Positions 1 to 43,980 of a stretch of DNA of 43,980 nt are shown here, one piece after another. The notes beneath the pieces are model-generated. The model was not told the DNA's origin and ran no database searches. It worked only from the letters and a program-made list of their open reading frames with translations. The position numbers and the translations under genes were made by a program. Position 1 is the first letter of the stretch. Each line of letters starts with the position of its first letter. Source of the stretch: Ruminococcus sp. UBA7014 (GTDB lineage: Bacteria > Bacillota > Clostridia > Oscillospirales > Ruminococcaceae); assembly GCA_002449575.1 (NCBI GenBank), contig DJXC01000029.1, positions 1 through 43,980 of the forward strand. Direction: 5' to 3'.

Positions 1-6
1 TTCCGC

Positions 7-35
7 TTGACAGATTTCTTGTTATGTAGTAAAAT
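7..35 (+). promoter_or_regulatory. Putative sigma-A type promoter upstream of nadA
   Basis: TTGACA (7-12), 17-nt spacer, TAAAAT (30-35), about 55 nt upstream of the nadA ATG. Confidence 0.5.
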
Positions 36-89
36 AAAACTATAGTGAACTACTATGCATTATAGAAAAAATGAAAGGCTGTCAAGACT

Positions 90-1007
90 ATGAATATTTA
101 TGATATGCAGCAGAAAATTCTGCAACTCAAAAAAGAAAAAGATGTCTGTATCTTAGCTCACAGTTATGTTGCACGAGAAATCAGCGAAATTGCTGACTTT
201 ACAGGCGATTCCTACGGTCTGAGTGTTCAGGCGGCTAAAGTTCCCAATCAAACTGTACTCATGTGTGGTGTGCGGTTTATGGCGGAAACCTGCAAAATTC
301 TCTCTCCGGAAAAAAAAGTGCTTCTTTCCAATCCGCTCGCTGGCTGTCCTATGGCTGAACAGATGGACAAAGATATGATTCTGCAAGTCAAGGAAATGTA
401 TCCGGATTATATTATCATGGCTTACGTCAATACTACTGCTGCACTCAAAACAATTGCAGATGTCTGTGTCACTTCTTCTTCTGCTGTACAGATTGCAAAG
501 GCTGTCGAAGCAGATAAAATTTTATTCATCCCTGACTGTAACCTTGGTGCATTCACTGCAAAACAAGTTCCTGAAAAAACATTCAAACTTTTACAGGGCG
601 GCTGTCCGATTCATGCCGCTGTCCGCCCGGAAGCTGTCAAACAGATGAAAGCTCTCCATCCGGAAGCACTTGTTCTTGTTCATCCGGAATGTGTTCCCGA
701 AGTGACGGAACAAGCTGACTATGTCGGCTCTACAACCGGAATTATGGCTTATGCTAAAAAATCTGAGGCAAAAGAATTCATTATCGGTACGGAAATCAGC
801 ATTTCAGAACATTTGCAGTATGACTGTCCTGATAAAATGTTCTATCCGCTGACAAAACATCTCATCTGTCCGAATATGAAATCTACTACTCTTGTAGATG
901 TTTACAGAAATCTGACGGGTGAATTTGGTGAAGAAATTCTTCTGGATGACGAAACTATCCGGCTTGCCAGAAGATGTATTGACAATATGATTAGATTAGG
1001 CGGTTGA
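90..1007 (+). CDS. nadA: Quinolinate synthase
   Basis: 305 aa. The N-terminal ILAHSY...ADFTGDS and the later VHPEC and GTE motifs are typical of NadA. ATG start. Confidence 0.9.
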   Translation: MNIYDMQQKILQLKKEKDVCILAHSYVAREISEIADFTGDSYGLSVQAAKVPNQTVLMCGVRFMAETCKILSPEKKVLLSNPLAGCPMAEQMDKDMILQVKEMYPDYIIMAYVNTTAALKTIADVCVTSSSAVQIAKAVEADKILFIPDCNLGAFTAKQVPEKTFKLLQGGCPIHAAVRPEAVKQMKALHPEALVLVHPECVPEVTEQADYVGSTTGIMAYAKKSEAKEFIIGTEISISEHLQYDCPDKMFYPLTKHLICPNMKSTTLVDVYRNLTGEFGEEILLDDETIRLARRCIDNMIRLGG

Positions 1008-1009
1008 TT

Positions 1010-2083
1010 ATGAAAGAAAAAGCAATCATTGCCATGAGCGGCGGTGTGGACAGCTCTGCTGCGGCTCTGCTGATGCTACAGGCAGGCTATGAATGTATTG
1101 GTGTAACAATGCAGCTGTTCCATAATGAAGATGCAGGCATTCCAAGAGAAAAATCCTGCTGTTCTCTTGATGATGTCATGGATGCAAAACTTGTTTCCGG
1201 AAAACTCGGCATTCTGCATTATGTCTTTAATTTTTCAGACCGTTTCAAAGAAACTGTTATGAAACGTTTTGCTGAAAGCTACGAAAAAGGCGCAACTCCG
1301 AACCCCTGTATCGACTGCAACAGATTCCTCAAATTTGATGCGATGGTTCAGCGTATGTATGAAATGAATTTTGATTATGTCGTTACTGGTCACTATGCAA
1401 GAACTGCATTTGATAATGTTTCCGGCAGATATTTATTAAAAAAAGGCATTGACGAGTCAAAAGACCAGAGCTATGTCCTGTATTCTCTGACACAGGAACA
1501 GCTAAAACATATCCGCTTTCCACTCGGAACTTATCAGAAATCTGAAATCCGGGAAATTGCTGAGAAAAACGGCTTCATCAACGCTCACAAAAAAGACAGT
1601 CAAGATATCTGTTTTGTTCCTGACGGCGATTATGCCGGATTTCTGGAACGCTTCACTGGAAAAACTTATCCTGCTGGTGATTTTACAGATACTTCCGGAA
1701 ATATTCTAGGTCAGCACAAGGGCATTATTCATTATACTGTCGGTCAAAGAAAAGGACTTGGCATTGCTGCGAAATATCCGCTCTATGTACAGGAAATCCG
1801 CACAGATACCAATCAGGTTATTTTAGGCAAAAATGAAGAATTATTCTCCGATTCGCTCACCGCTGATGATGTCAATCTGATTTCTGTTGATAATCTTGCA
1901 GAACCGCTCAGATGTTCCGCAAAAATCCGCTACAGACATCCCGAACAGCCCTGTACAGCCTGGCAGACTTCTGACGGCATCTTACATGTCAGATTCGACC
2001 AGCCTCAGAGAGCCATCACCAGAGGACAAGCCGTTGTTCTGTATCAGGGAGATACTGTCATCGGCGGAGGAACAATTCAATAA
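1010..2083 (+). CDS. mnmA: tRNA 2-thiouridine(34) synthase MnmA
   Basis: PP-loop AMSGGVDSS, NPCIDCN, and KDQSY motifs. The ORF track starts at a TTG at 1004. I prefer the ATG at 1010 (MKEKAIIAMSGG), which sits 6 nt after AGGCGG. The nadA stop lies just upstream, so the two genes look coupled. Confidence 0.9.
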   Translation: MKEKAIIAMSGGVDSSAAALLMLQAGYECIGVTMQLFHNEDAGIPREKSCCSLDDVMDAKLVSGKLGILHYVFNFSDRFKETVMKRFAESYEKGATPNPCIDCNRFLKFDAMVQRMYEMNFDYVVTGHYARTAFDNVSGRYLLKKGIDESKDQSYVLYSLTQEQLKHIRFPLGTYQKSEIREIAEKNGFINAHKKDSQDICFVPDGDYAGFLERFTGKTYPAGDFTDTSGNILGQHKGIIHYTVGQRKGLGIAAKYPLYVQEIRTDTNQVILGKNEELFSDSLTADDVNLISVDNLAEPLRCSAKIRYRHPEQPCTAWQTSDGILHVRFDQPQRAITRGQAVVLYQGDTVIGGGTIQ

Positions 2084-2090
2084 AATCAAC

Positions 2091-2118
2091 AAACCGGAGT
2101 AAATGCACACTCCGGTTT
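2091..2118. terminator. Hairpin between convergent mnmA and aroC (possible bidirectional terminator)
   Basis: AAACCGGAGT (2091-2100) pairs perfectly with ACTCCGGTTT (2109-2118) across an 8-nt loop. Flanks are moderately T-rich on both strands. Confidence 0.55.
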
Positions 2119-2125
2119 TACTATA

Positions 2126-3214
2126 TTATGCCAACCAGTCCGTACCATATCTTCCGGAAAGAATATCACAAAGTACCAATGCTGTCACACTATCTACGAC
2201 AACCCTTGCACGATGAATCACTGCCGGGTCGTGTCTGCCCTTGATTTCCAGTACTGCATTTTCATTCTTAAAGAAATCTATCGTATTCTGTGCCTGATAA
2301 ATAGATGGTGTCGGCTTCACTGCACACTGGAACAATATTGGCATTCCGTTCGTAATTCCGCCGTTGATTCCGCTGTTATGATTCGTTTCCGTCACGACTT
2401 TATCATTCTGCATCCGGAATGCGTCATTGTATTCGCTTCCGAAACCGTTCACCATATCGAACGCATTCCCGAACTGTACGCCTTTTACCGCCGGAATGCT
2501 GAACAAGGCATGTGACAGAATGCCTTCAACAGTATCAAACCACGGTTCACCCAGTCCGGCAGGAAGATGCAGCACTGCCGTTTCCAGAACCCCCCCGATG
2601 CTGTCTTTCTGTTCGGCAGTCTCCCGAATTTTATTCTGCATTTTTTCGGCTTTGCCGTCATCCAGAACGGCGAAAACTTTCTGATTCAGGTTTTGAATAT
2701 CTTCTTCGAGATTCTGAAATTCTCTGTCCTGAATATTTCCGCAGGACTTAACATGTGTCCCGATTAAGATACTTTTTGCTTTCAGTGCGGAAATGGCTAT
2801 TGCTCCTCCGGCGACAAGTCCGGCTGTGATTCTTCCGCTGAAATGCCCTCCGCCCCGGAAATCTTCAAATCCATGATATTTACAGTAGGCTGTATAATCT
2901 GCATGACCCGGACGGGCAAGCGAACGTGTTGCAGAATAATCCTTGCTTCTTGTCTGAGAATTTGGAATCATAATGCTGATGGGTGTACCTGTTGTCTTAC
3001 CTTCGTAAACACCGGAAAGAATCTGAAACGGGTCAGGCTCTTGTCTCGCTGTCGATATACTCCCTGATGGTCTGCGAAGTGTTAGCTGTGAACGAATAAA
3101 TTCTTCATCTACAGGGATTCCCGGTGCAAATCCGTCCAGGACTACGCCAATCGCTGTGCCATGACTTTCTCCGTAAATTGTCACGGCTATATTCTGTCCG
3201 AATGTATTTTTCAT
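2126..3214 (-). CDS. aroC: Chorismate synthase
   Basis: FGQNIAVTIYGESHG N-terminus, with RPGHAD and GRHDP motifs. The ORF track start at 3232 is a TTG. I prefer the ATG at 3214, which is preceded by AAGGAG with 5-nt spacing. Confidence 0.9.
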   Translation of the reverse strand: MKNTFGQNIAVTIYGESHGTAIGVVLDGFAPGIPVDEEFIRSQLTLRRPSGSISTARQEPDPFQILSGVYEGKTTGTPISIMIPNSQTRSKDYSATRSLARPGHADYTAYCKYHGFEDFRGGGHFSGRITAGLVAGGAIAISALKAKSILIGTHVKSCGNIQDREFQNLEEDIQNLNQKVFAVLDDGKAEKMQNKIRETAEQKDSIGGVLETAVLHLPAGLGEPWFDTVEGILSHALFSIPAVKGVQFGNAFDMVNGFGSEYNDAFRMQNDKVVTETNHNSGINGGITNGMPILFQCAVKPTPSIYQAQNTIDFFKNENAVLEIKGRHDPAVIHRARVVVDSVTALVLCDILSGRYGTDWLA

Positions 3215-3236
3215 AACTGCTCCTTTTTTCAAGATA

Positions 3237-4202
3237 TTATATCACATAAAACCATGATTCGTCCTGTTCAAATTCTGACTGCTGGACGACTGGGTGAGCT
3301 GCTTCATCATATTTATATCTTAATTCCTGATTCTTGATGCTCACCCTCGCACCTGCCGGAACAGATTTTGTAATGAATGCATTGCCCCCGATAACAGCAT
3401 CTTTTCCGACAACAGTTTCTCCGCCGAGTATTGATGCACCGGAATAGATTGTTACATTGTCTTCGATAGTTGGATGCCGCTTTTTATTTTTCAGACTCTG
3501 TCCGCCTCTGGTCGAAAGTGCGCCAAGTGTAACACCCTGATAGATTTTTACCCGGCTTCCGATTACTGTTGTTTCTCCGATAACAATTCCTGTTCCGTGG
3601 TCAATAAAAAAATATTTTCCGATTGACGCACCCGGATGAATGTCTATTCCTGTTTTACTGTGTGCATGTTCAGTCATGATTCTTGGTATCATCGGTACAC
3701 CCAGCAAATGCAGTTCATGTGCTATCCGGTTTACAAAAATCGCATATAATCCCGGATAGGAATAAATAATTTCCGTCTTGTTATAGGCTGCCGGGTCTCC
3801 CTCGAAAGCTGCTTCAACATCTGTTTCGATATATTCCCGGATTTTTGGAATCTTCTCCAGAAATGCAAGTGTCAGTTCCTGTGCTTTTTTCGTCACTTCA
3901 ATTTCCGGTGCAATTTCATAAAGCGGGTCATATCTCAGTACAATTCCTATCTGCTTTACAAGCTTATAAATTACATCTTCCAGCAGCATCGATGTCTGAT
4001 TCCTCACCGTGTAAATTTTGACGGAATGACTCCGGAAATATCCCGGAAAAATAATTTTCTTCAGACTGTGCAGAATTTCTTCCAGAACGGCATTATCCGG
4101 CAAATCAAAATTCTTGATTTTATCAATTGTCCTGTTATTTCGGTAATCATTCAGAATTTCATCCAGTGTCTGCTGAATACGCTCTTCAAAGTTCTGTATC
4201 AT
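3237..4202 (-). CDS. cysE: Serine O-acetyltransferase (long EpsC-like form)
   Basis: Left-handed beta-helix hexapeptide region DIHPGASIGKYFFIDHGTGIVIGETTVIG...IYQGVTLG, plus a ~150-aa N-terminal helical extension. GAGGTG RBS. Confidence 0.85.
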   Translation of the reverse strand: MIQNFEERIQQTLDEILNDYRNNRTIDKIKNFDLPDNAVLEEILHSLKKIIFPGYFRSHSVKIYTVRNQTSMLLEDVIYKLVKQIGIVLRYDPLYEIAPEIEVTKKAQELTLAFLEKIPKIREYIETDVEAAFEGDPAAYNKTEIIYSYPGLYAIFVNRIAHELHLLGVPMIPRIMTEHAHSKTGIDIHPGASIGKYFFIDHGTGIVIGETTVIGSRVKIYQGVTLGALSTRGGQSLKNKKRHPTIEDNVTIYSGASILGGETVVGKDAVIGGNAFITKSVPAGARVSIKNQELRYKYDEAAHPVVQQSEFEQDESWFYVI

Positions 4203-4246
4203 CTCAAATCACCTCAATGTTATTATATCAGTTTATCATACAAATG

Positions 4247-5167
4247 TCAATTTTTTCTTTCCAGATATGCACGGAGAGATTTCAGAGCCTGCTTTGTATC
4301 ATGATATCCCAGATAATACAGTGTACCCAGCTTTTCCATATCGCCTTCCAGACGGCTGATTTCAATTTGCTGTGACGGCGCAATGACAAAAATCTGCTTC
4401 CGGGCTTCCAATTTTAATAATTCTTCACACTGATGATTATAATTCTCATTACTTGCCAACAGTGAGGCTACAAACTTCGGATAATCCTTGTAAACAAAAT
4501 TTTCAGGATTCCATTTCTGCTCTGGTTTGACAGGTTTCCGATAACTTCGGGGACGGGTACGAACTACAACTACTTTTTCAAAATTCTGCTGCAATGCCCA
4601 TTCATACGGAATTTTACAGCTGCATCCGCCATCAAGATAAGGATGTCTTCCAATCATAATCGGTTTGGAAACAAACGGCATTGATGACGATGCTGCAATT
4701 ACCTGAAAAAAATTTTCTTCGGAACTTTTTTCAATATATTCTGGTTTTCCGGTGTCCAGATTTGTTACAACTGCGTAAAGCTGCCGCTCCGGATTATGAA
4801 GGCGTTTCTTGTCCAAATCCGGAATAAATGGCATTCTGCCAAAGATAAAATCAAAGCCGATAATTCCCTGATTTTTCATAATGGCTTTTCTGCCGACATA
4901 ACGGCTGTCATGCCGGTAACGGAGATTTATCCGTGCACTTCTGCCGATTTGTCCTGTAATATAATTTACTGCATTCATAGACCCTGCCGAAACGCCTACT
5001 GTACAACGGAAATTTAAATCTGCTTCCATAAGTGCATCGAGTACGCCATTTGTATAAACGCCCCGGAATGCACCACCTTCCAGTACAAGACAGCCTTCTG
5101 TAATATTTTCCGAAGCCCTGCCCTCAGGAAGTGAATCAATTCCCGAATATGTTTGTGATTTCTTCAT
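4247..5167 (-). CDS. Patatin-like phospholipase family protein
   Basis: Oxyanion GGAFRG, nucleophile elbow GVSAGS, and catalytic Asp in YLDGG. No signal peptide. Confidence 0.85.
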   Translation of the reverse strand: MKKSQTYSGIDSLPEGRASENITEGCLVLEGGAFRGVYTNGVLDALMEADLNFRCTVGVSAGSMNAVNYITGQIGRSARINLRYRHDSRYVGRKAIMKNQGIIGFDFIFGRMPFIPDLDKKRLHNPERQLYAVVTNLDTGKPEYIEKSSEENFFQVIAASSSMPFVSKPIMIGRHPYLDGGCSCKIPYEWALQQNFEKVVVVRTRPRSYRKPVKPEQKWNPENFVYKDYPKFVASLLASNENYNHQCEELLKLEARKQIFVIAPSQQIEISRLEGDMEKLGTLYYLGYHDTKQALKSLRAYLERKN

Positions 5168-5189
5168 AAATTATTTTCCTTTCAATAAA

Positions 5190-6671
5190 TTATAATTCAA
5201 ATTTATTCTTGATTGTATCTGCAATACTTTCCGGTGCAAATACTTTGTGCTGATATTCTGATAACAGCATTTGTATCTCATACGCCTGTTCTTCGTTAGC
5301 AAAGAGGATAAATTTCTGAATTTTCTGCTTTGTGAAAAGCATTTCCTGTTCCAGAAGTTTCTGAATTAAATTCTGGTCTTTGACTGCTATCAGAGAACAG
5401 AACATATAGTCCAAATTTTCATGAATATATTCTGTCAGTTGTTTTTTCTCCGGCGATTGCAGATACTGCCAGAACAAATATTGATAGATTGTAATTACTT
5501 TTTCATCATGCAGAATATCACTCCGCCGAAGTGAAAGAAATGCTGTTGAAATATTCGGTATTGTCTCATAAGGTGCAGAAAGTGCCTGCATACTGCACAG
5601 CGACTTCACAGAAAAATCCAGATTATGCCAGTGAAGACTCTGCAAGGCATGACAAAGTGTAAATGCTGTATAACTGACAGAAATCAAACTTTCCGGAAAT
5701 GTAATATCTGTCAAAGCTTTGCACCCGGAAAACGCATAACTGGATATCCGTTCTGTTCCTTCCGGAATACAGATTTGTTTCAGGCTGATACAGTTCTCAA
5801 ACATTCTCTGATAAATTTCCTTGATTTCTCCGGAAAAAATTACCCGTTCCAGATGTTCACATCCGGCAAAAATTTCTCTTCCTGTTTCGGTAATTGTGGA
5901 CGGAATCACAACATATTCCAGTCCTGTATTTTTAAATGCCTCATGTCCGATTGTCTGCACATTTTCTGGAATCTGAATGCCTGTCAGACTGGTACAGTTT
6001 AAAAATGCCATCTCTGAAATCGTCCGGATTCTGGATGGAATTACAATATTTTTCAGGCTTTCACAGTTCTGAAATGCTCCTGTTCCGATTCGCTCCGAAA
6101 CATAGGGAATTGCTACGCTTTTCAGACTCCGGCAGTTCTGAAAGAAGTAATCCGGAATCGAAGCATGTACTGGCAGACAGACTTCTTCCAGACTGATACA
6201 GTTCACAAAAACGCCCCATTCCAGCTTTGGTATCTGTTCCGGAAAAATCACTTTTTTCAGAGCAGTACAGTCCTTGAACATTTCCTGTGACAGTACTGTC
6301 AGTTTTGGCGGAAGTATGATTTCTTCTAAAGCATTACAACCGCTGAATGCGGATGCGCCTATAGAAACTATACTTTCTGGAAGGCGGACAGATTTCAGCT
6401 TCCGGCAGTTTTCAAATGCCGATGGTCGAATTGTTCTTACACCTTCCGGCAAAATAATTTTTTCTACATTCTGCCATTTGTAAAATGCGGAACTTCCAAT
6501 TGTATGCACTTCCGGCGGAACAGTCACTTCTCTTTCATATGGCATCAGATGACAGCCTGTCAGAACTCCCTGACTAATTTTAAATTTCAGATTTTTTTCC
6601 GGATTGCTTTCCGGCTTCTGATATAATTTTTCCTGTACCTTCCGGAAAAGAGACTGTATTTTTTCTTTCAT
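5190..6671 (-). CDS. BspA-type leucine-rich repeat protein with C-terminal helical domain, no signal peptide
   Basis: 493 aa. About 12 tandem ~23-aa repeats of the form F.NC..L..I.IP..V..IG..AF, followed by a ~140-aa helical tail. The N-terminus is hydrophilic. Confidence 0.8.
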   Translation of the reverse strand: MKEKIQSLFRKVQEKLYQKPESNPEKNLKFKISQGVLTGCHLMPYEREVTVPPEVHTIGSSAFYKWQNVEKIILPEGVRTIRPSAFENCRKLKSVRLPESIVSIGASAFSGCNALEEIILPPKLTVLSQEMFKDCTALKKVIFPEQIPKLEWGVFVNCISLEEVCLPVHASIPDYFFQNCRSLKSVAIPYVSERIGTGAFQNCESLKNIVIPSRIRTISEMAFLNCTSLTGIQIPENVQTIGHEAFKNTGLEYVVIPSTITETGREIFAGCEHLERVIFSGEIKEIYQRMFENCISLKQICIPEGTERISSYAFSGCKALTDITFPESLISVSYTAFTLCHALQSLHWHNLDFSVKSLCSMQALSAPYETIPNISTAFLSLRRSDILHDEKVITIYQYLFWQYLQSPEKKQLTEYIHENLDYMFCSLIAVKDQNLIQKLLEQEMLFTKQKIQKFILFANEEQAYEIQMLLSEYQHKVFAPESIADTIKNKFEL

Positions 6672-6694
6672 ACTGTCACCGCCTTTTCTATCTT

Positions 6695-6723
6695 ATTATA
6701 TACTATTTTTTTCTGCTTGTCAA
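6695..6723 (-). promoter_or_regulatory. Consensus sigma-A promoter for the 493-aa LRR gene
   Basis: On the minus strand: TTGACA (6718-6723), 17-nt spacer, TATAAT (6695-6700). Confidence 0.6.
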
Positions 6724-6742
6724 ATAATACTTTATGTAACTC

Positions 6743-6771
6743 TTGACTTTTTCTCCGAAATCATATATAAT
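6743..6771 (+). promoter_or_regulatory. Near-consensus sigma-A promoter for the Lar-like gene
   Basis: TTGACT (6743-6748), 17-nt spacer, TATAAT (6766-6771). Divergent from the LRR promoter. Confidence 0.6.
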
Positions 6772-6805
6772 TTTATAAGTAAAATGATACAAAGGAGAAA
6801 TTTTT

Positions 6806-7000
6806 ATGAATTCAAAAATTAAACTAAAGCCTTGCCCTTTCTGCGGAGGAGAAGCCTATCTTGGCGAATCGTGGGAAAATACCAAATCGGTACAGTGTTC
6901 CATCTGTGGATGTGGAACAAGACATTTTCTGAATAAACTGGATGCAATTGAAACATGGAACAAAAGAATCAATGTTCCTGAAAATTCTTCTAAAAAATAA
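6806..7000 (+). CDS. Lar-family restriction alleviation protein (phage-derived zinc-ribbon protein)
   Basis: 64 aa. It has KLKPCPFCGGEA ... C.ICG ... AIETWNKR, the Lar family signature as I remember it. AAAGGAG RBS. Confidence 0.75.
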   Translation: MNSKIKLKPCPFCGGEAYLGESWENTKSVQCSICGCGTRHFLNKLDAIETWNKRINVPENSSKK

Positions 7001-7046
7001 TCTTATTATGCCGTGGCAAATCCTTCTGCACAGATTTAGAATACTT

Positions 7047-7074
7047 AAAAAGTACGGTAATTTTCCGACTTTTT
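7047..7074 (+). terminator. Possible terminator after the Lar-like gene
   Basis: AAAAGTACGG / CCGACTTTT hairpin with one bulged A, followed by a T-run. Confidence 0.4.
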
Positions 7075-7105
7075 AAACTATTAATTCTAGCGGAGGAATA
7101 TTTTT

Positions 7106-7318
7106 ATGTATCATATCAGAGATTCCAGATTTGTCAGATTTGAAAATGGTATCTGCATTTTTATTGTAGAACTGGACTGCGATACCCCTTCTGACCTGCC
7201 AACGGTTCAGAACAACTGGGAAATGGGCAGCATTGCACATGTGATTTCCACAGGCGATTTTTACAGCCTTAACAGTTCTGGAATATGGGTCAATCAAACA
7301 GAAAATACAACAGATTAA
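7106..7318 (+). CDS. Hypothetical small protein (possibly phage-derived)
   Basis: 70 aa with a GGAGG RBS 9 nt upstream and its own terminator. The segment SDLPT...GS.A.V..TGDFY.L...G.W is reminiscent of motifs in phage tail or fibre proteins, recalled from memory only. No TM segment, so it is not a holin. Confidence 0.5.
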   Translation: MYHIRDSRFVRFENGICIFIVELDCDTPSDLPTVQNNWEMGSIAHVISTGDFYSLNSSGIWVNQTENTTD

Positions 7319-7325
7319 TGATTTG

Positions 7326-7360
7326 CCGGCAGAATCCTGAAAAATTCTGCCGGATTTTTT
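7326..7360 (+). terminator. Rho-independent terminator
   Basis: CCGGCAGAAT (7326-7335) pairs with ATTCTGCCGG (7344-7353), followed by a T6 run. Confidence 0.7.
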
Positions 7361-7369
7361 ATTTTTGCC

Positions 7370-7398
7370 GTGACAAATTGCTGCAAGCTGAATATACT
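7370..7398 (+). promoter_or_regulatory. Possible promoter for the GH25 gene
   Basis: GTGACA (7370-7375), 17-nt spacer, TATACT (7393-7398). Confidence 0.35.
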
Positions 7399-7471
7399 AG
7401 ATTAATCAGGCTTATCAGTAGGGCGAACAGTCCCGTTATACCCGTCAGCTTGAAGAAAGGGGCAGATAACT

Positions 7472-8164
7472 ATGACAACTGGTATTGATGTCAGCACTCA
7501 CAACGGTGTGATTGACTGGAAAAAAGTGAAAGATTCCGGTCAGGCAGATTTTGCCATTATTCGTGCCGGATACGGCAGACTGCTCTCCCAGAAGGATAAA
7601 AAATTTGATGTCAATTATCAGGGCTGTAAAGAAAATCATATTCCTGTTGGTACTTACTGGTACAGCTATGCTGTCTCTGTTCCGGAAATTCTGACAGAAG
7701 CAGAAATTTTTCTGGAAGTTATCAAAGATAAACAATTTGCTTTTCCTGTTTATCTGGATTTTGAAGAATCTGCTCAGTTTGCACTTGGAAAGGCAAAATG
7801 TTCCGAAATGGCAGAAGCGTTTCTCAATACGCTTGAAAACGCCGGATATTTTGCCGGACTCTATTCCAGTAAATCGCATCTGGAACAGTATTTCACGGAA
7901 AAAATTCTCAGACGTTATACCGTATGGCTGGCGCATTATGGTGTTGTTCAAACTTCTTATCCATACCCTTTTGCGATGTGGCAATATACCAATGACAGCA
8001 CAATCGCTGGTATCAGTGGTCATGTAGATAAAAATTACTGTTATCAAAACTTTCCGGCGATTATCCAGTCTGCCGGACTGAATGGTTTCCAGGAAAAAAA
8101 TACCAAACATATCGTTCTGACGATTGACGGAAAAACATATTCCGGCACACTCACAGAAACATAA
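7472..8164 (+). CDS. Glycoside hydrolase family 25 lysozyme (endolysin-like muramidase)
   Basis: GIDVSTHNG.IDW..VK..G..FAIIRAGYG N-terminus, with YWYSYA and the later WQYT motif. No signal peptide and no recognisable cell-wall-binding repeats. Confidence 0.85.
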   Translation: MTTGIDVSTHNGVIDWKKVKDSGQADFAIIRAGYGRLLSQKDKKFDVNYQGCKENHIPVGTYWYSYAVSVPEILTEAEIFLEVIKDKQFAFPVYLDFEESAQFALGKAKCSEMAEAFLNTLENAGYFAGLYSSKSHLEQYFTEKILRRYTVWLAHYGVVQTSYPYPFAMWQYTNDSTIAGISGHVDKNYCYQNFPAIIQSAGLNGFQEKNTKHIVLTIDGKTYSGTLTET

Positions 8165-8179
8165 TTTTCAAAAAAAGAA

Positions 8180-8213
8180 AAACCGTTCCTGATTTCTCAG
8201 AAACGGTTTTTTC
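8180..8213 (+). terminator. Rho-independent terminator after the GH25 gene
   Basis: AAACCGTT (8180-8187) pairs with AACGGTTT (8202-8209), followed by a T-run. Confidence 0.7.
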
Positions 8214-8215
8214 AG

Positions 8216-8304
8216 CGGACAGAGAGGGATTCGAACCCTCGAAGCAGTATTAGTGCTTACACGATTTCCAGTCGTGCGCCTTAGACCAGCTCAGCCATCT
8301 GTCC
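8216..8304 (-). tRNA. tRNA-Ser (anticodon GGA)
   Basis: Reverse complement GGACAGA...TCTGTCC-G. Anticodon arm CACGA-CTGGAAA-TCGTG, long variable arm, T-arm GAGGG-TTCGAAT-CCCTC. CCA is not encoded. Confidence 0.9.
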
Positions 8305-8337
8305 ATACTTCAAAAATATAAAATTGAAAAAGATAAG

Positions 8338-8421
8338 TGCGAGCGACGGGACTTGAACCCACACGTCGTTTCCAACACTAGCACCTCAAGCTAGCCTGTC
8401 TGCCAATTCCAGCACGCTCGC
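8338..8421 (-). tRNA. tRNA-Leu (anticodon GAG)
   Basis: Reverse complement GCGAGCG...CGCTCGC-A. Anticodon arm CTAGC-TTGAGGT-GCTAG, long variable arm, TTCAAGT T-loop. The T-stem has two G-U pairs. CCA is not encoded. Confidence 0.85.
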
Positions 8422-8457
8422 ATTCTTCTTTACAGTCTTATTTCCGACTGCCTTATT

Positions 8458-8486
8458 ATTATAACATATCCGGAAACATTTGTCAA
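8458..8486 (-). promoter_or_regulatory. Consensus sigma-A promoter for the tRNA-Leu/tRNA-Ser pair
   Basis: Minus strand TTGACA (8481-8486), 17-nt spacer, TATAAT (8458-8463). An A/T-rich UP-like tract lies immediately upstream (8487-8520). Confidence 0.6.
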
Positions 8487-8548
8487 GCTTTTTTTAAAAA
8501 AAGAATATAAAAAAAAAATGTTGAATCTTGTACATTATAACCGAAACG

Positions 8549-8573
8549 GCGTTCCCGGAAAAGCCGGAAACGC
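8549..8573 (-). terminator. Possible terminator after the AAA ATPase gene
   Basis: On the minus strand, GCGUUUCCGG / CCGGGAACGC forms a 10-bp stem (one G-U) with a 5-nt loop. The downstream U-tract is weak. Confidence 0.35.
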
Positions 8574-8584
8574 TGTTCTGCAAT

Positions 8585-10090
8585 TTATTCATCAATATTA
8601 AGACTTTTGATTTCGCTGAGAATATCAATCTGTCTCTGATGGAATAATAATTCTTTATCGTGAATAAAATATTCTTCTACACGATATTCACTGATAAACC
8701 TTGCACTGTAGGGATTGACTGTCAGTTCTGTTACAAGAATTGTCAGTTCCTGACCGCCGGGGAATACTTCATCTCCGAAACGGAACATATTGGAAGTCGC
8801 AGCCGAAACATCTTGTGCTGTCTGCTGAAAACTTGCAACACGGCGGTTGAAATCTCTCTTGATAACTTCAAACGGCTGTTCCGAAGCAGATTTCTGTACC
8901 AGTTCGGCTTCTTTCTGGAGCAGCTGCATAATACGGATAAGCTGTGTCTGCTTTTCACGGGAGAGGCTCTTTGCGCTGATGCCGTTGTCATAGGCAGTTC
9001 TTTCACGGTGGTAGAGTTCATGTAGGGCAGCAACTGATGCTTCTCTGGTGGTCATGTAGGGTTTCTTTTCTTTGAGCAGTTTCAGCAGTTCAGAAAGAAT
9101 GTCTTCTGTTTCGACAGCTTTTCTCATTTCTGCCATGACGGCATTGAGCAGAAGTCCTAACAAGGCATACCGTTCGTCAAATTTGGCACGTCTGGCTCTC
9201 GCCTTGATTTCGCCAGAAGCTCTGCCGGAAAGAATATCCTGCACCTGATAATCACTCTTATATTTCAGATACAGGTCATAATAAACAGAGAAATCCTGTG
9301 CAATTTGTTTATTCTGGAGATATTGGCTGATTAATCGTTCATCTACAGGAATTTTATGCTGTTCATAAAGCTGAATCATCTGGCTCAGGTCGTCCCAGCC
9401 ACGGGCAGTGACAAAGCTTTTGCCGTCAACAGTGGTTTCTACTTTATAGAAATTGCCTTTCTTGATTTCCAGATATGTCAGGATAGCATTATGTACACCG
9501 CTGACATAGGCAAATTCTTTCCATGCATCAAAATCCGGGTCAACATCGACACGCTTTAATCTGTCCCATGTTGCAATGTCAAATTCCCTGACAGAATGGT
9601 TATATTCCGGGGGATTTCCGGCAGTGACAACAATCCATCCGGCAGGCACTTCATGTTTGCCGAATACTTTATATTGCAGAAACTGGAGCATAATAGGTGT
9701 CAGCGTTTCAGAGACACAGTTGATTTCATCCAGAAATAAAATGCCATTTTTAATGCCGGAAGTTTCCATCATGTCATAGACCGAAGCAATAATTTCACTC
9801 ATAGTATATTCAGAAACGTCATATTCCTTCCCCTGATAGGTCGTGTGCTTGATAAGCGGCAGACCAAGTGCGGACTGTCTGGTATGATGTGTCATAGAAT
9901 AAGAAAGCAGTCCGATTCCCAGTTCAGAAGCGATTTGTTCCATAATGGCAGTTTTGCCGATTCCGGGAGGTCCCATCAGAAAAACAGGTCTCTGCTTATG
10001 CGGCGGAATGATATATCGACCTAGTTCATCCTTTGTGAGATAGGCAGTCACTGCATTTTTAATCTGCTCTTTGGCATCTTTTATATTCAT
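8585..10090 (-). CDS. MoxR/AAA_5-type AAA+ ATPase with long C-terminal helical extension
   Basis: 501 aa. Walker A GPPGIGKT, Walker B ILFLDEIN, sensor region VVTAGNPPEYN, then a ~250-aa helical tail. AAGGAGAG RBS. Confidence 0.85.
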   Translation of the reverse strand: MNIKDAKEQIKNAVTAYLTKDELGRYIIPPHKQRPVFLMGPPGIGKTAIMEQIASELGIGLLSYSMTHHTRQSALGLPLIKHTTYQGKEYDVSEYTMSEIIASVYDMMETSGIKNGILFLDEINCVSETLTPIMLQFLQYKVFGKHEVPAGWIVVTAGNPPEYNHSVREFDIATWDRLKRVDVDPDFDAWKEFAYVSGVHNAILTYLEIKKGNFYKVETTVDGKSFVTARGWDDLSQMIQLYEQHKIPVDERLISQYLQNKQIAQDFSVYYDLYLKYKSDYQVQDILSGRASGEIKARARRAKFDERYALLGLLLNAVMAEMRKAVETEDILSELLKLLKEKKPYMTTREASVAALHELYHRERTAYDNGISAKSLSREKQTQLIRIMQLLQKEAELVQKSASEQPFEVIKRDFNRRVASFQQTAQDVSAATSNMFRFGDEVFPGGQELTILVTELTVNPYSARFISEYRVEEYFIHDKELLFHQRQIDILSEIKSLNIDE

Positions 10091-10124
10091 AAAAATAATC
10101 TCTCCTTATTATTAAATTAAAAAA

Positions 10125-10895
10125 TTATAGTTTTAATTTTGCTGCCGGATTCTGATAGCCGATATGCTTGTCTTTATATTCCAGCAACAGAAGATAGCAT
10201 TCATGGTACTGATTCTGAATTGCATAATCTATCAGTTTCTGAATATTGGATTTTGTAACAAATCCGCTTTCCAGCACTTCTTTCAGCCCGTCAGCATCCT
10301 GCGTATCCATGCGGAATTTTGCCACTCTGGTGGCACACCGTTTTGCATATTTTCGGATTTCATCATCTGCCTGACAGATATGCAGAAGGTAATAGGCAAT
10401 GGCAGCTTTATATTTTGTATCACTGATTCTGCGGAACAAAATTCTTTTCTGTTCCGGATTTCTTTCACACAGAAATTTTTTCAGCAAAGCAGTATCATTC
10501 TGATTCTGATAAATATCATTCATTTGTACACGAAATGTACCTTCCGGAAAATGAAATTTCAGCAAACGTTCCGACCCATAGAAAGCATAAATATCAATCT
10601 TTTCCAGATTTGGCGGAAGTGTAAATGCTCTCAGATGTTCACAGCCTGAAAAAGCAGCTTCCTCTATCCGGGTTACTGTTTCCGGAATCTGAATTTTTTC
10701 CAGATTTCTACAGTTTTTGAATGCCCGGTACGGAATTTCTGTCAGACCGTCCGGCAGAATCACAGAAACTATCTGCTGACAGTTAAAAAAGCATTCTTTT
10801 CCCAGCGCATTGACTTCCTTCGGAATGATGATTTTTGTCATGCCGGGTTCTTCTGTATATCGGACAAGTTTCTTTTCTTCGATTTCAAAAGCCAT
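10125..10895 (-). CDS. Short BspA-type LRR protein with C-terminal helical domain, no signal peptide
   Basis: About 4-5 LRR units (F.NC..I..V.LP, AFKNCRNLEKIQIP, AFSGCEHLRAF) followed by a helical tail. The ORF track start is 10916. I prefer the ATG at 10895 (MAFEIEEKK), which has GGAGA 7 nt upstream and begins 1 nt after the upstream stop codon. Confidence 0.75.
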   Translation of the reverse strand: MAFEIEEKKLVRYTEEPGMTKIIIPKEVNALGKECFFNCQQIVSVILPDGLTEIPYRAFKNCRNLEKIQIPETVTRIEEAAFSGCEHLRAFTLPPNLEKIDIYAFYGSERLLKFHFPEGTFRVQMNDIYQNQNDTALLKKFLCERNPEQKRILFRRISDTKYKAAIAYYLLHICQADDEIRKYAKRCATRVAKFRMDTQDADGLKEVLESGFVTKSNIQKLIDYAIQNQYHECYLLLLEYKDKHIGYQNPAAKLKL

Positions 10896-10896
10896 G

Positions 10897-12339
10897 CTAT
10901 ATCTCCATAATATCATCTGTAGTTAAAATAATACGAATTGCCCAGACAGGCACATTGAAATTATTATACTCATCATCCAGAAAGACAAACGCTGTTTTAT
11001 AATCCGGTTCTCGTTCCGGAAATGTACCATAGCCATCTGTAAAATACAGCAAGCCTTTCAGATTAGTAAATTCTTTCTTTCTGATTAAATCATCCACATG
11101 TTGGAATACCGGTCGGAAATCCGTACCGCCGAATCCTTTCAGCTTCATATTTTTCAGATATTCGTCAAATTCTTCTTCTGTTGTGATTTTATAATCTTCC
11201 TGTATGTGGGCATCACACTGAATAATATGAATATTTACTTTTGAGAAAAAACTTTCCTGCTGTTTGAGAATATTATAAGTTTTCTGAATAAACATCTGTA
11301 CTGTCTTTCCAGCAACAGAACCGGAAGTATCAATTGCAATCACGAACTCCCGGATACGCTTGACATCTTTATATTCGAGCGGTTCAATCAAAGCGGCTTC
11401 TTCATAAATTGACCTGCCGTAACAGTAAAAATTATAATCAAATGAATCTGTATCCACTTTCATGACTTCACCACGGACAGCAAATTTCCGGAGAAAATTT
11501 TCATAATTGCAGCGTTCCCGGTTTACAGAAAGCAGATTCTGCATCAGGCTGCCGGCATCTTTTCCCTGCTGTTTAGAAAACGTTTCTAAATCCACCTGCA
11601 TTTGTTTTGCGAGTTTCTGCCACATTTTTTTCAGGGTTTCCCGTTCGGAAAGCGATTCTTCAGCTTCTCCGTCCACAGGATTTCCCATTGTCTTCTGCAT
11701 GGATGACAAAAATGACTGTCCTTGTTCCAGACCAGCCAGCACATCCGGTGCGCTATACCAGACATCATGGTTATCTCCCTCAAATAATTTCTGCATTGCC
11801 TGACAGTCTTCCTGTGAAAGTTTTGTATTCAGAAAATAATCATAAATTTTTTCTGCTGTCATATATTTGACATTTTTTTCCAGTCCCTGCAAAACAGTTG
11901 CCTGACTGTTTTCCGCTGATTTATCAATGTTGTCAAGATGCAGTTCCTGAATCATCTTTTCGACAGCAATATCACATGCCAGATTCCACAACGGTTTTTG
12001 GATTGTCGGACTTACAAACTGATGCTGAAAAATGCAGTGCATTATCATATGCAGATATATCCTTGTAATCCGTTTCTGATTTTGCTCAAACTGTTTCAGA
12101 ATATACGGCGGATAATAATAAAAATTCATGGCATCTGCGCCGATTGTCCCCTTATATGGAACAAAATTACATCTCCCGAGCGCATTTTTCATAAATTTCA
12201 GATTCATGAACAGGGTATTCCTTGCATATTCCAGAATCTGCCGGGCAAGGCTGTCCGCTTTTTCAAGTTTTGCCTGTTCCTCTGGAGAAAGTTGTTTTTC
12301 TTTTTCCGGGTCATGCGGCATATTATATAAAATTCCCAT
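10897..12339 (-). CDS. VWA (MIDAS) domain protein with N-terminal DUF2201_N-like putative metallopeptidase domain
   Basis: 480 aa. The N-domain has LHMIMHCIFQH where the family HExxH is expected. The C-terminal VWA domain has intact MIDAS residues: DTSGS, GGTD, and FTDGYG. Confidence 0.8.
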   Translation of the reverse strand: MGILYNMPHDPEKEKQLSPEEQAKLEKADSLARQILEYARNTLFMNLKFMKNALGRCNFVPYKGTIGADAMNFYYYPPYILKQFEQNQKRITRIYLHMIMHCIFQHQFVSPTIQKPLWNLACDIAVEKMIQELHLDNIDKSAENSQATVLQGLEKNVKYMTAEKIYDYFLNTKLSQEDCQAMQKLFEGDNHDVWYSAPDVLAGLEQGQSFLSSMQKTMGNPVDGEAEESLSERETLKKMWQKLAKQMQVDLETFSKQQGKDAGSLMQNLLSVNRERCNYENFLRKFAVRGEVMKVDTDSFDYNFYCYGRSIYEEAALIEPLEYKDVKRIREFVIAIDTSGSVAGKTVQMFIQKTYNILKQQESFFSKVNIHIIQCDAHIQEDYKITTEEEFDEYLKNMKLKGFGGTDFRPVFQHVDDLIRKKEFTNLKGLLYFTDGYGTFPEREPDYKTAFVFLDDEYNNFNVPVWAIRIILTTDDIMEI

Positions 12340-12377
12340 AGATTTCCCTTCTTTCCGGATAAAATCATACCGTTTCT

Positions 12378-12406
12378 ATTATAGCACAAATTCCGGAAGT
12401 CGTCAA
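12378..12406 (-). promoter_or_regulatory. Strong sigma-A promoter for the VWA-LRR-AAA operon
   Basis: Minus strand TTGACG (12401-12406), 17-nt spacer, TG-extended TATAAT (12378-12383). Confidence 0.6.
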
Positions 12407-12472
12407 TATCCAGAGAAAAAAATTTGCGCTGTGAAGGAATCTGTACGATATGCCGGAAATGTTGCGGACTTC

Positions 12473-12501
12473 TTGACAAATCTGCTAAAATATAGTAAGA
12501 T
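12473..12501 (+). promoter_or_regulatory. Possible promoter for the ABC transporter pair
   Basis: TTGACA (12473-12478), 17-nt spacer, TAAGAT (12496-12501). Confidence 0.4.
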
Positions 12502-12540
12502 AATATCAGTAAGCTATTGCTAACAAAGGAGATGCTTTTC

Positions 12541-13242
12541 ATGTTTCTTGAAGTCAATAACATCAAAAAAAGTTACGGCAGTGATGCCAGTTATATTCAA
12601 GTCCTCAAAGGGGTCACTACCAGTGTCGAAAAAGGACAAATGTGTGTAATTCAAGGCACGAGCGGTTCTGGCAAATCTACTCTGCTGAACTGTATCGGCG
12701 GTTTGGATACTATGGATTCGGGTTCAGTAAAAATTGATGGAAAGGAAATTTTTGGGTTAAGCCCTGCTGCCCTGTCTGACTATCGCCGTGATTATCTCGG
12801 CTTTATTTTTCAATTCTATAATCTTGTGCCGAATCTTACTGTACGGGAAAATATTCAGGTTTGCCAGTATCTGACAAACAATCCTCTTGATATGGAAGAT
12901 TTGCTTGCAACGCTTGGTCTGACAGAACATCAGCATAAATTTCCGGCACAGCTTTCCGGTGGTCAGCAACAAAGGTGCGCTATTGCCAGAGCCTTAATCA
13001 AGAATCCACGTCTTCTTCTCTGTGATGAGCCGACTGGTGCGCTGGATTCCAGAACTTCACGGGATATTCTGATTCTTCTGGAAAAAGTCAATCAGACCTA
13101 CGGGACGACAATGCTGATTGTCACTCATAACAATTCTATCAAAAACATGGTACATAAAGTCATCATTATTAAAGACGGACTGATTAAAAAAGATTATGAA
13201 AATGCGGTCCGCATTCCTGCCGCTGAACTGGAGGATTTATAA
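12541..13242 (+). CDS. ABC transporter ATP-binding protein (MacB/LolD-like)
   Basis: Walker A GTSGSGKST, signature LSGGQQQR, Walker B LLLCDEPTGALD. The ORF track starts at a TTG at 12517. I prefer the ATG at 12541, 9 nt after AAGGAG. Confidence 0.9.
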   Translation: MFLEVNNIKKSYGSDASYIQVLKGVTTSVEKGQMCVIQGTSGSGKSTLLNCIGGLDTMDSGSVKIDGKEIFGLSPAALSDYRRDYLGFIFQFYNLVPNLTVRENIQVCQYLTNNPLDMEDLLATLGLTEHQHKFPAQLSGGQQQRCAIARALIKNPRLLLCDEPTGALDSRTSRDILILLEKVNQTYGTTMLIVTHNNSIKNMVHKVIIIKDGLIKKDYENAVRIPAAELEDL

Positions 13243-13244
13243 TT

Positions 13245-15959
13245 ATGAATCAGGTACTCAGGAAACGTCTTCTGCGTGATTTGAAACATAATTTCGGTCG
13301 CTATCTTGCATTGATTCTGCTGATTGCACTCGGCATTTATATGATTGTCGGCATTGTCGGCATGGCAGAAGTTGTACTTCAGGGAACAGAAAACCAGAAA
13401 TCTGTGACTTTTGTGGAAGACGGACAGTTTTCTGTTTTTCTGCCGCTTTCTGAAAGTGAACTTTCAGAACTTTCCAAAAATAACACTATGATAGAAGAAA
13501 TGTTCTATACTGACCTGCAAGCCGAAGATGGTTCTAAACTCCGCATGATGAAAAACCGGAAACAAATTAATCTTATTGCTTTGGACGAAGGCAGACTTGC
13601 AGAAGCTTCCGGCGAAGCTGTCCTCGAAAAACGTTATGCCGCTGTGCATCATCTGCACTGTGGTGATACTGTCACTGCTGCCGGAACAGTTTTTACGATT
13701 ACCGGAATCGGCTCAACACCAGATTATGACCAGCCAATTGCTGCCTTTTCTGATGTTGCTGTCGAAAGCAGTCATTTTGGTCTGCTTTTCGTCACTGATG
13801 AACAATATCAGACTATCCGGAAAACTACTTCCCAGAAAGCTGAAGAATATCTTTACGCCTACCGCCTCGGTGATGGCATAACCAGCGAAAAACTGAAAGA
13901 AAAAATCAAAAACTTCGATTTTGATTATACCAAAGTTGAAGATAAATATTTTCGTCAGACAATTGATGAGGTTCTTGACAAAAAAAATGATATGAAAGAC
14001 GGTATCAGCGAATTATATGACGGCTCTCAGGAACTTTCTGACGGTCTTGCTGAACTTGAAAATTATGGAACTGACCTCAGTGATGCCGCCACACAGTTAT
14101 TTGATGCCTACCTGAAACAGGCAGAATCTACACTTGCTTCTCTGGGAAAAGAAATCACCCTCACAAAAGACAACTATGCCGAAGAACTTGACAAGGCTGT
14201 CGAAGAACTGGATTACCGCTCTCTCCGTGAACTCAAAGACGCTCTTGATGGCGTAAAAGCGTTTGCTGACGGTATGAGCGAATATAAAGACGGTGTCGGC
14301 GAAGCTTTTTCCGGCTCACAGGAACTTTCTGATGGCGTGAACGAACTCCGCAAAGAAACAAACAAGCTGCTGGACGAACTTTTCGAGATTGATATTGATA
14401 ATTTAATCACTTTTATCGTTGCCGAAGATAATGTCCGTATTGCTGCCGCTGCCGGTGATGTTGTCATGAATAAAAATGTCGGACTGATTGCCGGACTTGT
14501 GATTCTGATTCTTTTCACTTATGTCATTTCCGTTTTCGTCATTCATCAGATTGAAAAAGAAGCTTCTGTTATTGGTGCGCTCTACTCTTTAGGAGTAAAG
14601 AAAAAAGATTTACTGCTGCATTATATCACACTTCCGGTAATTATTGCATTTATTGGCGGTCTTATCGGCATGATTGTCGGGTTCAGTCCTGCCGGAATTG
14701 ATGTACTTGCTTCCAGTACTTATGATTATTATTCTGTTCCGAAATTTCCTGTCATTTATCCGGCATATCTGTTTGTTTACAGTCTGATTCTTCCGCCAGT
14801 GATTTCCGCCATTGTCAATACGATTGTCATTAATCAGAAACTCTCACAGACTGCCTTATCGCTTATCAAGAACGAACAAAAAGCTTCCAGTTACAAGCAA
14901 GTCAGCCTGAAATCCAAAAACTTTATCCGGGTATTTCAGATTCGGCAGATGCTCCGGGAATACCGTTCCGCTGTCGCTGTTATCGCCGGACTGATGGTTT
15001 GTATGCTGTTAGCAAATATCAGCCTTGATTGTGCTGTCATGTGCCAGGCAGTCAAAACAGATAACCTTGCTGATACCCACTATGAATATATGTATCTCTA
15101 CAAATATCCGGAAGATACTGTTCCCGGAAACGGTGAATCTGCTTATATAGAAACGCTCACGATTCCCTGTTATGACTATACACTGGATGTTTCCATTATC
15201 GGACTGAACTCCGGCAGCCGCTATTTTTCAGCGAATCCCCCGAAAAGCAAAAACAAAGTTGTCATCAATAATTCTCTGCATGAGCGTTTCAAGCTCAATC
15301 CCGGAGATACTTTCACCCTGGACAATTCTACAGGCGATATGAGCTATACTTTCACTGTCGATTCCATTGCACAGTATTCTGTCGGCTTTGCCGTGTTCAT
15401 GAATATCGAAAGTATGCGAGAATTGTTTGGTCAGGAAGAAGATTATTTCAACGTTGTTTATTCTGATAACGCTCTTTCTATTGATGAAGGCAGACTTTAC
15501 GCTGTCACCACAAAAGCCGATGTCGAAAAAAGTGCCGGTGTTTTTGTTGATATGATGCTTCCAATGGTTATTACACTGATTACTGTTTCTCTCCTGATTT
15601 TCTGTGTTGTGATGTATCTTATGATGGGCGTAATGATTGACCGTTCCGCTTCCGGTATCTCTCTGATGAAGATTTTCGGATACCGTGCAAACGAAATCCG
15701 GAAACTCTATCTGAACGGCAATACCCTGATTATTGCGCTCGGCTCTTTGCTATGCATTCCCGTCAGCAAAATCATTATGGATGCTCTCTATCCATCATTT
15801 ATTGCAAATGTTGCCTGTGGGATGAATATTAAATTTCCATGGTATCTGTATCTTGGCATTTACGCCGTCATCATGAGCGGATATTTTATCATTAATTTTA
15901 TGCTTGTCGGCAAAATCAACAAAATCACCCCAGCAGAAGTTCTTAAAAACCGTGAATAA
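13245..15959 (+). CDS. FtsX-family ABC transporter permease, tandem (two FtsX modules) with large extracytoplasmic insert
   Basis: 904 aa. N-terminal TM, a ~380-aa extracytoplasmic region with coiled-coil repeats, a TM bundle, a second extracytoplasmic region and a second TM bundle. Starts 2 nt after the ATPase gene stop. Confidence 0.85.
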   Translation: MNQVLRKRLLRDLKHNFGRYLALILLIALGIYMIVGIVGMAEVVLQGTENQKSVTFVEDGQFSVFLPLSESELSELSKNNTMIEEMFYTDLQAEDGSKLRMMKNRKQINLIALDEGRLAEASGEAVLEKRYAAVHHLHCGDTVTAAGTVFTITGIGSTPDYDQPIAAFSDVAVESSHFGLLFVTDEQYQTIRKTTSQKAEEYLYAYRLGDGITSEKLKEKIKNFDFDYTKVEDKYFRQTIDEVLDKKNDMKDGISELYDGSQELSDGLAELENYGTDLSDAATQLFDAYLKQAESTLASLGKEITLTKDNYAEELDKAVEELDYRSLRELKDALDGVKAFADGMSEYKDGVGEAFSGSQELSDGVNELRKETNKLLDELFEIDIDNLITFIVAEDNVRIAAAAGDVVMNKNVGLIAGLVILILFTYVISVFVIHQIEKEASVIGALYSLGVKKKDLLLHYITLPVIIAFIGGLIGMIVGFSPAGIDVLASSTYDYYSVPKFPVIYPAYLFVYSLILPPVISAIVNTIVINQKLSQTALSLIKNEQKASSYKQVSLKSKNFIRVFQIRQMLREYRSAVAVIAGLMVCMLLANISLDCAVMCQAVKTDNLADTHYEYMYLYKYPEDTVPGNGESAYIETLTIPCYDYTLDVSIIGLNSGSRYFSANPPKSKNKVVINNSLHERFKLNPGDTFTLDNSTGDMSYTFTVDSIAQYSVGFAVFMNIESMRELFGQEEDYFNVVYSDNALSIDEGRLYAVTTKADVEKSAGVFVDMMLPMVITLITVSLLIFCVVMYLMMGVMIDRSASGISLMKIFGYRANEIRKLYLNGNTLIIALGSLLCIPVSKIIMDALYPSFIANVACGMNIKFPWYLYLGIYAVIMSGYFIINFMLVGKINKITPAEVLKNRE

Positions 15960-16029
15960 TATTAATAATTGTGAAAGATTCCGGCGGATTATGAAATTCG
16001 TGTGAAAAATTATGAAAAGCAGATGAAAA

Positions 16030-16056
16030 TTAGCACTCTCCTATTGACAGTGCTAA
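16030..16056 (+). promoter_or_regulatory. CIRCE operator (HrcA binding site)
   Basis: TTAGCACTC-N9-CAGTGCTAA, against the consensus TTAGCACTC-N9-GAGTGCTAA (one mismatch). Confidence 0.75.
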
Positions 16057-16072
16057 TTTTTTGTTGTATAAT
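16044..16072 (+). promoter_or_regulatory. Consensus sigma-A promoter overlapping CIRCE, upstream of hsp20
   Basis: TTGACA (16044-16049), 17-nt spacer, TATAAT (16067-16072). The leader before the ATG is about 130 nt. Confidence 0.6.
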
Positions 16073-16208
16073 ATAATCAGAACAAGGGAAAAGTACCAAA
16101 GAGGGTACAGAGAAAGATATGATTCAGAAAGAGGTTCATGCCCTCAAAAGTATAAAATCCCGGTGTTCCAGAAAAATATATTTTTACTATCGGAAGGAGT
16201 TTTGACTT

Positions 16209-16652
16209 ATGTTATTCCCTGAAGTTTTTGGCAGAAACAATTTTGACCCGTTTGATGATTTCTTCTGCGACCCGTTTGACAGACAGCAGCACAGAATGCC
16301 CCCTCACCCGCCTGTTCAGGTGATGAAGACGGATGTCAAGGAAACAGATACCGGCTATGAACTGGCTGTTGACCTCCCCGGTGTCAAGAAAGAAAACGTC
16401 AAAGCCGAACTCAATGACGGCTACCTGACTATCAGCGCAACTACCGAAGAAAACAACGACCAGCAGGACGAAAACGGCAAGTATATCCGCCGTGAACGTT
16501 TCTCCGGCAGCTACAGCAGAAGCTTCTTTGTCGGCAAAAATATCACCGAAGCTGATATTAAAGCAAAATTTGCTGATGGTGTTCTGAAACTGGACATTCC
16601 GAAAACAGAGCCTTCTGCTCCGGAAAAGAAATATATCAGCATTGACGATTAA
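16209..16652 (+). CDS. Hsp20/alpha-crystallin family small heat-shock protein
   Basis: 147 aa. Alpha-crystallin domain: DVKETDTGYELAVDLPGVKKENV...L.ISA...RRERFSGSYSRSF.V...GVLKL.IPK. GGAAGGAG RBS. Confidence 0.9.
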   Translation: MLFPEVFGRNNFDPFDDFFCDPFDRQQHRMPPHPPVQVMKTDVKETDTGYELAVDLPGVKKENVKAELNDGYLTISATTEENNDQQDENGKYIRRERFSGSYSRSFFVGKNITEADIKAKFADGVLKLDIPKTEPSAPEKKYISIDD

Positions 16653-16678
16653 CCATCTCTCAATAGAAACCCACAGAA

Positions 16679-16727
16679 AGCACCGCCGTCCGGTATTCTT
16701 ACCGGATGGCGGTGCTGTTTATTTTTT
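16679..16727. terminator. Strong hairpin terminator between convergent hsp20 and the 141-aa ORF
   Basis: AGCACCGCCGTCCGGTA / TACCGGATGGCGGTGCT (one G-U pair), followed by GTTTATTTTTT on the plus strand. The stop codon of the minus-strand ORF (16699-16701) lies inside the hairpin. Confidence 0.75.
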
Positions 16728-17124
16728 CAGAATCAAATAATATATATCTTGTCGGCGTTCCGGCAGACTGTTCTGTTTCAATGACAGCCATTCTGTCAGA
16801 AATCATGATAACAGGCATACCGTTTCCCAGCGTCAGTTTTAAGGCTTCCGGCAAAGTACAGGACATTCCGTCAAATTCAGAATGATAAGCTATAAGATGC
16901 CACAATCCGGATATCTGATACTGTTCTGCTGCTGCGATGATTTCGTCAGAAGACAGCTTTCCGCTTCTGATGATTTTCTGATGCTTTAACAATTCAGCTG
17001 TTCCATGACTGAAACGCCCAATACAATTCCGGCGTTTCTTTCCGTTCAGCTCATAAAGCATTCTGTCGCGCTTTTCTTTGACAATAAACCGACGAATAAA
17101 ATTTTCTTCTGTCTGATTCAGCAT
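16699..17124 (-). CDS. Hypothetical protein downstream of aspS
   Basis: 141 aa, ordinary composition, no family recognised. It starts 6 nt after the aspS stop and has only a weak RBS. Confidence 0.5.
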   Translation of the reverse strand: MLNQTEENFIRRFIVKEKRDRMLYELNGKKRRNCIGRFSHGTAELLKHQKIIRSGKLSSDEIIAAAEQYQISGLWHLIAYHSEFDGMSCTLPEALKLTLGNGMPVIMISDRMAVIETEQSAGTPTRYILFDSEKINSTAIR

Positions 17125-17130
17125 GAAACA

Positions 17131-18909
17131 TCAGTCTGCTTTCGGTTTGACCATAATGCCCAGTACATCAAGATTTTCTTTCTCAATCGGAGACGGACAC
17201 TGGCTCATCAGTTCAGAAGCGTCTTTCACCTTCGGGAAGGCGACCACATCACGCAGGCTTTCTGCCTTGCATAACAACATGGAAAGTCTGTCCAGACCGA
17301 TGCCGAGTCCTCCGTGAGGCGGTGCGCCGTAATGATAAGCCTCTACCAAGAAGCCGAATTTTGCTTCGATTTCCTCATCTGTCAGCCCCAGCGCACGGAA
17401 CATTTTTTCCTGTAACTCATAGTCTGTAATTCTCATAGAACCGGAACTTAATTCAATACCGTTCAGAACCAAGTCATAAGCCTTAGCAGTGACCTTTCCG
17501 GGGTCAGATTCCAGATACTGCATACAGGATTCTTCTGGCATTGTGAACGGATGATGCATTGCAAGCCATGTCTGAGAATCTTCATCCCACTCGAAGAACG
17601 GGAACTCTGTAATCCACAGGAAATTCAGCTTGTCTTCCGGAATGATATCCAGTTTCTTAGCCACTTCCAGACGGAGTGCGCCCAGTGTCGGCAGAACAAT
17701 TCGATTCTTATCTGCAACAAATAAGGCAACGTCACCCTGTTCACAGCCAATTGTATTCAGAATTTCTTGCATCTGTTCTTCTGTAAAGAATTTTGCGAAC
17801 GCACAGGTGGGCTTTTCATCAGCCCAGCGGATAAAGGCAAGACCTTTCGCACCGATGCCCTTGACAAATTCTGTTAATTTATCAATTTCTTTTCTGGAAA
17901 GGATTTTTGTAGCATTTTTCGCCACAATACAGCGCACGCTTCCCCCGTTCTGGACTGCGCTGGAAAATACGCCGAAATCAGAATCTTTCACCAATTCGGA
18001 AATATCCTGTAATTCCATATCGAAACGGGTATCCGGCTTATCTGAACCATAGCGGTTCATGGCATCTGCATAGGATAATCTCGGCAGCGGCAGAGAAATT
18101 TCCTGACCAAGTACATCTCTGATTAACTTTTCGACAAAGCCTTCTGTTAATTTCAGAATATCTTCCACGTCCATGAAAGACATTTCGAGGTCAATTTGTG
18201 TAAATTCCGGCTGGCGGTCGGCTCTTAAATCCTCATCACGGAAACACCTTGCAATCTGAATATATCTTTCCATTCCGGCAACCATCAGCAACTGTTTATA
18301 AATCTGCGGTGACTGTGGAAGTGCATAGAATTCACCGGGATGCACTCTGGAAGGAATCAGGTAATCCCTTGCACCTTCCGGAGTAGATTTCATCATCATC
18401 GGGGTTTCAATTTCGATAAAATCATTAGCATAGAAATATTCCCGTGCGCACTTTGCGATTTTATGGCGCATAATAAGATTTTTCTGGAGAGAAGGTCTTC
18501 TCAGGTCTAAGTAACGATATTTCAGCCGCTGTTCTTCGCTGGCGTTGGTATCATCCATAATGACAAACGGTACAGGTTCAGCCTTGGCAAGAATCCGGAT
18601 TTCCTCGGCAATGATTTCAATATTGCCGGTTTTCATATCCGGATTGATGTCCTGACGGGTAACGGAAACACCTTTCACAAGAAGTACATATTCATTTTTA
18701 CAAGAGGCGGCTTTCTCGAAAATCGCCCTGTCAGTCTCATCATTGAAAACAAGCTGGACTTCTCCGCTTCTGTCTCTTAATACAATAAAGATAACTTTAT
18801 TTTTATTTCTGATATACTGCACAAAACCGCCAACGACAACATGCATTCCGGGTTCTGTGACTTCTCCGCAGCCGTGCGTACGGCGCAAATTTCCCATAGA
18901 TTCAGCCAT
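17131..18909 (-). CDS. aspS: Aspartate--tRNA ligase
   Basis: 592 aa. OB-fold N-domain, class II motifs (FRDEDLRADRQPEFTQ, GGLGIGLDRL) and the bacterial insertion domain. Confidence 0.95.
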   Translation of the reverse strand: MAESMGNLRRTHGCGEVTEPGMHVVVGGFVQYIRNKNKVIFIVLRDRSGEVQLVFNDETDRAIFEKAASCKNEYVLLVKGVSVTRQDINPDMKTGNIEIIAEEIRILAKAEPVPFVIMDDTNASEEQRLKYRYLDLRRPSLQKNLIMRHKIAKCAREYFYANDFIEIETPMMMKSTPEGARDYLIPSRVHPGEFYALPQSPQIYKQLLMVAGMERYIQIARCFRDEDLRADRQPEFTQIDLEMSFMDVEDILKLTEGFVEKLIRDVLGQEISLPLPRLSYADAMNRYGSDKPDTRFDMELQDISELVKDSDFGVFSSAVQNGGSVRCIVAKNATKILSRKEIDKLTEFVKGIGAKGLAFIRWADEKPTCAFAKFFTEEQMQEILNTIGCEQGDVALFVADKNRIVLPTLGALRLEVAKKLDIIPEDKLNFLWITEFPFFEWDEDSQTWLAMHHPFTMPEESCMQYLESDPGKVTAKAYDLVLNGIELSSGSMRITDYELQEKMFRALGLTDEEIEAKFGFLVEAYHYGAPPHGGLGIGLDRLSMLLCKAESLRDVVAFPKVKDASELMSQCPSPIEKENLDVLGIMVKPKAD

Positions 18910-18931
18910 TATAAAAACACTCCTGATTTAT

Positions 18932-20224
18932 TTATAGATTTTCGCTGGCTAATCTGTCAGCGATTTCAATACCGGAAAAGACTTCGGCGAACGTATCATC
19001 TAATTTGATTGCGATTTTTTCACCGGACTTCATATTTTTCAGAACAGCTTCGCCTTGTGCAAGTTCGTTGTCACCAATAACGGCTGTAAATCTTGCATTG
19101 ATTTTATCTGCATATTTCATCTGCGCACGAAGGCTTCTGCCCATGACATCTGTCTGTGCTGAAATACCGTCTTTCCGGAGCTGTGCTGTCAGCTGCATCG
19201 CTTTCAATTCCGCTGCTTCACCCATGGGGACAAAATAAATATCACAGGGTTTTATTTCAGAAAGTGAAATTCCCTGACTTTTCAGCACCAGAAGCAGACG
19301 TTCCAGACCCATACCGAAACCAAGTGCAGGAGTCGGCTGACCGCCTAACTGTTCGATTAAGCCGTCATATCTTCCGCCGCCGCATACAGTACCCTGTGCG
19401 CCGATTTCGGTAGTTACGAATTCAAATACAGTTTTGGTATAGTAATCCAGTCCACGGACGATTCTGGGGTCTACTGTATAAGCAATTCCCAGTGCATCCA
19501 GATTAGATTTTAATTTCTCGAAGTGTGTCTTGCATTCCTCGCACAGATAGTCCAGAATCAGAGGTGCATCCTTTGCGATTTCCTTACAGGATTCCACTTT
19601 ACAGTCAAGCAGCCGCATCGGATTTTTTTCGAGTCTTTCCTGACAAGTACCACAGAGACATTCACGAGAACCGGAAAAATAATCTTTCAGAGCCTTGTGA
19701 TAATTCTTCCGGCAGTTCGGACAGCCGATAGAATTAATATGCAGTTCGATATTTTTCAGACCAATCTGTTCCAGAATCTGCTTTGCCAGACTGATAACTT
19801 CGGCATCGGCGGACGGCAATGCAGAACCAGCCATTTCCACACCAAACTGATGAAATTCTCTCAGTCTGCCAGCCTGCGGACGTTCATGCCGGAAGCAGGA
19901 CAAAATATAATATACTCTCTGCGGAAGTGCCTCATTCAGCAGACCATTCTGGAGCATCGCCCTGATAGTACCTGCTGTTCCCTCCGGACGGAGTGTAAAA
20001 GAAGATTCCTTTGCAGTAACAGTATACATTTCTTTTTGTACGACATCTGTTGTTTCTCCTACACCACGGCTAAACAGCTCTGTCTGTTCAAACGTTGGAA
20101 TTCTGATTTCCTGAAAACCAAACGCACCGGCAGTATTTCGCAGAAATTCTTCCAGTTTCTGCCATTCCCTGCTGGCAGAAGGCAAAATATCTTCTGTGCC
20201 GTTAGGACGTTTCAATATACTCAT
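18932..20224 (-). CDS. hisS: Histidine--tRNA ligase
   Basis: 430 aa. Motifs LRPEGTA, CFRHERPQAGRLREFHQ, and GGGRYD. Confidence 0.95.
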   Translation of the reverse strand: MSILKRPNGTEDILPSASREWQKLEEFLRNTAGAFGFQEIRIPTFEQTELFSRGVGETTDVVQKEMYTVTAKESSFTLRPEGTAGTIRAMLQNGLLNEALPQRVYYILSCFRHERPQAGRLREFHQFGVEMAGSALPSADAEVISLAKQILEQIGLKNIELHINSIGCPNCRKNYHKALKDYFSGSRECLCGTCQERLEKNPMRLLDCKVESCKEIAKDAPLILDYLCEECKTHFEKLKSNLDALGIAYTVDPRIVRGLDYYTKTVFEFVTTEIGAQGTVCGGGRYDGLIEQLGGQPTPALGFGMGLERLLLVLKSQGISLSEIKPCDIYFVPMGEAAELKAMQLTAQLRKDGISAQTDVMGRSLRAQMKYADKINARFTAVIGDNELAQGEAVLKNMKSGEKIAIKLDDTFAEVFSGIEIADRLASENL

Positions 20225-20267
20225 AAATCTTTTTCCTCCATTATTTTTTCTTGCTAATAAATATGAA

Positions 20268-20300
20268 CAGGTCTGCTGTCAGGTAGTTTCAGCAGACCTG
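20268..20300 (-). terminator. Hairpin between mgsA and hisS (terminator or partial attenuator)
   Basis: An 11-bp perfect stem, CAGGTCTGCTG (20268-20278) with CAGCAGACCTG (20290-20300). On the minus strand it is followed by UUCAUAUUUAUU. Confidence 0.45.
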
Positions 20301-20321
20301 ATTCTCATGCTTTCACGCTTT

Positions 20322-20723
20322 CTAAAGAGACGGATTGCCGATTTCACGCCAATCCAAATCTCCTCTCTCCAATGCCATGATTAAAGCCTCTGCTGTTGCG
20401 ATATTCGTTGCCAGCGGTACATTATGCACATCACACAGGCGGAGCAGCGTCATATCATTCGGGTCAGGGGTTTTGAGGTTCGGGTCACGGAAGAACAGCA
20501 ACACATCCACTTCACTGCAGGCGATTTTTGCGCCAATCTGTTCGCCGCCTCCCTGTGAACCACTGAAATATTTCTGAATCGGAAGTCCGGTTGCCTCCCC
20601 TACTACTTTTCCGGTTGTCCCGGTTGCACAAAGATGATATCGGGACAGAATCCCACAGTATGCAATGCAGAACTGCACCATCAGTTCTTTCTTGGCATCA
20701 TGAGCAATCAAGGCAATTGTCAT
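20322..20723 (-). CDS. mgsA: Methylglyoxal synthase
   Basis: IALIAHDAKK...ATGTTG...GGEQIGA motifs. The ORF track start is 20732. The ATG at 20723 has better spacing from the AAAGGA RBS. Confidence 0.9.
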   Translation of the reverse strand: MTIALIAHDAKKELMVQFCIAYCGILSRYHLCATGTTGKVVGEATGLPIQKYFSGSQGGGEQIGAKIACSEVDVLLFFRDPNLKTPDPNDMTLLRLCDVHNVPLATNIATAEALIMALERGDLDWREIGNPSL

Positions 20724-20759
20724 AGTTCTCATTCCTTTCCACCGCAGTGAGCGGTTATC

Positions 20760-21503
20760 TTATTTGATTACAAGCGGCACAGGCTGCCCTGTCAGTCGCT
20801 TGGAGATGGCATCAAATGCCTCCAGGCTAGGTGCTTCCACAGGAAGCTTCATTCCTTTTCCGGTTGCTTCTTTCAGCATATTATCATCTGGAATCACACC
20901 AAGAAGCTGAATGCCTACAGCATCAATAATTTCATCAAGATTATGAATCATCTTGCTTTTGATGACTTCTTCGCTGACTTTGTTGATAATCAGACGCTGA
21001 CGCTTATTTCCTCTCTGATAGAATTCATCAGACATCATAGTTGCATCCCGAATGCAGATAGGGTCAGGGGTTGTAACGACAAGAATCAAATTCGCCTGTT
21101 CGACAATATCAAAAACATGTGAACTGATACCTGCACCAGTATCAATAATAATAAAATCATAGTATTTCCGGACACCCCGGCAAATATTCACAACCTGTTC
21201 TGCTGTCACAGTCATAAACGGGTCTTTTGGGGCGCAGAGAATTTCCAGATTGCTGACACCAGGCACACGGGAGACAGCATCCAGTACCTGCATATTATTT
21301 TTCAGGACATTGCCTAAATCATACTTGACCGTTCCTTCCATGCCGAACATAATATCCAGACAGCGCAGACCAAAGTCCAGTTCAATAATCAAAGTACGGT
21401 TTCCCTGTTTTGCAAGTGTATAGCCGATACCATAACTGATAGAAGATTTTCCTGTACCGCCTTTTCCTGACGTAATGGCAATTAGTTTCGGTTCATTGGT
21501 CAT
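20760..21503 (-). CDS. minD: MinD-family septum-site ATPase (short, no obvious C-terminal membrane-targeting helix)
   Basis: Deviant Walker A SGKGGTGKSS, D.GLRCLDIMFGME..VKYDL, and IIIDTGAG. 247 aa. Confidence 0.75.
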   Translation of the reverse strand: MTNEPKLIAITSGKGGTGKSSISYGIGYTLAKQGNRTLIIELDFGLRCLDIMFGMEGTVKYDLGNVLKNNMQVLDAVSRVPGVSNLEILCAPKDPFMTVTAEQVVNICRGVRKYYDFIIIDTGAGISSHVFDIVEQANLILVVTTPDPICIRDATMMSDEFYQRGNKRQRLIINKVSEEVIKSKMIHNLDEIIDAVGIQLLGVIPDDNMLKEATGKGMKLPVEAPSLEAFDAISKRLTGQPVPLVIK

Positions 21504-21569
21504 GTATCCAGCTCCTTTCCGAACGCAGATTCCAAGAGCGTTCCTGTTTATACAACATACCTACTATTA

Positions 21570-21597
21570 ATTATATCACAAATATCAGATTTGTCAA
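21570..21597 (-). promoter_or_regulatory. Putative sigma-A promoter for minD-mgsA
   Basis: Minus strand TTGACA (21592-21597), 16-nt spacer, TG-extended TATAAT (21570-21575). Confidence 0.5.
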
Positions 21598-21656
21598 ATT
21601 TATTTACAGTGTTTTCAGAAATTTTGTGAAAGTTATTAAAATTCAACGTATAAAAA

Positions 21657-23714
21657 TTATGAATCTTCACGAATTTTTTTAGTTTCTTCCGTTTCTGTTT
21701 CGTCTGTTTCTTCAATACCCTCTATGCCATAAATGTTCTCATACAGTTCCATAATCGAACGAATCATATATTTTGAATTTTCGCCGCCCTCTACCACACC
21801 GGCGAAAGCGACTGCCGGATTATCTGCCGGCGCATAGCCGATAAAGACAGAATCCTGATAGTGGCTGTCTGACTGGGGTGTACCAGTTTTGATGGCGACA
21901 TCATAGCCGAGATTCTGGAGTGAATACTTTGTCGGGAAACTGTTAGTAGATGCCATAATCATACCTTTTTCGATATTCTGATAAACATCATCCTCGTGCA
22001 GGGAAATTCTGGCAGCAACAGTGGTTTTTGTTTTTTTCAGGCATTTTTTCTGACTGTAATCCCAGATGCTGTCTACCAGATACGGTTCATAGCGAACCCC
22101 TTCATTGGCGATGGTATTTGCCACGCAGGCAAGCTGGAGAGGAGTAACCAATGTTTCGCCGTTGCCGATGCCTGCCTGCAAGACCTGACCTGCTGTCCAT
22201 TCCAGTCCAAGTTCCTGATATTTTTCAGGCGTTGCCATATATCCGGCAGAATCTCTGGTTTCAATACCGGTATTCTGCCCGATGCCGTATAAAGCCGCAT
22301 ATTCTGAAATTTTGTCGATATTCAGCAAACGGGAAAGTTCATAGAAATAGGAGTTACAGGAAACCATCAGCGCACGGGCAACGGCAATATTACTATGCCG
22401 TCCGGTACAACTGTAAGTCATGTCATAATATTCATATGTTCTTGCACAGTAAAAAGTCGTATCTCCCGTGACAATACCCTCATTCAGTCCGGCAGTGGCA
22501 GTAATTGTCTTGAACGTTGAGCCGGGACGGTATAAACCAAGCGTTGCCCGGTTATAAAGCGGATTTTCCGGCGCATTCAGCAATTCTTCATAATCTTCGG
22601 AATATTTTTTTAAATTATACGTTGGTGCAGTAGCTTCGCCTAGTACCGCACCTGTTTTCGCATCCAGAACAACAAGCGCACCACTGTTGATTTCGTTGCC
22701 TTCCTCGTCAGTATAGCTTTCGGAATCTTCCAGAAAATCTTCCAGAATTTTCTGTAGGCCTTTCTGAAACTTGCTGTTGATAGTAAGCTGAATGGTATTT
22801 CCGGCAGTAACAGGTGTTGTAATCTGGTCAGAAATAATTTCTCCGGCTTCAAACGTGATAGTTCTTGTACCGGATTTGCCTTGTAATTCTGATTCCATTG
22901 CCTTTTCGATACCGCTGACTCCGACAATCGCATCCAGTGAATATCCCTTAGCAAGGTATTCCTCTGCATTTTCAGCATAAATTGGTCCTGTCGTGCCGAT
23001 TTCGTGCGGAAGCACATTGCCGACTTCTATCCGGCGTTCTGGTATCTGCTGAATGACAATTCCCTGTAACTGCAAAGAAAGCTGTGAAAGTTCTGTTACC
23101 AGACTCATGGGCAGTTCTTCAGCAACCTGAAACTGATTTGATACTGAAAAATCTGCCTGTGCCATTGCATACCGCAGCCCGGCAATCATGCGTTTTTGGC
23201 GTGGGGTATAATTTTCATCAACCTGATATTTTTCACAGAGAATCTGCACACAGTTATCCGCTGTAGCATAATGATTGACACCGATGATATTTTTCATATA
23301 ATCCAGTTCATTTTCGCTGACATCCATCCGGAAACGGTAAGGCGCATTCATGGAAATCGGCAGCGTATCCGCCCACTGCATCTTTGCTTCGGAAAGAATC
23401 TGCACCAGTTCCAGCAGAATCTGGTTGGCTTTCTGGTCATCTGCGGGGAACAATGCCTTATCAATCATCACTGCATAAGTCACATGATTTCCGACAAGCA
23501 CTGTACCTTCTGCATCTATAATTTCTCCTCTTGTGGGGGCAATATTCTGTGTATAGCTGCTTTGTGCGGAAGTTTCACGCTGATATTCCTGTGGTGCAAC
23601 AACCTGAATTTTCATAAGTCTGAGCGCACAGAAACAGGTACTTGCCAGTACTATCGCCATAGACAGCCCCAATTTGACATAATCCGAAACGGTTTTTATC
23701 ATAAATTCCAACAC
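21657..23714 (-). CDS. mrdA: Penicillin-binding protein 2 (elongasome transpeptidase)
   Basis: 685 aa. N-terminal TM anchor, plus the active-site motifs STFK, SCN and KTGT. Confidence 0.9.
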   Translation of the reverse strand: MLEFMIKTVSDYVKLGLSMAIVLASTCFCALRLMKIQVVAPQEYQRETSAQSSYTQNIAPTRGEIIDAEGTVLVGNHVTYAVMIDKALFPADDQKANQILLELVQILSEAKMQWADTLPISMNAPYRFRMDVSENELDYMKNIIGVNHYATADNCVQILCEKYQVDENYTPRQKRMIAGLRYAMAQADFSVSNQFQVAEELPMSLVTELSQLSLQLQGIVIQQIPERRIEVGNVLPHEIGTTGPIYAENAEEYLAKGYSLDAIVGVSGIEKAMESELQGKSGTRTITFEAGEIISDQITTPVTAGNTIQLTINSKFQKGLQKILEDFLEDSESYTDEEGNEINSGALVVLDAKTGAVLGEATAPTYNLKKYSEDYEELLNAPENPLYNRATLGLYRPGSTFKTITATAGLNEGIVTGDTTFYCARTYEYYDMTYSCTGRHSNIAVARALMVSCNSYFYELSRLLNIDKISEYAALYGIGQNTGIETRDSAGYMATPEKYQELGLEWTAGQVLQAGIGNGETLVTPLQLACVANTIANEGVRYEPYLVDSIWDYSQKKCLKKTKTTVAARISLHEDDVYQNIEKGMIMASTNSFPTKYSLQNLGYDVAIKTGTPQSDSHYQDSVFIGYAPADNPAVAFAGVVEGGENSKYMIRSIMELYENIYGIEGIEETDETETEETKKIREDS

Positions 23715-23735
23715 CTTGCATTTCTAAAAATCAGC

Positions 23736-24299
23736 TTATTCCTGCCAGTCAGCGACAATGGTCTTTTCCAGATGATTGATACGCCGGCTGCCGCAGGATT
23801 CTGCAATTTTTTTAATCAGAAAATAAAAAATCACGGAAGAGATGACTGTCATCAGACAACTTGGCAGTATCAGTTTCTGCCATACCAGAAATACATCTTC
23901 ATGTCCCCAGACAGCATAATACAGCACATAATCCAGTCCCCCCTGCACAAACGTGCAGACGGCTGTCAGAAACAGCATATTCAGCAGTTTCTGCCGCAGC
24001 ACATAGCGATATAACAGCGAGACTATCACACAGCATATTACCAGAATCATGGCATTGCATCCCGGCAGCTTACCGCACGACAAATCCAGAAGCAGTCCGC
24101 AGGCTGCTCCTGCTGTCATTGCCTGCAATTCGCCTGTATGCGAAGCAATACACAGCGAAACTGGTATCAGCAGCAGCGGCTTGACATAGCTTCCGGAAGT
24201 CTCTGCCAGATAACACAGCAAAATCAGCACGGCAAACAGCCCCCATTGCAAAACTTGCAATAACAAGTGATTCGGTTTATAAATTTTACTCTTGTACAT
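23736..24299 (-). CDS. mreD: Rod shape-determining protein MreD
   Basis: 187 aa polytopic membrane protein located directly after mreC, with a 14-nt overlap. Confidence 0.8.
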   Translation of the reverse strand: MYKSKIYKPNHLLLQVLQWGLFAVLILLCYLAETSGSYVKPLLLIPVSLCIASHTGELQAMTAGAACGLLLDLSCGKLPGCNAMILVICCVIVSLLYRYVLRQKLLNMLFLTAVCTFVQGGLDYVLYYAVWGHEDVFLVWQKLILPSCLMTVISSVIFYFLIKKIAESCGSRRINHLEKTIVADWQE

Positions 24300-25149
24300 T
24301 GCTGTTCTCTGCCTTTCCGCTGAAATCGGTAATCACCACGACCAGACTTAAATTTTTCAGGTCTGATGCCGGTTCAACTGCTGCATACGCTGTCAGCCCG
24401 GTATCATCCATCGCCACTTCTTTTACATAGCCAATCACATAACCTGCCGGGAACAAGCCGTTTTCTCCGGTTGTCAGGATAATCCTGTCTTTTTTCAGAT
24501 TGGTATTTTTATTCAGATACTGGAGCTTGCATCTGCCATCAAGTGCCATAGAAACACTTCCTGTCAGAATTCCCCGTTCTCCGGAGGCTCTTGTTCCTGC
24601 TGATACGGAAAGTTCCGGCGAAAGAATTGTCGTCACTGTTGCAGTATGTGTTCCCAGTTCTGTAATAACACCGACAAGTCCCATATCACTGACAACAGGG
24701 TCATACAAACTGATACCATCATCTGAGCCGCCGTCAATCGTAAAGCCGCAGAAAGGGTCATTGGTCAGATAGCCTGTCACATCAAACGGAGAAGTCATAG
24801 AATAATCTTCATGCTTTTCCTTGATGCCGATAAATGCCTGCAAGCGTTCCAGTTCTTCTTTTGTTGCTTCATAGTCCGCAAGTTCTGTATGCAAAGCATT
24901 GATTTCTTCACGCAATGCACGGTTTTCTTCATAATAATCTTCGGCATTGCGGTATAAATCCAGACCATATTCCACACGCTGGGAAATTGCACTGGAGATT
25001 CTCTGAAACGGTGCAGCAATTGTCTTGAAAATGCCTATGCCGCTGATAGTATACCCACCGACAAATACGGCATACAGCATCAAACCAATGAATAAAGCAA
25101 GTACCCAGAGAACAATTTTGCATTTTCTGCTTTTCAGAAAATTCAGCAT
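24286..25149 (-). CDS. mreC: Rod shape-determining protein MreC
   Basis: N-terminal TM, a coiled-coil (ENRALREEINALHTELADYE), then a beta-barrel region with GLVG.I and G.FP.G..IG. Confidence 0.9.
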   Translation of the reverse strand: MLNFLKSRKCKIVLWVLALFIGLMLYAVFVGGYTISGIGIFKTIAAPFQRISSAISQRVEYGLDLYRNAEDYYEENRALREEINALHTELADYEATKEELERLQAFIGIKEKHEDYSMTSPFDVTGYLTNDPFCGFTIDGGSDDGISLYDPVVSDMGLVGVITELGTHTATVTTILSPELSVSAGTRASGERGILTGSVSMALDGRCKLQYLNKNTNLKKDRIILTTGENGLFPAGYVIGYVKEVAMDDTGLTAYAAVEPASDLKNLSLVVVITDFSGKAENSNVQE

Positions 25150-25167
25150 TACAATTCTCCTTTTCTG

Positions 25168-26190
25168 TTATTTCTCATAATATTTCAGATACTCGACAAG
25201 GGTATCCTGATACTTGTCCATATTTTCCATGACTTTTCCTGCACCTTCGGCGACACAGTCAAGCGGATATTCGGCAATATACACCGGAATTCCTGTTTCA
25301 CGGCTGATAAGCTTGTCCAGACCACGCAGCAATGCGCCGCCGCCAGCCAGCGTAATGCCCTGTTCGATAATATCTGCTGACAGTTCCGGTGGTGTTTCTT
25401 CGAGTGTGTTCTTGACTGCATCCAGCACACGGGAAAGCGGTTCTACCATAGCATCACGGATTTCGGCAGAAGATACCATCACATTTTCTGGCAGTCCGTT
25501 GAGCAGATTTCTGCCTTTGATTTCCATAGAATCTTCATTTTCGCTCGGAAATGCCGAACCGATAGTCAGCTTGACATTTTCAGCAGTCCGTTCACCGATT
25601 AACAGATTATATTTTTTCTTGACATAGTTCATAATTGCAGCATCAAATGCATCTCCGGCGCATTTAACAGACCGGGAAGCGACAATTCCTCCCATGGAAA
25701 TGACAGCGACTTCGCTAGTACCGCCGCCAATATCTACAATCATACTCCCGGTTGGTTCAGTTGTCGGCAGACCTGCACCAATTGCCGCCGCCATCGGTTC
25801 TTCAATAATAAACACCTGCCGGACACCTGCACTTTCTGTCACCTCACGGACAGCATTTCTTTCGACAGGGGTGACACCTGACGGAATACAGATAGTCACT
25901 CTGGCTTTTGCAAACACATAGCCTTTCAGGGCTTTCCGGATAAATTCCTGTAACATCGTTACAGTCAGGTCAAAATCTGCAATGACACCCTCCCGGAGCG
26001 GTCTGACTGCTACAATCGAACCTGGTGTTCTTCCGATAACTTGTTTTGCATCTTTTCCGACATAACGTGCTTTTTCAGTTCTGGTATTGACTGCAACGAC
26101 AGACGGTTCACGGAGAACGATTCCTTTTCCACGCATATATACCAGTGTGTTTGCCGTTCCCAAATCAATGCCAATATCTTTTGTAAACAT
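25168..26190 (-). CDS. mreB: Rod shape-determining protein MreB
   Basis: Actin-fold motifs DIGIDLGTANT, IVDIGGGTSEVAVIS, and LAGGGALLRGLD. Confidence 0.95.
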   Translation of the reverse strand: MFTKDIGIDLGTANTLVYMRGKGIVLREPSVVAVNTRTEKARYVGKDAKQVIGRTPGSIVAVRPLREGVIADFDLTVTMLQEFIRKALKGYVFAKARVTICIPSGVTPVERNAVREVTESAGVRQVFIIEEPMAAAIGAGLPTTEPTGSMIVDIGGGTSEVAVISMGGIVASRSVKCAGDAFDAAIMNYVKKKYNLLIGERTAENVKLTIGSAFPSENEDSMEIKGRNLLNGLPENVMVSSAEIRDAMVEPLSRVLDAVKNTLEETPPELSADIIEQGITLAGGGALLRGLDKLISRETGIPVYIAEYPLDCVAEGAGKVMENMDKYQDTLVEYLKYYEK

Positions 26191-26232
26191 GCTTTCTTCT
26201 CCTTTTGTTCCAAAAAATCTATCTCTCTATTT

Positions 26233-26261
26233 ATTATAACATGACTTTCAGCAGAAAACAA
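26233..26261 (-). promoter_or_regulatory. Possible promoter for mreB
   Basis: Minus strand TTGTTT (26256-26261), 17-nt spacer, TG-extended TATAAT (26233-26238). Confidence 0.35.
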
Positions 26262-26301
26262 GCTTTTTCCGGATTTTTTTATGTATCCGGAGAAGATTTT
26301 C

Positions 26302-26562
26302 TCACAGTCCCAGTGCGCCTTTCAATTTGGGATAACATATCAGTCCGACAATAATCATCAGAATTTCCGATGCACAGACATGAATCTGAAATCCCAGCGT
26401 AATTTGAAAAATTTTCAGATTCAACGTGAATGCCTGAATTCCGACCTCAAAAACTTCTCCCAGCCACTTGATACTGGAAACGCCTTTTGCAAAATCGCCA
26501 ATCAAACTGCCTACCACTACCGCAGCAAGCAGGACAGCAAACATCAGAAGTCCTTGTTTCAT
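26302..26562 (-). CDS. Small membrane protein, DUF4321-like
   Basis: 86 aa with two hydrophobic helices flanking a beta-like core. The pattern matches my recollection of DUF4321 proteins in Firmicutes. Confidence 0.65.
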   Translation of the reverse strand: MKQGLLMFAVLLAAVVVGSLIGDFAKGVSSIKWLGEVFEVGIQAFTLNLKIFQITLGFQIHVCASEILMIIVGLICYPKLKGALGL

Positions 26563-26596
26563 TGCAGATTCTCCTTTTATTAGTAAACTTACTTGT

Positions 26597-27037
26597 TTAT
26601 TTCATACCACTCGAACCGAAACCAGATATGCCACGTTCCGTTTCATCAAGTGTTTCTGTTTCCAAAATTTCAGGAAACGGCACAGGCATCAGCACAGCCT
26701 GTGCAATTCTCATACCGTGTTCTATGATGAAATCCTGCTGACTGATGTTATGCAGCGGCACTTTCCATTCTCCCCGATAGTCACTGTCTACTACGCCGAC
26801 GGCATTTGCAAGCGTAATGCCATTTTTGGAAGCCAGTCCTGAACGTGGAAAAATGAAAATCACTGTTCCGGAGTCAGATGGCTGACAGGCAATTCCAAGC
26901 GGAATCATAACAGTTTCACCGGGATGAATGACTACAGATACATCCAGACAGGCATATAAATCTGCACCGGCACTCTGTGCGGTCGCCCGTGTCGGCAGAA
27001 TGGCATGTTCTTTCAGTTTTTTGAAATACAGCTGCAT
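26597..27037 (-). CDS. dut: dUTP diphosphatase
   Basis: Motifs GADLYA, PRSGLASKNGI, GVVDSDYRGE, and RG.SGFGSSG. The ATG overlaps the U32 stop codon by 1 nt (TAATG). Confidence 0.9.
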   Translation of the reverse strand: MQLYFKKLKEHAILPTRATAQSAGADLYACLDVSVVIHPGETVMIPLGIACQPSDSGTVIFIFPRSGLASKNGITLANAVGVVDSDYRGEWKVPLHNISQQDFIIEHGMRIAQAVLMPVPFPEILETETLDETERGISGFGSSGMK

Positions 27038-29064
27038 TAGCGAAGACCTCCTTTCAAATACAGTCCGTTTGTATACGATTCTGGAAATTTTCCAGAATGC
27101 GTTTCATAATCATGCAGAATTTCGGCTATCTGTTCCGGAGTTTCGTCTGTAAAATAAAAATCATGATAATCTGCTGCTGAAAAATGCTGCTGTTTTCCGG
27201 AAAGCCAGAGAATTTCAGAATTCAGCATTTCGATATAATCCTGTTCCTTTCTGCATAACAGCGGAAATTTTCTGCCTGTACGGTCAGTCAGGAAACAATC
27301 ATGATGATGACAGCCATCCTGTGACTTTATCGGACATACCCGGAACAGCATCATCGGCAGTCTGCCATAAAGAAACACTCCGGAAGATACTTTTCCGGCA
27401 AGCGCATTCAGACTTTTTGCAGATAACTCATAAGAAAGCATAACATCTGACAATCCCTGTTCCAGCAGAGATGCCGCTGTGACAGCATTGGTACAGTTCA
27501 GACCAAATCCGCCATGAAGCGTAAAACCAATTTTTCTGCCGATTCTGACATCTGCCAGATTATGACATACTAAATGCTGCCAGCCGTTCTGATATAATTT
27601 TTCCAGAGTCTGCATATAATTTTTCTCATTCGGGATAATCCGGGGCGATTCGATATAATCCGACAATTCCGGTTTGCACTGTAAGGCAAGATTCACAGGC
27701 AGGCAGACAATTTCTCCGGAAAGTTTCTGTGCTAAATGCCGGACATGCAGTCTTTTCTGATTTCCGAAAGTTTTCTTCTCCGGCAATGCCGGAATTTTCT
27801 CCTGACAAATTTCATAAACCGGTGTATTCTTGCGGATTCGTGCCTGATTCAGTTGTGCTACCGCATTTCGCCTTAAAGCATTGCACTGCGATGCTGACAG
27901 AATCAGACCGTCCGGATTCTGTAACGCTACATTCCGGCAGGAATATACAGTATCTCCCAGTTTCTGCATACTTTTCCGGAGTGTTTCAGCTGTCAGGGGA
28001 GCTTTCAGAGCAGTTTCTGGAATTTCCCCGGAAACTGTCACCTGATTACCGTCTGTATCAGCCACAGTCAGCAGAGCGGCTTTTCCAGCATTCAGTTTCA
28101 TCAAAAAATCTGCTTCTGAAACAGTTCTTTCTTTCTGATAACTTGTCTGAATCTCTTTAAAGACTTTCTGTCCGGCGAGTACGTCCTCTTTCCGGCGGAA
28201 TCCGAACATATTCTTTCTTTTTCCTGTGAAATAGCCATCTGTAAATCCGTTTCGGGAAAATGCCGCCTGTAATGTCTCCATATCCGGCTGTTCACCATTG
28301 AGAGCCATCTGCAAAGCTGTTACCGCTGCGGCAACATATTCCGGACGTTTCATTCTGCCTTCAATCTTGAACGAATCGACACCCATATTTTTCAATTCCT
28401 GCACATGGCTGACAAGACTTAAATCTTTCAGAGAGAGTGCTGCCGGATTTTCTCCGGACGGTGTTTTCCACGGCAGACGGCAAGCCTGCGCACATTGTCC
28501 CCGGTTAGCACTTCTGCCGCCGACTACTGCCGAAAAACTGCACTGTCCTGATACAGACATGCACAGCGCACCATGCACAAACACTTCTGTTTCGACAGGA
28601 AGCACACATAATGCTTTCAAATCCTGACAGGACATTTCACGAGCTGCCACAATACGGCAGCAGCCGAGCTTTTTCGCCTGCAATGCACCTTCTGGTGTAT
28701 GAATGCTCATCTGTGTGGAAGCGTGAAGCGGCATTTCCGGAAGTATTGTCCGGATAAGTTGCAGAATGCCTAAATCCTGTACAATACAGGCATCTATACC
28801 GCATTCTGCGGCTTTTTGTATGAATTCCCGAAATGCCGGAAGTTCGCTGTCTGTCAGCAGCGTATTTACGGCAAGATGTAATTTTGCATGATATAAATGA
28901 CAGAGTTCTGCCGCCTGTCTGAGTTCCGGCAAATCAAAATTGACTGCGCTGCTTCGTGCAGAATATGCTTTTGCACCGACATAGACAGCATCTGCACCGC
29001 ACCGGAGTGCAGCAATCAGTGTTTCCATACTCCCGGCAGGAGCTAAAATTTCAGGATTTGTCAT
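27037..29064 (-). CDS. U32 family peptidase-like protein (collagenase-like / RNA hydroxylation-related family)
   Basis: PEILAPAGS N-terminus, E.FVHGALC and later Cys-rich motifs, and a long C-terminal extension. The ORF track start is 29109. I prefer the ATG at 29064 (MTNPEILAPAGS). Confidence 0.85.
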   Translation of the reverse strand: MTNPEILAPAGSMETLIAALRCGADAVYVGAKAYSARSSAVNFDLPELRQAAELCHLYHAKLHLAVNTLLTDSELPAFREFIQKAAECGIDACIVQDLGILQLIRTILPEMPLHASTQMSIHTPEGALQAKKLGCCRIVAAREMSCQDLKALCVLPVETEVFVHGALCMSVSGQCSFSAVVGGRSANRGQCAQACRLPWKTPSGENPAALSLKDLSLVSHVQELKNMGVDSFKIEGRMKRPEYVAAAVTALQMALNGEQPDMETLQAAFSRNGFTDGYFTGKRKNMFGFRRKEDVLAGQKVFKEIQTSYQKERTVSEADFLMKLNAGKAALLTVADTDGNQVTVSGEIPETALKAPLTAETLRKSMQKLGDTVYSCRNVALQNPDGLILSASQCNALRRNAVAQLNQARIRKNTPVYEICQEKIPALPEKKTFGNQKRLHVRHLAQKLSGEIVCLPVNLALQCKPELSDYIESPRIIPNEKNYMQTLEKLYQNGWQHLVCHNLADVRIGRKIGFTLHGGFGLNCTNAVTAASLLEQGLSDVMLSYELSAKSLNALAGKVSSGVFLYGRLPMMLFRVCPIKSQDGCHHHDCFLTDRTGRKFPLLCRKEQDYIEMLNSEILWLSGKQQHFSAADYHDFYFTDETPEQIAEILHDYETHSGKFPESYTNGLYLKGGLR

Positions 29065-29428
29065 TGTGAATGCTTTCTGCAAGCTTTTTGAGCCGGATAG
29101 AATTTTCAAGCTGTTCTATCTTCGAGCGCATGACTTCCATTTCTTTGAGTGCGGCATCCCGTTCCATACGAGCACGACCTGCCTCATCAACATATGTCTT
29201 TGTCTGCTCAGAAATTTCAGAAAGACGCTGACTGGCCTTGTTCAGGTCATCCAGTGCAGACAGGGCTGCCATAATTGCAGCATTATACTGTGATACGCCG
29301 AGTCTGTCCATAGAATCTGTAATTTTAGTTTCGAGTGTTCTTGCCAGTCCGTAAACATAATTCGGAGCTTCGGCAGTCTGCATGACGTAATCTTTTCCGC
29401 AGATTACGACTTTGACTTTATTCATCAT
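29051..29428 (-). CDS. zapA: Cell division protein ZapA
   Basis: 125 aa. V.I.G..Y.......P..V..LA...........L.......AA.MAAL.. pattern followed by a C-terminal coiled-coil. Confidence 0.8.
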   Translation of the reverse strand: MMNKVKVVICGKDYVMQTAEAPNYVYGLARTLETKITDSMDRLGVSQYNAAIMAALSALDDLNKASQRLSEISEQTKTYVDEAGRARMERDAALKEMEVMRSKIEQLENSIRLKKLAESIHNDKS

Positions 29429-29449
29429 AAAAATTCATCTCCTGTTCGT

Positions 29450-29971
29450 TCAGAAATGCCGTATCATGGAAATCACGCTTCCCACGGCTGTACTGCCGGA
29501 AGGCACTTTCCCGGCAGTAATTTCCAGAAAACCTTTTTTATTTAAAAATACTGTAATTCTGTTTTCCTGTGGAATTTCAGAATATTCTGCAATCAGCAAA
29601 TCGCCCTGCCAGAATCCGGTTTTTACATAATTCCGGGTGAGATAGAATGCAAAAACTTTACTTTGCGATTCCGGAAGCAGAGAAATATAAGACTGAATAT
29701 TTTCTTTATCCAGCAGAGCGGTTTCTGGTTTTACCTGCGCAATCACCGGAATCCCTGCCGGACTGGTATCGGAAATAAAAATCGCCCGTTTTTTGGTAGA
29801 ATCTATTTTTAAAATACCCTCTTCCTGCATTCCGTGCAGATAGCGGTGAATTGTCGAGGTAGACTTAAATCCCGTACCTTCTGCAATTTCACGGACAGAC
29901 GGTGCAATTCCGTTTTCCTGAATATATTTCTGAATAAAATTCAGAATGGCTTCTGCTTTATGTTGTCTCAT
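29450..29971 (-). CDS. LexA-like transcriptional regulator lacking autocleavage residues
   Basis: The N-terminal LexA wHTH is present (GIAPSVREIAEGTGFKSTSTIHRYLHGMQEEGILK). The C-terminal S24-like fold has RNYV where G-x-S-M is expected, ITAG where V-K-R is expected, and no Ala-Gly cleavage site. Confidence 0.75.
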   Translation of the reverse strand: MRQHKAEAILNFIQKYIQENGIAPSVREIAEGTGFKSTSTIHRYLHGMQEEGILKIDSTKKRAIFISDTSPAGIPVIAQVKPETALLDKENIQSYISLLPESQSKVFAFYLTRNYVKTGFWQGDLLIAEYSEIPQENRITVFLNKKGFLEITAGKVPSGSTAVGSVISMIRHF

Positions 29972-31392
29972 ACAAGATTCTCCTTTAATTTTTCCAGAAT
30001 CATCTTTGCTACTTTGTTAATGTCACCACATCCCATTGTCAGAACCAAATCACCCGGCTGCACATGGCTGACAACATAATTGCAGACATCTTCAAAATTC
30101 TGATATTTGCGTTCATCTGTATATTCAGCAGATTCATCCTGCGGAAACCAGACTGTCTTATTCTTATCCATGATTTCAGCCAGATTCCGGGTATAGATAT
30201 TCCAGGTATTCTTTTCCCGTGAACCCATAATATCTGTCAGAACAGCAATATCCGCAATACTCAGGGCTTCGGCGAATTCTTCCAGATGCTGGACAGTTCT
30301 GGAGAATGTAAACGGCTGGAATACTGCCCAGACACGCTTATACGGCATTTCCTTTGCGGCTTTGAGCGTTGCTGTCAGTTCTGTGGGATGATGTGCATAG
30401 TCGTCCGCAACGGTAACCCCCCCTGCTTCGCCTTTGATTTCAAATCTTCTGCCTGCACCGCTGAATGCTGTCAAGCCGTTCTGAATCTGTTCAAACGGCA
30501 AGCCGATATGGTCACATGCGGCAACGGCTGCAAGAGAATTCAGAATATTATGCTCCCCTGGTACATGAATCTGGATTTTTCCAAGTTCTTTTCCATTTTT
30601 CAGAACTGTATATGCCATTTTTCCGCCGAGATGCTCCGGATTCACAGCACGATAATCATTCTTTTCTCCATAGCCGAATGAAATCATTTCTTTTCCGGTA
30701 ATACCATCTACTGCCTTACAAGTATTTGCATCATCACCGTTATAAATAATCGTCTTAGAAGTCAGCTCACAGAACTTATGAAAAGATTTGATAATATTAT
30801 CCACAGTTTTGAAATAATCCAGATGGTCAGCATCAATATTTAAAATCACCGCCGTATCGGGATAAAGTTTCAGAAATGTATCAACAAATTCGCAGGATTC
30901 GCAGACGAAAATATCACTTGCACCAGCACAGCCGCTGCCGCCGATACAGGGCAGTTTGCCGCCGATAAATGCGGACAGGTCGATTCCGGCATCATGCAGA
31001 ATCTGTGCCAGCATGGAAGTTGTCGTTGTCTTACCATGTGTGCCGGAAACACAGACTGCATTTTTATACCAGCTGCTGACAATACCTAACAGTTCACTGC
31101 GCTCCAGAACCGGCACACCAGATGCCTTTGCTGCAATCAGCTCCGGATTATCTGCCATAATTGCGGCAGTATGCACAATCAGGTCAGCACCTTCGATATT
31201 TTCGGCTCTTTGACCGAACATGACAGGAATCCCCATATTCCGGACTGCCTGAAGCGTATCTGTTTCATTATTGTCCGAACCTGTGAGATAAAATCCCTTG
31301 GAATGCAGTATCTGTGCCAGCGGATACATGCCGCTTCCGCCAATACCGATAAAATGAATATGCTTTTTTTCGTCTAAAATTGATTTGTTCAT
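29968..31392 (-). CDS. murC: UDP-N-acetylmuramate--L-alanine ligase
   Basis: HFIGIGGSGM, GTHGKTTTTSM, and DDYAHHP motifs. The ORF track start at 31401 is a GTG that overlaps the RBS. I prefer the ATG at 31392. Confidence 0.95.
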   Translation of the reverse strand: MNKSILDEKKHIHFIGIGGSGMYPLAQILHSKGFYLTGSDNNETDTLQAVRNMGIPVMFGQRAENIEGADLIVHTAAIMADNPELIAAKASGVPVLERSELLGIVSSWYKNAVCVSGTHGKTTTTSMLAQILHDAGIDLSAFIGGKLPCIGGSGCAGASDIFVCESCEFVDTFLKLYPDTAVILNIDADHLDYFKTVDNIIKSFHKFCELTSKTIIYNGDDANTCKAVDGITGKEMISFGYGEKNDYRAVNPEHLGGKMAYTVLKNGKELGKIQIHVPGEHNILNSLAAVAACDHIGLPFEQIQNGLTAFSGAGRRFEIKGEAGGVTVADDYAHHPTELTATLKAAKEMPYKRVWAVFQPFTFSRTVQHLEEFAEALSIADIAVLTDIMGSREKNTWNIYTRNLAEIMDKNKTVWFPQDESAEYTDERKYQNFEDVCNYVVSHVQPGDLVLTMGCGDINKVAKMILEKLKENLV

Positions 31393-31573
31393 AAAATACA
31401 CCTAATTTCTTCTTATTTAGTTCACATATTGCGTATATACTATTGATAGGCTGCTTTTTGGTTACAATTGTCAATTCTTTCCTGATAGTATATCCGGATT
31501 GAAAAATTCTATGCAAAACAAATATCACTTTTCAGAGAGCAGCGTTCCATGATTCAAGGAGGTTATAAATATT

Positions 31574-31876
31574 ATGGAAATCACAGACATCAAAATCAGA
31601 AAACTCATCACCGAAGGCAGACTGCGTGCTGTTGTATCAATCACACTGGATAACATGCTCGCTGTCCATGACATCAAGGTTGTGCAGGGCGATACCAGAC
31701 TTTTCATTGCCATGCCCAGCAGACGTGACGAAAACGGTGTCTTCCGGGACATTGTACATCCTATTCAGCCGGACGCAAGAAAAATGATTGAGGATAAAAT
31801 CCTTGATGCTTATCAGAATTATCTGGCACTGACAGAAGCAGAAGAACAGCAGGCTGAAAAAGCCGCACAAGTATAA
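31574..31876 (+). CDS. spoVG: Septation/sporulation regulator SpoVG
   Basis: MEITDIKIRKL....RLRAVVSITLDN.LAVHDIKVVQGD..LFIAMPSRR. Confidence 0.95.
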   Translation: MEITDIKIRKLITEGRLRAVVSITLDNMLAVHDIKVVQGDTRLFIAMPSRRDENGVFRDIVHPIQPDARKMIEDKILDAYQNYLALTEAEEQQAEKAAQV

Positions 31877-31896
31877 CACATTGCTTTTTATTTTAT

Positions 31897-31927
31897 GCAG
31901 GAACGTGAAAAGCGTTCCTGCTTTTTT
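31897..31927. terminator. Terminator between convergent spoVG and the Nudix gene
   Basis: GCAGGAACG (31897-31905) pairs with CGTTCCTGC (31913-31921), followed by T6. Confidence 0.75.
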
Positions 31928-32480
31928 ATGCCTGATTCCGTGCTTTCATTGCCGCATATTTCAGCACAGCAATCTGTGTCTTGGAATCCGGCACTGCATC
32001 GGAAAGCACCAGAGAGACCGCTTTTTCAAACGGAATTTTCTCCACATCAAGGAATTCATCATTGTCAAGGCTCTGTTTGCCATAATGCAGACCTTTTGCA
32101 AGATAAATACGGATGACTTCACTGCAATATGCCGGTGTCGGGAAAAGTTTTCCCAGATAGGTAAATTCATCAGCAGTACAGCCGCATTCTTCCAGCAGTT
32201 CACGTTTGCCGCATTCTTCCGGATTTTCGCCGTATTCAAGTTTTCCGGCAGGAATTTCCAGTGTCACAGTACTGTGCGGATAGCGGAACTGACGGACAAA
32301 GAGAATTTCTTCTTTTTCTGTCAGGGCGAGTATACATACACCGCCCGGATGACGAACAACTTCACGAAATGCCTGTGAACCGTCTTCAAGCTGTACTTTA
32401 TCACGTTCGATATGCAGGATTTTTCCGTTAAAGATTTGTTCGCCCTCCAGTCTGGTTTCATTCAGATGGTCGGTTTTCAT
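31926..32480 (-). CDS. Nudix hydrolase, ADP-ribose pyrophosphatase-like
   Basis: Nudix box GKLEYGENPEECGKRELLEECG. The ORF track start at 32570 would overlap the upstream gene by 113 nt. The ATG at 32480 or 32489, just after AAAGGAG, is more likely. Confidence 0.85.
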   Translation of the reverse strand: MKTDHLNETRLEGEQIFNGKILHIERDKVQLEDGSQAFREVVRHPGGVCILALTEKEEILFVRQFRYPHSTVTLEIPAGKLEYGENPEECGKRELLEECGCTADEFTYLGKLFPTPAYCSEVIRIYLAKGLHYGKQSLDNDEFLDVEKIPFEKAVSLVLSDAVPDSKTQIAVLKYAAMKARNQA

Positions 32481-34923
32481 GAGAATCATTGCTCCTTTCA
32501 GCATGTTTGAGAGAGTGTTGCAGATAGGCAAGATAGGCATCAGATGCACGGACTCCGGAAAGATAATCATAACTTCCGGAATAAGGAAAGGCAGAAATAC
32601 ATTTTTTACCTGCCAGCAGGTACAGCATCAGCAGAAGCAGTCCGGCAAGTGAAATGCAGACACCTACTTTCAGCCCCGGCAGATGATAGGAAAATACAAT
32701 CTGACTGTTTCCGGCCTCACAGCGGACTGCCATAAATCCGCCGCTGACATTTTCAATTTCAACGGGTTTGCCGTTGATTTCGGCTGTCCAGCCGTTATCA
32801 TACGGCACACTGAAAAACAGCAGTTTCGGCTGTTTCAGGGAAATTTCCGCTGAAAACCCACTGGAATCATATTCAAAATCATGACATGTTTCCTGTCTGT
32901 GTGCATCACAGGCAGTCAGGTAGGACTGCTTTGTCAGCATGACATCAGAAGGATTCTGAATTTCGGTTAAAATATTCTGATATTTGTTTTTCTGTTCTTC
33001 ATTGAGAATCAGTGCATGAATCAGCATTTTTTCCCGGACAGAGTCCTGTTTTTCTTCGAGATTTTCTTCTGTGACAAATGTATCATAAGTAAATCCCATC
33101 GGCAGAAAATAATCATTCTGATAAATTTCAAATCCGTTTTCAGTTTTATGATAAGAAAATCCCGGCATTTCAAATTCCTGTTCTTCTTCATCAGTATCTT
33201 CTGATTTCTGCTTGACTTTATTAAAATAATATTTCACAGAAAACAGACCTCGTAGTGTATAGTGTTCCGGTTCGGCACGGGAAGCCACATCACGTGTAAT
33301 GCCGATAGTTTCATAAAAATTCATAATTGACGGGCTGACAACACTCTGGAAGCATCGCATACTTGACAGTCCCCAGAACATCGGATAATTATCATAATCT
33401 TCGGACATATCCACACGGAAATAATCAGCTTCATCATTCTGATAGGAAATACTGATATTTTCCTGTCCGTGAATGCCTTCCTGAATATATTTTTCTGCAT
33501 TTGTGCCGATTGCCTTGCCGAAATATACAATTGAGGCAGTACAAGCCATACAAGCTGCTGTTGTCAGGATAACGGCTTTTTCCCAAAACGGCTTTTTCTG
33601 TTTCCGGAGTTTCAGAAGATAATATGCACCGCCCCAGCAAAGTACACTAATTCCCAGTGTCACATAAAAATATCCCGGAATCAGCGTAAACCTGAAAAAG
33701 CTGATTTTCTCGTCTTCTTTTGTCGGCAGCAGCGAAATCAAGCCAAAAATTCCCAGCATGACCGCACAGATGTGCATTCCCTGTTTCCATTCAGTTTCCG
33801 GATTATCCAAAGCATAAGCCGTCATCATTGCCATTATCAGAAGCGGCATATAATACCATCTTGCATAATAAGAAGCATTCAGCATATAAAACAGACTGTT
33901 CAGCACCGGAACAAAAGCGCATATGATGCAGATATAAATTATCATGCTTGCCCAGTGTGTTTTTTTACGGCGCATGAAGGCTATCACGCCTGCCATTGAG
34001 AACAGCGGCAGATAACCGCCCATAGATGCCCATTTTGCATATTTTGTCTGGAACAGATTTGTTCTTGCAGGCGCATCGGGTATCATGAAAAAACTCTGGA
34101 TAATCCGGATAATTCTTGTTCTGTCAGAATATAATATCATATCCTGTCCGAACAGGTATTCTGATACTCTGTCATTCAGAATCACCGCCAAAGCTGCCGG
34201 AAGCAGCATTGCACATGCAATACATACGCCAAGTATGGCTTCTGCTGCCAGTGCCAAAAATTTCTTCCAACTGATGTGAAAATCCTGACTCCGACATCTT
34301 ATCAGAAAATATCCTATCAGAAATACTGCCTGTCCGGCAAAGAAAAAATAATTTATCACACCCATCAGGGCAACACTTGCCGCAAACCAGCCACAGCGAT
34401 TCCGGTTAACAAGTTCTTCCATGGCTATCAGCATCAGCGGAAAAAACGCTGTCACATCCTGAAAATGATTGAAAAAAATATTAAATATCTGAAATCCGGA
34501 AAACGCATACAGCAAGCCGCCGATTACTGCCGATTCCGGTCGTTTCACAAACCGCCGGACATAAGCATATGCTGTCAGAGAAGCTATGCCGTGTTTCAGG
34601 CATAACAGCCATGGTATCGCATACAATACCCACTGTTCCGGCAGCAGCACCGTCAGCCAGAAAAACGGACTCCCTGTCAGATAAAACGCATATGACCCCA
34701 GAAAACTGCTCCCTAAATCCGTATACCAGTTCCAGCCGAATAAGCCACCCTCCCGGACAGCATCATTCGCCAGTTTGTAAAACGGAAGCTGCTGCGATAC
34801 AAAATCACCATAATAAATAAAATATCCCCTGTCGATTATCATCAGCGGCAGCAATATTACAAATAAACTCAGAAATCCTAATCCAAATGACAGCAGATAT
34901 TTTTCACTGCTTTTTCTCTTCAA
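32458..34923 (-). CDS. YfhO-family polytopic membrane protein (putative glycosyl-transfer/cell-envelope function)
   Basis: 821 aa. N-terminus ...IIDRGYFIYYGDFVSQQLPFY, more than 10 TM helices, then a C-terminal extracytoplasmic domain and a final TM. Confidence 0.85.
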   Translation of the reverse strand: MKRKSSEKYLLSFGLGFLSLFVILLPLMIIDRGYFIYYGDFVSQQLPFYKLANDAVREGGLFGWNWYTDLGSSFLGSYAFYLTGSPFFWLTVLLPEQWVLYAIPWLLCLKHGIASLTAYAYVRRFVKRPESAVIGGLLYAFSGFQIFNIFFNHFQDVTAFFPLMLIAMEELVNRNRCGWFAASVALMGVINYFFFAGQAVFLIGYFLIRCRSQDFHISWKKFLALAAEAILGVCIACAMLLPAALAVILNDRVSEYLFGQDMILYSDRTRIIRIIQSFFMIPDAPARTNLFQTKYAKWASMGGYLPLFSMAGVIAFMRRKKTHWASMIIYICIICAFVPVLNSLFYMLNASYYARWYYMPLLIMAMMTAYALDNPETEWKQGMHICAVMLGIFGLISLLPTKEDEKISFFRFTLIPGYFYVTLGISVLCWGGAYYLLKLRKQKKPFWEKAVILTTAACMACTASIVYFGKAIGTNAEKYIQEGIHGQENISISYQNDEADYFRVDMSEDYDNYPMFWGLSSMRCFQSVVSPSIMNFYETIGITRDVASRAEPEHYTLRGLFSVKYYFNKVKQKSEDTDEEEQEFEMPGFSYHKTENGFEIYQNDYFLPMGFTYDTFVTEENLEEKQDSVREKMLIHALILNEEQKNKYQNILTEIQNPSDVMLTKQSYLTACDAHRQETCHDFEYDSSGFSAEISLKQPKLLFFSVPYDNGWTAEINGKPVEIENVSGGFMAVRCEAGNSQIVFSYHLPGLKVGVCISLAGLLLLMLYLLAGKKCISAFPYSGSYDYLSGVRASDAYLAYLQHSLKHAERSNDSHENRPSE

Positions 34924-34985
34924 AAGTAATCATCTCCAGAACGGAAATTTTTTCATTCTTCCTGCATATACTATACAGGACGGCA

Positions 34986-35477
34986 TTACAGGAACACCAG
35001 ATTCGGCAGAATGCCTTTTTCGGAAACATCAAGCAGCGCATAACTTGGCTTTTTGCCGTCACGGGGAAGGCTCAGACTTCCGGGATTCAGAATATATAAT
35101 CCGTCTTCATAGCGGCAGTCACTGACATGTGTATGTCCGTAAAGCACAATATCTGCCTGATTCTGCCTTGCTTCAAAGGCAATTCTTGCCGTGCCGAATT
35201 TTACCTGAAAATAGTCGCCATGCGCTGCAAAAATTTTATGTCCATACGGCAAATCCAGCGTTAATGTCCGGAATACTTTGACATCCTGTTTATAATCACA
35301 GTTGCCTTTCAGACAATAAAATTTCTGTTCCGTCCATGGTTCACTGGTAAATAACTGATACAAATCTGTTTCGCCGTCACCAAGATGAATAAACATATCC
35401 GCATCCTGATGCAGCAGCACAACTTTTTTCAGATTTCTGGAATTGCCGTGTGTGTCAGAAAGCACAATAATTTTCAA
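34986..35477 (-). CDS. YfcE/MJ0936-family metallophosphoesterase
   Basis: IIVLSDTHGN, HLGDG, and GHTH motifs. TTG start with a GGGAGG RBS 7 nt upstream. Confidence 0.85.
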   Translation of the reverse strand: MKIIVLSDTHGNSRNLKKVVLLHQDADMFIHLGDGETDLYQLFTSEPWTEQKFYCLKGNCDYKQDVKVFRTLTLDLPYGHKIFAAHGDYFQVKFGTARIAFEARQNQADIVLYGHTHVSDCRYEDGLYILNPGSLSLPRDGKKPSYALLDVSEKGILPNLVFL

Positions 35478-35521
35478 ATATAAAACCTCCCTGATACAGA
35501 AATTCTTATGGAATCTATTTT

Positions 35522-35550
35522 ATTATAACACAAACTGTCAGAAATTACAA
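35522..35550 (-). promoter_or_regulatory. Putative promoter for the metallophosphoesterase/YfhO/Nudix operon
   Basis: Minus strand TTGTAA (35545-35550), 17-nt spacer, TG-extended TATAAT (35522-35527). Confidence 0.45.
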
Positions 35551-35592
35551 TATCATTTTGCAGAAAGATTTTTTGAAAGAAGGGTGTTTTTT

Positions 35593-35838
35593 ATGGATAA
35601 TTCCAACATTCAGAATCTCAGTGGCTTATTGCAGGTTGTCAGTCAAAAACTTGGCATTCCGCCGGAACAGCTCCGGAAAGAACTGGAATCCGGTAAATTT
35701 GACAACGCTATCAAAAATATGAACCCTGCCGAAGCTGCCAAATTTCAGCAGGCAGTCAAAAATCCCCAGATGGTCGATAAAATCATGAGTACTCCGCAGG
35801 CAAAAGCTCTTTATCAGAAACTGACAGGCGGCAAGTAA
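35593..35838 (+). CDS. Hypothetical small helical protein
   Basis: 81 aa counted from the internal ATG (MDNSNIQNL...), which follows GAAGGGTG. The part of the ORF upstream of 35593 lies in the promoter region. Confidence 0.5.
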   Translation: MDNSNIQNLSGLLQVVSQKLGIPPEQLRKELESGKFDNAIKNMNPAEAAKFQQAVKNPQMVDKIMSTPQAKALYQKLTGGK

Positions 35839-36206
35839 TGGAAAACCTGCTCGACAAGATGCAGGAACTGCTTTCCGACCCGGAAAGTATGAAACAAATT
35901 TCCGAACTGGCGCAGATGTTCAAATCCGGAGAATTTAACAGTCCGGAGGAGAATTCCTCTTCTCCGGAACAATCTGCTCCGGAAGTCAGTACCGGTCATT
36001 TTGGCATTGACCCTGGTATGCTCCTGAAAGCCAGTGAATTATTTCATCAGCAGGACAATGACAAGAATACCGCTCTTTTACTGGCACTTCGTCCGCATCT
36101 GGGACAGACCCGGCAGATAAAAATCGATAAAGCTGTAAAGCTGCTCCGCATCTGGCATATCTGGAAACAGATGCAGGATTCCGGACTGCTCCGGAACTTA
36201 CTATAA
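35838..36206 (+). CDS. Hypothetical small protein (acidic/Ser-Pro linker, C-terminal Leu-rich helix)
   Basis: 122 aa. The start overlaps the upstream stop (TAATG), which suggests translational coupling. Confidence 0.55.
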   Translation: MENLLDKMQELLSDPESMKQISELAQMFKSGEFNSPEENSSSPEQSAPEVSTGHFGIDPGMLLKASELFHQQDNDKNTALLLALRPHLGQTRQIKIDKAVKLLRIWHIWKQMQDSGLLRNLL

Positions 36207-36228
36207 TTTTTCTCAGAGGTGACAAGAC

Positions 36229-36531
36229 ATGGCACAGACTCCGCAGCAAAATTTTGATGCAATGCGTCAGGATGCAATCCGGCGTTCACGGGAAATGCAA
36301 AGACGGGCTGTGCCGCCGCTTCCTCCGGAAATGCCCTCCATGCCGCCGAAACCGCCTGCACCTCCGCCGAAATCCATTCTTCCGGACTCTTTGCATATCT
36401 CCGAAGATTTGCATCATCTTCTGACAAGCTGGGACGGTGAAAAACTAGCACTGCTTGCGCTTCTGTACCTGCTTTACAAAGAAGGTGCAGAAACGGAACT
36501 ACTGCTTGCCATCGCCTATATTATGCTGTAA
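36229..36531 (+). CDS. Hypothetical small protein (Pro-rich centre, hydrophobic C-terminus)
   Basis: 100 aa. PPLPPEMPSMPPKPPAPPPK tract, then LALLALLYLLYKEGAETELLLAIAYIML. Confidence 0.55.
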   Translation: MAQTPQQNFDAMRQDAIRRSREMQRRAVPPLPPEMPSMPPKPPAPPPKSILPDSLHISEDLHHLLTSWDGEKLALLALLYLLYKEGAETELLLAIAYIML

Positions 36532-36543
36532 GGAGGGCTACAG

Positions 36544-36810
36544 ATGGATTTTTTCAGAACCTATCTTTACTGGATACTCTGGGCAGCAGCATTTCTGATA
36601 CTTCTGTTCTTCTACATAAAAAGACAGAAACCTGTCAGGACATTTCTGCTTGGCGGCATCACCGGGCTGACTGCACTGTTTCTTCTGCATTTTTATGGAG
36701 AAGCCATTGGATTTGCGCCGACACTCTGCACAACGAATCTGCTGACGAGTTTTGTTCTCGGCATTCCGGGAACGGCTCTTATTATTCTGGCACACGCCCT
36801 GACCGGGTAA
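36544..36810 (+). CDS. bofA: BofA-family pro-sigma-K processing inhibitor
   Basis: 88 aa two- or three-TM protein with G..G......H..G...G......N..T......LGIPG..LI. AAGGAGGG RBS. Confidence 0.7.
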   Translation: MDFFRTYLYWILWAAAFLILLFFYIKRQKPVRTFLLGGITGLTALFLLHFYGEAIGFAPTLCTTNLLTSFVLGIPGTALIILAHALTG

Positions 36811-36813
36811 TGC

Positions 36814-36846
36814 AAAAAAGCGGAGACTGCCTGTCTCCGCTTTTCC
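36814..36846. terminator. Bidirectional terminator between bofA and rplL
   Basis: GCGGAGAC / GTCTCCGC stem flanked by A6 on one side and a T-rich run on the other. Confidence 0.75.
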
Positions 36847-36863
36847 TTTGCATATGGAAAATC

Positions 36864-37232
36864 TTACTTGATTTCGATTGTTGCGCCTGCTTCTTCGAGT
36901 TTAGCCTTGAGTTCTTCAGCTTCTGCCTTGGAAACGCCTTCCTTGAGAGCCTTCGGTGCGCTTTCTACAACTTCCTTAGCTTCTTTCAGACCGAGACCAA
37001 GAACATCCTTAACAGCCTTGATAACGCCCATCTTCTTGTCGCCAAAGGAAGCGAGGATTACGTCAAATTCAGTCTTTTCTTCAGCTGCTGCTACGCTGCT
37101 TGCTGTGGGAGCTGCTGCAATAGTTGCTGTTACGCCGAATTCTTCCTGAATAGCTTCTACCAGTTCTGCGAGTTCCAGAACGGAGAGAGCTTTAATATCT
37201 TCAATAAATTTCTGTGTCTTTTCAGATGCCAT
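36864..37232 (-). CDS. rplL: 50S ribosomal protein L7/L12
   Basis: Typical sequence: ...[15 protein letters not shown]...EEKTEFDV.L...G..K..VIK.V....GLGLKEAK..V...P..LKEGVSK.EAE..K..LE.AGA...IK. Confidence 0.95.
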
Positions 37233-37296
37233 GATAAAAAACTCCTTTTCAATAATTTTAAAATAAATTTAATTTGTGATTGCTATGCTGCAAATT

Positions 37297-37800
37297 TTAT
37301 GCAGCTTCGCCATTTTTGTCCACAACAGCCTGCAACAGAGCAGCCAGTTTCTGGATAGGACCTTGAAGAGAGCCGACCAGCTGTGCCAGCAGAACATCCT
37401 TGGACGGAATCTTGGACAGAGCCATGACTTTTGCTTCATCATAGAATTCACCGTCTACAGAACCAGCCTTCAGCTTGAAAGTTTCGTTCTTTTCAGCAAA
37501 TTCACCCAGAATACGTGCCGGAGCAGTCTGGTCATCAGCAGAAACTGCAATTGCAGTTGTACCATTAAGAACATCATCAAAATCAGTCACACCATTAGCA
37601 TTGAATGCTCTTTTCAGGAGTGTGTTCTTTTCAACGAAATACTTAACATTTGCTTCTCTCAGATTTTTTCTCAGAGCAGTATCCTGTTCTACAGTAATGC
37701 CCTTATAATCAACGAGAACAACAGCATTGCTATTCTTGAGCAGTTCAGCTAATTCATTGACTCTTGCCTGTTTGGATTCGAGAACCTTTGCACTTGGCAT
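37297..37800 (-). CDS. rplJ: 50S ribosomal protein L10
   Basis: 167 aa with ...V.EL...L......V.VDY.G.TV...T.LR..LRE..V...V.KNTL..RA. Gene order is rplJ then rplL. Confidence 0.95.
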   Translation of the reverse strand: MPSAKVLESKQARVNELAELLKNSNAVVLVDYKGITVEQDTALRKNLREANVKYFVEKNTLLKRAFNANGVTDFDDVLNGTTAIAVSADDQTAPARILGEFAEKNETFKLKAGSVDGEFYDEAKVMALSKIPSKDVLLAQLVGSLQGPIQKLAALLQAVVDKNGEAA

Positions 37801-37960
37801 AGAAATTCACCTCCGCAAAAATATTGCCGCACGGGAAACAGAAAAGCTCCCCTGAAAACGCAGAGGAGCAGAAAATTCCTGATAAATTCAGATAATTGCA
37901 CTCCTCGGCTGGACTTATGAATCACTTCACCAGCTGTCTTTAGAATACGTTTATTCACGA
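37801..37960 (-). promoter_or_regulatory. Long rplJ 5-prime leader, likely L10-leader autoregulatory element
   Basis: About 160 nt of untranslated leader between a consensus promoter and rplJ. It contains the hairpin GAGGAG...CTCCTC. Firmicute rplJL operons are known to carry an L10(L12)4-binding leader. I did not verify the covariation model. Confidence 0.45.
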
Positions 37961-37967
37961 CTTTATT

Positions 37968-37996
37968 ATTATAGCATATTTCTGAAACTTTGTCAA
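37968..37996 (-). promoter_or_regulatory. Consensus sigma-A promoter for rplJL
   Basis: Minus strand TTGACA (37991-37996), 17-nt spacer, TG-extended TATAAT (37968-37973). Confidence 0.65.
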
Positions 37997-38017
37997 GTGT
38001 TTTTCAAATTTTTTTAA

Positions 38018-38743
38018 TTAATTCTTGTATAATTCTGTTCCGAAAAAGACCTGACCGAAAAATCTCCTTGTTTTTTCTTCACCCATTACTTTTTTGAAAA
38101 CATCTGTGGAGATGCCTCCTTCGTCTATAAGTCTGTCAACATATTCCTGATTGCGTTTCCATTTTTTCTGACGGGCTTTTTCCTCTGTGAAAGCAGGGGT
38201 ATTCTGTTCCATTTCAATCAATATGTCGAGGTATTCGGTAAATATCTGCATATTTTCCTCATCTGCAACGGGTTTTGTAAGCTTGGCAGTGCATACTGCA
38301 CGGACAGTATCATACCAGCCGGGATGCAAAGGCATATCTTGCAGTTCTGCATGTTTTTCATGATTGACTTTAAATTTTTCAATATAGCTGAGATATAATG
38401 CATCCTGCGTATCTACCAGATTATAAATTTCATTCATATAGCTTCTGGTTTCGGCATTATACATATAATCTGTTGTGAACAGCGGCAAGTTTTTGAAATA
38501 AGGCATTATCACAAAACTGTCCATCTGAAAAATTTCAGAATCGGCACATTTCATAGTCAGCAGATTGCCGACACTCTCAATATCATACTGTCTGATTTCA
38601 AAATGCATATTCTGAATATTCAGTTTTCTGAATTCTTCCGGAACAATACGTTCTGTTAAGTGATAATATTTTTTAAGAGTCCGGATTCCATTTTCAAGCC
38701 GTGTTTCAATTAAATTTTTATTGACTGCAAAAATAGTGCTCAT
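38018..38743 (-). CDS. Hypothetical protein with by-eye resemblance to ferredoxin-dependent bilin reductases
   Basis: 241 aa with a GAGGGAG RBS, 18 nt after the SPFH gene. See the findings for the motif-level comparison. The product assignment is tentative. Confidence 0.6.
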   Translation of the reverse strand: MSTIFAVNKNLIETRLENGIRTLKKYYHLTERIVPEEFRKLNIQNMHFEIRQYDIESVGNLLTMKCADSEIFQMDSFVIMPYFKNLPLFTTDYMYNAETRSYMNEIYNLVDTQDALYLSYIEKFKVNHEKHAELQDMPLHPGWYDTVRAVCTAKLTKPVADEENMQIFTEYLDILIEMEQNTPAFTEEKARQKKWKRNQEYVDRLIDEGGISTDVFKKVMGEEKTRRFFGQVFFGTELYKN

Positions 38744-38761
38744 GCTTTCTCCCTCTTTTCT

Positions 38762-39634
38762 TTAATTATTTTCCTCACCTGAAACTGCTGACTGCTGATT
38801 TTCCTCAACAGGGATTTCAATCATCAAACTGCTGTTGCCGCCGCTAGTCACTTTTGGCATCACGCCGTTCCACTTGTCAATTTGATTATACATCAGGACT
38901 TTATTGGAAAGCGACTCTTCAATTTTCTTGTTGGCATCTGCCTGTGCTTCAGCTTTGGCAAGAATCGCTTCGGCTTCAGCATTGGCAGCGATAACTTTCT
39001 TTTTCGCCTCGGCTTCGGCAATCACAATCTGCTGTTTCTGTTCGGTCTGGGTCTTGATGAGATTTTGTTCAGCGACCTGTTTTGCTTCAATAGCGGCATT
39101 GAATTCAGCAGAAAAGTCAAAATTCACAATATTAAACTTTTCGATATAGATGCCATAATCATTCAGTTTGGTATCCAGTTCGGTTTTAACCTCATCACCC
39201 ACGGCGGTACGCTTTGTAATCAGTTCTTCCGCAGTATATTTTGCTGTTGCCGCCTTCATGCATTCCTGCACAACTGGTGTGATTAATACTGTCTGATAAT
39301 CCGTACCCACGTTCTGATACATCTGTGCAGACATATTGGAAATCAATCTGTAATTGACGGCAATGGTACTGCTGACAGTCTGTAAATCTTTTGAGACGGC
39401 AGAAGCCGGAGCTTCATAAACTTGAATTTTATTCGAGATATTCTGCACACTCTGCACAAACGGGGCTTTAAAATGAAAGCCTTCACTTAAGACATTCTGT
39501 GAAACCTGTCCAAGTGTAACAACAACTCCTGTATGTCCTGCTGGAACAACTGTTGCTGCATTTCCGGCTAAAAACAGCACTGCAAGAATTGCAGCTACTG
39601 TCAGGGTGATAGTTTTTGTCTTATTCTTACTCAT
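38762..39634 (-). CDS. SPFH/band-7 (prohibitin-like) membrane protein
   Basis: N-terminal TM anchor, an SPFH core (VPAGHTGVV...G...V..EG.HFK.PF...V) and an Ala/Glu/Lys-rich coiled-coil tail. Confidence 0.85.
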   Translation of the reverse strand: MSKNKTKTITLTVAAILAVLFLAGNAATVVPAGHTGVVVTLGQVSQNVLSEGFHFKAPFVQSVQNISNKIQVYEAPASAVSKDLQTVSSTIAVNYRLISNMSAQMYQNVGTDYQTVLITPVVQECMKAATAKYTAEELITKRTAVGDEVKTELDTKLNDYGIYIEKFNIVNFDFSAEFNAAIEAKQVAEQNLIKTQTEQKQQIVIAEAEAKKKVIAANAEAEAILAKAEAQADANKKIEESLSNKVLMYNQIDKWNGVMPKVTSGGNSSLMIEIPVEENQQSAVSGEENN

Positions 39635-40515
39635 AAACTGCTCTCTTTCTTAGTCAGGTCAATCACAGCAGGAGAATTTCTTCTGTTACGAAGATTTTGT
39701 TCTTTCCGAAGTCTTCCGTCACGGATTAAAGCATAAACGGCATCCCGGTCACTTTCAGACAGGGCTTTCTGATAATCCTGCAAATGTCTGATTAAAATTT
39801 CCAGTTCATGCAGCAGACTTTCCTGATTTTCCATAAACAAGTCCGCCCACATGTCTTCATTCATAGTTGCAATACGGGTCATATCCTGAAAGCTGCCGCC
39901 GGAAAAGCCGCTCTCAAACTGAATTTCGGGACTCTGCACATAAGAACTTGACACCACATGCGCTAACTGTGAAGTATAAGCAATCATTCTGTCATGCATT
40001 TCCGGCGTAGTAATCACAAATTTACGGAATCCTATCTGATGTGCGAAATTCTGCACCTGTGCCAGCAAAGATTTCGGCGTTTGTCTGACAGGGGTCATAA
40101 TAAAATTCGCCCCTTGAAACAGATTTTCATCTGAAACATCAAATCCGGCTCGTTCTTTCCCTGCCATAGGGTGTGTACTCAGATAGTGAACGCCATTTGC
40201 CTCACAAAGAGCAGTCATTTCTTCCGGGAGGTTAGTTTTCACGCCTGTCACATCAAGGACAACCGTGTTTTCCTGCATGGTAGAAATATGATTTTTTACC
40301 CATTTTCTAGTCAAATCAGGGTAGAGTGAAGTAATAATCATATCAAAGCCAGAGCAGTCATCTCCGGCGATGCCGTCAATGGCATGTTCTGCAAGTGCTT
40401 TTTCAGCGACAGCTTTGGTTCTGTTCCACCCCCAGACGGCATGGTCTGTATAAGCGTGAATTGCCTTACAAAGTGAACCGCCGATTAATCCCAGTCCGGC
40501 AACGAGAATTTTCAT
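39631..40515 (-). CDS. tyrA: Prephenate dehydrogenase
   Basis: Rossmann motif KILVAGLGLIGGSL, HPMAG motif, and a helical C-domain. Both ends overlap neighbouring genes by 4 nt. Confidence 0.9.
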   Translation of the reverse strand: MKILVAGLGLIGGSLCKAIHAYTDHAVWGWNRTKAVAEKALAEHAIDGIAGDDCSGFDMIITSLYPDLTRKWVKNHISTMQENTVVLDVTGVKTNLPEEMTALCEANGVHYLSTHPMAGKERAGFDVSDENLFQGANFIMTPVRQTPKSLLAQVQNFAHQIGFRKFVITTPEMHDRMIAYTSQLAHVVSSSYVQSPEIQFESGFSGGSFQDMTRIATMNEDMWADLFMENQESLLHELEILIRHLQDYQKALSESDRDAVYALIRDGRLRKEQNLRNRRNSPAVIDLTKKESSL

Positions 40516-41753
40516 AATTCCAACTCCTTTTTAGAGATAATTCCAGATGATTTCTTTTTTCTGCGAGAAACTTTTACTTTTTTTCTGTTTTTTGGTTTTT
40601 CCTGATGCGGAACAGCTTCCAGTGCAGCAGTCGGAACAAAATCCAGATTTAAATTTTCTTCCTGTGGCTGTTCTTTTTCGAGCAGGACTTCCGTCACCTT
40701 TTCCGGTGGTTTGTAGACACGAGGTACAGGAACTGGGGGTTCTTCTTTTATATCAGGAACTTCTTCTTTCAGTTCTTCTGTATCGTGAGTGAAAACCTTT
40801 TCCCAGAAAGCAGAGATTTTTCCGGAAACTTTTTTCTTATGGGACACTTCCGGTTCTGTCACTTCTGGTACTGCCTCCGGCTTTTTCTTTTTCTTTTTCT
40901 TTTTTTTCTTCTTTTTTGGGGCAGCCGGAAGTTCTGCACCGAGTTCTTCGGAAATTTGCATCAGTCCGGTATCATCTCCGGAAGTCTGCGGAATTTCCGG
41001 AAGTTCAGAAAGTTCCGGAACACCGGGAGTTTCTGTTTCCTGTAGAAATTTCAGTTGTTCAGAATTCTGTGTTTCAGAATTTTCAGAAAATTCTGAAAGA
41101 GCATCTTCCCATGCCGGAATCATTTCTTCTGGTGGGGGCGATTCCGGAGGAAGTTCCGTTTTTTTCTGTGCCTGTAATTCCATCTGCTTTTTAATTTCAG
41201 CAGCATGCCGGCGGATTTTTTCACGCCGAATCTGTTCCGGCGTTTTTGGGGGTGTTGCTGCAAGAACTGCTTCTAATTTTTCCTGTTTCAGGCGGTCAGC
41301 AACGCTGGTATCTCTGGGAATATCCGGTGGTAGTTCTTCTTTGATTTCAACATGAAAATTCTTTTTCGGCTTGGAAGTTTCCGGAGCAGCTTTTACTTTT
41401 TTATGCTTCTTTTTGGAAGATTTATTTTCTGCTTTCCGGGTGGGTTTTCGTTCAGTATCAGGTTTAGGAAGCGCACCTTCCAGAAGTCTGTCATGCATTC
41501 TGACAGCAGGATTCTGAGATGGTGTTTCTGAAAAATGGCTGACAGGGTCAGGGGTTATTACAGGCGGACGTTTCCGGGTTGGCGGCTTGTCATAGACGGG
41601 CTTCGGAGACTCCGGCTGTTGTTCACGGTTTAAGCTATCTGCAATTTCGTTGACTTTCTTCCGGGATGCTTCACTGACATTGACTTTTGGTTCTGGCAGA
41701 TGTTCAGCATCATCTACTAAATTATGCAATAAATCACGAAGTTCACGTTTCAT
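40512..41753 (-). CDS. Lys/Glu/Pro-rich low-complexity protein, function unknown
   Basis: 413 aa uninterrupted ORF with no hydrophobic segment. It contains a run of 12 Lys and several basic clusters. Its stop overlaps the tyrA start (ATGA). The RBS is weak. Confidence 0.6.
   Translation of the reverse strand: MKRELRDLLHNLVDDAEHLPEPKVNVSEASRKKVNEIADSLNREQQPESPKPVYDKPPTRKRPPVITPDPVSHFSETPSQNPAVRMHDRLLEGALPKPDTERKPTRKAENKSSKKKHKKVKAAPETSKPKKNFHVEIKEELPPDIPRDTSVADRLKQEKLEAVLAATPPKTPEQIRREKIRRHAAEIKKQMELQAQKKTELPPESPPPEEMIPAWEDALSEFSENSETQNSEQLKFLQETETPGVPELSELPEIPQTSGDDTGLMQISEELGAELPAAPKKKKKKKKKKKKPEAVPEVTEPEVSHKKKVSGKISAFWEKVFTHDTEELKEEVPDIKEEPPVPVPRVYKPPEKVTEVLLEKEQPQEENLNLDFVPTAALEAVPHQEKPKNRKKVKVSRRKKKSSGIISKKELEL
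40881..40916 (-). repeat. A-rich homopurine tract encoding 12 consecutive lysines
   Basis: The plus strand reads (CTT/TTT)x12. The coding strand reads AAA AAG AAG AAA AAA AAG AAA AAG AAA AAG AAA AAG, including an A8 run (complement of 40900-40907). Confidence 0.9.
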
Positions 41754-41759
41754 AATGCT

Positions 41760-43010
41760 TTAACCCCGGACTTGTCCGTTCCCGGTGATTCTGTACTGCA
41801 TTGTTGTCAGAGCCAGCAGTCCCATAGGTCCTCTTGCATGGAGTTTCTGTGTAGAAATACCGATTTCTGCACCAAATCCGAATTCTTCGCCGTCAGTAAA
41901 TCTAGTTGAGGCATTTACATAAACAGCAGCAGAATTTACATGATTCAGGAAATATTCTGCATGATTCATATTCTGTGTGACAATCGCTTCTGAATGATTT
42001 GTACTGTATTTCTGAATATGTGCAACAGCTTCCTCTACAGAGTCCACCACCCGGACAGCAATTTCATAATTCCCATATTCTTTAAAATAATCTTCTTCTG
42101 TAACGGGAATCACACAGTCACCGAGAATTTTCTGCGTTGTTTCACAGCCGTGAATGATGACTTTATGTGTATCAAATGCTTTCTTGATTTCCGGCAGAAT
42201 GCTTTTTGCAATTTCTTTATGCACGAGAAGGGTTTCAATCGCATTGCAGACAGACGGTCTCTGGGTTTTGGCGTTATCTGCAATGCTGACAGCCATTTCC
42301 GGCAGAGCAGAATCATCAATATAGACATGACAATTTCCTGCACCTGTTTCAATAACCGGAACAGTTGCCTGCTTCACAACTGCCTGAATCAGTCCTGCAC
42401 CGCCTCTGGGAATCAGAACATCAAGATAGCCATTTAATCTCATCATATCAGCAGCAGTTTCACGGTCGGTCTTTTCGACAAGCTGTACCAGTTCTTCCGG
42501 CAGTCCTGTGCTTGCAAGTGCATTCTGCATCACTTTCACCAGACAAAGATTAGAATTGATAGCTTCTTTACCGCCTCTCAGAATTACGGCATTTCCTGCT
42601 TTCAGGCAGAGTACAGCAGCATCTACTGTCACATTCGGACGGGATTCAAAAATAATGCCGATAACGCCCATAGGCACACGCACCTGACGGATTCGCAGAC
42701 CATTCGGACGAAGCCAGCCTTTGATTTCCTCACCGACAGGGTCATCCAGTGCGACTACTTTCAGTACAGCGTTTGCAATTGCCTGAATGCGTTCTGCTGT
42801 CAGTTTCAGTCTGTCCTGCATCGCCGGAGTCATATTGTTTCTGACAGCATTCTCCATATCTTTTTGATTGGCTTCCAGAATGCTTTCTGTATTCTGCCTC
42901 AAAGCTTCTGCAATTGCCGTCAGTGCCTGATTTTTCAGAACAGTTCCGGCAGAAGCAGCAGCATAGCTTGCCTGTTTTGCCTTCTGTCCTAATTCTTCCA
43001 TGTAATTCAT
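41760..43010 (-). CDS. proA: Glutamate-5-semialdehyde dehydrogenase
   Basis: 416 aa aldehyde dehydrogenase fold, with IFESRPN, the catalytic Cys in PSVCNAIETLLVH, and a C-terminal ...GNGQVRG. Confidence 0.95.
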   Translation of the reverse strand: MNYMEELGQKAKQASYAAASAGTVLKNQALTAIAEALRQNTESILEANQKDMENAVRNNMTPAMQDRLKLTAERIQAIANAVLKVVALDDPVGEEIKGWLRPNGLRIRQVRVPMGVIGIIFESRPNVTVDAAVLCLKAGNAVILRGGKEAINSNLCLVKVMQNALASTGLPEELVQLVEKTDRETAADMMRLNGYLDVLIPRGGAGLIQAVVKQATVPVIETGAGNCHVYIDDSALPEMAVSIADNAKTQRPSVCNAIETLLVHKEIAKSILPEIKKAFDTHKVIIHGCETTQKILGDCVIPVTEEDYFKEYGNYEIAVRVVDSVEEAVAHIQKYSTNHSEAIVTQNMNHAEYFLNHVNSAAVYVNASTRFTDGEEFGFGAEIGISTQKLHARGPMGLLALTTMQYRITGNGQVRG

Positions 43011-43036
43011 AAAAATTTCCCCTCTCTTGTTATCAG

Positions 43037-43831
43037 CTATTTTACAGCCGGAAAATATGTGCCGATTTCTTCACCATCGAATAATTTATATAAATCTTCG
43101 GGATTTCTGCCGTTCATGATAATCATATCCACTCCGGCAGCCGTTGCGATTTTCGCAGCATTGATTTTCGTTGCCATACCGCCAGACCCCAGCTTGCTGC
43201 CTGCACCGCCGGCGATTTTTTCGATATGTTCGTCAATTTTTTCCACGACAGAAATAATTTCTGCATCTTCATTCTGGTGTGGGTCTTCGGAATAGAGACC
43301 GTCAATATCTGACAGGATAATCAATGCTTCTGCGCCGGCGATAGAAGCCACTACCGCAGACAGTGAATCATTTTCACCGATTTCGAGTTCCAGTTCGTCA
43401 ATAGCGACTGTATCATTTTCATTCACAATAGGAATCACGCCCATTGCTGTGAGAGAATCAATCGCATTGCGGACATTGTTCACTCTGTCCGGAGTGCTGA
43501 TAATCGTTTTTGTCAATAAAATCTGTGCAACAGTAATACTATATCTGGAAAACATTTCGTCATAGATATGCATTAATTCGCACTGTCCGACAGCAGCAGC
43601 AGCCTGTTTTGTCGGTGTATCTTTCGGACGTTCTTTCAGATTAAGCTTACCGACTCCCAGACCAACTGCACCTGATGAAACCAGAATCATTTCATGTCCG
43701 GCATTCTGCAAATCTGCCAGCACTCTGGTAAGATTTGTCATCCGGCGAATGTTGAGCTTCCCGGTTTTATGCGCCAGTGTAGAAGTTCCCAGCTTAATTA
43801 CAATTCTTTTCTTATTTCTCAAATCTATCAT
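43037..43831 (-). CDS. proB: Glutamate 5-kinase (short form without PUA domain)
   Basis: IVIKLGTS.L, VSSGAV..G, NENDTV, and GSGGM.TK motifs. 264 aa. Confidence 0.95.
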   Translation of the reverse strand: MIDLRNKKRIVIKLGTSTLAHKTGKLNIRRMTNLTRVLADLQNAGHEMILVSSGAVGLGVGKLNLKERPKDTPTKQAAAAVGQCELMHIYDEMFSRYSITVAQILLTKTIISTPDRVNNVRNAIDSLTAMGVIPIVNENDTVAIDELELEIGENDSLSAVVASIAGAEALIILSDIDGLYSEDPHQNEDAEIISVVEKIDEHIEKIAGGAGSKLGSGGMATKINAAKIATAAGVDMIIMNGRNPEDLYKLFDGEEIGTYFPAVK

Positions 43832-43851
43832 AAAACAAATCCTGCTTTCTG

Positions 43852-43980
43852 TTAATTTACCTGATTTATGGGCATTCCGGAAAGATACGCTTTCAAATTA
43901 TCTGAAACTATCTGTAATAATCTTTCTCTTGTCTCGACTGCTGACCATGCAATATGCGGTGTAATCAGGCAGTTTTTCGC
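43852..43980 (-). CDS. C-terminal fragment of a D-isomer-specific 2-hydroxyacid dehydrogenase (gene continues beyond the window)
   Basis: My own translation of the reverse strand gives AKNCLITPHIAWSAVETRERLLQIVSDNLKAYLSGMPINQVN-stop. The ITPHIAW...R motif is characteristic of this family. Confidence 0.7.
   Translation of the reverse strand, partial: AKNCLITPHIAWSAVETRERLLQIVSDNLKAYLSGMPINQVN

What the first reader, a model, noticed from the sequence alone, without database searches (positions are those of the whole stretch)
8585..12406. Three-gene operon of a VWA/MIDAS protein with a degenerate metallopeptidase-like domain, a cytoplasmic LRR protein and a MoxR/AAA_5 ATPase: candidate NTPase-driven sensor or conflict module
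Seen in sequence: a near-consensus promoter (TTGACG-N17-TGcTATAAT, 12378-12406) drives three tightly packed minus-strand genes.
(1) A 480-aa protein. Its N-domain has LHMIMHCIFQH where, as I remember it, the DUF2201_N family has HExxH, so the catalytic Glu is replaced by Met. Its C-domain is a VWA fold with an intact MIDAS (DTSGS, GGTD, FTDG).
(2) A ~256-aa BspA-type LRR protein with no signal peptide. Its ATG sits 1 nt after the upstream stop.
(3) A 501-aa AAA+ ATPase (GPPGIGKT, ILFLDEIN, TAGNPPEYN) with a ~250-aa helical tail.
Established knowledge: MoxR-type AAA+ and VWA pairs (NorQ/NorD, CbbQ/CbbO, CoxD/CoxE) act as remodelling chaperones. vWA-MoxR modules have also been proposed as cores of NTP-dependent conflict systems with variable third components.
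Inference: an intracellular LRR protein wedged between the two partners is not part of the classical pairs. It resembles the sensor logic of LRR-containing innate immune NTPases. The operon also sits in an accessory patch next to tRNA genes and phage debris. The LRR protein could be the ligand-sensing or client component of an undescribed ternary system.
Basis: partly seen in the sequence, partly recalled or inferred. Interest (0 to 1): 0.75.

Follow-up and report, generated by a model that had tools for sequence, protein, structure and literature searches.

The report
MoxR–VWA–LRR three-part machine in Clostridia
The three genes are real and form one operon, and the same trio (an ATP-driven motor, its metal-site partner and one or more cytoplasmic leucine-rich-repeat proteins) recurs in most related gut and rumen Clostridia examined, so it is a conserved, undescribed molecular machine of unknown role, not a chance neighbourhood.

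Summary
A σ70-like promoter (12378-12406) precedes three tightly packed minus-strand genes: VWA/DUF2201 (10897-12339), LRR_5 (10125-10895) and AAA_5 (8585-10090). A terminator hairpin follows (8549-8573).

The LRR gene is not a passenger.
- In 80 species-level genomes found through the VWA protein, 62 carry at least one co-directional LRR_5 gene contiguous with it.
- The gene right after VWA is an LRR in 45 of 77 loci, against a 4% background (p = 5e-42).
- An independent AAA-anchored metagenome set agrees (44 of 48 loci).
- 112 of 114 partner LRRs lack a signal peptide. None of the 74 scanned carries a recognisable toxin domain.

The catalytic Glu of HExxH is lost across the whole clade. An invariant Glu127 appears in its place on the next helix, where canonical relatives have Asn, so the site may be rewired, not dead.

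All three genes are under purifying selection (ω 0.03, 0.08 and 0.18). Their synonymous divergence matches the flanking housekeeping genes, there is no PADLOC match, and viral contigs rarely carry the module. The "defence island" reading is therefore weak, although three loci embed SIR2-like genes.

Best reading: a MoxR-VWA remodelling motor that uses exchangeable LRR adaptors. This is a new variant of a known kind.

The parts
12378..12406 (-). σ70-type promoter of the operon (TTGACG-N17-TGcTATAAT)
   Evidence: Read. Scan gives 11 of 12 matches with an extended -10 TG. It is the only strong minus-strand match upstream of the VWA gene.
10897..12339 (-). Gene 1: 480-aa protein with a zincin-like N-domain (DUF2201_N) and a C-terminal VWA/MIDAS domain (DUF2201)
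   Evidence: ORF and Pfam. 30-sequence alignment A1. AF2 model pLDDT 78. Foldseek matches the VWA domain to integrin I-domains, Ku80 and Mdn1. Full-length matches go to phage 'metallopeptidase/VWA-like' proteins.
12022..12054 (-). LHMIMHCIFQH: HxxxHxxxxH, three invariant His with the catalytic Glu replaced by Met
   Evidence: Translation. H97, H101 and H106 are invariant. 85 of 87 clade members have a non-Glu residue at position 98. Distant relatives keep HExxHxxxxH.
11959..11976 (-). CDIAVE: invariant Asp123 and clade-specific invariant Glu127 on the next helix (canonical relatives have Asn here)
   Evidence: Translation. Covariation table (all 90 clade sequences have E127; 5 of 5 canonical sequences have N). 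Among the 150 listed cluster representatives, 123 of the 136 with the motif are non-E98 plus E127.
11359..11475 (-). Residues 289-327: rich in invariant aromatic and acidic residues but predicted unstructured. Candidate linker or 'finger' engaged by the ATPase pore (inference)
   Evidence: Invariant D298, F300, Y302, F304, Y305, Y307, G308 and E319-Y323. pLDDT below 50 over 289-327. Analogy with the NorD finger and linker (PMC9976466, PMC13036017).
10900..11358 (-). VWA domain with intact MIDAS (DTSGS 337-341, GGTD 404-407, TDG 434-436)
   Evidence: Pfam DUF2201, VWA_2 and VWA. MIDAS residues invariant. DTSGS present in 86 of 87 relatives.
10125..10895 (-). Gene 2: 256-aa cytoplasmic BspA-type LRR protein. 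About 4 LRR_5 repeats (residues 18-126) plus a helical C-terminal module (about 130-256) ending in KLKL
   Evidence: ORF. Start 1 nt after the VWA stop. Pfam LRR_5 3.4e-29. PDB sequence matches to LRR_5 structures 4fs7 and 4gt6. Orthologues at 63-98% identity keep the same position. ω = 0.18.
8585..10090 (-). Gene 3: 501-aa MoxR-type AAA+ ATPase (AAA_5) with a clade-specific helical C-terminal extension of about 200 aa
   Evidence: ORF and Pfam. Alignment A5 has 69% mean column identity with Walker A, Walker B and sensor-1 invariant. AF2 pLDDT 82 with long helices over 304-496. Foldseek finds dynein AAA and NorQ (9qh4, 9qh8). Best PDB sequence hit is midasin. Canonical relatives' ATPases are 341-361 aa and lack the tail.
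8549..8573 (-). Terminator-like hairpin 12 nt after the AAA stop codon
   Evidence: 10-bp stem, 7 GC pairs. (-22.4 kcal/mol, z = -3.47). The T-tract is weak.
5190..6671 (-). Second cytoplasmic LRR_5 gene (493 aa), same strand, about 1.9 kb downstream past two tRNA genes. Possible further partner; membership not shown
   Evidence: phmmer hit. Pfam LRR_5 5.9e-98. In other genomes LRR genes often lie downstream of the ATPase. Here it sits in a variable islet with Lar and GH25 and is followed by a patatin-like gene.

Best explanation
The operon encodes a three-component, ATP-driven protein-remodelling machine specific to a large clade of gut and rumen Clostridia.

Motor and cofactor (inferred by homology with NorQ/NorD and other MoxR-VWA pairs). 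The AAA_5 (MoxR-type) ATPase forms a ring motor. The VWA protein is its obligate cofactor. It plugs or threads into the ring through a conserved unstructured segment next to the VWA domain, and it uses its intact MIDAS metal site to grip an acidic residue of a bound protein.

LRR proteins (inferred from gene linkage, variability and domain content). The genetically linked cytoplasmic BspA-type LRR proteins are exchangeable target-recognition or adaptor subunits. There is one here and up to five in other genomes, some fused to BRCT, ankyrin or DUF4132 modules. They would decide which cytoplasmic protein is handed to the motor.

Zincin-like domain. The N-domain of the VWA protein keeps three metal-ligand histidines but has moved its glutamate from HExxH to the neighbouring helix. 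It either holds the target or cleaves it with a rewired site.

Physiological role. The role is more likely a stable, endogenous proteostasis or regulatory function than an abortive-infection defence.

Shown: operon structure, domain identities, clade-wide conservation of the trio, cytoplasmic location of the partner LRRs, and purifying selection with vertical inheritance.
Inferred: physical interaction, direction of action (adaptor versus client), any proteolysis, and the targets.
For: Operon: promoter, 1-nt and 34-nt spacers, and a terminator.

Linkage.
- 62 of 80 VWA-anchored species loci have co-directional contiguous LRR_5 genes.
- In 25 of the 52 loci that hold both core genes, an LRR lies between VWA and AAA.
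- The gene after VWA is an LRR in 45 of 77 loci, with a median gap of 11 nt, against a 4.1% background (p = 5e-42).
- Replicated with AAA-anchored metagenome loci: 44 of 48 loci, and Fisher p = 6.5e-26 for adjacent versus distant genes.
- The association extends to relatives at 33-39% identity.
- VA-only loci are scattered across the VWA clustering, so LRR content turns over on a fixed core.

Partner properties.
- 112 of 114 lack a hydrophobic N-terminus.
- All 74 scanned have LRR_5. The extras are interaction modules (BRCT 7, ankyrin 7, DUF4132 3), not recognised toxins.
- DUF4132 proteins also accompany the E. coli MoxR/VWA pair YehL/YehP.

Core properties.
- Walker A/B and MIDAS are invariant.
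- Foldseek links the ATPase to NorQ and dynein AAA.
- The NorQ/NorD mechanism is published (PMC9976466, PMC13036017).

Three characters travel together: E98 loss with E127 gain, a long-tailed ATPase, and LRR partners.

Selection and inheritance.
- ω is 0.03 (AAA), 0.08 (VWA) and 0.18 (LRR).
- dS equals that of flanking AspRS, HisRS, ABC and FtsX genes.
- Synteny is conserved.
Against: - No interaction data and no multimer model could be run.
- The LRR C-terminal module and N-terminal cap are also found in LRR_5 proteins that are not linked to the pair (P0011 and P0058). No pair-specific docking motif was identified.
- 13 of 80 loci show VWA-AAA with no LRR detected, so LRR genes may be dispensable or encoded elsewhere.
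- Adaptor and client roles cannot be separated by sequence.
- A few loci embed SIR2-like genes in the operon. That fits a conflict role better than a housekeeping one.
Confidence: 0.45

Rival explanations
1. Conflict or anti-phage system. The LRR proteins are diversifying intracellular sensors of invader proteins. Binding triggers the MoxR-VWA core, which neutralises the invader protein directly or activates an effector.
For: - LRR number, size and sequence vary strongly between genomes on a constant core.
- The LRR domain is the fastest-evolving part (ω = 0.28).
- SIR2_2-like genes with weak ThsA and LmuA similarity sit inside the operon in L065 and L087 and after the ATPase in L057.
- A few co-directional neighbours match DruE/PsyrT-like helicases or JetA.
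- Canonical DUF2201 relatives lie on plasmids next to toxin-antitoxin genes and in many phages.
- MoxR-vWA cores of predicted conflict systems are published (PMC7159879).
Against: - No PADLOC model matches the VWA or LRR protein, and the ATPase gives only weak P-loop hits.
- None of the 74 scanned partners carries a recognised effector domain, and most loci hold no effector gene.
- Flanks are mostly housekeeping and not conserved.
- In this lineage the module is syntenic, with dS equal to its flanks.
- ω is far below 1 for all three genes.
- The ATPase is as conserved as housekeeping proteins.
- Only 7 IMG/VR contigs carry a relative.
- The defining third components of the published ternary systems are absent.
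Confidence: 0.25
2. Dedicated chaperone with LRR clients. The MoxR-VWA pair folds, matures (for example by metal insertion) or assembles the adjacent LRR_5 proteins, as NorQ/NorD do for cNOR and CbbQ/CbbO for Rubisco. The LRRs are substrates, not adaptors.
For: - Classical MoxR/VWA pairs are encoded next to their client (PMC9976466, PMC13036017).
- LRR genes are the only recurrent neighbours.
- The repeat units carry near-invariant Cys (alignment of the window LRR and its relatives; repeat consensus AFxxCxxL in the partner set).
Against: - Related LRR_5 proteins with the same N-cap and C-terminal module occur far from any VWA/AAA gene.
- 13 of 80 loci have no linked LRR.
- Fusions of partner LRRs to BRCT, ankyrin and DUF4132 modules look like adaptors, not a uniform client.
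Confidence: 0.2
3. No functional link. The LRR gene is a passenger that landed between two partners, and BspA-type LRR genes are simply abundant in these genomes.
For: - LRR_5 genes are common in Ruminococcus and relatives, and many are unlinked.
- A second LRR_5 gene lies in a variable islet of the same window.
Against: - Enrichment next to the pair is extreme: 45 of 77 against 4% (p = 5e-42), and 67 of 151 adjacent genes against 5 of 228 distant ones.
- The gaps are operon-like (median 11 nt).
- Position is conserved across orthologues down to 63% identity, with ω = 0.18-0.26.
Confidence: 0.04

Closest known systems
NorQ/NorD (also CbbQ/CbbO and RavA/ViaA): classical MoxR AAA+ and VWA chaperone pairs
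   Same: An AAA_5/MoxR ATPase with Walker A/B and sensor 1, paired with a VWA protein carrying a MIDAS site. Foldseek matches the ATPase model to NorQ hexamer and NorQ-NorD VWA complexes. The genes are adjacent and co-directional.
   Different: - The gene order is VWA first.
- The VWA protein carries a zincin-like N-domain.
- The ATPase has an extra helical tail of about 200 aa.
- There is no enzyme client gene; the recurrent neighbours are cytoplasmic LRR_5 proteins.
- Sequence similarity to classical pairs is confined to the P-loop and VWA cores.
MoxR-vWA-centric ternary conflict systems of Kaur, Burroughs, Iyer and Aravind 2020 (VMAP, iSTAND, FtsH and β-propeller types; PMC7159879)
   Same: A constant MoxR plus vWA core with a third, variable component built from protein-interaction repeats. 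The logic is that the pair remodels a complex formed with that third protein.
   Different: - The third component here is LRR_5, not one of the four described types.
- No effector domains are fused to the vWA protein.
- The Pfam bpMoxR model is below its cut-off (23.7 versus 27).
- The hosts are unicellular gut and rumen Clostridia, not multicellular actinobacteria or cyanobacteria.
- The context is stable and syntenic.
Canonical DUF2201_N/DUF2201 + AAA_5 pairs on plasmids and in phages (Synechocystis pSYSA MoxR-VWA; Cupriavidus pRK1-1 ATPase-DUF3150-VWA; N4-like phages, phage G, PBS1)
   Same: The same two-domain VWA protein family (Pfam; full-length fold matches). W118, D123, the three His and the MIDAS residues are shared. 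It is paired with an AAA_5 ATPase, sometimes with a third gene between the two (DUF3150).
   Different: - Canonical members keep HExxH and have Asn at position 127.
- Their ATPases are 341-361 aa with no tail.
- The ATPase gene precedes the VWA gene.
- They have no LRR partner and are carried on mobile elements.
Midasin/Rea1 (eukaryotic AAA_5 ring with a MIDAS domain that pulls on adaptor repeat proteins)
   Same: Midasin is the best sequence match of the ATPase among solved structures. Shared concept: a MIDAS domain docks an acidic residue of a repeat-protein adaptor, and the AAA_5 ring supplies force. This comparison rests on established knowledge and is an analogy only.
   Different: Midasin is a single giant polypeptide with six fused AAA modules, and it works on pre-ribosomes through UBL domains of WD40 proteins. 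No homology beyond the AAA_5 and VWA folds was found.
E. coli yehI-yehL-yehM-yehP-yehQ cluster (DUF4132 protein + MoxR YehL + VWA YehP)
   Same: An uncharacterised MoxR/VWA pair with large accessory proteins. DUF4132, the YehI domain, is fused to LRR_5 in 3 of the 74 partner proteins scanned here.
   Different: There is no detectable specific similarity of VWA or AAA to YehP or YehL. That cluster has no LRR and no zincin-like domain.

Membership tests
MoxR-type AAA+ ATPase (Pfam AAA_5) | Pfam AAA_5 match above the gathering score | tested here: met
   36 bits against a cut-off of 22, residues 35-177.
MoxR-type AAA+ ATPase (Pfam AAA_5) | Intact Walker A (GxxGxGKT), Walker B (hhhhDE) and sensor-1 Asn | tested here: met
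   GPPGIGKT 40-47, ILFLDEIN 117-124 and N159 are invariant or nearly so in 30 homologues.
MoxR-type AAA+ ATPase (Pfam AAA_5) | Fold similarity to solved MoxR-class or dynein-class AAA modules | tested here: met
   Foldseek finds the dynein motor (E = 9e-5) and NorQ 9qhg, 9qh8 and 9qh4 (E about 1e-3, probability 1.0). Overall TM-scores are low because of the extra tail.
MoxR-type AAA+ ATPase (Pfam AAA_5) | Hexameric ring and VWA-stimulated ATPase activity | not testable with these tools
   Needs biochemistry or multimer modelling.
DUF2201_N / DUF2201 (zincin-like + VWA-like, COG3864-type) | Both Pfam domains above the gathering score, in N-to-C order | tested here: met
   DUF2201_N 32.5 bits (cut-off 23.2), residues 39-288. 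DUF2201 53.9 bits (cut-off 26.4), residues 333-471.
DUF2201_N / DUF2201 (zincin-like + VWA-like, COG3864-type) | HExxH catalytic motif of the putative metallopeptidase domain | tested here: not met
   The window has HMIMH. 85 of 87 clade members lack Glu98, while distant members keep HExxHxxxxH. An invariant Glu127 replaces Asn on the next helix. This is a homologous member whose active site is either inactive or rewired.
VWA domain with functional MIDAS | DxSxS ... T ... D metal-ion-dependent adhesion site | tested here: met
   D337, S339, S341, T406 and D435 are invariant. DTSGS is present in 86 of 87 relatives. The VWA fold is confirmed by Foldseek.
BspA-type LRR (Pfam LRR_5) | Pfam LRR_5 above the gathering score and similarity to solved LRR_5 structures | tested here: met
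   101.8 bits against a cut-off of 27.7. 4fs7 at 1.5e-40 and 4gt6 at 2.3e-37.
BspA-type LRR (Pfam LRR_5) | Cell-surface location (signal peptide or anchor), as in BspA-like adhesins | tested here: not met
   The window protein starts MAFEIEEKKLVRYTEEPG with no hydrophobic stretch. 112 of 114 linked LRR partners in related loci lack an N-terminal hydrophobic segment. None of the 74 scanned partners shows a dockerin or anchor domain.
MoxR-vWA ternary conflict systems (Kaur et al. 2020) | Third component is VMAP, iSTAND, FtsH or a β-propeller fused to vWA | tested here: not met
   The third component is LRR_5. The definitions were read in PMC7159879.
MoxR-vWA ternary conflict systems (Kaur et al. 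2020) | Variable effector domains fused C-terminally to the vWA protein | tested here: not met
   The VWA protein ends a few residues after the VWA domain in all 30 aligned homologues.
MoxR-vWA ternary conflict systems (Kaur et al. 2020) | MoxR of the bpMoxR type (PF20030) | tested here: inconclusive
   23.7 bits against a cut-off of 27 in the window protein. The precomputed tables list PF20030 for many homologues.
Known or candidate anti-phage defence systems (PADLOC-DB v2) | A significant match of any component to a defence-system model | tested here: not met
   VWA and LRR give no hit. The ATPase matches only IetA over about 57 P-loop residues (3e-6).

The most novel reading that the evidence does not exclude
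The trio is a prokaryotic, LRR-guided protein-targeting machine. A single AAA+/VWA/zincin-like engine would be programmed by a changeable set of cytoplasmic LRR receptors to seize, unfold or cleave specific proteins, either invader proteins (a non-suicidal innate immunity) or endogenous regulators. It would resemble F-box-LRR receptors feeding the proteasome, or NLR sensing split across separate genes. The relocated Glu127 would then mark a new kind of active zincin site.
Probability: 0.2. Interest if true: 0.85.

Novelty: new variant of a known kind. Interest (0 to 1): 0.62.

Why it matters
Cytoplasmic BspA-type LRR proteins are abundant in gut and rumen Firmicutes and have no known function. 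MoxR-VWA pairs are understood only where the client enzyme is known.

This locus ties the two together in a module that is widespread. The VWA family has 852 clusters at 50% identity with E ≤ 1e-30. The module is also present in cultured strains such as Ruminococcus callidus ATCC 27760 (L013).

The result gives a testable handle on what intracellular bacterial LRRs bind. It also offers a natural system with one motor and many adaptors, and a zincin-like domain whose catalytic glutamate appears to have moved.

Tried and rejected
- **Fourth conserved gene.** All-against-all clustering of 221 flanking ORFs gave no family present in more than 5 loci.
- **Defence-island context.** Pfam and PADLOC scans of 55 co-directional neighbours found mostly housekeeping genes and a few helicase, JetA or SIR2-like hits. 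This is too sparse to call.
- **Allele exchange or HGT of the module within the genus.** dS of the module equals dS of its flanks, so this was rejected.
- **Positive selection on the LRR.** Gene-wide and domain-wide ω values were 0.18-0.30. Site-level tests were not possible with so few close sequences.
- **Homology of the LRR C-terminal module to DUF4132/YehI, and of VWA/AAA to YehP/YehL.** hhalign found nothing specific.
- **A pair-specific docking motif in partner LRRs.** The recurrent N-cap, the 'LLEYKN...Φ-x-L' tail and the 'GSYAExYA' cap are also present in unlinked LRR_5 proteins.
- **Solved structure for the VWA protein by sequence.** None was found.
- **Fold match for the N-domain in the PDB.** The hit list was swamped by VWA domains.
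- **Local tandem duplication as the source of LRR arrays.** Only 20 of 81 LRRs have their best hit in the same locus.
- **Literature.** Searches for DUF2201, PF09967, PF13203, COG3864, MoxR+BspA, LRR_5+AAA_5 and MoxR+LRR+VWA found no description of this trio. The library is incomplete, so this is absence in that library only.

Full report
**1. What is in the window**

Three minus-strand ORFs occupy 8585-12339.
- Gene 1 (10897-12339, 480 aa) matches Pfam DUF2201_N ('putative metallopeptidase', 9.1e-8) and DUF2201 ('VWA-like', 2.6e-14), both above their gathering scores.
- Gene 2 (10125-10895, 256 aa) matches LRR_5 (BspA type, 3.4e-29) over residues 18-126. Its C-terminal half has no Pfam match.
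- Gene 3 (8585-10090, 501 aa) matches AAA_5 (8.6e-9). The bpMoxR model scores just below its cut-off.

The operon signals are as follows.
- The LRR start codon lies 1 nt after the VWA stop codon.
- The AAA start codon lies 34 nt after the LRR stop codon, behind an AAGGAG site.
- An 11/12 σ70-type promoter with an extended -10 lies at 12406-12378.
- A stable hairpin at 8573-8549 follows the AAA stop codon.
- A separate 12/12 promoter at 8486-8458 then drives tRNA-Leu and tRNA-Ser.

**2. Source and setting**

Identical operons occur on three metagenome contigs. The closest genome locus is an uncultured Ruminococcus MAG, with VWA 90%, LRR 83% and AAA 97% identity.

The surroundings are mainly housekeeping. 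On one side lie NadA, MnmA, chorismate synthase and a hexapeptide transferase. On the other lie an ABC/FtsX pair, HSP20, AspRS and HisRS.

A small variable islet lies next to the tRNA genes. It holds Lar, a GH25 muramidase, a second LRR_5 gene and a patatin-like gene. In a relative, the same slot holds an integrase, Lar and ABC-2 genes.

**3. Is the LRR gene a partner or a passenger?**

A scan of one genome per GTDB species with a VWA alignment returned 80 loci from Ruminococcus, Oscillospiraceae, Acutalibacteraceae, Lachnospiraceae, Christensenellaceae and others. Their identity to the window protein is 46-90%.

Mechanical ORF maps annotated by phmmer with the window's domains show the following.
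- 62 of 80 loci have at least one LRR_5 gene contiguous and co-directional with the VWA gene.
- Of the 52 loci that hold both VWA and AAA, 25 have an LRR gene between them.
- Arrangements include V-L-A, L-V-A, V-A-L, L-V-L-A-L and V-L-L-L-L.
- The gene immediately after VWA is a co-directional LRR in 45 of 77 loci, with a median gap of 11 nt. It is the ATPase in 26 of 77.
- LRR genes make up 16 of 389 (4.1%) of the other genes in the same loci (binomial p = 5e-42).

An independent set anchored on the ATPase in metagenome contigs agrees.
- 44 of 48 distinct loci of at least 8 kb contain a co-directional LRR gene.
- 67 of 151 genes adjacent to VWA or AAA are LRRs, against 5 of 228 genes three or more positions away (Fisher p = 6.5e-26).

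The association persists in relatives at only 33-39% identity. Some 'unknown' genes between VWA and AAA look like degenerate LRRs. VA-only loci are scattered through the VWA clustering, so the LRR complement turns over on a fixed core.

No other gene family recurs near the pair. The passenger hypothesis is effectively excluded.

**4. What the partner LRRs are like**

- 112 of 114 linked LRR proteins lack any N-terminal hydrophobic segment, so they are cytoplasmic.
- They range from about 170 to 1800 aa.
- A Pfam scan of 74 of them found LRR_5 in all. The extra domains are BRCT (7), ankyrin (7), DUF4132 (3) and a Brz-type zinc ribbon (3). No recognisable toxin or nuclease effector was found; there is one marginal Endonuc_Holl hit.
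- DUF4132 is the domain of E. coli YehI, which is encoded beside the uncharacterised MoxR/VWA pair YehL/YehP. However, the core proteins here are not specifically related to YehL or YehP.
- The window's LRR has about four repeats plus a helical module ending in KLKL. That module and the N-terminal cap also occur in unlinked LRR_5 proteins. I could not define a pair-specific docking motif.

**5. The 'degenerate' peptidase**

In 30 close homologues, H97, H101, C102 and H106 are invariant. Residue 98 is never Glu in those sequences. Across the larger locus set, 85 of 87 clade members have a non-Glu residue there.

Distant family members keep HExxHxxxxH. These come from Synechocystis plasmid pSYSA, a Vibrio N4-like phage and a Cupriavidus plasmid.

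The loss covaries with a second change.
- Canonical proteins have Asn at position 127, in W-x2-A-x-D-x3-N.
- Every member of the Clostridial clade has Glu there, in DIAVE.
- Two Lachnospiraceae proteins carry both glutamates.
- Among the 150 listed 50%-identity cluster representatives, 123 of the 136 with the motif are non-E98 plus E127.

D123 and E127 lie one helical turn apart on the helix after the His helix. That is where gluzincins place their third ligand (established knowledge). The domain may therefore be an inactive metal-binding module or a rewired peptidase. Sequence alone cannot decide between these.

**6. The core motor**

- The ATPase is very conserved: 69% mean column identity across families, with Walker A/B and sensor-1 invariant.
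- Its AF2 model (pLDDT 82) shows an AAA core and lid, then long helices over 304-496.
- Foldseek retrieves dynein AAA modules and the 2026 NorQ and NorQ-NorD VWA structures.
- The best sequence match among solved structures is midasin.
- Canonical DUF2201 partners have ATPases of 341-361 aa without this tail, and they have no LRR partner.

Three characters therefore travel together: E98 loss with E127 gain, the ATPase tail, and LRR linkage.

The VWA model (pLDDT 78) has a confident helical N-domain and a compact VWA fold. Full-length fold matches go to phage 'metallopeptidase/VWA-like' proteins. Residues 289-327 are among the most conserved in sequence, yet they are predicted to be disordered.

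For NorQ/NorD, a finger from the VWA domain enters the ring pore and the motor remodels a NorD linker (PMC9976466, PMC13036017). By analogy, I infer that segment 289-327 is the part engaged by the ring.

**7. Selection and inheritance**

Window against the closest orthologue (L009): ω is 0.03 for AAA, 0.08 for VWA and 0.18 for LRR. Within the LRR protein it is 0.28 for the repeat domain and 0.11 for the C-terminal module.

Against three more distant orthologues the ranking is the same. Synonymous divergence of the module (0.5-1.2) matches that of flanking AspRS, HisRS, HSP20, ABC, FtsX and hexapeptide-transferase genes (0.2-1.7). Synteny is kept.

The module has therefore been inherited vertically with its neighbourhood in this lineage. 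The LRR evolves several-fold faster than the housekeeping genes but remains constrained.

**8. Defence or not?**

Against a defence role:
- There is no PADLOC match beyond weak P-loop hits.
- Most loci contain no effector.
- Flanks are heterogeneous and mostly housekeeping.
- Only 7 IMG/VR contigs carry a relative.
- The defining third components and vWA-fused effectors of the published MoxR-vWA ternary systems are absent.

For a defence role:
- Variable LRR arrays sit on a constant NTPase core.
- SIR2_2-like genes lie inside the operon in L065 and L087 and after the ATPase in L057, with weak LmuA and ThsA similarity.
- A few neighbours are defence-like.
- The canonical branch of the family is carried on mobile elements.

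I rate the conflict reading at about 0.25.

**9. Conclusion**

The finding is real, and its central inference holds: the LRR is an integral third component of an undescribed ternary system.

The most likely mechanism is a MoxR-VWA remodelling motor that uses exchangeable cytoplasmic LRR proteins as target-recognition subunits. Alternatives are that the LRRs are the clients, or that the system senses invaders.

It is a new variant of a known kind (MoxR-VWA systems with a third component). Its distinguishing features are the LRR_5 partners, a relocated glutamate in the zincin-like domain and a tailed ATPase.

None of the searches of the available literature found a description of this trio.

Noticed in passing
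window 4247-6671 (-): A second cytoplasmic LRR_5 gene (5190-6671, 493 aa, Pfam 5.9e-98) is followed 22 nt later by a patatin-like phospholipase with DUF6363 (4247-5167). The pair looks co-transcribed and lies in the variable islet downstream of the tRNA genes. The patatin gives a weak PADLOC 'Effector/Phospholipase' hit (2e-4).
   Followed up: partly
window 6806-8421: tRNA-Leu(GAG) and tRNA-Ser(GGA) (8215-8421, -) have their own 12/12 consensus promoter at 8486-8458. Next to them lie a GH25 muramidase (7472-8164, +) and a Lar restriction-alleviation gene (6806-7000, +). In relative L004 the same slot holds an integrase, Lar and ABC-2 genes. This looks like a tRNA-linked integration hot spot with prophage remnants.
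   Followed up: partly
window 11959-11961 (Glu127 of the VWA protein); loci L041, L062: Loss of the HExxH glutamate covaries with an Asn-to-Glu change at position 127 on the neighbouring helix. Two Lachnospiraceae proteins (L041, L062) carry both glutamates and look like evolutionary intermediates.
   Followed up: yes
window 8585-10090 (-), AAA residues 63-78 and 495-501: An invariant SYSMTHHTRQSALGLP segment follows the Walker A helix and is partly low-confidence in the model (pLDDT below 50 for 68-74). The protein ends in a conserved acidic L-x-[IL]-D-[ED] tail. Either could be a contact site for the VWA/MIDAS or LRR partner.
   Followed up: no
L065:9584-10489, L087:5183-6133, L057:5010-5939: SIR2_2-like proteins (Pfam about 1e-7, plus weak AbiH, LmuA or ThsA similarity) are encoded inside the VWA-LRR-AAA operon in L065 and L087 and just after the ATPase in L057. 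They are the only effector-like inserts seen.
   Followed up: partly
L085:496-5931 and two other partner genes; L099 (E. coli K-12 yehF-yehQ): Three partner proteins fuse LRR_5 to DUF4132. This is the domain of E. coli YehI, which sits beside the uncharacterised MoxR/VWA pair YehL/YehP. DUF4132 therefore appears beside two unrelated MoxR-VWA systems.
   Followed up: partly
L017, L018: In two related Ruminococcus MAG loci the VWA gene is followed by a small LRR gene, but no ATPase gene lies within the 6-kb flank. The pair can evidently be split from the motor gene.
   Followed up: no
L027:5373-5843, L029:6885-7361, L031:9536-10009; L059:7402-8328; L107:6037-6963: Small proteins of unknown family lie between LRR and AAA or between VWA and AAA. 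One is a 156-158 aa family found in three loci. Another is a 308-aa protein whose N-terminus resembles a degenerate LRR cap. None has a Pfam or PADLOC match.
   Followed up: partly
L091 (Cupriavidus basilensis plasmid pRK1-1), L089 (Synechocystis pSYSA): Canonical DUF2201 relatives on plasmids show ATPase-DUF3150-VWA on a conjugative plasmid, and MoxR-VWA beside HepT/PIN-like and GNAT/DUF1778 toxin-antitoxin genes. A variable middle gene is therefore not unique to the Clostridial clade.
   Followed up: no
partner LRR proteins of L009-L088 (C-termini): Two recurrent C-terminal endings occur among linked LRRs. One is a helical 'LLEYKN...' module ending in Φ-x-L (KLKL, KFRL, YEL). The other is a 'TIHAPAGSYAExYAKENNIPF' cap. 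Both also occur in unlinked LRR_5 proteins.
   Followed up: partly
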